A stretch of DNA of 63,626 bases, filler included, from Reticulomyxa filosa (lineage: Eukaryota > Protista > Foraminifera), in the NCBI GenBank assembly GCA_000512085.1. It is 19 parts of 19 records of this genome, joined end to end, with 100 filler letters (N's around TTAATTAATTAA, not from the genome) between each part and the next. Parts side by side here need not be neighbours in the genome. Positions count along the whole stretch, not along the records: positions 36,140 to 39,428 come from ASPP01003086.1; positions 39,529 to 46,499 come from ASPP01010737.1; 17 more parts are not named here. One strand, given 5' to 3'. The notes below the pieces were generated by a model. That model was not told where the DNA came from, searched no databases, and worked only from the letters and a program-made list of their open reading frames with translations. The position numbers and the translations under genes were made by a program. Below, one piece after another: positions 1 through 63,626 of this stretch (its first letter is position 1; each line of letters begins with the position of its first letter).

Positions 1-42
1 AATAATAATAATAATGACTATTTTAATTCTTAATTAAACAAG

Positions 43-663
43 GCGTTTCATCAAAAAGCCAATTTAATGTGCCACGTGCTAACTCATTTGAAAAATCGAA
101 CGTATACGCATCCATTTGAATGTGTGCTGTGCGAACGAATGGGCTTTGAGCGCAAGTTCACAAGGAAGTCATCATTGCGACGCCACGTCCTCACCAAGCA
201 TCCATCGTGTGGCAAGGATGCGGCATGGATAACAACACAAAAAAAACCTCGACTTTCCAGACAATTATGCGACAGTTTGAATGCCAGATATCGCGTGCGA
301 AACGAAGAGGCTCGTCGTTGTGTGCAAAACAATACGGTCAATTCGCCAAGTTTGAACAATTGCTCGATGACAAGTAACACCAATACGGTAGGTGCCATTG
401 GTGCGAATGATGTCCATGTCAACTCTATGCCGAGTTCTCAATTGGTTCAAATCTTTCCTGAAATGTTCTTGCTTCAGAATCCGCAGCTACTTGACCAATT
501 CCGTTCTTGCAACGACAGTCCAGAGACTATTAAGCTCATGGCCGTTAATCACTGTGGAAACAGTGAATCCATTTCTACTGTTTTTCAACATATGCCCCCG
601 TTCACTTTGCGTCCTGACGTCGTTAAAACCGAACGTCAAACTGAAAGTTGCAACTCTATATAA
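43..663 (+). CDS. C2H2 zinc-finger protein, 3' exon (5' end outside window)
   Basis: After acceptor AACAAG the frame reads AFHQKANLMCHVLTH...PFECVLCERMGFERKFTRKSSLRRHVLTKH, giving two C2H2 finger signatures, then a low-complexity tail. Confidence 0.8.
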   Translation, partial: AFHQKANLMCHVLTHLKNRTYTHPFECVLCERMGFERKFTRKSSLRRHVLTKHPSCGKDAAWITTQKKPRLSRQLCDSLNARYRVRNEEARRCVQNNTVNSPSLNNCSMTSNTNTVGAIGANDVHVNSMPSSQLVQIFPEMFLLQNPQLLDQFRSCNDSPETIKLMAVNHCGNSESISTVFQHMPPFTLRPDVVKTERQTESCNSI

Positions 664-1036
664 TAATAATAAATAACATAAAATACAAATATAAAATATT
701 AATAATCATAAAAAAAAAATTTTTGTAAAAAAAAAAAAAAATGTCCAACAAAATTAGAATATAAAATGAAATTGTTTTGGATTATTGTGATGTGTTACGA
801 TGTTGCGCATTTCAATAAAACAATAATATATTTTTTTGTTTTATGCTTTTTATATTATTCACGTTTTATTTCGCTTTCACAAATTTATGTTACTTCAATC
901 TTTCCCTCAAACATTTTTTTACAACGAGTATAGAAATTGTATACAGTACTCGGACACAGGTTTTGTTCGCCTCTCCCTTTTTGATTTTAAACTTATTAAT
1001 AATAACGACGTCCTGGTAATAGCAATAAAAAAAAAA

Positions 1037-1954
1037 ATGACGTCGGATAAATCACAATTTCCGAATCCAAAAGACGCATTATTTTCAGTTGGTCTAATTG
1101 CAGACCCTCAGCATGCGGACGTGGACGACCGTTGGAATTTTTTAAAAACAACGCGGCGACGATATCGCTTAGGACTGGAGATTACAAAAAATGCAGTGAA
1201 GACATGGAATGATGAGAACGAGAGCAACCCAAGGCCATCAATGATTATTTGTTTGGGAGACATCATTGACGGGCTGAACAAAAATATAAATGAATCAACC
1301 AAAGTAAAGTTGTTTTTTTTTTTAATTTTAAAAAAACAATTACAAATGTATATGAACACAACACGGAAATTAAAACCCAAAATTTTAACATCTTTCTGCA
1401 ATTGCAAAAAAAAAAAAAAAAAAGGTAATGGACAATATAATGAAAGCATTTGGTGAATTTGAGCCAAACACGGATAAAAAAGCCCAAATAAGTGTGCAAG
1501 ACGATATGGCAATGAAAGGAAGCAATCGTGAGAGAATAGAGAAATATGAGTCATCAAAAACGTGGAAGATGCCAAAGTATCCGTATTTCCATAATTTGAT
1601 TGGCAACCATGAAATGTACAACTTTAATCGGATGGAGTTGATGGACTACATGTACAATCCAACGAGCCATCCATTGGAGTATTACTACTCGTTAAGTCCA
1701 TATCCGGGATTTGTCTTCATCTTTTTGGACAGTTATGTCTTATCCATGTCTGGATATAATTACATCACAAAAGACGGAGACAAATCCAAGGATAAGAACG
1801 GAGTGGAAGAGCAAGATGATCACTATGATGCGAACGATGCCAAGTATATTGAAGAATCGAAAGCAATGTACGCTTTGTCAAACCAACTGTTGAATGATAA
1901 TAATATCAATAAAGACAAAAGCGCAATTGATGGATTAGATGGAGATTTGAAAAG
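1037..1954 (+). CDS. ADPRM: Mn-dependent ADP-ribose/CDP-alcohol diphosphatase (calcineurin-like metallophosphoesterase), 5' part
   Basis: Motifs GLIADPQHAD, RRRYR, CLGDIIDG, IGNHEMYNFNR, YYSLSPYPGFVFIFLDSY. Intron 1304-1424 (GT...A18G). Truncated by the contig end. Confidence 0.8.
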
Positions 1955-2058
1955 GTGTATGTTTTTTTGGAAAAGTAATAAACAATAATATAACAATAAT
2001 ATTATATATTATTGTTATATTATTGTTTATTAGTCGTCCTTGTTTTTTTTTTTTTTTT

Positions 2059-2158
2059 NNNNNNNNNNNNNNNNNNNNNNNNNNNNNNNNNNNNNNNNNN
2101 NNTTAATTAATTAANNNNNNNNNNNNNNNNNNNNNNNNNNNNNNNNNNNNNNNNNNNN
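2059..2158. other. Artificial contig spacer (N44-TTAATTAATTAA-N44), first of 18
   Basis: Identical 100-nt spacers start at 2059, 6539, 11381, 14388, 18898, 22048, 23376, 29743, 36040, 39429, 46500, 48836, 49936, 51605, 55900, 59221, 60812 and 61913. The core has stop codons in all six frames. Confidence 0.98.
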
Positions 2159-2282
2159 AAAAAAAAAAAAAAAAAAAAAAAAAAAGGGGACAAAAACAAC
2201 TTGAGTTTGTGAACAAGGAGAATGTCCCTGGAAATGCAAATGGTTGATTTCAGAGTCACAGCAATGATGTTGTGATAATGAC

Positions 2283-2330
<48 letters not shown>
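2283..2330. repeat. (GAT)n trinucleotide microsatellite
   Basis: About 16 uninterrupted GAT units; these generate the spurious poly-M/H/S ORFs. Confidence 0.9.
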
Positions 2331-2921
2331 AAAAGATGGACGTCCGACGGGAGTGAATGGTTATGTGACATTGAGGACATTTGCGGTTGACACAAATGTC
2401 CTGGAGAAACGCGAGCAGGAATGGACACATCATTGCGAGTGCATATGTCGCCGTCGTGTTCCAAACGCACCGCGGTCCCCTTAATGATCACGGTCATAAT
2501 GTCGATCCTACCTTGACTTGCATTGCCATTGTTACCCGGCATTTTGGTGGCTTTTTGCTGCTTTCCCTTTTTCACACTCGGACATAGATAAATGTCCACT
2601 TTGCCGTGGAACGACGTACTCCCTGACGAGGGCACTTGCAGACGCACATGAAACGCATTCGGACAAGCCACGTCGTCGTTCACATAGAAAAGGGAAGGGG
2701 TCCAACAGCCCTTTCTCATGTTCACTCCAGCTCCAAATTTCCCCCTTTGGCCTCCCCCTTGTCCATTTTTACGCCACTCCCCGCCAAACACCTCCACGCA
2801 TATTTCATTGCGAGTGGCTCCGTCCTCCGTCCATGATATTCTGAAATATGCTTGCTTCGTGCCAGTTATCCGGCAAGTGTCAGGCTATGGTCATAGTTTA
2901 AATAAATATATAAATATATAT

Positions 2922-2953
<32 letters not shown>

Positions 2954-3833
2954 TTATATATTTATTTAAACTGAGGGTTGCAAGTTTCGCAGAAAAGTCT
3001 TGCGTGCAATGCACTTCCATTGGACGCATCTCGACAACAACGGCGCTTCAAGATTGGCGTGATGAAAGACGTCAATGACCATGCTGCAAGACAGGGCGTC
3101 ACTCGAGTGAGTTGCGGTCAATATTGCAATCGCGCGGCTGTTTGCTTTGTCGCTCGACTCGATCACCATTGGATTCATTTGTCGCTTCCACTCACTCATC
3201 TTCTCGCTGCATATGCACGCCCAGTCGTACTCTTCCGTCCAAGGGTATTTCTCTTCTTTCGTCAATAGTGGACGCATTGCACATGATGGGCAAAAATTAA
3301 ATTGCAATTTTTGTTTGCTTTCTTTTTTTTTTTTTTTTAAAAAAATTTTAAAAAAAAAAAATTAAAGCCAAACTATAAAGAAATATATGTAAATGAACGC
3401 ACTCCATTTATTTGTATACACATATATATATATATATATATATACATTTTATATACGTATACGTATCGCTCTACCACAGACCTCTTCTTTGCTTGCTCGA
3501 ATATGTGTTGCTCAATTCTCTGCTGTAACCGCAGGCTTGCCACGCTTCTTTTGAAAAACTTTCAATTAATGCTTCGTTTTTGCTATCTTTTTTACTGCCT
3601 TTTCGGCTCTGCTTCTTTACTGCGACTTCTGGAGACGCGTGCTTCGTGTCGTCCTTTGCCGGAAGTGCTGTCCGTCTCCTTTTCGCGGGATGATCCATTT
3701 CTTTGCCTTCCTCGTCATCTGCGTACAACTGATGCAATGTACGCGCTCTTCCTGCCACGTAGGAACAAATTAACGGATTGAACGAAAAATTTTGATCAAG
3801 TAGAGTGATGCCGGAATTTTTATTTTCTGTCAT
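2330..3833 (-). CDS. Multi-exon hypothetical protein
   Basis: GC-richer exons join in frame (MTENKNSG...; FCPSCAMRP...LQPS|PDTCRITG...) and are separated by TA-rich GT-AG introns such as 2885-2971. No family recognised; 3' end uncertain. Confidence 0.5.
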
Positions 3834-4150
3834 AGTATTAAAACAATTATTTGCGTTGTTCTGCCTCCACAGGAGAAAACAAAAAAAAAAGGAGCACGCC
3901 TTTTTTTCAAAAAAAGCTAAAGAAAACAACACTTTTTTTTTTTTTTTGCAAAAGCGGGTCAGGAAAGAATGGCAATTTTTGTGAGGAAGTTAAAAACCTC
4001 CCGGACACTCGTGTATCAAAAACTGATCCATCGACATTTTATTTTTGGGTTTACTTCAAAGAAAACAAAACAATTAGTGGGTTAAGATTTATTTTTTTTT
4101 GGAGCTCCCTTTTGAATTAGTCGAAGAAGCTAATAATAATAATAATAATA

Positions 4151-6503
4151 ATGTTTCAATCCTTGGTAGGTTTGCGGAATGAAGTGGTGATAATACAAAG
4201 TCCAGTTTCTTTATTTCGCGTGCAGCTCTCGAAAGTAACAAACCTATCCCTGTGTGATATGGCGCTAAGAGTGTTAGCACGTTGAACACAAGCTTTGAAA
4301 CACAACTGTACAAAACACAGGGTTCGGTGTTGAGCAAAGATCTGATAATAAGTGAGATCGAAAACCCGAAAGGAGTGGAGAGCGCAACGAACGGTGATTG
4401 GATAGTGATATGGAACGAGCAACAAATGGAAGTGATAGAGACAAACGAGAGCACAAGCAAGGCGACGCAGGTGCTCAATATTTTGAAGAACAAGCCAAGC
4501 GAGACGATAGTAAAAGTGAGTTGTCACCCGTATAGTAATTCGAGCATTTGTGTATTGACCACGGAGCACATGTACATTGTTGACTTAATGTTTTTATTGC
4601 GCGATTCGTCAGACACATATTTTGTGAGACACTTGCAACTGCCCGAAAGGGGTACCATTGTGGACTTTTGCTGCGCATCTGCGCACGCTATGTATTTGAT
4701 GAGTGCTCAGGGACGTATTTGGGTGGGTTCCCCAATCATTCCACATCATGCGAGATTCCCAAACACTTGTTCATTGAATGGGATCAGAGTGATCATCGCC
4801 ATTCCCATTCCCGTCGATCAGGCTTGAAGGAGTGGATAGACACTTGCTTCAAAGAAGGAGAAGGAGAAGAAGAACAAGAACAAGAACAACAACAACACAC
4901 ACATAAAAGGTGGTCCAAAGAACCGCGGATACGTTATAACGCACGAAAAGCACACATTGGAGATGAGTACGCCAGAAACGGGAAACGTTTGGCTTCGTCA
5001 GCAAAAACGCTGTCCACAGAAAAGCCGAAACAGCATATCGAAGCAATGTGGATCCCTCAAGAAATTGTCAATGAAGAGGAGAGCAGTCGTCTCCTCCGTA
5101 ATGATCCAAGCAATACGTGGATAGCTATTCATTGTTGGTATGATACTCCTAATAATAATAACAGTGTAAATCATCCAATAAGAATTGCGAGGATTGGACC
5201 ACAAGGCATTACTATTCTGTGCCAATTTGATAATCCGATACCAGAGTGGGAGGACGAGAAGAAAGTATATGACTCGATTTGTATTGAAACGTTGCGATTT
5301 GACGATGCTGACGATGACGATAACAACGGCAGTGGCGGTGGCGGTGATGGTGGTGATGGTGGAGATGGAGATGGACAAAGCAATGTTGCGCTTTGGAAAA
5401 TCAAGGGCTTGCAAATGATGCCTCATCGCATTGCGAAGAGACAGTCGTTGACACTGGGATGGTTGGTATCCCATCCCGAGTCTTATGCATATCTGTGTCA
5501 CATCACACTCCCTTCACTTGATCAGTTTGACAGCAAAGAGGACGCCGACGACCGCGTCGAGGCGCTGCTCACTTATCATCAGAGCACCGTCCAATGGTGT
5601 CACGTCAAACATATCGTCGACATGTGCTCGCTCGACGGCGTCGTGGCGTCTTTGATCGGAGACGGCGTCGTTCGCTGCGATTATTGGCATACACTGTTCC
5701 CTACAAATGCAGAGACTACCACAGGCGCACGCATGTTCGCATTGACGCCGATGACGGCGGCGGAAGAAAAGAAGTCGTTGGATGAACGTGAAAGAGATAA
5801 GGATAAGAACAAGAACCAGGAGAAAGATAATGCTGACCCGGATGTCAAACGCAGAAGCAATGAATTTGGAACGACCTTAAACTCGATCTCAAAGAGCTTG
5901 CTCAAACCCTTGACCAACGGCACGTCCATGCCATCGGGAAATGATGACTTGCTGCGGTGGTATTGCACTGAACAACAACAACTGATGATGGACAAAATCG
6001 ACTCCATTCGTAGTAGCTATAACTCTGTGCTTCAACATTGGGAACAAATCGAATCTGATTGCCAACATATCGTCGAACCGGCCATTGCTACTTTGAAACT
6101 CAATCTAAACGTTCTTCGCGAAAATGAAAAAAGACTGGTGGAAGAGTTTCACAAGGTCGCCCTTTTTCAAAGAGAACTTCAGACTATCTTCGAAACTATT
6201 GACGCCAAATTCCAATCTTTAAAGTCACATGTGGAAAAAAGCAACCAGGAACGCGAAATGGAACAATACTTGCAAAATTGTCAAAAGGACATTCGGCTTA
6301 TCACATCTTTTCTTGACAATCAACAGTCTGAGAGCACAAAAAAAAAACGTTTCACTGAAGAGCTCATGGAAATTTTGTCAATCAATGAAATGGAACAAGA
6401 AGGCTTGCATGAACTTATTACCCAACGTCTCAACAAACAAAGTCGAATACTTTTTGCAATGCTAAAAAATCTCGAAAAAGTCGGCAAGGGCTGCACAAAG
6501 TAA
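4151..6503 (+). CDS. Nucleoporin Nup88/Nup82-like protein (beta-propeller plus C-terminal coiled coil) with two apparent 1-nt frameshifts
   Basis: KVSCHPYSNSSICVLT and MYLMSAQGRIWVGSPIIP resemble Nup88 propeller motifs (WHP-S-D...L.VL; LY.L...G.IY..CP..P), and the C-terminus is heptad-rich. Frames join if one base is missing before ~4282 and at ~4760 (CCC AAA). Confidence 0.5.
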
Positions 6504-7145
6504 CTCATTATTTCAATTTCTCAAAAAAAAAAAAAAAANNNNNNNNNNNNNNNNNNNNNNNNNNNNNNNNNNNNNNNNNNNNTTAATTAATTAANNNNNN
6601 NNNNNNNNNNNNNNNNNNNNNNNNNNNNNNNNNNNNNNATGCGAAATTGCAAACAACTTTGCTTTGCCCCTAGGGAAAAAAAAAAATTTGTTTTTATTTT
6701 GGCAAAGAAAGTTCGTGACATTTAAAATCTACAAATTATTAGTGTTTTAATCTTTTCAACAAAATGAAAATAGAAACTAAAAAAAAAAAAAGGGAAAGCA
6801 AAGTAAGTTTAGAATCTTCTCTTTACACTTGCAATGGCAAAGAGTCCTTTTTTCCTCTTCATTTTATAATGCTTTTTTTGAAAATATCTGCTCGCAGAAA
6901 TGCTTGGGCACAAAAAAAAAGAAAGAGTGTTTTGGCTACAATTTTGTTATAACCATACGCTAAAAAAAAAAAGTTTTTGCTAACAGTCGACGTGAAGTCA
7001 ATTCGAACGTCATTGACGTCATGTTGTTTTTTTTTCGACTAAAATTCGCAATCTGCCGGCTTGCATATTCTAACTGCTGCCAGGAAAACGTTTGAACAAC
7101 CATTTTCTCACGTTCTGTTGTTCAAAACAAACAAACAGTTTGGCA

Positions 7146-10213
<3,068 letters not shown>

Positions 10214-11542
10214 AATTTTTGTTTCCACCCAAACATTACATATATTTGGATATGTTTCTTCATTTTTTAAAATACGATGCAAAACTGTTGCAATTAGCCC
10301 GAGTTGCTTTGCTTCGTTCTGTGAGTCTCCGTTTTACTTGAAATTGTTTTGGTTTTTTAATGACATTTGATATCCTTTTCATTATGCCGAATCCCCCACT
10401 CCCAACAGCTTTTATTCTTATGATTGCAATGTTTATCAAATTTTTTTTTTATTGCTTGCAAATCTGAAATGTATTTAGGTTTTTCTGTTGGCTTTGATAA
10501 CTTACTTGGACTGTGAATAACAACTTGAACACTAATATCTGGCTTCCATGATTTACTTCGGATAACAATTTTTTGATTTTATGAGCAACCCGAGTATTTA
10601 AAAAGTAATTTTGAATATACCAATAACACTAACAAAAGGAAAATATCTCATTGAATAGCAAGCTGCATAAATTGTTTGAAAAAAAAAGTAGATTTATAAA
10701 CCTAGACGTGTTTCAAGCGAATTTTTTTGCAATTTAAAACTGTCAAAATCATATCAGAGTTCGACAGAAGTATTATTAAGAGTACTAAATACAAATTTTT
10801 CATGTACTGTTTTTTTGGTCATCCGAAAAACATCAACGCCGGAATAATTGCATGACTTCCTCAAGTGGCAATAGTCTTTTTTAAAAATATGGCAGAAGAG
10901 ACATATTCTTTTAGGCAGATGTATCCAAATGCTTACGAGTTAAAAAGAACTGCTGGTATATTTCAACAGACCAAGATTGAAACAACAAACAATATACAAA
11001 CTTTTTTTAACGAGCACTTGAATTTTCCTCAGATATTTCAAACATCAATCCTTTCATATTTTTTATCCCTCAAATTCGTCCGTGATCTACACAGCTGAAG
11101 GACCTGGAAAGGGATTTTTGATGTCAACACCAGGAGATGTAGAGCTTGGTATACAAACAAGCACAGAAAAAGGTCCAGTGGGGCCGATCAACACAAGCGA
11201 GAGCACAAATTTACAAGAAATTGACAGGTCTCCTCATGACTCTCCCAATTCAGACGATGTGGTTATTAGTGACCAACCACAAACCAAAGAACCAGATGAA
11301 AAAAAGGTATGCGACAAGGGGAGGGGGAGTTTTTTTTTTTCTAAATTAAAAAAAAAAAAAATAAAATAATCCTTTTTTTTNNNNNNNNNNNNNNNNNNNN
11401 NNNNNNNNNNNNNNNNNNNNNNNNTTAATTAATTAANNNNNNNNNNNNNNNNNNNNNNNNNNNNNNNNNNNNNNNNNNNNTTTTTTTTTTTTTTTCCTCC
11501 CTTCCCCCCTCCCCCCCTCCTTGCCCCCTCCTCCTTCTAATG

Positions 11543-14344
11543 CTAAGTCTCAAAACTTTTGCGCGCCTTTGAACTCTTCCAATTGCAGTTGCTTAAGCTC
11601 TTTCTTTTTTCCACTTCCTTTTGCAATGCTTCCACTGATTCGTTCAGCTTTTTCAACTCTTTCTTTTTTTGGTTGGCTTCGTCGTTCATCTTTTGCCAAT
11701 TGATTTCGCCCTCTTTGATTTCTTTACGCAAGGAATTCAATTGCGTTTCCAAAAAGCGCTTGGACGACTGTATCTTCTCCTCCTCCTGCTTCAACGATTC
11801 CACAGTTTCTTGCAATTTCTGGGTCTCTTGTTTCTGAAGCTGCAGTTTCTGTTCGTTCTTTTGTCGCAGCTGCTTCCATTTCGAGCGCTCTTGCCGAATT
11901 GTGTTCATCAATTTCTCTTTCTCACGTTTTTCGTCCTCCCATATCTAATGTCAACACAATGTAATGTAATCCCAAAAGGAGGAGAATATTTATACTTATA
12001 TATATGTACATACCACTTTGTATTGCTGTTGCTTGGATTCAATATCTTGCTCTCTTTGTTTGAGATTCGTTTCCATCATTTGAAAGTGCTGTTCAAACTC
12101 AGTTTTTTCATTGTCAAACTTGCGCTTCGTTTCTTGGAATTGCGCCTTTTCGAATTCCAAGTCTTGTTTCAATCGGTTGTGTTCGCTTATATCCGAGTCC
12201 AGATCGTGACTTTTGGTCGCAATTTCTTTTTTACTTTGTTCCGTTTCTTGCCTTTGTTTTTCCAATAACTCTTTCTGTGTGTTCAATTCCGCCAACGTTT
12301 CGTTCGCCCGCATTTGGTTCTGTTCTTTGGCCTTCTCCACTTCTTTGCGGTCTTTGTTGATTTGATGACGCAATACCTCCAATTCGCTCTCTCGACAAGT
12401 CAACTCCAGCCATTTCGTTTCGCATTCTCTTTCCCGCTCTTTCAGCGCTTCTTGTGTCGATTTCAATTCGGTCTTTTGTTTGTCTAGTTTCCTTTTTTTT
12501 TTTTTTTTTTTTTAAATAAAAAAAAATTTGGAACGGAATGTTCTATAATTTTCTTTGTACCAATGGCATTTCAAAAATAATCTCAAACTTACCTCTTTCA
12601 GTTTCTCCAATGTTTTTCTTTCCACTTGAAGTTGTGTTTGTTCCTGTTTCAATTTCGCAGTTTGCGAGTCCAAGTCTTTTCGGAGCTTAGAGCGCTGTCA
12701 TACCACACATATATATATATACATATATATGTATATATATATGTATATAATATTGTAATGAAAAATACAAGTGCACACAAACTTTAGTGGAATAGCTTTG
12801 TTCTCGTTTGGTCAACTCGTCTTCAAATTGCTTGAGTTTCACTTTCTTTTCGTCCAATTTTTGCAATGAGCAATGCAGCTCTTTTTGCTGCAGTAGCAAT
12901 TGCTGCGTTTCGGACAGAATGCGTTCCTCGGTTTTTTTTTTAAACTCTTCAAAGGCCTGTTTGTCCTTGTCCAACTCCGATTGGTTGTCTTGGAAACTAT
13001 GGCACTTTTGCATCATTTTCTCGTGCATCTTGTTCAGTTCGTTTTGTCTGTCCTTCAATTGGTTGCGATTGGACTCGACCTTTTGCTGTTCGTCGGCGAG
13101 GTCCCGTTTTTGCGTTTCCATGTTCTTCAAGTCCGTTTCTAGTTTCATTTGCGTGACGGCCAATTCGGACCTGGCATTTTGCAATCGTTTACTTTCCAGA
13201 TTCAATTGCTATTGATATTTGATGTATGTAAATGTAAGCTCATAATATTAAAAAAAAAAAAAAAAAAAAAAAAGCAAACCTGTTCCAACACTTTCAATGA
13301 TTGCAATTGTTGTTGCACGTGCTGTTCTTTCATTTGAAGTTCACTTTTTTCATTTTCTAAAGACTGTTCTTTCTTTTTCAGCGCTTCGAAAGAGCCCTTT
13401 TCATTCCACTCGTGTTGCGCTTTTTCCAAATCCTTTTTTTTGTCATCATACTTGGCCACTTGTTCGTTTAATTGCTTTTCTTTCTTTTGGTTTATCTCTC
13501 GATCCATTTCTATTTTCTGCAATCAAACGTGACTGTTAATGTTTATTTTTTATTTTTCTATTTTTTCGAGGAAAAAAAAAAAAAAAAAAAAAAAAAAGTT
13601 AACTTGCTTTTCTTCTCGCAACTTGGTCCATTCTTGTGTCAACTCGCTCTGCTTTTGCTTACACCTCTGTTTTTTTTTTTTGCCACGTTCCGCAAAGAAA
13701 TTGAAAGGGTATATACGTATATTCGAAAAAGAACGAGAAGGAGGAAGGGAAAAAAATTTAAAAAATAAATAAATAAAATTAAAAGCGGAACGGTTTCAAT
13801 TGTATCACACTGCTTTTCTCGCTCTCGGAGCTGTTTATCTTTGTTGCAGAAATCCTTCCATTTCTCTTCGACTTCCTGCCCTCGCCTCAACAAAACCTCT
13901 TCCTTGTCCACCCACTCTTGCTTTTGGGCTTCCAATTGTTTGCTCGACTCATTCATTGAATTCAATTTCGACAGCTGTCTTTCCATTTTTTTGTATTCTT
14001 TTGTCAATTTGCTTTCTTTTTCTTTCAGCTGTTCTTCTCTTTTTTTTTAATATTTTTTATTATTTTCAATATGTCCGATATATTATTTATAAAAATGAGA
14101 AAATATGAAAATTTTTTATTTTTTTTTTTTTTTAAAAAAAGGGGGGGTGGAACTTTTCTTGGCAAGCTTTTGATTGGAGAGAAAGCTCGTTTTGTTGTTT
14201 GAGCAAAGCGGTTCTTTGTTGTTTTAATTTTTGCTCATTCAGCACTAATTCATTTCGTTGATTTTCCAAATATTTTTTCTGACTGTCTTCCATTTGCTTT
14301 AATTCATCGATCATTTCTTTTCTTCTGGATTCCAACTCTTGTTC
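11543..14344 (-). CDS. Long coiled-coil protein (internal exons; both ends truncated by spacers)
   Basis: Series of E/K/Q-rich heptad exons separated by GT...poly(A)AG introns. Confidence 0.7.
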
Positions 14345-14973
14345 CTTTTTTTTTTTTTTTTTTTTTTTTTTTTGTTTGTTTTTTTTTNNNNNNNNNNNNN
14401 NNNNNNNNNNNNNNNNNNNNNNNNNNNNNNNTTAATTAATTAANNNNNNNNNNNNNNNNNNNNNNNNNNNNNNNNNNNNNNNNNNNNTTTTTTTGCATGG
14501 TTCATAAATGATTATGATTATTTCAATGAACTAAGTTGAAGTTGATATGATAATGTCCTGCAACTTATTTGGAGATATACGCTCTCAACTGAATTCAAAT
14601 GTAACACAAGTTTTCTAAACAGAAAACTTCTTGTTTTCCTTTGCAAAAAATGATAATTATGTTTCAATTGCTTTTTGTCCTTTTTTCAGCGAATGCCATT
14701 ACGATTACATGAACTTATTGAATTGGAAAATATTTTGTTTGTAAAATTTTTTCTTTTATTAAAAACTATTGAAAAAAGTGGGCTTGCAATGTATCGTGCA
14801 AAATGTGATAGTGCTAATGACGTCCGGAAATAGAAAAAATGATATGTGTTAAGAGAAAATGAGTGATTAGTTTTTTAGCTTATTTCAAAAGCACAACTAA
14901 TGGAGTAGTTTTCAAAATGCTTATTTGATGTTGCTGTTACTAAAGAAAAAGCAATAAAATAAAATTGATATAA

Positions 14974-15720
14974 CTATGGATTTGATACGTTGTTTTGGTT
15001 GAGACGAGCTTTTTTTAATTGTTGATGATATTTCATTCGTGCCCATTGTACCATAATCCGATCTTTCCAATTTCCCAATCGCCTTAAATCAGGTCTTGCG
15101 TCGATTATATAAGAATTGAGAAAAGGTTGTATGTCTTTTGTCTGCGGATTATTGATGTTATTGTTTCTTTCGATAGCATAGTAATCAACGATATAACGCA
15201 CAGTTGTTCCACATCGATCAATCTGCCAGTCATAACGATCAAATGGATATTTTTGTCTAGCAGCATAATGTAGAAAATAGGCTTTGATTGATGGTTGAAA
15301 TGATAGACTCTTAAGATTTTTTATTTTTGGTTCTTTGCATTTGCTGTTTCAGTTTTCGGTTCACTCACTTTTTGTAAGAGTTAGCACAAGAAAATTACAA
15401 AGGACAAAAAAGACCTGAAGTGAAGAGACTCATATTCCCAGATAGCAGTCCAAGTCCTTTCCAATATGTCAGGAGAAACTGAGGGAGCAACTCCTTTAGG
15501 ATTTTCCATTCCCTTTTTTTTCTTTTTTTCTTCTTTTCTCCTTTTCGAAGTTTTTGAGACGGCAACAAAACCAAAGGTACAAAACTCGTAACTATGTCCA
15601 TTTCACAATAATTGTGAACAGTATGTTAAAAATGAGTTATTAAGTTAGAAACAGAAGTATTGAGCAGCATAATTCTTTTTTAATGCTGGGCAAGTGTTTG
15701 CTGATAGTTGCAACCCAAAC
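14974..15720 (-). pseudogene. Holocytochrome c synthase (cytochrome c heme lyase)-like sequence, divergent or decayed
   Basis: The 3' exon reads KYPFDRYDWQIDRCGTTVRYIVDYY...IIDARPD...WKDRI, matching the HCCS motifs PFDRHDW..DRCG..VRY.IDYY and DVRP. An upstream VHN is present at ~15610 but lies next to an in-frame stop. Confidence 0.65.
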
Positions 15721-16096
15721 TTTATTTCGCATTTATCTTTTTGTCTATTTTTAATGAAAGAATTTTTTCAGATAATAGTCCATTGTTGTGAGTCTTATAA
15801 CATAAAATCCAAGCGCAATGAAAGACTACATGGCAATGTTTTGAGTCCAGAATTTCACCAAAAAGAATAAAATTATTTAGATGTGCAATTTATTGTGTCA
15901 CATCAGATGGCGAAAATTTTTGAAAAGTTATTTGTTATAAAAGGCAATCAAACCAGATAACAAATAGCCGACAGGCATGGACATGAACAAAATGGGAGCC
16001 CCAAAATGAAAAAGATCGAAAAATTACAAAATTGAATCCCTTTTTTGTGTTTTTTTTTTGGGCATTTTCTTATTTTCACGGGTATACAAAGCAAAA

Positions 16097-17274
16097 TTAT
16101 TGAGAAGAAGGCTCTTTTTTTGTATTCATGCTTGATTTGATTCTCTCCCAAACCACATCAAATTTATCATTTGCATCAACTCTGCGCACCAATCCTTTTT
16201 GTTTGTAAAACTCGAGAACAGGGGAAGTGTGTTTATGATATTCACCAAGTCTTGGTTTCAACACTTCAGCTGTGTCGTCTGGACGTTGGATTAATGGTTC
16301 GCCAGTAACCTATAAAACAAAAAAATCGCACATTTTTTTTTTTTGCAACCAATCAAAATCCGAGAAATATCATTTCACAAAAGTATGTATTTCGAGAGAG
16401 AGAAAGTGAAAGGGAAAAATCGTGTTTTTTTCCTTCTATTTATTTCCAACCCCTTTTCACCCTTCTCTCTCTCTCTCAGGACATAACATCATCTTTGTCT
16501 TTCTGTTTGGGAGGAGAAAATTTGGTGTGATAAGTGCGTCCTGATGCCTTATGCACACGTCTGCCAGTGATTCGCTCTTCCAAAATGCTATCAGGAACAT
16601 CCAATTGCACGACGTCATTCACATTCTTCTTTTTTTCTTTGAGCAGTTTCTCCAACTGTTTTTCGTATTACAATTTACAAAACCAAACTTAAAAAAAAAA
16701 AAGGGGGATTCTATACAAAAAAAAAAAGTGAATTGACAAAGTTTTTTTTTTTGGGTCAATGAAACCCCCTCTGTCTTGTCGTCCCTCTACCCCCTTTTTT
16801 TTTGTCTTAAAAAAAAAACAGTAAAATTCGCAAGAAAGAGGAGTCAACTGATTGAGCTTGAGAAACAGTTCGTGGGTATCCGTCCAAAATGAAGCCTTTG
16901 GCACATTGTGGAGAATCAATGGCTTCTCCAACAATCCCATTTACAAGGTCGTCTGGTACCAATTCGCCTTTTTCCATTATTGCTTTGGCTTTTTTACCTA
17001 ATTCAGTTCCTTGGGCCACTGCGGCTCTCAACGCATCACCCGTTGATATGTGGCATAAGCAATACTCATCTTTCAGTTTAGGCGCTTGACTACCTTTTCC
17101 TGGTTTTTTTTTTTTGTTTTTTTTAGCTACTTTTGCAAAGGTGTACACACGAATTTTCTAACCGGCTCCTGGAGGTCCGACCAAGATCACTCCTTTCCAT
17201 GCTGCACGAGCACAATTTATTCTTCGTTGAGCTTCATTCAACAGCTCTTCCAACGAATAATTTGCCAGACTCAT
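16097..17274 (-). CDS. Adenylate kinase (AK2-like, LID-containing), 4 exons
   Basis: GPPGAGKGSQ P-loop, [36 protein letters not shown] and [12 protein letters not shown]. The reading frame is complete from ATG 17274 to TAA 16097. Confidence 0.93.
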
Positions 17275-17712
17275 GATCAGACTCCTTGGCTTCAAAACGA
17301 GCAGTGATGTCGGGGCCAAAAAAAAAGCCTAGGCTAACGTTTTTCTGCTGCACAGTAAACTTTACGACATAATTTTTAATGGACAAATAACAAATGTATC
17401 AAACTTACGTTATCTACTTTGTGAAAAATTTTGGATAAAATGTTGCGTACAGCTTTTATTTTATTCGCATGACCTTTTCACAAAAGTATGGAAAATAGCC
17501 ACAATGAAAGGCAACGTCAATCGCATCCACAAAGAGCTACCTAAAGCAGCACCACTAACATGAGATGGTGGAGGAAGGAGTAAAAAAAGAAAGCTGCATA
17601 CTTGCACAAAAAGATAACTATTTTGCAAGATAAAAAAAAAAATGGAAAGTTTTGAACGGAGCTGAAATCTGGTTGAAAGTTTTCGGAATATGACCCTTGG
17701 ACCAAATTTGAA

Positions 17713-18579
17713 ATGACAGAGGATAGTGACATTGCAAGCAAGCAAAATCATCCAACGTCAGGGAAATCTTCCTTTTGGAGTCGCTATTCGGATACAAGTT
17801 GTTATATAGCCTTGGAAAGATTGCCAAAGCCGAGGTTATGTAACTGGTGTTGTTGCGTGTACATTGTAGGATCTTTGTTGTTATTTTTGATCCCGATCTT
17901 GGTACTGATGAGCATATGCACGCCCCACTACCCGCACTTCAACACAATTTACCTGCGCATAGACGGAATAGGAGTGGAGTGGTCCCCACAGGCGGCAGTA
18001 TCAGCGGACATTTTAGTGAATTTCAACGGCTCACTGATTGGAGACGTGACCGATTACATGAAGTTTTCGTATACGTTCGAAAAGTTGGAAGGTTATCTGT
18101 CGCTGAACAACACGCAAAAGCAACTAGTCGAAACAGTGTTTTTCGAACTGGATCACGCGAGCGCAATGCCAGGGGCAGGACATCATAAGAACCTGTCGTT
18201 CACATTGCAAGCCAAAGCAATGTCCAGAAGCGTGTACATGGAATTGTTGGATCGCTTTTGGCATGGACATTATGACATACCATTCCTGCTTTATGGCAAT
18301 GGCCAAGTGGTCATGGACATTGGCGCGTATCACAATGCCAAAGCCATGGTAATGTGCGACCTCGTCGTCAATGCGTCCCAGTTCTTCACTACTGCCGCCA
18401 TCACCACGACGCAGCTTCAACAACTCCTCTCTGCTGGACCCGACGTCCAGTCGTCGCCTCTTGAGTTTGGCTTGATCACAAATATCACTAATGCTCTCTT
18501 CGGACGCACTTTCACTTTGGCCGTCTTGTCGCAAGGTTGTAAATATGGTGTCACACAGATACACTTTTTTCAAAAGTAA
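17713..18579 (+). CDS. Intronless single-pass membrane protein with a Cys-rich juxtamembrane segment (possibly LEA_2-like fold)
   Basis: 288-aa ORF with coding-like GC content; CNWCCC is followed by a hydrophobic helix and a beta-rich domain. Confidence 0.65.
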   Translation: MTEDSDIASKQNHPTSGKSSFWSRYSDTSCYIALERLPKPRLCNWCCCVYIVGSLLLFLIPILVLMSICTPHYPHFNTIYLRIDGIGVEWSPQAAVSADILVNFNGSLIGDVTDYMKFSYTFEKLEGYLSLNNTQKQLVETVFFELDHASAMPGAGHHKNLSFTLQAKAMSRSVYMELLDRFWHGHYDIPFLLYGNGQVVMDIGAYHNAKAMVMCDLVVNASQFFTTAAITTTQLQQLLSAGPDVQSSPLEFGLITNITNALFGRTFTLAVLSQGCKYGVTQIHFFQK

Positions 18580-21395
18580 TTCTTTTCTCCATCTTTTCTG
18601 TCTATCCTTTTGTTTTTTGTTTTTTTTTTTTTTAGCGATTTTTAACTCTATTGTAAAGGACATTTCAATGCTTGTGTAAAATCCACAATTTACAACTTTT
18701 TTTCTTTTTTTTTTTTGGTTTAAATTGTTTAAAGAGAAGTTATCCACATGTTTGGAAGGTTTTTCATGTGGAAAAAAAAAAAGTGTTTCCTAATTAAAGT
18801 TAGCTTTTTCAATAAGGCTCCCTTTTTTTTGGAACGTGTAAAGTCTGGATTTGGCTTGGATCAATTCTAACGACTAACTAATGCAATGGACAAATAANNN
18901 NNNNNNNNNNNNNNNNNNNNNNNNNNNNNNNNNNNNNNNNNTTAATTAATTAANNNNNNNNNNNNNNNNNNNNNNNNNNNNNNNNNNNNNNNNNNNNATC
19001 TGTCACAACAAGAATATATACGATTTTTTTATAGTTAAATGATAATATAAAATCTTTCAATTGTCTTATTCAAAGACAAATTTCAACACCAATTATCTCG
19101 CGTTCTGCAAACAAAGGTTGTGACACTAAAGTGGACTAGCATTCTGATTTTCCATTTTTCTATTGTGATTTTTATTTGTTTTCTTGGTTTCTTTTTATGG
19201 AAGAATTGGAAAAGATAAAATCATCTGTCCATCCTTGTGTTGGTTTTTCTGTATGCTATTTTTCTTCTAATTTTGTATATTTGTTGTTATAACAACAAAT
19301 TGTTGTTCTAATTTATCACATATACTTTGTAATACACCTCTCATTCTTGATGCATGTATCAATGTCGGTGGTAATATAATTTGAGCTGTCGATTTTTTAG
19401 TTGATACCAAAACCTTTGCAGAATACATTTCCAAAAATTATGTATCGTATATTACCACCAGATTCGATTCATGAATAGAATAACAACATTCAATTCCATT
19501 ATCTTCTTCTATTTGTAAATTCTTGCATTTTGCATCACTTATATAGCATTATTGCACCACATACTCTTTTTTAAAAAAATCTCGATTTCTTTGTTTACAG
19601 TATACCGTGTACCTTTAATATTACATAAGCAGTGCTGATTTTTTTCTTTGTTGATGTTGTTGTCTCTATTTAATTGCTTACAAAATAATTTTGTAAATAT
19701 GGATCCAGTATTTCCAGTAAATTATTATTAATTGAATCAATGGTAATGAAAAATATATTTAATCCTGAAAGTGTATTCCATGACAAAAAAAATAATCACT
19801 TTTTCATCCGCTATTTTAGATTCACATAATTGTAGATTAATTATTGATTCCAAATTTTTCATTGATTAATTCAACACTTATGAAAATATGGAATAAATGT
19901 AGACAAATATATTTTGATACGTTTTTAAAATTGGGTATAATTTACAGTATCAAAGACATTAAAAGTAAAAATTTATTTGCAAAAAATAAACATATATTAA
20001 TTTGTGATTATTAGGAATATATTAGATTGTGAATTTGAGATATTGCAAGAAAGTGGTAAGACAACATCAAGTTGAAAAGATGATAAATGGAATTGGTAGT
20101 TGATAGTTTCAAAAAACTTATGAATGTTTATTCTCCATAAAAACATACGTTGCCATTAACGAAACCACAAAATAATGCGAAGTCACAATTGTGGAGTTTT
20201 TAATTTTCCACAAGCTTAATACTTCTGATTCCATTAAGCTGTCTCTCAAACTCATGACCATGTAATGGATGTTATTAGTGAAAATATTTCATTTGATTTA
20301 TTTTGGATGAACTTGATAAGATATTTGATAAATATAACAATAATAACATTAATGAAAGATGAAAATGATAATTTGAATTGGATAATATAAAGCTATTATA
20401 ATGATGGAAGTATCATTTACTTCGAAAATATTAATTGTATTATCATCATCAATGATTCAATACTCCATTGAAACTAAAATATCAATCAATTAAATCCTAA
20501 AAAATCAAATTTATATTTCAACAATTGTCAAGATTTGGAATTTGAAATATTTATTTAAGGAAATTATATGAAAATAAAATGGAAAATGAAAACCTTCAAA
20601 AACAATTTGAAACATATAACATGTCCAATAACATCTATTAATTGTAGATTATTGAATGAAGATTCAATTCCTCGCAGAGAGAATTCACAACAATAATTCA
20701 ATGTTTAAATTTTAAATCAAGGTTATTTAGAATATTGAATTATCAAAGAATAAAAGGGTTAGCATTGAAGCAGCAAAATGTAATCACCATACTCAATTCG
20801 GTTAATATTAACCAATTGTCAAACAATTATGCCTCTATAATAAAATGTATTTTTGATTTTTATATTTTTTTCCTTCAAGACAATTGTTCTTCCAAAAAAT
20901 ATCTTAAATTGATTTAAAAGATATTTAAATTATTCTCTTTTTTTATCAAGTGTGTTATATAACATTTTCACTTGCAATTTGTTATTTAACAATGGATTGA
21001 ACAGAATAATGTATTTTTTAACATTTATTTTAAGATTATAAAAACTTACTCTAATATCACAGGAGATGTCACCTTTTTTTGATCAACGGTATATTGATGC
21101 AAAAAAAACCATAAAAAACCTTTCTTTAAAAAAATTTGATATCTTATGTTAGCCAAATAAAATAATCCAATCAAACTGTAATTTTACCTTTTATTACATG
21201 AAATAAAAATTTTAATCGGATTAAAGTTTCTTTTGTATTCCCATAGTTGCATTCGATTGTATTCTGATCCATCATGTAAATTGAATTTTCTTCATTGCCG
21301 AGTATCATTGGCTCATCTTCAAATTTTTCTTTGAACACAAACATATTTTGTTTATTTTCTTTTATTTATGTTAATGGAAATATTTAACTATATTG

Positions 21396-21959
21396 CTATA
21401 ATATTTGAATTCCCTGAAAATGTTGTGCAACAATAACAGCTACTATAAGACAAATATCAATAATAGCAAATGTAGAACCAAATATATTCTTTATTAAATG
21501 GGAATGATTATCACTTAATGTAACAGAAAATATCCAAATGAATTGTTGCAATAAAAAAAGTACAACTAACACCGATATTGGAAATGTGAGAATTTCATCT
21601 GACAATTTGTAAACGCTATTTTTTTCAATGAAATTTTCTTCCCATGACATCATAAGCTTAATTTTTTGTTCAACAAGTGTTGAAAACTCAAGATACTGGA
21701 TAAAGTTGCCATAGCACATAATGGTACAATAAATGGACAAAATTACCAATTCTGCATTCACAAACAATCGTTGTTTGAAATTCAATTTATTTGACCCAGC
21801 TAAGAATTTCAATGATTTACATTGAAACAAAAATTCACGAATATTGGCCAAGTGAGTCCATTGCAAAAATATGTTAATTGCCATCACCTTTCCCCATTTT
21901 GCCAAAATTTTACAAGCATATATACCTGAGAATGCGTATTTTGTTACAAAAGAAAACAA
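21396..21959 (-). pseudogene. Multi-pass membrane protein fragment in a decayed region
   Basis: 187-aa hydrophobic open frame in an otherwise stop-riddled, very AT-rich contig. Confidence 0.3.
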
Positions 21960-22336
21960 ATTATCTTTGATTTATCACTTATAATTATTATTGTTGTTAT
22001 TTGTAAGATATTTAAATCATAACCAAATTGAAAGCCTTGATATTTACNNNNNNNNNNNNNNNNNNNNNNNNNNNNNNNNNNNNNNNNNNNNTTAATTAAT
22101 TAANNNNNNNNNNNNNNNNNNNNNNNNNNNNNNNNNNNNNNNNNNNNACAATCGTGCCTACGTCGTAACCATGAAACTTGCCAACTTTTTTTGAAGCATT
22201 TTCAGAAAGTCATAAATGCGTATATATTTGTAAAAAAAAAGATTAGTCTTCTACGTCGCGTAGTTTTTGAGAAAACTCAATTTTTTGTTAACAAAAAAAT
22301 TTTTTTTTGCAGAATTTAATATTATTTTGCAAAGTT

Positions 22337-22569
22337 TGTACATTGGGAGTCTACTGTGAAGAGCTACACTAAATGTAATACGAAAAGATTTTACTCGAAT
22401 GAGATTGACTTTCAGTAAAACAAAGTAAATTAAATAATAAATCAAAATGACAAAAAGGAAAGTAAGAAAAGCAAGGAAGTAAGAAGTAGTTGGTTGATGA
22501 AGTTTAACCCAAAGGTAGCTCCTCAGTTCCATAAGAGTTCAACCATGTGTGATAAGAGCTTGCCATACA
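22337..22569 (-). mobile_element. ~230-bp TGT...ACA element (solo-LTR-like), copy 1
   Basis: On + it shares CACTAAATGTAATACGAAA, GTTTAACCC and GCTT...TACA with the other copies. Flanks AAGTT/AAGGT may be a degenerate TSD. Confidence 0.6.
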
Positions 22570-23475
22570 AAGGTATTATGATTTTTGACTGTTTGATTTG
22601 TCTTTATTTATTATTTGTTTATTTGCTTTTTTTTTGTCTAATACCAATTAAATCAAGTTAATTCAAAAGCAATATAACTGAAATTTTTTTTTGTATTAAG
22701 ATTGTTTTTAATGAAAATTACAATTTGGTTACATTACTTTTTGCATTGTATACTGCTTGTATTTTTTTTGGAATTAATTTTGTTAAGTTTATGCATGTTT
22801 TTTTGTCATTTTTTTCCATTTTAATTTAAATTGTTTACTGAATTTTTCTTTATCCAAATGGTCCATTTTTGAATACTTTCGTTTTCACTATAAACCACAG
22901 ATTTTCGATTTGGTTCAGATCTGGAGAATTTTAGTAAAATTCAATACTTTGATAGAATTTTGTTCAAACTATTTTTTTGCTGTAATATCGTTTGGCTGTT
23001 AGCATTATCTTGCTGAAATATACAATTTTCATTATCTCCTAAACCACAATTAATGCTTTTTGAGCATTTCATCAACTAGAATTTCTTTGTAAATATATGC
23101 ACTTACATATCAATTAATGTTAAATACATAAGCAGGTCTTAACACTCCAAAGCAAGTCCACACGATTATATTTCAACTACCAACTTTTGATGTTTTTATT
23201 CTTGAACGTCAGCTTCAGTTTACTACATGACTTACACAAAATTGTTTTGCAACTTTGTGCAAACTCCAGCACTAATGCAACAGGTCAATAACACGTCTTT
23301 TGTTAAAATTCTCAATCCTTTAGTAATCAAAAAACATTAAAAAATAAATATTGAATTACATTGAGCTAAAAAAAANNNNNNNNNNNNNNNNNNNNNNNNN
23401 NNNNNNNNNNNNNNNNNNNTTAATTAATTAANNNNNNNNNNNNNNNNNNNNNNNNNNNNNNNNNNNNNNNNNNNN

Positions 23476-23693
23476 TGTAGGAACAGTGAGGAGACTAAGT
23501 GTAATACGAAAGGAAACTTAGTTAAAAGTAAATTCAGGAAAAAGAAAGTAAATTAACGAAAATAATTGCAACACAATGAAAGGAAACAACTAAAGAACTA
23601 GACAAAGTGAGTAGTGTTGTTAAGAAGGTTTAACCCACAGGGGGGGTCCCACAGTTTCTTTGTTTGAACTTGTATAATAGGGCTTACCCTACA
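23476..23693 (-). mobile_element. ~230-bp TGT...ACA element (solo-LTR-like), copy 2, at a contig edge
   Basis: TGTAATACGAAAGG, GTGAGTAGTG, GTTTAACCCAC and terminal TAGGGCTTACCCTACA. Confidence 0.6.
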
Positions 23694-25717
23694 GCACTAA
23701 TTGCTTTTTTGTATTTCAATAATTTATCTTTATAATTTTTTTAATAGATGTAAATTTTTTCTTTTATTTATAAATTGAATAAGTTACTATAATCAAATCG
23801 GATTCTTGAACTAATTCAATGTGAGGTATTTTGTTATAACATAGCTTGCAGTAGATCTAATTAGTGTAAAAACAGTTTGAATCGGACGTACGATCTCATT
23901 CATAAACATTGTTATCAGCGGATAAGTTTCAGTTTTGCCAGAGGTTCAGTAGAAGTTAACAGAAATTTGAAGCTATGCCAAACACAAAAGACTGTTATTT
24001 AAATCGAGATTGCCAATTTATCAAATGCGTCTTGTACTCTTTGTACTAAGCGAAGTTCGACATCACACAAGCAGCGTGTTGCCAGTAAAAGAGTTACTAT
24101 ATCAGATCAGTCAAATACCACAACAAGATACTGAACTAACGACAACTTCAGAAAAGAATTGCAACAAATAAGTTGCCAAAAAGAGTAAAAAGGGAAAAAA
24201 TCACAATATCAAAATTTCAACTAATATACAAAGAACTTTGTATTATATAAAAAATTTTCCAGTTGAAAAATTTTTCAATTAGTTTTTCTTCTTTGCGTTA
24301 CTCGGGTACTTGTCTTCGAAATACTTGGTCAGAAACTTGACGAAAATTCTTGTACAATAATTTTTTCCGAGTAAAACATTCAAAACTTGAAAGATGTTGA
24401 AATACTTTCAACTTAAATCTATTTCAAAATACAACTTTTTTAGTATTAATGATGAAGGGTGTTAATATTATTTTATTTTTTTTCATGTAACACTCAGTCT
24501 CATTTTCAACTAGTACAAAAAATAATTTTTATATTACTATGTAAAAAAATTTACAGGAAAAATTTTTTTTTAGTAGATTGTTTTGAATCTTGTCTTTGTG
24601 TCTCTTTCGCTACGAACTTGCACACGACGAAATTGTTAAAACCTTGAAGGCAACTAAATACTGCAATATGTATCGCATCTGAAAAATTACTTCAATCTAA
24701 TTCAAAATAAAACTTTTTGCAAAAGTTAATTTTAATATGGATGATGTTAAATGAATTTTTTTATTGTAGTAATTATAGACGATGATTCAAGTAATTTCTC
24801 CATTATTAAAACAGAAGGAAAATTTGAAATGGTTTCTTAACAAATCTTTTGAAAATTGAAATACTTAAAAATTTTTGATAAAATTTATTTCAAATAAAAA
24901 GGCTGAATTGATCGTTTGGTTCACGCACTCACATTGCAAAAGCTTAAAAAAAGGGTTGATGAAGCGAGATAGTAGTCTGATACTTGACACGCCACCTGCG
25001 ACACATCTAAAAAAACCAGTGGCAACTGTAAGAATTATTTGAAATAAAATTTTCTTTTAATTATTTCAGAAACAGTTGTTTGGTTTATAATTGTACTTCT
25101 TTTATTATTTAGTACAATGTCCTATTTTAGATCAGATGCTTTTTCAACTTGCTAGTACTGTTTTAATGGTGGATGGTATACTATGTACCCGAATCAAGTT
25201 ATTCTTTTCATTTTGCTAAAATGTACCACCAAAACTCCAAATAATATTAAAAAAAAATTAGATTTAATCGATCCTTTTCACTGTACAATAATTACTTATT
25301 GTACATTATTGACTATTTTATTTACTTTACATTTCGTTATTTCAATTTTTCTTATTGACATTTTTATGTAAATTGTTTTTTATGATTTTGTGATTCTTTT
25401 AGTTAAAAAAACTTCTTTTTTACTCTAGTTTTTAAAAACTTTTCTGTCTTTTCTTTTGCGGTTGATATTTTTTTAGGAGAAATTACTTTTCTTGAACATC
25501 TCTTACTACCAGTTTTGATATCAGACCTTTCAACTAATTGTACTTTTTCAGCAAATTGTGTACTTGGAAGTAATTAAATATGTTGTGAATAATTAGTTCT
25601 TTTATTTAATTAAGTGTAATTTTTTAATTTCATTAACCAAACAAAAAAGTCTTGTAAAAAATCTTTTTTTTCTTCAAAGTCAAGTCAATCCCCCTTTTTT
25701 TAAAGCAACATTACAAC

Positions 25718-26365
25718 ATGGGTAGCCAAAACACAACTCCTTTTCAACGTTGAAGAATTTGCCCACTCTACTTATGCAGTCTCAATGTGTGCTAAACGAA
25801 CATGAAATCCTCATTTGTAGACGTGTTAATAAAAGGGCTTGTTATTCATATCATACAATCAAAAACGAATACAAGTTTATCTGTGAGTATCTAAAAGATA
25901 TTATATTAGATTGACACTGTGTAGTGAAATTGGTGGACATACATTCGTGATGAAATAATATATCAAAAAAATTAAAGAAATCAAGCAATTACAATAAATT
26001 GATTCCTTTCACAGACAATTACAGACATCTAATTATCATTGAAACAAATGATGGTAATTATTATGAGTGCTTTCAGTGTTGGTTGATTTAAAATCATTTG
26101 CTCTTTATTATAAAAAAAATATGTTAGTGTTTTTGATTTAAATAGAAGAAAACAATCATATAAACATCATTTGAGCAAAAGATGATAAAAATGTAACAGT
26201 ATAAACTCACGTGAAGACAAAGTGCGTGAATGCGATCATTCACTGTTGATAATGGTTTATTTATTTTGATGAAATTTGACAAAAATTATAATGAACAGTC
26301 AAAAAATGAAATAAAATGTATTATTCAGTATTTGATTTGCACTTTAAAGATAAAATTGGGATGGA
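25718..26365 (+). pseudogene. Kelch-repeat protein pseudogene
   Basis: MGSQNTTPFQ/TLKNLPTLLMQSQCVLNEHEILIC...KRACYSYHTIKNEYKFICEY...*HCVVKLVD, with a frameshift and stops. Confidence 0.75.
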
Positions 26366-27248
26366 TTGATGATTTTGATCAAATCATTATCAAATATAGT
26401 AAATGAAATAAATTTTGAAGAAGTACAGTTAAAATACATGTTAGTTATGCTATCGTTGATTTTGATTTATTTTATAATTATGAATATTCTTTTAACTGAT
26501 TTTTTTTTTATAATAAAAAAAACTTTATCAGAGATTTTAATATTTATGTATATATTAAACATTATCAAAATGAAGAACTAAAAAAATTTTCATTATAGGA
26601 TCGAGGATTTGACTTGTTTCTTGCATATCTATATCGTATTGGAAAATATTTCACATCATTCGAGTTGTTTATCTTTTTGAACACAACAAAGTAATTCATC
26701 ATTTAGAGAAATTGTGTCAAAGCATATTTAATATTTAAACTCATATCGAATTATTAATTGAATCCCTTCTTCTATATTGTGAAATAATAAGACATCAAAT
26801 CAATATTGTGACTTAAACATCACAATTGTTGTTTTTGAATCTAGATCTTTTTTCTTTTCCATTATTTAAATTGCTGTAATGATGTAAATATATAATAAGT
26901 CATTTTAAATTGATTTAATTTCTGATGATAAGATATCAATGTCTTGTTATTGTCGTTATACAATTTCCTAGTTTGAAGGTGTAAATGTTTTGCAAATATG
27001 CGTATAACATTCCAACATTCATATTCTCTCCTTTTAGAGAATTAGAAATTACAATTTTGCTTAGCGAAAAGAGATATGCAAAACAAAAAAAGCAAAAAGG
27101 AAAGAGAGTATCTTTCTGAAAAAGCACAATACTTGAGCGATGAACTTTGAAAGATAAACAGATTTAAAAAAAATTATCACTTGAGAACTAAAGTATGTAT
27201 ATTCAAAGAACTTTTAAGTTTTTTTTTGTTTCATAATAATTAATAAGA

Positions 27249-28813
27249 ATGCCTTACAAAGCATTTATTTATCTTGAAAAAGAAATTCATAAAGTAACAT
27301 TTGTTTTCCTGAGATTAAAAAGATTGAAAGAAAAAGTGATAGAGATTATCACCACTACTAACAGTGAAACAAGAGATTCTGTACCCCCTTTTAAAATTAC
27401 TGATAATAATGGTCAGTATATTACCAGTAACAGAGAATTGAGAATCGCATTCAAAACGAAACATGTTTTCTTTTTTATTCATTTCTATTTTTTATTCAAT
27501 TATTTATTTATTTGTTAACAATAACAATGGATTGATAAAATAGACAATGATAACGATGAAAAGAAATATTCAGAAAATGAAAAAAAAGAAGATGAATTCT
27601 ACAATATTGTGAAATATAAAAATTTAGATACTGAAATTGATAAAGATGTTTCATGGAATGAAGCAAATAAAAAAGCACATGAAATGGTGAATGAAATGAT
27701 CAATAATAAGCAACAAGGAATTGTTGTTTCAACAAATATTGACCATTAGCAAAATCAAATTATCAATACCTCAATATGATATCACTTTCTCAATGATGGT
27801 TAATTTAAATCAATACATGAAAAAAATATTAATCTTTGGATCATATTCTGTTTCTTCATTCTATTCAAACAAAGTTATATTTGATAATATCACAATTAGT
27901 GGATGTGTTTATGCTGTTGATTGTATTATTGATGGATTTGGAAATTGTCATATTACTCAACAACTTATTCCTACTAAACAATCTGTTATTCGTTGTCGCT
28001 TCCGTTTTCATGTTTTTACTTGCCCTTGGCCTATTGATATAGAAAATTTAATGGAATTGGGAAGAAATGCATTGGATATATCAAAATTGAGTGAAGCAAT
28101 TCAATTATTTCGTTTTACACTTTGTTTTAGAATGCAAACATTACATGCTTCTCAATACCTTATTATTGGTTAGGCAGAGCATATGATTACAAAGGAGAAT
28201 ATAACAAAGCAATTGAATATTATGAAAAAGATTTGAAAATTAGTTTGAGTGAATTAGGATATGATCATCCTGATGTTGCTACTTCATACAACAATTTGGG
28301 AAATGTTTATCAAAATAAAGGGGAATATGATAAAGCAATTGAATATAATGAAAAATCATTGAAAATCAGATTGGATAAATTAGGGCATGACCACCCTGCT
28401 GTTGCTACTTTATACAACAATGTGGGTATTGTTTATTCCAATAAAGGAGAATACAACAAAGCAATTGAATATCATGAAAAATCATGAAAAATTAGATTGA
28501 GTAAATTGGGATCTGATCACATTGATGTTACTACTTCATACAAAAATTTGGCATTAACTTATTATGGCAACAAGAATATGACAAGGCAATGAAATTTGGA
28601 AAGAAAGCATTGGATTTGAGATTGAAGAAATTTGATTCTAATCATCCAGAGGTTGGTAATTCATATGATATTTTAGGGGATATCAATTATAAAAAAGGTG
28701 ACAAAATGGAGGCAAAAAAGTGTTATGAAAATACATTGTCGATTTATACTCAAAAATTTGGCGAAAATAATCAAAAGATACAAGAAGTAATGCTGAAATT
28801 GAAAAATTTGTAA
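27249..28813 (+). pseudogene. Tetratricopeptide-repeat (kinesin-light-chain-type TPR) protein, probably a pseudogene
   Basis: Repeats of DHPDVATSYNNLGNVY..KGEYDKAIEY.EKSLKI; in-frame TGA at 28485 where TTG is expected, plus several frameshifts. Confidence 0.8.
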
Positions 28814-31193
28814 ATGTGTTGACTTGTTTAAATAAGATTATTTGGAAAAAAAAGAAAATTTTATTTTGTTGTGAAAAACTAATTTTCCAATTATCTATGT
28901 TGATGTTTATAAAGTATAGTCAACTCTTCAGGTCGTTATTTTTTAATTTTCACAAACAAAACAACAATATTTTTTAGTTAATTTTTTTTTAAATATTAGG
29001 GTCCCTTCGTCATCATTGGCAACCAAAAGCCAAAACTAGTGAAAAAGCCAGCGCTTTAGTGAAGGGACAAAAATGTCCAAAATACATCTCCCATGGCGGC
29101 ACGGTAAAAATAAAAGTTTACTAACATGCGACGAGTCAGAAGGCATCCACTCCGGAAACTCGCAAAAGGCATTCTGCTCCGAGTACGACAAGGCCCCCGA
29201 AGACCAAGCAAGCACTAAACTCAAATAACATGCAAAAAAGAACCTTTGGGTGTTTGCCGAAATTTTTTTACAATGAGATAGATAACACAATTTTGATCTA
29301 CATTCAAACAATTTTAAATTAAAACTATAAAGGAAAGTGATAATGTAAAGTATCTTGGATTGTTCCTTGATTCTCATATGACTTATTACAAGCATGTCAA
29401 TTATGTATATTTTTTTTTTAGAAGAAAAGAATGTAAAGTAATTTGTTAAATTGACAAAAAGGCAAAATATTATAAAACAAGCACATCACTCAAAGTTGAA
29501 CACAGTACTAAATGATACAATACGTTACAAAAAGTAACTAACAAATAACATTCATGCTTCAACATTGAAGAAATAATTTTAATTTAAAATTTGCTTTGGT
29601 GAAAATAAACATTGATGTCAATTTAACCAACAAAACATTTGTAATCATCACACATTCGCATTGCTCACCACTAACAAAATTAAACTAGACTATTGCAGTC
29701 AAAATAAAATAAAACAAACATAAAATTTGTTGAAGCATTCTTNNNNNNNNNNNNNNNNNNNNNNNNNNNNNNNNNNNNNNNNNNNNTTAATTAATTAANN
29801 NNNNNNNNNNNNNNNNNNNNNNNNNNNNNNNNNNNNNNNNNNTTTTTAACAATTATGAAAGTATATAATAAAAACCAAATGACATTTAAAAGCTATACGA
29901 TTGTAGATATTTTTTTAAAAATTATCTCTGGATATTGTTTTGTCACGAAGAAAATCAATTATATTGTGCCGTTTTATGTGTCAACTTTACTTTGCGTTCT
30001 ACTGTATTTATTTCTTTGTCTGTTTCTGTTGTGTAATTTTTTTTTGATAGTTGTTATGTAAATTTTCTTATTGTCTTTGTTGCAATGTTTCTTTCAAAAT
30101 TTCACATTATATTCTTTTGTTCATAATCTTTGTTATTTTGTTGTTTTATTTCAATATTGTTAAGTTGTGTTTTATAAATTTTTCTTTTCGATATTAATTC
30201 TCACTTTATAGTAATTTTGATTCCAAGTGTTTCAATAGTCTTTATTATAATTTCACAAAGAATAACATCTCTTGCATAACTTGTAAATTTTATAGTCTTA
30301 AAAAGCATAAAAATGGACACAATAATAATACAAGCAAATATAGTTGTGTATTATGTCGAGTAAATTACTTTTTTCTTCAAACAATCTGTTTAAATTGTCT
30401 TCGATTACTAATACTAAATTGATAAAACTGTTCAAATTTAGTATTTATGTATAAGCAAATAAATTTTCATCTTTGATTATCTTTTTTTTCAACTTATTCA
30501 CCATTTTTAAATATCAATTTCAATAATTATAAACATTTAAACGTTATAATTTTTCAGTTTTTGCTTTATACTTGGTATTGTTTCATTAAATCGATATTTT
30601 TCATAATACAAATCGATTTGTATATTGATTCTTCATTTCATATTGAGTCTTTTCTTCAATTATTTTAAATAAGTATTTTTGAAAATTTTGCATTTTGATA
30701 CAATTTTATATATATCTTTCGTAATATTCTCCAATTTATCGTAATTCTTGCAGTTTTATATATAAGCATAAAAATATACAAATACAGTTCACTAATTCAT
30801 AAACAGTTAATGTGAATATATTTTCTTATCAAGTTTATTTTGATCATCATTATATAAATATTTTACATTTACTAATGTTGATAAATTTGCAAAATAATAT
30901 TGCTTTTTTATTTTTTGTTCGTTTTATTAATGTCTTTCAAACTAATTTAGTCTTTATTTTCTTACTTTATCTTCACTTTATATTTACTTTATCTTGAACG
31001 ATTTTTAATATTGTTGTTTTGAATTATTATTGTGTTTTTAATTATATTTTATTTCTGTAATAAATGTTCAATTCATATTATTAATTTTTTGCATTAGTCA
31101 TATATGTATTATTCATAAAAAATTTTTAAAACTTTAGTCCAATATTATTAATTCTTTTTCAACTAATTTTAACAACTACTCTCTTGCCTTTGT

Positions 31194-31580
31194 TTATTGG
31201 TTAAACAAATTTTGAGTAGTTCCACTAACTCCCAAGAGAGCAATGGCCTGCAAAGCTTCCACAATTTTATGCAAGTCGGACACATCATCTTTGTCCCATG
31301 GATGTGCATAGAGTTGCTTCAAATCATCCATGCGGCCTGATTTACGTCTCTTTGTGATAAACATCAAAATAAAAAACAAATCAAATCGAATTTAAATTGA
31401 AAAAGGAGTCATCAAGCCTTTATACTTAACTCTGTATACCAAACCAGTTGAATCTACCAACCAAATTTGTTTCATATGCATTTTTAATGTTTTAATAAAT
31501 TTATTTCGCGATTACAAAACAGCACAAAAAAACACAAACAAACCTTGCTTCTTCTGTCGTTTTGCCAGTTTCTCTCATGT
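31194..31580 (-). pseudogene. Malic enzyme pseudogene, middle fragment
   Basis: Exons MRETGKTTEEAR | KQIWLVDSTGLVY | ...LYAHPW...LHKIVEALQAIALLGVSGT match malic enzyme (EEARKKIWLVDSKGL...LIGVSG). One acceptor AG is lost. Confidence 0.75.
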
Positions 31581-34080
31581 ACCGACGATTCTTCCAATTT
31601 ATTATCAAACAATATCTTTTTGGCGTTTGCAATATTGAGTCATTAAGATAAAAAATCAGTTTGTAGTTGCTCTTGTGTAGACGCTCGCTTTTGTTTTTCA
31701 TCTGTGTACTGTACACGCGATCATAGATTTAATAGCCACTTGTCACGTTCGTTCACTGATTTACTTGCTCCCTTTTTTTTTGTTTTTTCTCGTTGTGGTC
31801 ACCACAAAAAACTTCATTATTCTTTCCTATTCAAATAATGCCCAAAATAACCTTGAATATCATATATTGTTTTTAGTGTTTTGTTCCAACAATTTTATTA
31901 CATTTTCTGCACTACTGTTTCATTACACAAAAGTCACTCTGTTTATCCCTCCACTAAGAAACTTTTGTTGGAATGTTTACCGTTTAAATCAGGACTTATG
32001 TTTAAAATTTAGCTAATCTTTCAGAGTTATTATTGAGTAAGAATTTTCCATTTGTTAGTGAATTGAAATTTGAAATGAGAATAGCTTGTATTAAAACCTT
32101 TCGAAAAATAATGAATACTAAGAACAACATATCATATTTAAAGTTATTTTGGAACAAAATTTTTATAATCAAAAATTTGTGTTTGAACATATCTACTATC
32201 CCGATTGAGTGCACACAGATGAAAAAGAAAAATGAACATTTATACAACAGCAGCTACAAATTAATGTTATATCAAAAACACATTATTGTGAACATCAAAA
32301 ATGATTTTTTTTTATTATCAATTGTCAGCATCATCGACTTAGTCTTTGAGTTGCTTCAGTTTGGTTTGTAATATTTTTTATTAATTTCAATTGCTGCCGT
32401 TCAATATTTAATTAGGTGTCACAAAAAATGAATAATATGTTCTTAAAATGTTTCTAAATTTGTTTTTTAATTTATTGATCCCCTATTGTGATAGACTAAT
32501 CTACTAAAAATTTGCACAAAGTGTAATAAGAAAAATTGTTTTAATCAATCCAAAAATCTCACATTCGTAAAATCTCCACAAATCCACTTTGGATCAAATT
32601 AATGATTTGTGTTTTGGGTAATGATCACTTAAAGAGCAGATTTTACATAATTAGAAGACTGTTGTATTGTCATTTTCGAGTTTGGTCGTGATAAATTTGT
32701 GCATGGAGAAGGTCGTAGACTTTGGAGGTGGTGATTACCTATTTTGGATTTTCATTTGATATAAATATCCTCGGATTGTCATTTCGAAAGAAATATAATA
32801 GTTGATAAATAATATAATTTGTTGATGCATTATCTTCATTATTGTGTATGCATTGCAAAGCTTTCAAGATTGCGTTTAATAACTTTTATGTGATAGCAAT
32901 TAGTCTAATTGAGCATCTTTGATATAGAGTACAATACATAATATGTTTCTGTAACTTTATAAAGCCAGAATTGTATCTTTTTGCAAAAATTATTATCATT
33001 GCTAACATAACTTCATAGTTTTAATAGATTATACAAAGATAGATGAATAAAAACTTGTTAATTATGTCTGGAGAAGTATTAATAAGCTTTTTCAATAATC
33101 AAAGTTGTTGTTGTTAGTTTGACTTGATTCTAGCTTACTCAACTAATAAATAAATATCAAGATATCTTTAGACTTTCAGTTACATCACAGTCATTACACA
33201 CTTCATTTACAATCGAGAAATAATATTAAATGTGTTTTGAGTTGTCGTAAAACAATATATCAGCGTCATCAAAGAATAAATTTATATTATCTATATGTTT
33301 TTGATCATAATAATATACATACTAATATTATTCATATTGTGTAACCTTTTGAATTTGTAATATTTCAGTATGTTATGTTTCATATTAATATCTTACAATA
33401 TATTCACAATACAAAAGTTAGATAAATTTAATATTGTGGTCATTTCGATTTATTAACTTTCATTTGTATCTTATATGTAAATGTAATTATTCAGTAGATT
33501 TATGTATTTATTATTCTTAAATGTAAATTTAATATAAAAAAAAATATAATGGTCCAGGTGGTTTCCGATTCTTATTAACTAAAAGTTTTGAAATGAAGAA
33601 AGCAAATCATTGCTTGTTTAGTCAAATCAATGACTTGTAAACCCAAAATGTTTAACGTAAAAAGGCGATGATCAGTTCAATAAATAGTTGCAACTATGCA
33701 CGCCAACCCTCTATTATGCAACAGGATAGTTAAAACCAAAATTATTACTAAGTGACAACAAATGCCGCTTCTACTCTTTGCAAAGCTAAACAAATTAACA
33801 AATTACCTAGAACTAAAATACGACTGATCATATAATAGAAATAAGCAAGATGTTGATCCCTTCTTCCGAAGATCTGTTTCAAGATTGATATAAATCAGTG
33901 TTGGATTCAATACATTACATGATTTGTGTTGAATTTTGTTTTGTTTTTTATAAAATCTTTGAACTCATTACCCAAATTGCTTTTGATAAAAAAAGAAAGT
34001 GTCCCAAAAAGTTGAACAACTTACAATAAAATTTTGTGCACACCTGTTTATCTGCCGTTGTGAGATAATAACTCAATTAA

Positions 34081-34722
34081 TTATTCTGTTTTATTAGCAA
34101 TATCTTGTCCAAACTCTCTTACCAATGAATCAAAACAACTGTCATGATAAAATCGTTGATGTTTGTGATCATAACGACAACGTGCTACCAAATCTCTTAA
34201 ATCTTCGGGGTCCATTTCTTTTGCATAACCCTAATAAACACACAAGTAGTAAAAAAAAAATTTTACACTATACCTCTCTCTAACAAAGCGTCATCTACAA
34301 ATTGGGCCAATGTCTACATGCACACAAATTTCATTGATATAACATACTATTGTTTATGAACAGTTATATAGCTTTTAACTTTTATTACATCCAAGGATTG
34401 TAATGTTAGTACATAGAAAACAAAACAAAATAAAACTTGAGCAGCCAACAAAAACATTCCATCAGTAACACGAGAACTTTTGGAGGCGATAATTCCCAAT
34501 GCGACGCCAGGGAAAATATAGGCGTTGTTGCCTTGTGAAGGAACAATTTCTTTGTCATCAATAGTGAGTTTCGGAAATGTTGAACCACTTGCAAAAATGC
34601 ATTTATTTTCAGTCCACAAAAATGCTTGTTCAGCTTGACTAGTTAGATTGGACATTGGAAAAATAATTTTACGATTGTTATTTTTCATCAAAGCTTGGCA
34701 TGCCTCTTTTGTGAACGCTGGT
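34081..34722 (-). pseudogene. Malic enzyme pseudogene, C-terminal fragment
   Basis: PAFTKE...IIFPMSN(L)TSQAE...IFASGSTF...PSQGNNAYIFPGVALG...DGMFLLAA. The ECTA and LYPPL segments are deleted; introns are retained. Confidence 0.85.
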
Positions 34723-35322
34723 ATTTTGTTATATTCACCAATTGCATTGTTTGCAGTCAAACAAACAAATAAAACAGTTTAGTCATTTTTTTCATAAAAT
34801 TTTCACGTTATATATCTTGAAATAATATTTCAAATTCAAATTCACATAATCAATTTTCAGTATTCAAATAATATTACTATCATATACTGTGATATAACAA
34901 TAATTTGCTTTTCGTACAGTTAAATCTGCAAATTGTTATCTTGTTCGTAAATTGTGAAATTTCTCCAAATTTTACTTGTTGAAATTCCACAATCAATCTT
35001 TTCCAAAATAATCTTCAAATCCCGAAAGATAACGAAGATTTACACTAAGCTTGCTCAAATTCTTCAAAGAAAACAATTTTTGACCAAGTTGAAACACACC
35101 AAGGTACTACGTTTTTTTTCATATTCTGTAAACCTTTTTTTTAGTTATTACTGTCTCTGATTTACTTTCGAAAGTCTGCATGAAATTTTGATTGTAAGGT
35201 AAAAATATTCAACAAGTTTTTAACGTCCGTGATTAAATGGCCTTTAGGACATGCAAGTACCACCTTTTTTAAAAAATTGTGAGTTTTTCAAGTCCAAGTC
35301 AAGTCTTTGTAAAAAAAACAAA

Positions 35323-35989
35323 ATGGCATCAAAATTCGCGGTATCCGTTTTCTTATTATCAAATTTGCTATCATTGACACATGCAGGAGCTGATGGCGAT
35401 CATGCCTCTTGTCATATGACCCCTGCTTACCCTCTTCCAAGCAACGTTAAGCGACAAATTGTTTATTGTGCAAACAAAAAGGTACTGAAAAGAAGAGCAA
35501 AAAAAATTAGAGGAGTTTACCTTGGTTCGACATTGACTTGGATACTGATCCTTATGATCGTTGGAAAGAGATAGCGCTGACATACAAAGCGGAAATTCAG
35601 ACAGTGATAGATTTTATCTTCCACATGAACACCTTTTTCCAGAAAGACTTGTTGCCCATTGTGGAAATGCGAAGCAGTGAAATATTGGGACGTATGCCAA
35701 ATGACTACGGAATAGAGATTGAAGGTTTGTCGGCGTATACAGAAGTGGAAGTGGCTAAATTAATTATAGTAAACAGTGCGTATGAACTGAGCGGTTTGTG
35801 CACTTCCATTGTCGCCCAAAACACGGATGGCAGCATGTATCATGGCCGTAATTTGGACTTTGGTTTGTATCCAGGCTTTAACTGGACTGACTTTCAATGG
35901 GAGTTGACCGAGTTATTGAGACCAACCTTGTTTAATGCAAGAATGAACAAAGGTGGCAAAGTCTTGTATTCGGCAGTCTTTTTCGGCGG
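35323..35989 (+). CDS. Acid ceramidase / N-acylethanolamine acid amidase (Ntn hydrolase), 5' part
   Basis: Signal peptide, PWFDIDLDTDPYDRW, EIEGLS, catalytic CTSIVAQ and YHGRNLDFG. Intron 35446-35510. Truncated by the spacer. Confidence 0.88.
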
Positions 35990-36139
35990 GTACTGAAAAT
36001 GTTCTTTTTTTTTTTGTATACGTACTTATGTACTATTTTNNNNNNNNNNNNNNNNNNNNNNNNNNNNNNNNNNNNNNNNNNNNTTAATTAATTAANNNNN
36101 NNNNNNNNNNNNNNNNNNNNNNNNNNNNNNNNNNNNNNN

Positions 36140-36179
<40 letters not shown>

Positions 36180-36268
36180 GTATAATATTTCGCATTATTT
36201 TTTTTGTTGAAAGTATTTGTGTGTCATCTTCTTTTTTTTTTATTTTCATTTGTGGTGTATCTCAACAG

Positions 36269-36899
36269 ATTTCGAAATTTGGAAGAGCACGTGCGGGTGC
36301 ACACTGGAGAAAGACCATACGTGTGCACAATCTGTGAAAAGGGGTTTAAGCAGCAACACAGGTTTTCTTTTTTGTGTGAAACTGTCTGACAAACACATAG
36401 AGTGACTTTCAAACAAGTGTGGTACTGTCAATATTCTTTTTTTTTTTGGGGGGGTATAAAAAAAAGTTTGAACGACCACAACAAGGTACATACTGGAGAA
36501 AAACCTTTTGAGTGCGAAATATGTTCCAAAAAAGTATGTGTCTTACTTTTCCAAAAATCTTTACTTTTTTTTTTTCAATTGATTGGTAATTATTTTAAAA
36601 AATGAGACAAAGGGGAGAGGGAAACACAAAAAAAATTGTTGAGGATAATGTATTCTCTTGAATAGTTTTCGTTGAAACATAACATGAAAGTCCATAAAAA
36701 ACTCCATTACAGTTAAGTGAAAACACCAGTGTTGAACATTGGAAAGGACTTTGTTCCAAGATTTGTGTGTATGCGTATCTTTGATTGAAAACTCACTGAA
36801 GACAAGCCACAGTTTAAATGCGATCGTTGTAGCAAAGTGTTACGATCAAAACATGGTTTGCAGGGACACCAACAACGACTACACGGATTGATCTCGTAG
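36269..36899 (+). CDS. C2H2 zinc-finger protein, 3' exons
   Basis: [39 protein letters not shown] and [24 protein letters not shown]. Confidence 0.88.
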
Positions 36900-37899
36900 A
36901 CGTGTGAAAAAAATTTTTCCTTTATTTTTTTAATTTTTTGTATCCAACATTTAATCTTTTTTTTTTTGTTTATTTGTTTTCTTTGGGTTATTTCTCAATG
37001 TACAAACGCAAGCAACATCTTCATTTCTTCTTTTTTTCTCTGTCAATGGGTTTCTTCCTTTTTTTTTCTTTCAGTGGGATCGTATGCCTAATTTCCATTG
37101 ATAGAAAATAAAGTTTCTTTTTTTTGGGGTTGTGACTTTTTTTTTGTATCTTTTAAGCAATAAATGCCGATCGGAAATGATGGTGATTGTTGCATTTTGT
37201 TTGAGTGTGACCTTGTGTTTGTATGTTTGTTTTCTCTAGAGAAAACTTAATTGTATCTGTCGCCCATTTTAAACAAGTTTGTAAATGCATTTATATGCTT
37301 TGTACTTTTCGAGCGATATTACTTTTGTTTTTATAATCTATCACTTTTTAATTACTTCATTTTTACTTAATATCCTTGTGTAGACAATCGCCTTGAATAC
37401 TTTGTATCACAGAATGCTTTCGCTTCTTCTTGAAACAATCAAGTAGATCGCTGCAAGTAACAATTTTACAATGACCGTGCTTTAATTTTTGATATTGCTT
37501 TGTTTTCCAATTAATCTTGCACGATATTCTTTTTTTTTAATAAAACTAATTAGCGTGTATTAATTTTAGAGTCACATTGTTCGTAGTAGCATGAATTACC
37601 TGAGGGTTAAATCAAACAACCTGAAGCAAAATAAAAATATTGCATTCTTTGGTGCTTATCTAAATAAAATATATAGTCACAAGCTGTTGCTAGTGGCCCC
37701 ATTCATACGTTAATTGGAATATAGTATTTTACTACCTGTAACAACACCATGGAGAATCATGCTTCCAATGGTAAATATGAAAACATGCAAAGAACAATGA
37801 AGTTGAAAAAAAATCAAAAACAATTTGGCTATAATTTTCTAATTGCAACTTTTTGTACAAGCACTAGAAAATATTTGTCTAATGTGAAAAAGAAAGTTA

Positions 37900-38128
37900 T
37901 GTAGGAGAAGCTCCTATAAAGTAAAAGGGGCTGATGAGCCCCCGGTGGGTTAAACTTTCCCAACTCTTCACACAACCTTTGTGTTTTCCTTTTACTCTTT
38001 CGTTATCGTTTTGCCATTTCTTCTTTATTTATTTAAATTACTTTGAGTTATTGAAAATCTTCTCGAAAGAGTTTATCACCTTTCGTATTACATTTAGTGC
38101 AGTCTCTTCCGCAGCAACAGCTCTTACA
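37900..38128 (+). mobile_element. 229-bp TGT...ACA element (solo-LTR-like), copy 3, complete with 4-bp TSD
   Basis: Ends TGTAGGAG / CTCTTACA (7/8 inverted match), flanked by GTTA at 37896-37899 and 38129-38132. Internal motifs GGGTTAAAC and CCTTTCGTATTACA. Confidence 0.75.
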
Positions 38129-38593
38129 GTTATTAAAAAAGAGTGATTCGGTTATGGTTACATCATTAATATCCATTTACTTTTTCAATGCAATGCATTG
38201 CTTGTATAACATCTATTCAATGAAATATTTATTTTGCTGTTTTTTGTTCACAGCTCATGATAAGCCTGTTAGCTTGATAAGCAAGTTTATCAATTTGAGA
38301 TAGCATATTTAGAAACAAAGATACAAAGCTATTTTTTTTATTTAAAGTACTATATTATGCAGAAAAACTAAACATGTAAATACGCATCTTATGAAAATTA
38401 TATTTTACAAAAATTCAGATCAATTTTTAGTGTTTGTTTTGTATTTTTTATGTAATTGCTTTTTTGTATTTTCTAAGAATCAATACTTTGTTTTTTGTAG
38501 GCCCCTTAACATTTATGCTGTTTTCTTCTTTGAATGTTTTAATGACTGTTTACTTGGTCATGGGATGAATTTGAAAGTTATTATTATGAGTTA

Positions 38594-38970
38594 GACCTGG
38601 TAAAAAATCCAACTATGTTATTGACAAACGCAATCTTCAAAGGATTGGATCCTGAGGGAACTGGTGTGGTTTCTTCACCATTGTTGTTGGCGCTGTTGGA
38701 AGACATAAATTTACGAATGAAGCCAGTTATCGATAAAATTGAATCTCAGCCAGAAATGAGGTAAGCTTAATAATTATCTTTTACAAAGGAGAGAAGATGA
38801 AGATAGTATAAATGGAATATATTGACTGCTTCAAATTAAATAAAACATATAGCTTTGGTGAAGTTCATAAAGGATTGCAGAAAGCGTTTGATGATGGATT
38901 TGATATGTCCGATTTGTTGTCTATTGATTATATTGTGAAATCTACAAAAAAAAAGAAGAAAATTTTATAA
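38594..38970 (+). CDS. Small gene or fragment with an EF-hand-like loop
   Basis: Two GC-richer exons (…AIFKGLDPEGTGVVSS…EM|SFGEVHKGLQKAFDDG…) are joined by a GTAAG...ATAG intron. The start is unclear. Confidence 0.35.
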
Positions 38971-39149
38971 ATTTTTTTTTAATCTTCTGATTGTGAATGT
39001 GGCACATTTTGCTGATATGTTTTTTTTTTTTCTTTTCATGTAACTTTAACTTGACAAATAAGTTTGTGTTCTCTCAATCTAATTCAACGACGTCAAAAGC
39101 TCATTTACTTTGATATACAGTATGACTAAATAAATAAATAAAAATGTTA

Positions 39150-39339
39150 TGGTCGCAGCTGGGAGTCGAACCCAGGTCCCCAGTACAGCCACCACGCTAA
39201 ACCAGGCTATATCCTAGCTTCTGTGAAGACTACACAGACGTCTCTAGTAATTACCGGACTAGGCTGCGTCCAGGCATCATCCATAGTAACTACCAGTTGG
39301 CCGACGAACGGATATAGAACACCTTTATTTCCCTGCGGC
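39150..39339 (-). ncRNA. ~190-nt tRNA-like structured RNA gene candidate (Pol III type)
   Basis: Perfect T-arm CTGGG-TTCGACT-CCCAG. Acceptor-like pairing of 5' GCCGCAG with 3' CTGCGAC (6/7), ending ...GACCA and followed by T5. Several internal helices; GC-rich island in AT-rich DNA. Confidence 0.7.
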
Positions 39340-40036
39340 TGAAAAAAAAAATTTTCGGAACTTGACTACCATCTTGTTTTGCATGTCTATCACACTTTAT
39401 CTATTATTAGTTAAATGTTAAATTCTCANNNNNNNNNNNNNNNNNNNNNNNNNNNNNNNNNNNNNNNNNNNNTTAATTAATTAANNNNNNNNNNNNNNNN
39501 NNNNNNNNNNNNNNNNNNNNNNNNNNNNAAAAAAGGGGGGAGGGAAGAGTAAAAAAAAAAATGTGTTTGTATTATCAAATTTTACAGGCGAAGTGTGCCC
39601 TTCCGGATGGAAAAAGGGATCCAAAACAGTTAAGCTTTTGTGAAACAAATAAAATTGTTTTCTGAAGCAACAAAAGCATTGTTGGTATGTACTTTATTGA
39701 ATTTTCAGATCATCCCTGACCCAGAAAAGAAACTTAACTTCTTTTCCGACAAGCGAGGATCAAAGTAGATAAAAAGCCCCTTTTTATTGTGCATACATGG
39801 AAGCAAATGTTATTGGTTGATGTTTGAATTAAATGCGAACTTTGGCCATAGCATTTTTTTTTTTAAGCTTAAGCATAAATCTGGCATTTTTTAGCCAAAA
39901 GTAGCCTCAAATTGTTCTCATTATTGACCACATCAAAAATGTAAATCGTAGTTCTTTTTTTTGAAGTTAAATAATAAACAAAAAAAGCAAACCATACACA
40001 ACCCAATTGGAGACAAACTGGCATAAAAAAAAAATT

Positions 40037-41173
40037 TTAAAAGCGAATAGCGGTAATGAAACCCTCACTGTCAGTAACTAATAAAATGGATCCGTCACAA
40101 TTCCAGTCCACATCGAAGAAATCTCTTGCGTCTTTATCACGCCAGTACAACAAGGGATGAGACTGACTCGTGTCAAACACATAAACAGATGACCGGGTGA
40201 TTGCTGCAAAACGCATGCTATAAGTCATTCCATATTTAGAATTCAGCGAGTCTTTGTCAGTGTTTTCTTTATCACAAGGGTACGTACGTGGCGAAAATTT
40301 GCAGACCCGAACGCGATTATCTTCACGTATGACATAACTACTGACTTTTTTCGAAAAGTTTGACCGATGAAACAAATGCACAGCACCCCATATGTTGTCG
40401 TCAAAGCGAATTTGCCCTCCACTTGCGCACAAGTACATTCCATCAGGAGAAAAGCAAGGCTTGCGCCTCAAAGTTGCAACATTTCCGGCAAACAAGTGTT
40501 GTTTGCTCGTTGGAAAAAGAGTCAAGGCATTACCTGGATTTTTGGACTCAAAGCGCACTTTGTCCGAGGTTTTTTCCTCTTTCTCAATTTTTTTCTTTAT
40601 AACTCGACAACTGTTCGCTGTTTGAACAACTAAAAAGTTGTGCATGTCAAATGACACTCCTTGAATAAAAGTCTTTGACAATGACATAGTTTGCAACAAG
40701 GTAATGTCCGGAAATGCAGAAAGGATATATATACCACCACACACTGTCGACACAATCAGTTCATCACTCGAATTCACCCACAATACATCACTCAACTCTT
40801 CTTTTTCAAACCGCTTTTGTTTCAATTGCTTTTCATTCGTGACGTCCCATATTATCAATTTCCCGTCGTCTCCACCACTTGCAAGATAATCTGCTGGTTT
40901 TCCGTCTGTACTTTCACTTTTATTTCCTTTGTACCAATCGATACTATTTATCATACATGTGTGACCTTTCAATGATACCAACTGGTGGAGTCCTGATTTG
41001 TACATTGTCGTATCGCACATATCCCATACTGACACGTGGAAATCTCCTCCTGCTGTGGCCATACACATTTTTTTTGTAGGATGGCATGACACTAGTGCCG
41101 GTGTTGGCCTTGCGACCGAATTTAAATCTTCTGTTGAATGAGTGCAAACATTATAAATGACAATATTAGGCAT
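40037..41173 (-). CDS. CHAF1B: Chromatin assembly factor 1 subunit B (p60/Cac2)-like WD40 protein
   Basis: MATAGGD..V.VW, LKGHTCMIN, YLASGGDDGKLIIW, RRKPCFSPDG, YSMRFAAIT..SVYVFDT and FDVDWNCDG..L...SEGF. A HIRA-type paralog is not excluded. Confidence 0.7.
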   Translation of the reverse strand: MPNIVIYNVCTHSTEDLNSVARPTPALVSCHPTKKMCMATAGGDFHVSVWDMCDTTMYKSGLHQLVSLKGHTCMINSIDWYKGNKSESTDGKPADYLASGGDDGKLIIWDVTNEKQLKQKRFEKEELSDVLWVNSSDELIVSTVCGGIYILSAFPDITLLQTMSLSKTFIQGVSFDMHNFLVVQTANSCRVIKKKIEKEEKTSDKVRFESKNPGNALTLFPTSKQHLFAGNVATLRRKPCFSPDGMYLCASGGQIRFDDNIWGAVHLFHRSNFSKKVSSYVIREDNRVRVCKFSPRTYPCDKENTDKDSLNSKYGMTYSMRFAAITRSSVYVFDTSQSHPLLYWRDKDARDFFDVDWNCDGSILLVTDSEGFITAIRF

Positions 41174-41450
41174 ATCCTTTCTTTTGTTTTTCTCAAGGAC
41201 TGGTCTTTTTGCAACAAGGTTTTTTTGAAGCAACCTGCTTAAAAAAACTGTGCCAGTCACACATTTTATCAAAGTGATTCCATTCAAATCCTTGACAATT
41301 TTTGTAACAAAAAAGAGCTTCTGAAAATTTCAGCATTTTCATTACAGAACCTTAGCGCACGGCAAGTTTCCAAGTTTCTCGTGTTGAAAACGATTTTTTT
41401 TAAAAACAAAGCAACAATGGGGAGTCCAAATTTCTCATTAATTGAAGGGC

Positions 41451-42901
41451 ATGGACTTTTCCCGAGTTTTGGTAGTAGACAATGGGAGCGGAATGATGAA
41501 AGCGGGATATAGTGGAGATGACGCTCCACGAGCAGTCTTTCCGACAGTTGTTGGAAGGGTAAAGGACGGTATAACACTCCCTTATTCCAAGCCTGCCTAC
41601 ATCGGAGACGAGGCAGTCTCCAAAAGAGAAGTATTGAAGTTGAGCTATCCAATCTGGAGAGGAAGCATCACGAACTGGGATGAAATGGAAAAAATTTGGC
41701 ATCATTCTTTTTACAAGTTAAAAAAGAACATGTGGAACTCTCCATAAATAATAAGGATGTTGAAACATAAATGAATATGTACACAAACAAAAAGCGAATT
41801 AGCCGCTGCACCCGAAGATCACCCGCTATTGCTGACCAGTTGTCCATTGAATTCCAAAAAAAGTAAGGAAAAAATGATGGAGGTAAATTTTTAAAAAAAT
41901 TCTCGGAAATTTTCGGGAAAATACTTGGCTTTTTTTTAAAAAAAAGATTGCCTTTGAGACATTCACTTCTCAGGCAGTGCATATAGCCAATCAAGCAGTA
42001 TTGTCGCTGTATTCAACAGGCCGAACAACTGGTGTGGTATTGGAATGTGGTGATGGCGCGACATTTTCAGGTCTGGTGACCGAGGGCAATATCGTGCCTC
42101 AAGGCACATTTCGTTTAGATGTAGGTGGAAGAGACTTAACAGACTGGATGATGATACTTTTGACGGAGACGGGGTATTCATTCACCACTGTGGCCGAGAG
42201 AGCATTGATTCAAAGTGTTAAAGAGTCATTTGCATTTGTTTCTTGTCAGTATCAAGACGATTTGAAAAAATCGAGTACATCATTTGAAAAGTTGTATGAA
42301 CTACCTGATGGAGAACTTATCACTGCTTCTTCTGAACGATTTAGGTTTAATTTTTTATTTCTTTTCTTCTTCTTACGCTGACCATAACACCACTTCATAT
42401 GTTATTTTATCTTTTATTACAACAATACGTATACTATGTACTACTTACAATATGCATGAAGTATTTATGCTATACACGAATGCACATTCATATACACATA
42501 TGTATGTGGATATATTACACAACTTTTTTGAAAATAGATGTACCGAAGCATTATTTAACCCGGTCATGGTTGGAGTTACGGATTGTGAAGGCATCCACAA
42601 ACTAATCTATGAAAGTATCTTGGCTTGTGACAAGGACCTTCAAAGCCAGTTGTATTCGTCTATCGTCCTGGGTGGACGTGGCGCCCGCTTTCCTGGCCTG
42701 GGTGAGCGTCTGAAAAATGAAGTTGCTGCATTGGCACCTTCCAGTGCCAAAATTAATGTTATACCACCAGAGTCCTATGGTTATACCGCATGGATGGGAG
42801 GAAGTATTTGGACTTCTATTGATGAGTCTAAGTTTTCATTTATTACTTCGCAAGAGTACAAAGAAGGAGGAACAACCGTTGTACACAGGAAATGTTTTTA
42901 A
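41451..42901 (+). CDS. Divergent actin / actin-related protein, 4 exons
   Basis: [69 protein letters not shown] and VVHRKCF. Introns 41717-~41794, 41883-41946, 42345-~42538. Confidence 0.92.
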
Positions 42902-44375
42902 ATGCAGATATGTTGTTATTGCATTGAAAGGTGCAAAGAGACTACACATTCACAACTGATGAAAAGACAAAATTACTTATAATTTTTTACCTCCATTTTT
43001 GAAAAAGTTATTACTTATTCTTTTTTTATCACAGTTTAGATCTTGTTTTTACTCGTATCCATTTATACCGTATTTCACAAATGCTAAGAACAAGACAAAC
43101 AAGAAAACTTTTTCAGAGGAGGTTCTTTTTCAACAATATTATTAAAAAGTATCTTGACTCGGATTTGTTCTTAGGTTTTTTTTAAAAGACTGGTGACCGC
43201 AGTATATCATTTCATCATGGAAATAAACTTGATATCCCCCGTCCACTGCAAGGAAAAGAGTGATAACAGGAGAATGGAAGAGCAAAAGACGCCAAAAAAC
43301 AACTGCTGTTGCACTCGCAAGATCGTAAGTTCACCGTGACAAACAAGGAAGATGCGCTTCTGTCGTTTAAACAAAAACGAAATAAGAAGCACAAGAAAAC
43401 TTCATCTTTTTTCGGAATATCATCAACTCTAATTCAAATGAGTTTGCCGTGTAATCTAAATGGCAAAGATATGTTTACGTAACATTAGTGGGAAATATGA
43501 ATACAATCAAAAGATAGAGAACTTTGAATTATTCAAAGAATGTTTCAAGAAATTACACTTATCGCAAAATGTGTAACGTGTGTTATTTCCGATATGATTT
43601 TTTTTAATGGACTTGAAATGTGTTCATTAATGAAAGTAGAAGCAAAAAAAATCTGAAAGTGAAACAAACTAAAAAATAAGTGTAAAAAATTTTTGGTTTA
43701 TTCGGTAATGCGCATATCATGCCGTACATTCCTGTTTGCAAATTTTTTTAAAAAGGGATAATTTTTTTGTTGGTTCAATTTGAATTGACATTTGCTCTTA
43801 TTGATATCAAATGAAATTTATTTAAATATTTGTTGATATTAAAAAAAGAAATTCAGTGCTTATTTTCACAACTGGACATGTCTTCAATTCTGAATTATGT
43901 TGGGCCATGATAAACAGTTTTTTAACAAATAGAAAAGGGAACAAAAAGGGCAAAAAAAATAAAAAAAATCAAACTGCGCTGACAGCAGGAAAAAAAATGG
44001 AAGAAGCAAATGGCAGATTGAGAAATGAGCTTTCGTGGACGAGAAAAGAGAGTTATGACCTGGTTGGCTAGGAAAAAACTTAATACTTGTTGTGTTGACA
44101 ACGGTTTGATTTTTTGAAATAATAGTGGAACGCTATTTGAGCAAGATCTGTGACGTGAGTGGATTGACATTCAAGCCACACACAAAACAGAAAAAAATCA
44201 ATACAAAATTTTTAATTTTTTTTTGTTAATACAAAAACTAAGAGATAATAAGTATTGTTTAGAAATTTCTGGAGAAAATACAAGTAAAGTGAGTGATGGG
44301 GGGAAAAAAGGAACAAAGTGAAGAAGCGAAATTGAAACAAAAAAAAAAAAAAAGAGAGAAAAAGAAGAACAAAAA

Positions 44376-46498
44376 ATGGAAGAGAAAGAATATATAGAAA
44401 TAGATGAAGAAAATAAATTGGAAAGAAACCAATGGGAATTAGTGAATGAAAAAGTGAATTTTACAGTCCAAAAAGACAAAAAAAATGAAAAAAGGATAAA
44501 CAACAACAAAAAATTGCAAAAATGGTTCAACGGAAAGTATGTTAGCAGAGATAAATGTATTATTAAAGTTTCCACCGATTGCACATATTCTCAATGGAAT
44601 CAAAAACCACAAGATGTAAAAAACAAAAGTATTATGAAATACTTTGGAAATAGATATGGGAAAATAATCAAGTTATCAATTAGACAAAATAAAAAAGTAG
44701 AAATATAAGCACGTTATTTGAAAACAAACAACAAAAAAACAGAATATCGTGGTGTAGCGATGATGAAGTAATGTTGACATTTGCTGAACACTTTGTGGAT
44801 ATGGCAATAGATGAACACGAGAAAGAGAAAACTGAATTACAAAATAGAGAAAAGACTAAATTACAAAGTAAAGAAAAAACAAAAAAAGAATTTGAAATAA
44901 TTACAATAGCATATTTATTGATTAAGCCATGTACAAAATATATTTTGCAATCCAAATGTAAAGAAAAAGAATGTCCAAAAACGCATGGACCATTATTTAA
45001 AGTTGATTTTGTGAAAAATGGTGACAATAATGAAAATGAATGGAAAAATAAAAGACAAAAAATAATTTTGCCAATTATAAAACAAGAATATTTTGAATGG
45101 TGGTGTGAAAATGAATTAAAATTAAATAAAAGAGAATTGAAAAAAAGAGGAAAATATGTTAATCGATATGGTATAGCTATTAAAATAAAATCAACTGAAG
45201 GATATAATGAAATGAAAGAAAAAAACAAATTCATAAAGCAATTTTTTCAAGAACGATATGGACCAATTGTAAAGTTAAAAAAAAGATTTGAATATAATAT
45301 AAATACAATATTTTATATATTTTTGGATATATAGCACTATTTGGATTGATACATCAAAAATCATTCGTTTTATTTTTAAATATCCTTTTGCCGATCTTAT
45401 TGTCAATGATTATATTAAAAAAAATATCGATTGTCAGAGCAGATGTAATTTAAAATATTATCAAATTTGGAAGATTCATTGGGATATTATTAGTTGCTGT
45501 TCGTCATGTTTTTTAAAGCAGGACTTACATTCATTACCTTTTTTTTGTTTACATTCACAAACAATTGATTTTTTTCCAATCGGCTTATTTCGTTGTTGTC
45601 ATTCCGATCTTTTGAAACATGCAAAATTATTGAGATTAGGTCTTGTATTTGATCAAGTAGTGGAATGTTATGATCAATATTTTTCTTCTTTGCTATTGCC
45701 ATTGGACAATCATTCAAGTTATTGCAAAAAATAAAATACAATTTTATTATCTTTTATTTATTTATTTTTGTTGTCGTCTCAGAAAAAGAAGTTGATGAAC
45801 AAACTATTGGATCACAGCCATTTGATGTCAAATATTGGCTTGCATTGGAGAAATTAAAAGTTTTGAACTGAGTAATAAAAAAAAAAATAAGAAAGAAATA
45901 TACAATAAATCTTTTTTTTATTATTAATTTTAAAAAATAATAATAGATGAAGAAAATTGAAGAAGAACGACAACCGGTAATTGATATTTAAAAAAATATC
46001 ATTGAAAGACTCAAATGTTTATTTTGGTTGTTTGTTTGTGAATATTTGATTTCAAAAAAGCGAAATAGAGACTCAGATAGAAAAATGGCAAATGATATTC
46101 GTGTATCAGTACCATTATCGTCTTGTGTAATTGCAAAGTCAACAATATTCTGTTCTTCAAAATCGTTCAGATTTAGTATCTTAAAACCAAAAGTTAAAAG
46201 AAAAATGTACATATATTAAATAACAGAATAACAATAAAAATAAATAAATAGAGACAAATTAGCAATGAAAAACATAAGAAAGTAGTGATTGGAAAAAAAC
46301 AACTAGAAGGAAATTTTCAATCTGTTCAGTTACAATCACAGTCACATGCACAATCACAGTCACGATCACAGCAACGATCACGGTCACAGTCACGGTCACA
46401 GCCACGATTACGGTCACAGCCACGATTACGGTCACAACCACAGTCACAGTCACAGCAACAGCCACAGCAACAGCTACAGTCACAGTCACAGCAACAGC
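44376..46498 (+). CDS. Hypothetical protein with two related RRM-like segments, a CCCH-like motif and a Gln/Ser/Arg-rich repeat
   Basis: Internal similarity GKYVSR...MKYFGNRYGKIIKL versus GKYVNR...KQFFQERYGPIVKL; C-x6-C-x4-C-x3-H (CTKYILQSKCKEKECPKTH). Exon structure is uncertain. Confidence 0.35.
46328..46498 (+). repeat. Hexamer-based coding repeat (CAGTCA/CGGTCA; QS/RS)
   Basis: Degenerate tandem 6-mers running into the contig end. Confidence 0.8.
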
Positions 46499-48388
46499 CN
46501 NNNNNNNNNNNNNNNNNNNNNNNNNNNNNNNNNNNNNNNNNNNTTAATTAATTAANNNNNNNNNNNNNNNNNNNNNNNNNNNNNNNNNNNNNNNNNNNNA
46601 ACAACAACAACAACACTGCCATGACGGATATCAATACGACGAATCTGCTTCCCAATCACGGTACCGCACTTGATCCCAATCTCAGTAGCGACGACAATGG
46701 ACGATCGTCAATCATGTTTCACGACGACGGGGTCACACCTACAACCAAGAGACCCAACAAAAAAAAAGTAGAAAGAACTTCGGATACAACTATTATCGAA
46801 CAATCGATGGAAAGAAAAAATATTGTCAAGCAATCCTCACGATTGAGCACTCAAAAAAAAAATGGTTAAAAAAAAAAAAAAAAAAAAAAAATTATTTTTA
46901 TCCTCCTTTTTGATGAAAGATGAAAACAACTGTTGCAACAATGATAACCAACAGAAAATGGAATTGCCAATTCGTCATTGCTAAACCATTACATGCCATT
47001 TTCATTCAATAATAAAGAGTATGATCCGATGATTAACGACAATCCGTATTTAGATCCACAACTAATTAAGTTCATGGGAACCTTTCAAGACACTTCAACG
47101 TACTTATTTATCTTTTTTTTTTTTAAAAAAAAAAAAAAAGTCAAATTGATGGAATGATACATCTTTGTTATGATTGATTGGTTGACAAATACAACAGAAA
47201 CTCGGCAAATCGAACCAACACTAAAGACACAAAGGAGACAAGTAAACCAGATCGATCCGAAATGTCCAATGATCACTCCAAAGCTAAATCGTCTTATACG
47301 TCTAACGTTGCTACGGGACAAAATATCATTGCGTCGCATTCCGAATCTGTGGTGGGCGGTGAAAATTCATTCCCTCAAAAGGTTTGCAAAAGATGTAACT
47401 TACACTTTCTTTATTATTATATATATATATTTTCATGCTTCAAAACATGATCTTGACACACAATATTCACTTTTTATGAAATATTTTGTATCACTTCGGG
47501 ATCAACATAGGAAACGAAACGCAAGTATCCTCAATCTGCATCAACCAACGACTCTGGCTCTCAACAAGAACAGTCTCTTTCATCGACTAACATGCAAAAA
47601 TTGTCATCGCGACAGCCAACAAAACCATAACTTTTATCAAACTTAATTGAGTCAACAGAAAAATAAAATCAAGGCAAATAAAAATCGTATGTATTTTTTT
47701 ATTTTACTTTGTTTTGTTTTGTTTTATTTTGTTTGTTTTGTTTTTTGTTTGTCTTGTTCTTGGTCATCACTTTTCTTTGTTTTTCCAAACATTGTGATCG
47801 AGAAGACAGTAGAAAAACAAATTACATGACCTCGAAACGTAAAATTCTACTTTTTTTTGTTTTCCTTTATAGTCTTGGTGACAATCTTTTTTTTCCATAA
47901 CTTTTTTCCTTGGAGCACAAATTTCTTTTTTTTGTGGCATATTTTTTGTGTTCATCTTTTAATGTATTTCTTTTTTTTTTTTTTTGCCTATCTTTGTTTC
48001 ATAACAAATGGCTTTTCAAAGTGCTTAATACGCTTTTAATTTCATATTCTCCTATAGTTATCGGGATTTCACAATTAAATTACAAGCGACTTATACAATA
48101 TTTTTCAACGTCTTATCTTAGCAAAGCCAAATAAAAACAAATTGCTCAGAACGACAGCTTGTGCGATTTTTTTGAAAAAATTGAAACTTACAATGTCCGT
48201 GTAAAGTAACAAAAAGAGTAAATATTTATGTAAGCCACTTCAACAAGACTAATCCACCTTTATGAAATAAGATTTTGACTTTTTATCCTTTTCAAAATAA
48301 AGAGCTTTAACCTTCGGCTAGAACCTATTACTTGAAAAGTTCGATAAAAAATTTTTTGCATTTATTCTTAAAACACATCCCCTCGAAA

Positions 48389-48710
48389 ATGTCAAGAATA
48401 AAAACAGTTTTTTCTGAGGACATCAGAATGTTCAGATTTCAAGGAAAGGATTGCTATGACGAACTTTTGAAATTTATAAGCAGCGTCTACGAACTGCAGC
48501 AAAAACCATTTATACTGCATTATTTTGATGATGAAAATGTAAAAAATGAGTTTTCACTTGTTGAAAAAAACAAAGATTGAATACAAACAAACGAAATTCA
48601 CAACACAAACCTCGACAGGACCGCATAACGATTGGTTGTCCAGAAGATCTAACAGATGCGCTGACACTTGCTAACGATACGAAGCAAACTTGAAGGTCTA
48701 CGTTACTCTG
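48389..48710 (+). CDS. PB1-domain protein, 5' part
   Basis: RIKTVFSEDIRMFRF...YDELLKFI...FILHYFDDEN|DRITIGCPEDLTDAL gives the PB1 basic Lys and OPCA motif. A probable 1-nt homopolymer indel lies at ~48688. Confidence 0.75.
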
Positions 48711-49110
48711 GTATGTAGCATGTTAATACATCACGCATAAAAAAAAAAGTTTACTACTCTAAATTTCCTTTTTTTTTTTTTTTGACAACTCAAAAAAAAA
48801 AAAAGAAAAAGGATACATCAAAGACCGAGAAAAAANNNNNNNNNNNNNNNNNNNNNNNNNNNNNNNNNNNNNNNNNNNNTTAATTAATTAANNNNNNNNN
48901 NNNNNNNNNNNNNNNNNNNNNNNNNNNNNNNNNNNACAAAAAAATTTTTTGTTTGAATACTGGGGGTAAGTAATTTTTTTTTTTTTGGAACAAAAAAAAT
49001 TGAATTTTTTAAGTTTCTGGAAGTTCTTTTTCTCGGTTCAAAAAAAGGGGTTTTTTTAAAAAAAGTTTTAGGCTACAACTCTACGAAAAAAAAGTTTAAA
49101 AATTTTTTTT

Positions 49111-49935
49111 TTATGAAGACGTTTGATAAATTTGACTTTGAGGTTTTTTTCCACAAAGCACACGAAACAAGACACTGACACCACTGGTAGGAGCGTTTAA
49201 TTGTTGCTCTCTTTCCACGGTGGTCATTTGCCGCTCCCCATATTTGATTTTCTCATTTAAAGTGAGTTGCTGAGAAATCATTGTAAAATAGCCGCAACTC
49301 ATAGGAAGCAGGGCCAATGAAAAGATACCGGCCCAACCAGCGGCCATGACAGCGCCAAGTGTTTCGAGTTTGGTCAAGTGGCCAGTGCCTGGATAGCGCG
49401 ACAACATCATGGCCATGGTAATGCAACAGATGGTCGCATACACCCCTGCACAAGTGATAAAGCCGACGAAATAACGAATATTACGTTCGGCTACACAAGT
49501 ACCGACCCAAGGACAATGATGGTCAAAGCCATTGACGCAAGCGTCACAAGTGGAACAATGCTTTGCATGAATCGGACGATAGATATTACACGTCTCACAG
49601 TAACGGTCTTTTTCATTGGCGGGACCGAACACTGGCCCCTCTTTTGTAGCTCTTGGTATAATCCCTGGGTCCGTTGTGTTCGTGCGGATCAAAAAATAAT
49701 CCGTCAGCAAAGCAAACATCAGTGAAAATATCATCGTCACTACAAACGTCCCTGCGCTATAGTGGGGCAACACTGTGATGAGGATCCAGTAGTATGGGAT
49801 TGACGGAATCCATTGCACTAACAATGTCATTGTAAACATACCATACTCTGATCCTCCAATTATTCGGTTGTTACAACACACTTTATTTTTACTCTCCAAT
49901 ATCACTACTTTTGGACATCCTGCTGTGCTATTTGA
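49111..49935 (-). CDS. DHHC palmitoyltransferase (ERF2/ZDHHC9-like), 5' truncated
   Basis: [51 protein letters not shown], four TM helices and TLNE. Confidence 0.93.
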
Positions 49936-50836
49936 NNNNNNNNNNNNNNNNNNNNNNNNNNNNNNNNNNNNNNNNNNNNTTAATTAATTAANNNNNNNNN
50001 NNNNNNNNNNNNNNNNNNNNNNNNNNNNNNNNNNNTTTTTACAAACTAATGTATTATCCTTATCATTGGATAAAGCGCTCATTAATGAGATTCGATCTGG
50101 GCAACAAAATCAAGGACACAAACTAAATATGATCTATCAAATATTCGACATCAATCAAAGAATAGTTTTGTACTAGTTGAGTGATATATTCTTGATCAAG
50201 TGATAATATAATTCGTTTTTGAATGTTTATTTTTGTCTTTTTTTCCGTAAAATCGTTACAAGTGCCTCATTTTTATTTAGCAAAAATAACACAATATTTT
50301 GATTCTATTCAAAAATATTTTAAAATGCTTTTTTTTGAAAACAGGCACACTTTTCATTTCATATGTCCCCTTTATATGACACATTATGCATTATTAAATT
50401 TTTGCAGTGCATGCGGCAAAAGATGTATATATGTTTTGTTAATTTAATGAGGTACGATTCATATTTTAAGACTGGAAAAGAGATTGAATGTATTTGTTTC
50501 CAGAAAAAAGAGAGCAAAAATGTAGAATAAATTTATTTGTTTGTTTTTTGCTATCTTAAGTTTGACCAAATACTGCTACATTTATCGGGTTCTTTAGGCA
50601 ATGCTTTTTTAAAAGAGCCAGTAATGTAAAAAACGCTTTAGTAAACAACATTGACAAAAGAATGTAATTAGACTGAAGTGAGAGATTGCATGGCAACACA
50701 ACTTTTGTAAGTAAAAAGGTAGAAAGGAGAAAACTCAAGAATTTTTCTTTATTTTGTATACTTTAGGTGTTGCATTCTTGTCTTTTGTCTAAGTAATTCA
50801 TTTCTCGCTCCTTCTCTCTCTCTCTCTCTAAACATA

Positions 50837-51506
50837 ATGTCATTGTTAGTTTTGGTGATATGGATGGGCTTTGTAGAGTGTGTGTTTGTGACGACGTTGT
50901 GTTTTTACATGCGTCGAGTTCATCCGTATCGCAGCAAAACGTTTATGAAGAAGCGTTACTATACATTGATGGCGTGGACAAACGTGTACTTGCTGCTGAG
51001 CCTCGCGGTGACGGGACCATTGTACTTTGGTCCGGAGTTGTTAGAGTTTCCGCGAGAAACGAGGTTTTATCTCGAGTTGGTATCAGTGCCCTTGCGTGAC
51101 GCGGCAAGAAATGCATTTGTGTATGCGACAATACTACGATATTGGATGATAAGTTTCGACCTAAACTATGCCATCTTTCAGCTGAACGACCAATGGAAGT
51201 CTTGCATTAATGAGCATTACCTGCTCAAGCAAAACCAAGAAAAGATGTGGTATCATATGCACAAGGTGTCGTTTGGAAACTACTCGTGGATGAAACGGCT
51301 TACGCTCTTTGTTTTTTGTTTGGCCGACGGTATTGGTAGCACGTTTTACATTTTGGGAGCTGCGGAAGAATATGGCCGCTTGTCTTCCAACATTTGGCAG
51401 CAAACTACCATCATCTACCGATCTGTACACTACTTCCTTTTATTTCTCGTGCTTTTGTTTATCTATTTCAACTTGCCTAAACTTGAGGACCCTTTGTTTA
51501 TTCGGG
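50837..51506 (+). CDS. Multi-pass membrane protein (GPCR-like), 5' part
   Basis: At least five hydrophobic helices with coding-like composition; truncated at an intron and spacer. Confidence 0.6.
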
Positions 51507-51572
51507 GTACGTATACTCATAATTGCAAAACAATTTTTTTTTTTTTTTTTAAAAAAAACAAAATACGTATAC

Positions 51573-51604
<32 letters not shown>

Positions 51605-51749
51605 NNNNNNNNNNNNNNNNNNNNNNNNNNNNNNNNNNNNNNNNNNNNTTAATTAATTAANNNNNNNNNNNNNNNNNNNNNNNNNNNNNNNNNNNNNNNN
51701 NNNNTTTTTCTTCTTCTTTTTTTTCTTCATTTTTATTTTCTTTCTTGTT

Positions 51750-52124
51750 TAATTGGGGATAACATTCTTTGAAGGCAAGACGGACCATTTGTGCGCCGCA
51801 AGGACAGACAACTAAAAGTTCAACATCTGCATCAGAAGGATTATAAGGGCGAATATATTTGTTATCATTTTGTACTATCTTCATAACGTACTCACCATTG
51901 ATTCTGTATTGCACCTTTCGGTAAATACACCAAAGATTTTCTTGGTTATTTTTAACTATCTCATTTTATCATACCTGATAAAATATTCCATCATCATCAT
52001 CAATAACTTTTGTCACACGTCCAAACACCCACTTTTTGTGAGTGTTTGAATAAATTTTACAAAAAGCACCACGGCTCAACTTAATATTATCCTTTGTTTC
52101 TCTAAAAGACTCAAGATCTAACAT
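51750..52124 (-). CDS. Protein with an N-terminal SH3/Tudor-like beta-barrel, 5' part
   Basis: Spliced MLDLESF...GAFCKIYSNTHKKWVFGRVTKVIDDDDGIFYQ|VQYRING...KYIRP followed by CPCG. Confidence 0.5.
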
Positions 52125-52688
52125 TTTGGCAGTCTACTCCAAGAATTTATTGAACAGAACAAAAAGACGGAACTACGCCGTAAGACTCCAAAGCCGCAAC
52201 CAACAGACACATGACCGAACAAAATCGAAAATATCAATATTTTATACAACTAAATTATATAAATAACAATTTGTATGCTAAAAGTTTTTGCATCATCAAC
52301 ACCGATTTAAGATATGTAATGATCGCATCCTTTGAGATTTCAATATTCCAAAGACTAGAGGGTATTGTTTGATTATACTAATTATTTTGTGAATCTTTCT
52401 TGGCGACGGATTTATTGAAGTTATAGTCAGTAATGATTACTGATCGATAACAAAGCCCAGGACGTTAGAACACTTTAATAAAAACTTTGTCAATTTATTT
52501 TATTCGTTTTTTATTTACTGAGTTTTATTCAAAAAAGTCAATCAGGTAACTTCATTTCTTTTTATATTGTCGTTTTTTAATGTAGTTTTACACAGATAAA
52601 TGAAAAAATCAAACACGTTTGGCCGAACTATTTTTTTAAAAAAAAGAAAATGGAAGTGTAGACCCCGTCAACTTCTATTGGTATTATA

Positions 52689-55600
52689 ATGGGAGTTCCA
52701 AGCTTTTTTCGTTGGTTATTGGAAAAATATCCGCGCATTATCCAGTATGTGATTGAAGAAGATGTGCAATACGATGATCAAATGAAACGTGTATTGCCAG
52801 ACTCGTCGAGACAGAACGTTGAGTGTACTTTCATTGATCCGAGCACAGAGCATTTGCAAACAAAAGAAAAACAAGTAAAACAAAAAAATAATAATAACAA
52901 CAATAACAAAAAGCCCAATGGCACAGAATTTGACAACTTGTATCTGGACATGAACGGGATAATTCACAATTGCTGTCATCCAGAGAATAGTCCTCAGCCA
53001 GAAACGGAAGAAGAAATGATAAAGAGCGTATTTGATTACGTATTGCACCTATTCAGTATGGTGCGTCCACGAAAGCTGTTGTATCTGGCGATCGACGGTG
53101 TGGCACCACGTGCCAAAATGAATCAGCAAAGGTCGCGACGTTTCCGAGCCGCTCAAGAAAGACAAGAGTTTGAGCAGCTGAAAAGCAAATTGGAACTGTT
53201 TTACACATTAAAATACACTGGAAAACACAATGACGAAAAAAAATTGCAATTGTTGCAAAAGATCAAGCAATCGTGGGATCATAATGTCATCACGCCAGGT
53301 TTTTTTTTTTGCATTTCAATTATGCATTGCATATATATAAATAAATATGTAAATATATACATATATGCATATACATTTGTATTTATATGCGTATGTTTGT
53401 TGTATGTGTATATTAACACCTATGTTATTTTGACAAAATTCAAACAAGGAACACCATTTATGGACAAGCTGTCCAAAGCATTGCGCCATTGGATTCCAAT
53501 GCAGTTGCATTCGAATCCCGGATGGAAGAACATTAAAGTGATCTTTTCCGACGCGAACATACCAGGGGAAGGGGAACACAAAATTGCTTCATTTATTCGA
53601 CGAACCCGAGGACAGCCAGGATACGATCCAAATACAAGACATGTCTTTTATGGTTTGTTACATATATATATATATATATATGATGTATATGTATATGTAT
53701 ATATGCATATGTATGCCTATGCATATACATTTAAAAAATATCAATGTTTGTATGATTGAGAATGAAGGATTGGACGCAGACTTGTTTATGCTGAGTCTGG
53801 CAACACATGAGATATACATGACGATATTGCGAGAAGAAGTGCTGTTTGGCAAGAATCGTCCCTGTGAACGCTGTGGTATGCCGGGACACTTTATGACAGA
53901 CTGCGTGGCCGAGATGAAAACGGACAATGGCCAAGAGGAGTCGTTGGCAAAACTACGCGGCGCGACTCGAACCAAAGTGTTGAAGCCATTCATTTTTGCG
54001 CATTTGCTTGTGCTGCGCGAGTATTTGAGTTACGAACTGTATGTCCCCAACTTGACTTGGGGCGAGTGGAATTTGGAACGTGCCATCGACGACTTTATCT
54101 TTTTGTGCTTCTTTGTCGGAAATGATTTCCTACCTCATTTGCCCTCTTTGGACATCCGAGAGGGAGCCTTGGATAATTTGATTGAAATGTATAAACAATT
54201 CTTACCTACTTTGGGAGGCTATTTGACTGATGGAAACGGTATGTTTGTGCACATGTGCATGTATACATATATATATATATATATGTATACATTTATATGT
54301 TTATATATGTATATGCTCGTTGTACAATTGAATTACAAACAAATATTAAAAAAAAAAAAAAAAAAGGAAAAGTGAGTTTAGAGAGAGTAGACGTGATGTT
54401 TAAGAGATTAGGAGAAATCGAAGATGACGTTTTTCGAAATAGAAAAGAAGTTCCGTGTCCCCCTTTTTTTTTTTTTTTTTTTTGTAAAAAGCGGTCCACT
54501 ACAATCACACAAAGTAAATGTGTATTGTGAACTTGTGAATTGAGACGGAAAAAGTGATTGCAGAAAGAAACCGCGATCATGAAGAGCGGCAAAAGCGTAA
54601 GGGACAACAAAATGCCTCATCACGATCACTACATAGTAACAGTTCCATTAGCTCGACGGAGAGCTACAGTTCCGGTCAAGGTATGTTGTGTGTGTATGTG
54701 TGTGTGATAGAAAAGAGTTTAAAAACAAAAAAAAAAGAATATCAATGATCAATAATCAACAATAAATAAATAAATAAACAAATTTAATTAATTAATAAAA
54801 ATAAAAAAAAAGAATTTCTGGAACCACCCTCCAAACGCCGAAGATTGATGAATACGACAACGAAAGAGGACGATGAGGACATGAAAGTGTTACAAGAAGT
54901 AGAACATGATATGACAGAAGCGAAAAAAAAAAGAGTTTGAAAGCTTTTTTAAAGAGATAAAGCTGGACGTGGATGAGCACTTTTTGGAAATGGACTTTGA
55001 GCATCAACTGAAACAAATCCATCGCATTTCACAGGATACAACCAAGCGCAATCATGCAATCGCCGACAGAAACCCTTTTGTCATCACGGAAGATGTTGAC
55101 TTGGGGACGTTGGGGTGGAAGCAAAGATATTACCGATCCAAGTTCAACTTCAAATTCGATGAAAAACCACCGCTCTTTGAATCGTTGTGTCACGAGTATA
55201 TCAAAGGGCTGTGTTGGGTCATGTTATATTATTATCAAGGTTGTCCCAGCTGGGAATGGTATGCAATCATTGTTGTTGTTCTTCTTCTTAACACATATAT
55301 ATATATATATTATTTTTTTTTTTTTTTTTTAAAAAAAGGTCCCCTATTCAAATTGTATTTTTATTTCGATTTTTGTTTGTGTGTTTTTTTTCTTTGATTG
55401 GCGGGGAGAGCAAGGTATTATCCATTTTATTATGCTCCGTTTGCTTCCGACCTGGCAAATTGTTCTCGTTTTGACGTGTCAATGACAAAAGGCAAGCCCT
55501 TGTCACCTTTTGGACAGCTGATGGGCGTTTTGCCTGCGTCCAGTGGTCAAATCGCATTGCCAAAGAAGTTTTATTCGCTGATGATGGAACCGACATCGCC

Positions 55601-55847
55601 TATCATTGATTTTTATCCAACAGACTTCAAATTGGATTTGAATGGCAAAATGTTCAATTGGCAGGCCGTCACATTGCTGCCTTTCATCAACGAAAAAAGG
55701 TTGTTGAAAGCCATTGAGCCATTGGAAAAGCAGCTCCTTGAAGAAGAGCAGAGAATGAATAGAATTGGAGACACTTTATTATACATCAACACCACCCACA
55801 ATTTGAGAAAGGAAATGCTTCAGCTTTATGCCACCGAGGGCGCCAAA
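52689..55847 (+). CDS. XRN2: 5'-3' exoribonuclease 2 (Rat1/Xrn2), 3' truncated
   Basis: MGVPSFFRWL..KYP, FDNLYLDMNGIIH, AIDGVAPRAKMNQQRSRRFR, ITPGTPFM, PGEGEHKI, YGLDADL, CCHC knuckle (CERCGMPGHFMTDC, Xrn2-type), FFVGNDFLPH, YYQGCPSWEWYYP and FYPTDF. Confidence 0.93.
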
Positions 55848-55999
55848 GTTTTTTAAAATTTTGTTTGAGGGGGGGAAAAAAAAGGGGGGGGCAATTCCAN
55901 NNNNNNNNNNNNNNNNNNNNNNNNNNNNNNNNNNNNNNNNNNNTTAATTAATTAANNNNNNNNNNNNNNNNNNNNNNNNNNNNNNNNNNNNNNNNNNNN

Positions 56000-56214
56000 A
56001 GTAATTCTCGCACTACAAGTGAACTTTGGAACCCTTTATTCTAGCGACACACTACTCACTTTCACGACTTGTCTTTTCTCTTTCACTTGTTGAATCTTGT
56101 TGTTTATTTTCTCTTTTATTTAAATCATTAATCTTTTGTTTTAAATTGCTCAAAAGAGCGAAAACCTTTCGTATTACAGTTTGCGCACCTCTTTCAGCAG
56201 CAGGAAAACCCACA
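56000..56214 (+). mobile_element. ~230-bp TGT...ACA element (solo-LTR-like), copy 4, 5' end at a contig edge
   Basis: CACTACTCACTTT (shared with copy 2), CCTTTCGTATTACA and a CTCTT..GCAGCA...CCCACA terminus. Confidence 0.55.
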
Positions 56215-56411
56215 ATATCATAACAAGTATAATTCAGTATTTCTCTTCTTTTTCAGTCAGAAATTTAATATAAGTTTTTCAGATTTTGTTATGAGGACAA
56301 TTCAAAGTTTAGATTTTTTTTTTGTCTTATTGATATTTTAATTATCAAATAACGTCCAAAAATGACTTAATAAGTTAAGATAAATCGATTTTTGGAAAAG
56401 TGGAAAACAAT

Positions 56412-57944
56412 CTATTTCAAACAGTCAGTGCGAGGAGGTACAGTTTGAAAGAAGAATGCCACATCCTCCTGATTCAAGAGGAATACAAAAGGATAGGTAG
56501 CATCAGGTTCCAAACGGATATGGACTTTCCATTTTTGTAAGTCATTTTTAGCACTGGCGCCCTTTTTGAGATTATATTTCAACGGTTTTTTGCCGATTCG
56601 TTTCAAAGCATTGGGCGACTCAAATGCAATTTTAATGGGGCCATTATCGAATTTCTCTTTCAATTCATCCCTTCTGAATGTCATCAAATAGCGTAACAAA
56701 AAAGTGTCCATGATGGGTGACATTGCACTAAGATCTAACCATACATTATGTTCACCCAGAGACATTGTGTTCCAATAATTGACAGAACGAATGTGATTCG
56801 AATCTTGAAACAAAATTCTCTCAATATCTGGCACTGCATCCATCCAGTTGCTTCGGTTTGACACTACATAGAATTCCATCAAAAGTAGTGTCTCATTTCG
56901 TTGAATGCGATTACCTGGTGCATTTGGATACAATTCCTTTTGAAAGATATGTGTAAAGCGTTGTTGATGAAAAGAGAATTGCTCCAAGTGTATATTTGGA
57001 TCCAATTTTTGTAGCATTTTCAAATGTGCATTAGATCTCCATGATGCAATTCTGTAATATTGCTCAATCTTATTTTGCTGACATAACATTGGCAGCCTTT
57101 CACAAAAGTCCACCAGTTCCTCATATTGATTGCTATGCAATAATATCCTCTGAATTATCCAGCATGTGTTTATGTCGATTTGAACAGGAGGCTTTAGTTG
57201 TTGTGAGCGATACAGTAAATCCACCATTTTTTTCGTCTGGCCAAAACGAGAATATACTCGCAACATATGATTGAGCAATGAAACATTTTTCTCGATTTTG
57301 GGATCATGTTCAATTGCATCCCAAACTATTTCTGCACTTTCCATATCGTGCGCTTTTACGCAAGCTGATAACATCAAAGTGCACGTTGTAGCATTTGGGG
57401 CTTTATCATATGTGCCAATCAGCACTCGAATATAATCCAATATCTGTTTGAAATTTCCTTTGTGCACATGGTCTTTAATCATCATGTTGATCAGTGACAC
57501 ATTAAGCGTTACAGAGGGATGTGGTCTGTGAATAAACCACTCATCAAATACTTGCCCACGCTTCACAGAATCTAACTGTCGAAAAATTTTTTCGAAAAAT
57601 CCGACTTCAAATACTATGTTTCGATCACGTGCTAGCTCGAAGATTTGTGGTATGGCATCATGCGTGTTCTCTCGAATACATTGTTCTATTGCTTTTTGAA
57701 ACGCTTTACTGTCGTAAGGAAAACAAGACTTACAGACAAAAGAATAATCCAACGTCTTTTGTGTACTGACAATTTCTCGAAAATTCGGTTTGGCAGACGC
57801 TTGCACGTCTGGTGACAACCTTACTTGTTCGGCTGACCCTTCGAGCTGAGTCATTCGCCGTACCTGTCGAATGTGGGCAATACAAAAAAGATAAGGCTTG
57901 GAATAGAAGCTATTGAAAAACCCTTTAATAGGTATTACTGTCAT
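56412..57944 (-). CDS. Intronless pentatricopeptide-repeat protein with a possible degenerate C-terminal Smr-like domain
   Basis: 510-aa ORF with PPR units (NVSLINMMIKDH..KG; PNATTCTLMLSACVKA; NVSLLNHMLRVYSRFG) and a WLDLS...FLLRYL C-terminal block. Confidence 0.8.
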   Translation of the reverse strand: MTVIPIKGFFNSFYSKPYLFCIAHIRQVRRMTQLEGSAEQVRLSPDVQASAKPNFREIVSTQKTLDYSFVCKSCFPYDSKAFQKAIEQCIRENTHDAIPQIFELARDRNIVFEVGFFEKIFRQLDSVKRGQVFDEWFIHRPHPSVTLNVSLINMMIKDHVHKGNFKQILDYIRVLIGTYDKAPNATTCTLMLSACVKAHDMESAEIVWDAIEHDPKIEKNVSLLNHMLRVYSRFGQTKKMVDLLYRSQQLKPPVQIDINTCWIIQRILLHSNQYEELVDFCERLPMLCQQNKIEQYYRIASWRSNAHLKMLQKLDPNIHLEQFSFHQQRFTHIFQKELYPNAPGNRIQRNETLLLMEFYVVSNRSNWMDAVPDIERILFQDSNHIRSVNYWNTMSLGEHNVWLDLSAMSPIMDTFLLRYLMTFRRDELKEKFDNGPIKIAFESPNALKRIGKKPLKYNLKKGASAKNDLQKWKVHIRLEPDATYPFVFLLNQEDVAFFFQTVPPRTDCLK

Positions 57945-58231
57945 GAATTATGTTGTTTTTTTTTTTGGAGACTGATCATTATCAACACAAGACAAAAAAA
58001 AAAATTCAGTTGTCATATTTTTTTACAGAATTACTTGATTTCTTGTGTTCCAAACAACTGTGTTTGAAACACTCTAGTCCTCAAATTTAAATTAAATAGT
58101 CTTTGAGCTGCCTTATCAATTATAGCTCTCCTTTCAAATGTACTGTCCTTATCGTCTTTTGAGACAAAATTACATTGTTTTTCAAAAAGCAAACCAAAAA
58201 TGATTCGCATTATTTTGTGTAAACAAAATTT

Positions 58232-59100
58232 TTATAATGGTACCCATAGTCGAAGTGTTTTGTCATTAGAAGCTGACACAACTCTATTGCCATCAAATGA
58301 GACATCAATTTCCACTATACCGCTGGAATGCCCTCCAGCTTTTGTATTTCCACCCCTAATTGCACGTCTAAGAGTCGAAGTGTATTATCAGTTAAGCCTG
58401 CTACAATAGTTTGTCCATCAGGAAAAAACTTTACACCGAGTACCTCACTGGAATAGCTACAAAATTTTTTCACGTACGTTCCTGATGCGACATACCATAC
58501 TTTAATTACTCCACCTTCTGAACAGCATAGAACAGAAGCACCATCCGGTGAAAATTGCACTTTCGCCGGACAGCCTGAACTTTCATCCGGATCAGTGATT
58601 GTTTCACCTGACTCCAAATCCAAAATTTCAATTGCACAGTACTCTCGCGCTGACACAGTTCGATTACCATCTGGCGAAAATTTCACATCATTTACATCTA
58701 TGCACTCATCAAATCGTTGGATCTCTTGTCCAGAATGTATATCCCACAATCTTATTGTTCCATCATATGAACCAGATACAATAGTCTTCCCATCGGGTGA
58801 AAAATCTACTCGTGTTACGCAGCTTGTATGTCCCTCCAATTTTTTTATTTCTTTACTCGATATCGTGTCCCACAATCGTATAGTTTTGTCATTAGAACAT
58901 GACATTATCATCCTTCCATCGGGTGAAAATCGTGCATCTTTAACACATCCACAATGGCCTACTAATTCTTGAATTTTGCTTCCTGATGTCATATCCCATA
59001 TTGCAACAGTTCTATCATCTGCAGAGGAGGCAACTGTGAGACCATCAGGAGATAAATTCACACTGTTTACACACTTTGAATGTCCTTGCAACACCTTCGA
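58232..59100 (-). CDS. WD40-repeat protein, 3' exon (1-nt frameshift at ~58332)
   Basis: Repeated LxGH...V..V.FSPDG..I.S.S.D.TIRLWD units. The last repeat (GHSSGIVEIDVSFDGNRVVSASNDKTLRLW) is restored by adding one base at GAGGGC. Confidence 0.88.
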
Positions 59101-59320
59101 TGATTTGAAATATTTTAACTATTTGTTTTTAATTTTTTTTTTAAAATTATGTATACTAACTACACTTAATATATGTATATATATACATAAATAAATAAAT
59201 ATATATATATATAAATAAATNNNNNNNNNNNNNNNNNNNNNNNNNNNNNNNNNNNNNNNNNNNNTTAATTAATTAANNNNNNNNNNNNNNNNNNNNNNNN
59301 NNNNNNNNNNNNNNNNNNNN

Positions 59321-60760
59321 GAATCTCCCAAGGACTTTTTGCAAAGGTGTGTTGGATCAATTCTTTTCTTTTCAACTTTTCTTCATTTTACATATATATA
59401 TAAAAGTTTTCTTTTATTGCTTTGGTTGTGTTTGACAGCATGAAGATATTTGAGAATATCGCCGAATATTATCAGTTTGAATTTTTGGGGGATGTGGTCA
59501 GATGGATCACATCGGGCAAGTTTTAATTGTGGCTTGTAATAGCAAACTTTTTTCAAAAAATTTATTTAATTTAAAGTCTTTTTTTTATCGAAAATTTTCA
59601 ATCTCCATGTCTGTCAGTCGTATATCTGGTAACCTTTTTCTTTTGCGATATTTTTCTGCCCCAGAAGAGACAGAAAATCAGTTTAATATATAAAAAATGT
59701 AATACGAGTGGAAAATGTTGCAACTTTTGGAAGATAAGGTGTCAATAGAGATTTTAATGTAACGTTGAAAGATTTGGATCGATCTGTGATAAAGTTTGCG
59801 CACGTAATTTTTGTTGTTATTGTATTTTAATTGTGTTTCGACAATTTTTTCATTTCCTTTCGTTTTTGGTCTGAATATTTACATTAAGGAATGTTGTGTG
59901 CAAAGTTTACAACAGTAATTTTGTTATCTTTGCACATGTTTTTCTTTTGGTGAGATCTTTATTTTAGTAATCTAAAATACAGCATCGATTGGGTTTGTTG
60001 TCTGCGCTTAGCAGGTTATGCAAAGCCACTCCATTTTCTTGGCCGATTTTCGTTAACATTGCTATTAAAGCAATTTAACAAATTGATTGGCCAATCTTTT
60101 CAGTTTTTTTCTTCACACCATTAATTTAATTCATGTTTGGCAATGCAATAACATTTCTGCAAGTCTTGCATCTTTTCCTGGGAATTCAGACTTCAATTAT
60201 CATAAATAATCTTCCCTAGATATATTTGCATTTTGCAATGGATACCTAATACGCAATTTTTATTCACGAAAACATATTTTACATTCACAAATATCAAAAA
60301 TTGACTTCTGAATTAATAATTTTTCATTTTTAATAGCTTTTCTGCATCTTTCGTTCAATCTTTTAATTATCGTCTTGTGAGCATTGCTTGCATCAAACAA
60401 ATATTATTGCTTGCCCAAAATCTGCCACAAAATCCAACAAGTAAGGGATAGTGCACCAGAGCATAAGCTTGGAGATTTAACAAAAGTAATATGATACTCC
60501 ATCCAAATATCAAAATGATAAAAGAATAACAGTTCTATCATCAGATGTCCCAATGCCAAGATTCACAAAATATGCCATTTACAACAGCAGTAATCCACTG
60601 GACTTTTTTTCAAATTATTTATTAATACAAGTTCACTGTCATGATAAAATACAAATGAAAGTGATGTCATATTCTTCTCATTGATATTCATAAACTATTA
60701 CACTTATGGACTCAGTGCCACTTTCTGCGCCATATTGTGTTTTGATTTTTGCTCCATCTT
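59321..60760 (-). pseudogene. Heavily decayed coding remnant
   Basis: Codon-like composition on the - strand interrupted by many stops; the family cannot be assigned with confidence. Confidence 0.25.
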
Positions 60761-63626
60761 GAAATAAGTCATTTTGTTTTTATTTCACAATGAAAAAATG
60801 TGAACAAAAAANNNNNNNNNNNNNNNNNNNNNNNNNNNNNNNNNNNNNNNNNNNNTTAATTAATTAANNNNNNNNNNNNNNNNNNNNNNNNNNNNNNNNN
60901 NNNNNNNNNNNCCTTTAAAAAGACTTTTGTGCAAAAATGGGATAATGTTTCCCCGAAAATAAAAGAATGAAGGATTCTTCCATCTTCCTTCGAATTAAAC
61001 ATAATTTTTTTTTGAAAATTGAACATGTTTATACTATTATTCTAAAATAAAATAATGCAAATTCATTTAAAAGATTTAATAATTTGTTTGTAAAAATGAA
61101 ATTATGTCATAAGTTCATTTGCCATTTTATCTGAAATTAATTTATAACATTCTACACAAAATAAATATGAAATCTTTGAATATATCAAAACAGTATTGGT
61201 CTTGTTTTTTACGCATTCATACATTTTGTAAACTATTCAAACATCACAGCAATGAATCTTTTTCGATTGAAAGGGATAACATGTATAAGTGTTTCACTAG
61301 ATGTTAAACAATTATGTTATTATGATAAAACTAATACAACGCTTACAAACAAATATCTATGTCTTTGAAATGGCCAATAATGCAGCTTAAGCTAATTTAA
61401 AGAGTTCAATATAAGCAAATTGAACTCACAAAAATATCCATCTTCAAACATTAGAAATTGTTATGTTCAGTTAAATTAGGGAACTTTTACTTTTATTTCA
61501 AATTAATTAAATACTTTTAAAACAATAATTAATCGTAATTATATTTTTTGCTTTAATCATCATAAAAACACTACATTGCAACAACAAAGCTCTTAACCAA
61601 AAAATTAAAGCGTTACAGCATTTAAATTAAGTTATGTATAAAAAAGTTGACATTATGATGATTATTTTTTTTTGTTATAATATATTCTTGCAATGCAACA
61701 ATGATTAAACACTTGAATAGCATATGCCAAAATTAAAAAAGAGAATATAAAATCTCATAACCAAAAATGTAGTAATGAAATAAAATCAAAATCTATTTAA
61801 AGACAGATTATTTACATTTTAATTTTATACTCCAAAATTTATTTCATCTATAATAATTTTGTCAAAATCAGCAATCAATCCTAATTTTATCTTTAAAGTT
61901 CGGACCAAATATNNNNNNNNNNNNNNNNNNNNNNNNNNNNNNNNNNNNNNNNNNNNTTAATTAATTAANNNNNNNNNNNNNNNNNNNNNNNNNNNNNNNN
62001 NNNNNNNNNNNNTATTTCAGTCTTTCATTTTCTTTCATCAATAATAATCATATTCTCTTTGTTAATTGTTTGCAATGACAAAAAAAATACATTGGTGTGT
62101 ATGTATAAATAATGGATATTAATACTCTACAAAATAAAACACTTATGTCTCATACAAAGTTTATATTTATAAAATAAAACAATTTTTTATTGAGCCTTCG
62201 TGAACTTAAAAAAATAAATAAATTTGAAAAGCAATTCATAACATATCTTTTCTGCAAGAAATTATTTAAAAAATTGAAATTCATCAAGAAGGTAAGAACA
62301 TTGGTAATTTTTATCAATCAAAGCACAATAAGAGGAGAGAATATGATCGTGAATCAACTGCGGCTATCAAGAAAAGCATTATACATGCATTATTATGGAA
62401 ATTATGATGATTTATTGCATTGATTCAAATTCTTCAATCACTAAACGCTGTTTTAAGACAAAGAAATCACATAACCTAAAAACAGGATTTCTGAAAAGAA
62501 GTTATAATCACCATACTTTTTTTGTTTGCATTAGCAAAGTAATATGATGAAATGTATGCAAATTGTAATGATGAAGCAAAATATATAATATCGAGAGAAA
62601 AAAGCTCATATTAATGATTCATCATCTTAAGAGACTTAAACAAAAAGAAATTACCTTAACAGATTTTAGATTTAAAAATAAGTAATCTTGATTATCAATA
62701 ATCAAATTGTTTTTGAATTTAATACATTTTAAATTACTTTTATATTTTAATTGTATTATTAAAATTACAGAAACAAAAAATATCAAAACACAATTAACAA
62801 ACAAATTTTTTCTTTTGCTAGCTTCAGCTTATTTGATTTATATCAAAAAATTTTTATCTTTCTCAGTAGCGGTCCTGAGAAAATATTTAAAGAATTGGTT
62901 TTATGGAATGCAATAGATGAATATACATAAATGATATTATTGACATAAAATAATGAAAACAAAATCATTCAAATTAGAGCAAAAAAAAATGCAATAAATT
63001 TGTAAAAAGTGAAAATATTCTCTTCACTTTAATTTATAGCGTATAACAGTACATCAGTTTTTGCATTTAATTGAAAAGTATTCTGACACATAGAGTACAT
63101 TTTTGTAACAACTTATATAATTCTAGCATAATTTAAAGCAAAACCTGCACTAAGAGCACAGATGATATATTTCAATAAACAATATGGTAGCGTATATAGC
63201 TTCACAATCATATGTGGTCTTCGATCCACTTCTTACTAATTTCTAATGCAACCTTTTTTTTGTAATTGCCATCAAAATAACAGTAATGCCAATAATAACA
63301 ATAACAATAGTAACAATAATTACCGTGTTTTTACTTTTGTAACGATTGCATTTTTTTTTTGGACATTTTCCTTTCTAACAAAAAACAACAATGCATTCAC
63401 CATTTGTACTAAAATGTTTTGAAATGTTCCATTTGAGATATTTCAGTGCGTTAGTTTGAGATGATGATGATAATTTTTCTTAAAAACTTTTTGAGTTCCT
63501 TTAGCTTTTTGTATTGACTCAATGAAAAAAATCACATTTGTGTCAAATTTAACTAATTTGGTTTAAAACAATAAAATAAATACTAACATATGTTAATTCT
63601 TTCATTTTCACATTTCATTCTAAAAG

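Follow-up and report, generated by a model that had tools for sequence, protein, structure and literature searches.

A GC-rich island closed by a tRNA-like acceptor stem and T-arm in nuclear DNA of the foraminifer Reticulomyxa filosa: a candidate non-decoding tRNA mimic

Introduction

The tRNA mimics known to be encoded in eukaryotic nuclei are few (PMC10424219). By function, a tRNA-like structure is defined through its interaction with RNase P, RNase Z, the CCA enzyme, a synthetase or eEF1A (PMC10424219). The mascRNA/menRNA transcripts are substrates of RNase P, RNase Z and CCA addition and are not aminoacylated (PMC10424219). In trypanosomes, which are protists, the tRNA-like sRNA-85/sRNA-76 is encoded in the nucleus and serves in SRP instead of decoding (PMC2800229). 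In tRNA mimics, the acceptor/T stack and the G18/G19 elbow are read by RNase P, RNase Z and the CCA enzyme (PMC10424219, 10.1101/312249). YrlA RNAs are circularly permuted, a loop-closed acceptor stem being followed by the D arm (10.1101/312249). In vault RNAs, a variable central domain is flanked by internal A and B boxes; the ends are paired and the length is 80-140 nt (PMC7916137). A B box and a T run are type 2 signals of RNA polymerase III (Pol III), and the spacing between A and B boxes is variable (PMC7954030).

The element studied here lies in one piece (ASPP01003086.1, positions 36140-39428) of the 63 626-nt stretch of Reticulomyxa filosa DNA that was analysed, hereafter the window. 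All coordinates are window positions unless another sequence is named. Foraminiferan non-coding RNAs are almost unstudied, and to our knowledge no tmRNA-like architecture has been described in a eukaryotic nucleus. A first-pass annotation had read the element as a tRNA acceptor stem and T-arm closing a large multi-helix insert. The element is real and unexplained: if expressed, it would work like a tRNA mimic with a tmRNA-like layout, and it is a member of no family tested.

Results

The element is on the minus strand, 180 nt past two kinase exons and 89 nt from the edge of its piece. The piece is AT-rich eukaryotic DNA (GC 32%). It carries a C2H2 zinc-finger gene at window 36200-36900 (plus strand) with several short exons and small AT-rich introns, and a 28-nt tandem duplication lies by this gene at window 37024-37078. 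Relatives of the gene models were sought exon by exon. The closest relatives of the two kinase exons were R. filosa CAMK-family kinases (71-75% identity); over the CAMK-like exons as a whole (38555-38970, plus strand), identity to R. filosa and soil-transcript relatives was 70-78%. Only the last two exons of the kinase gene are present (38555-38760 and about 38853-38970, plus strand), and no kinase similarity was found upstream of them within the piece. The gene beside the element looks like an orphan fragment, or the locus like a rearranged or misassembled one. The neighbouring zinc-finger and kinase exons and their relatives bear out the eukaryotic nuclear, foraminiferan setting that had been proposed.

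The GC content of the element is 53%, vs. 25-26% on both flanks, and its TA observed/expected ratio is 1.5, vs. 0.5-0.7 in the host. The best two-changepoint fit of GC content (maximum likelihood) delimited an island at 39151-39341, which therefore begins and ends on the two acceptor strands described below. A T10-CAG at 39339-39351 (minus strand) abuts the element and resembles a 3′ splice site, its G being acceptor position 1. The frame that follows it is open for 43 codons, meets a stop and then runs for 19 codons to a stop at the other edge of the island.

Every motif named in the first-pass annotation was found where it had been placed. The whole element, a 189-nt GC island made of a tRNA-like closure and an insert, spans 39151-39339 on the minus strand, as do all the parts described from here on. 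The 5′ strand of the acceptor stem (positions 1-7) is at 39333-39339; it has a C2-A71 mismatch and no G3-U70, and pairs 3-7 have probabilities of 0.82-0.85. In the predicted fold, the 3′ strand and discriminator C73 are at 39151-39158. In a rival register, the stem has 5 bp, residue 73 is A (A73) and a CCA is encoded that ends at 39150. A 3-nt junction and a perfect T-arm follow at 39159-39178, with a B box matching 10/10 of the consensus at 39172-39162. The T-stem is paired at 5/5 positions and the acceptor stem at 6/7, and this closure made up 78% of the predicted ensemble. Shuffling the 3.3-kb piece yields on average 0.007 perfect 5-bp T-arms with a TTCRANY loop, and shuffling the element yields 5e-5. 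A 6/7 acceptor partner anywhere upstream is unremarkable in shuffles (p 0.21); a partner within 3 nt of the edge of the GC island has p 0.011. The invariant positions of the T-arm are uneroded despite the AT-rich region. The claim that a tRNA acceptor and T-arm close a discrete unit was thus upheld.

A T5 run, the candidate Pol III terminator, is at 39140-39144, 7 nt downstream of the element, and a (TTTA)4 repeat follows it. A T5 within 10 nt is expected by chance in 6-11% of cases. The element has no internal T4, a weak signal shared by 86% of shuffles. At the 5′ side, the sequence itself shows a 15-nt D-loop-like linker at 39318-39332, without U8, in which a GG at 39323-39322 has the canonical G18/G19 spacing. 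An optional 4-bp stem in this linker has p about 0.25. The candidate signals of a Pol III type 2 gene (consensus from PMC7954030) are a 10/10 B box, a T5 7 nt downstream and, at the expected place, a weak A box (4/7) about 160 nt from the B box. The D-loop-like words listed earlier are not significant: a 6/7 A-box match was found in 84% of shuffles. A second strand complementary to the acceptor at 6/7 positions, missed in the first pass, is in the loop of a long hairpin (39264-39270; p 0.02 for two partners). The ensemble disfavours it (P 0.0008, vs. 0.78 for the closure).

The bases of the T-arm and 3′ acceptor strand also read, at 39150-39173 on the same strand, as eight codons that match a motif of the adjacent kinase family (p about 0.003). 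The T-arm could accordingly be a coding accident, made of a 27-nt inverted scrap of kinase exon and an unrelated GC-rich stretch, or of a decayed terminal exon running from the splice-acceptor-like T10-CAG (39351-39339) to a stop at 39149-39147. Seven of the eight residues fit the conserved motif of a family whose last two exons are 180 nt off, 22 of 27 nt are identical in one kinase paralog (L003), the match has p 0.002-0.006 with the close-homolog matrix PAM30, and the island edges also fall on the splice-acceptor-like site and an in-frame stop. However, the match has p 0.04-0.27 with BLOSUM62 and 0.03 and 0.69 at the nucleotide level, neither flank of the 27 nt resembles the kinase, and extending the match requires a 1-nt gap. 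When translated, the end of a natural tRNA-His yields almost this peptide; as this tRNA was picked by an element-derived pattern, it establishes a possibility only. The island, moreover, is not coding-like. Its coding log-likelihood (-38) is at the lowest value seen among 105 held-out R. filosa coding windows, it contains 7 TAG triplets vs. a maximum of 3 in those windows, and no protein relatives were found for its 43-codon frame. With its internal stop, the whole island was rejected as a host-type exon. A coding origin would also leave the acceptor pairing unexplained. It is very improbable in our judgement, and the overlap with the kinase motif is most likely a coincidence.

The insert had been described as folding extensively, which was an overstatement. 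The minimum free energy of the whole element was no better than that of shuffles (z = -0.70); the fold was weaker than that of 93% of 60 natural tRNAs and of 97% of 30 group I segments. About 10% of shuffles contained an 8-bp Watson-Crick helix, about as many contained a helix of 12 bp, and 1.4% had both. Of the inner multi-helix architecture drawn in the first pass, the long hairpin at 39244-39296 (11-12 bp + 4 bp) is robust, whereas the complete fold accounts for only about 14% of the ensemble. This hairpin (pair probabilities 0.94-0.99; z -3.1) is the only inner element that is locally significant, and it is common to both competing folds. Its cap had been given as GGAC/GTCC; the predicted cap pairs 39282-39279 with 39259-39256 instead. 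In one fold, a 111-nt central domain at 39207-39317 (local z -2.9) is closed by a perfect 8-bp long-range helix (39317-39310/39214-39207; probability 0.31). A 6-bp hairpin at 39220-39238 (p 0.77) has a 7-nt loop without U33 and purine 37. The variable-arm-like hairpin of the first pass is a 28-nt irregular hairpin before the T-arm, at 39179-39206 (p 0.33). The rival fold (about 48% of the ensemble, P 0.48) combines an 8-bp hairpin at 39199-39220 (p 0.46-0.66), a short D-like stem and a long helix by the T-arm. The rival hairpin is mutually exclusive with the long-range helix and the variable-arm-like hairpin.

The element was compared with known RNA classes. ARAGORN and Rfam gave no family-level match on it, the best Rfam matches being T-arm fragments. 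The best Rfam score was that of mascRNA (19.6 bits for a cut-off of 42.5, with the acceptor at 5/7); mascRNA and menRNA are about 60-nt cloverleaves that follow a triple helix, and the element does not fit this class. The Rfam tmRNA score was 10-12 bits for a cut-off of 47 and came from the T-arm only. ARAGORN in tmRNA mode found none, pair 3-70 is C-G, so that the alanine identity G3-U70 is missing, and there is no intact tag frame: the sole frame to end in Ala-Ala-stop is interrupted by a TGA five codons before that end. For YrlA, the order of parts is unpermuted and model RF02553 had no match on the window, although it detects the YrlA-like locus L017. The Y-RNA likeness suggested in the first pass is unsupported, since YrlA is circularly permuted and the element is not. 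No vault RNA match was found on the element in Rfam, protist vault RNAs being divergent. A tRNA-Sec was rejected because its 13-bp stack needs the disfavoured second acceptor strand (P 0.0008), a CTTCA word has no stem, and the discriminator is A or C where G73 is needed (PMC5330540). A tandem duplication of two acceptor-led halves was rejected as 45% of shuffles score as well. The defining words of snRNAs, SRP, RNase P/MRP, telomerase template, C/D and H/ACA snoRNAs, SECIS, viral 3′ tRNA-like structures and a retrotransposon primer-binding site were looked for by eye only and are missing.

A standard tRNA, or one with an intron at 37/38, was rejected: there is no U8, D-stem or anticodon arm (Y32, U33, R37), and ARAGORN called none. 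For other introns, one or two segments were removed exhaustively, starting from either acceptor strand, and the products were compared with those of shuffled inserts. The best one-intron models scored 9.0 and 7.5, values reached by 22% and 44% of shuffles. The best two-intron models scored 13 and 12 (about 25-30% of shuffles; natural median 15.5). ARAGORN, Rfam and these removal tests bear out the earlier statement that the element is not a standard, intron-containing or Sec tRNA, nor a tmRNA. A working tRNA with unusual splicing could still be envisaged, with three or more introns or as a split or permuted gene whose partner is past the piece edge. Precedents exist in C. merolae and nucleomorphs (PMC3978253, PMC13578239), the succession acceptor, GG and long-range helix has canonical spacing, and relaxed ARAGORN gives a sub-threshold call of 95 points. 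But in 21 kb of R. filosa DNA these relaxed settings also produce 13 spurious gene calls, the one- and two-intron models are within shuffle range, U8 is lacking, and there is no second acceptor partner downstream, unlike in permuted genes. We hold this explanation to be very unlikely.

Another possibility is that the insert is what is left of a group I (IC) intron core, now dead, within or next to tRNA exons; tRNA genes do harbour group I introns. Compared with IC1 introns, a Q-like word at 39270-39256 (10.6 bits, p 0.003) and an S-like word at 39216-39203 (11.6 bits, p 0.01) are in the right order (chain p below 0.001), and the mean pairwise score is above that of shuffles (p 0.003). This resemblance was noticed after the fact. 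The P, P5a and R words are not significant, and the chain reaches 23 bits vs. 72-96 in real introns. Two profile HMMs were negative, the covariance model had no match on the insert, and Rfam gave none. The excess disappears under stricter gaps, the reverse strand scores equally high, there is no room for P3 and P8, and the P4- and P7-like pairings have P 2e-7 and 0.004. As only the Q-like and S-like words score, a group I intron (IC1, IC3) was rejected, and a remnant of one seems slightly less probable still than unusual splicing.

Homologs of the element were searched in viral, prokaryotic and metagenome collections, which contain little foraminiferan DNA, and none was found. The exact 3′ 26-mer had 0 matches in 185 579 prokaryotic genomes and the metagenome set. 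Looser patterns retrieved only ordinary tRNAs (His, Glu, Thr, Met, Cys, Gly), YrlA RNAs and chance matches, and none of the sequences retrieved from these three types of collection had similarity to the insert. In BLAST searches of phages and plasmids, the insert had no match, and the sole similarity was a 21-nt identity between the T-arm and that of a phage tmRNA. A recent insert of foreign DNA (virus, symbiont or prey) bringing its own tRNA-like RNA would account for a composition unlike the host, for a junction, T-arm and ACCA end that resemble the 3′ end of tmRNA, and for the 21-nt identity to the phage tmRNA. It has to face the absence of the 26-mer from the prokaryotic and metagenome sets, the lack of insert matches in phages and plasmids, and edges that fall exactly on the acceptor strands; its probability is among the lowest that we assign.

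Several loci met during these searches are reported for themselves. In L001 (4047-4110, plus strand), a tRNA-like gene with a weak anticodon arm, uncalled by ARAGORN, has 24 of 25 bases in common with the 3′ end of the element. In metagenome contig Ga0209498_1013553 (L040, 4035-4374, plus strand), two tandem tRNA-like units each have a structured insert of ~50 nt in the anticodon arm and a long variable arm. They are identical from the D arm onward, differ in the D region and are unrelated in sequence to the element; they are another tRNA shell around an insert. L017 (3069-3350, minus strand), from a MAG labelled Heliobacteriaceae, contains two tandem YrlA-like RNAs (54 and 29 bits, below the Rfam cut-off), and a similar sequence is in L029. 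Viral contigs L184, L193, L196, L197, L250 and L255 have compact IC3-type group I introns followed by tRNA 3′ exons, including Leu- and Thr-like ones. In the crAss-like phage NC_055901 (L002, 439-829), the annotated tmRNA has its T-arm near the feature start, which suggests a permuted (two-piece) gene.

Repeat signatures were also looked for. There is no target-site duplication or tail on the sense strand of the element; the longest direct repeats flanking it are of 6 nt and are of low complexity or offset. The usual layout of a tRNA-derived SINE was not recognised, on this ground and because the B box is at the 3′ end, not in a 5′ head. A search of very low power, covering the piece and 21 kb of R. 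filosa contigs (two kinase paralogs), revealed no second copy. The element may nevertheless be a non-functional tRNA-derived chimera, in which a tRNA with a short variable loop and a His-, Glu- or Thr-like 3′ end was broken by insertion or recombination, or a young copy of a repeat. A tRNA-derived SINE or fusion was also the alternative offered in the first pass, and it keeps a fair probability. Such a sequence may still bind TFIIIC while making no useful RNA. The 3′ 30 nt of the element are closely like ordinary tRNA-His, Glu and Thr ends (retrieved by pattern). The weak overall fold, the acceptor mismatch, the (TTTA)4 downstream, the rearranged neighbourhood and the lack of homologs outside the R. 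filosa genome in the collections searched all agree with this origin, as does the 8-bp inverted repeat that bounds the central domain as in a small DNA element. Conversely, a B box at the 3′ end is the reverse of a SINE head, target-site duplication and second copy (the latter in the low-power search above) are lacking, and removing one or two segments restores a tRNA no better than in shuffles. We consider a relic of this kind doubtful, although far more credible than the other alternatives above.

Discussion

The observations describe a discrete 189-nt non-coding unit in which an acceptor helix stacks on a perfect T-arm; the B box is intact, a GG has the G18/G19 spacing, and a T5 lies downstream. 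We tentatively favour the reading of this unit as a tRNA-derived, Pol III-type gene for a non-decoding tRNA mimic, which does not reach an even chance and is nearly tied with the non-functional chimera or repeat. It is favoured by a T-arm and B box far beyond chance, by GC-island edges that are the acceptor strands (p 0.011), by a closure that dominates the ensemble, by the non-coding character of the island, by uneroded T-arm invariants and by the absence of target-site duplication and tail. It is weakened by the lack of a homolog in the collections searched, by a whole-element z (-0.7) below that of most natural structured RNAs, by two competing inner folds, by the 4/7 A box, missing U8 and acceptor mismatch, and by the kinase-motif coincidence. 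The region, moreover, looks rearranged because the neighbouring kinase gene is an orphan fragment. All inferences on the element are drawn from one sequence with a weak inner fold.

If the element is such a gene, TFIIIC would bind the B box and Pol III would make a precursor of ~200 nt ending at the T run. The elbow formed by T-loop and GG, together with the 12-bp acceptor/T stack, would then allow end trimming by RNase P and RNase Z as well as capping by the CCA enzyme. The RNA is probably not aminoacylated and probably does not decode, because it lacks both a usable anticodon loop and G3-U70 and has a C2-A71 mismatch. The tRNA shell would most likely act as a clamp for processing and stability, offering the insert, and above all its long hairpin, to a partner that may be protein or RNA. 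This role would be like that of the tRNA-like domain that frames tmRNA, or of trypanosome sRNA-85 in SRP. An upstream host transcript, as for mascRNA, is conceivable, only 89 nt being visible upstream.

A more ambitious claim is that the element makes an expressed and conserved foraminiferan nuclear RNA, in which RNase P, RNase Z and the CCA enzyme process an unpermuted acceptor/T-arm that encloses a functional domain of 155 nt. We judge this unlikely, and less probable than either the mimic gene or the relic. Known eukaryotic tRNA mimics are tRNA-sized; a tRNA shell around a large domain, if true, would extend the tmRNA design to the eukaryotic nucleus and would be the first non-standard Pol III RNA for foraminifera. 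Should the element instead be a relic or repeat copy, it would be a curiosity of an ordinary sort, or at best would represent a new repeat family whose layout is inverted.

Among known systems, mascRNA/menRNA (RF01684) is like the element in being a eukaryotic nuclear tRNA mimic and gave its best Rfam score. It is about 60 nt long, has reduced arms and is cut from a Pol II lncRNA, whereas the element has a 155-nt insert. Trypanosome sRNA-85/sRNA-76, compared by description, is tRNA-sized, unlike the element. YrlA (RF02553) shares the T-arm and acceptor mimicry, and the YrlA RNA of L017 has a very similar T-arm/acceptor 3′ strand; the element differs by its open acceptor, with nothing tRNA-like after it. 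Unlike vault RNA, it has no recognisable vault A box, and its B box is in a true T-arm on a 7-bp stem. Intron-bearing, multi-intron and group I intron-containing tRNAs also have a long structured insert between tRNA ends, but neither a D arm or anticodon arm recoverable by splicing nor a group I core is present here. With tRNA-Sec, the likeness is that the second acceptor strand of the element allows an 8/5 or 9/4 stack. The element departs from tmRNA (RF00023; permuted form RF04321) by the lack of G3-U70, of a 5′ G run and of an intact tag frame, by its nuclear eukaryotic locus and by its length (189 nt vs. 300-400). In both, an acceptor stem and T-arm close a large insert (closure P 0.78 in the element), the D-loop is stemless and contains GG, and a GAC junction precedes the T-arm; in the rival fold of the element, a long helix abuts this junction in the manner of tmRNA P2.
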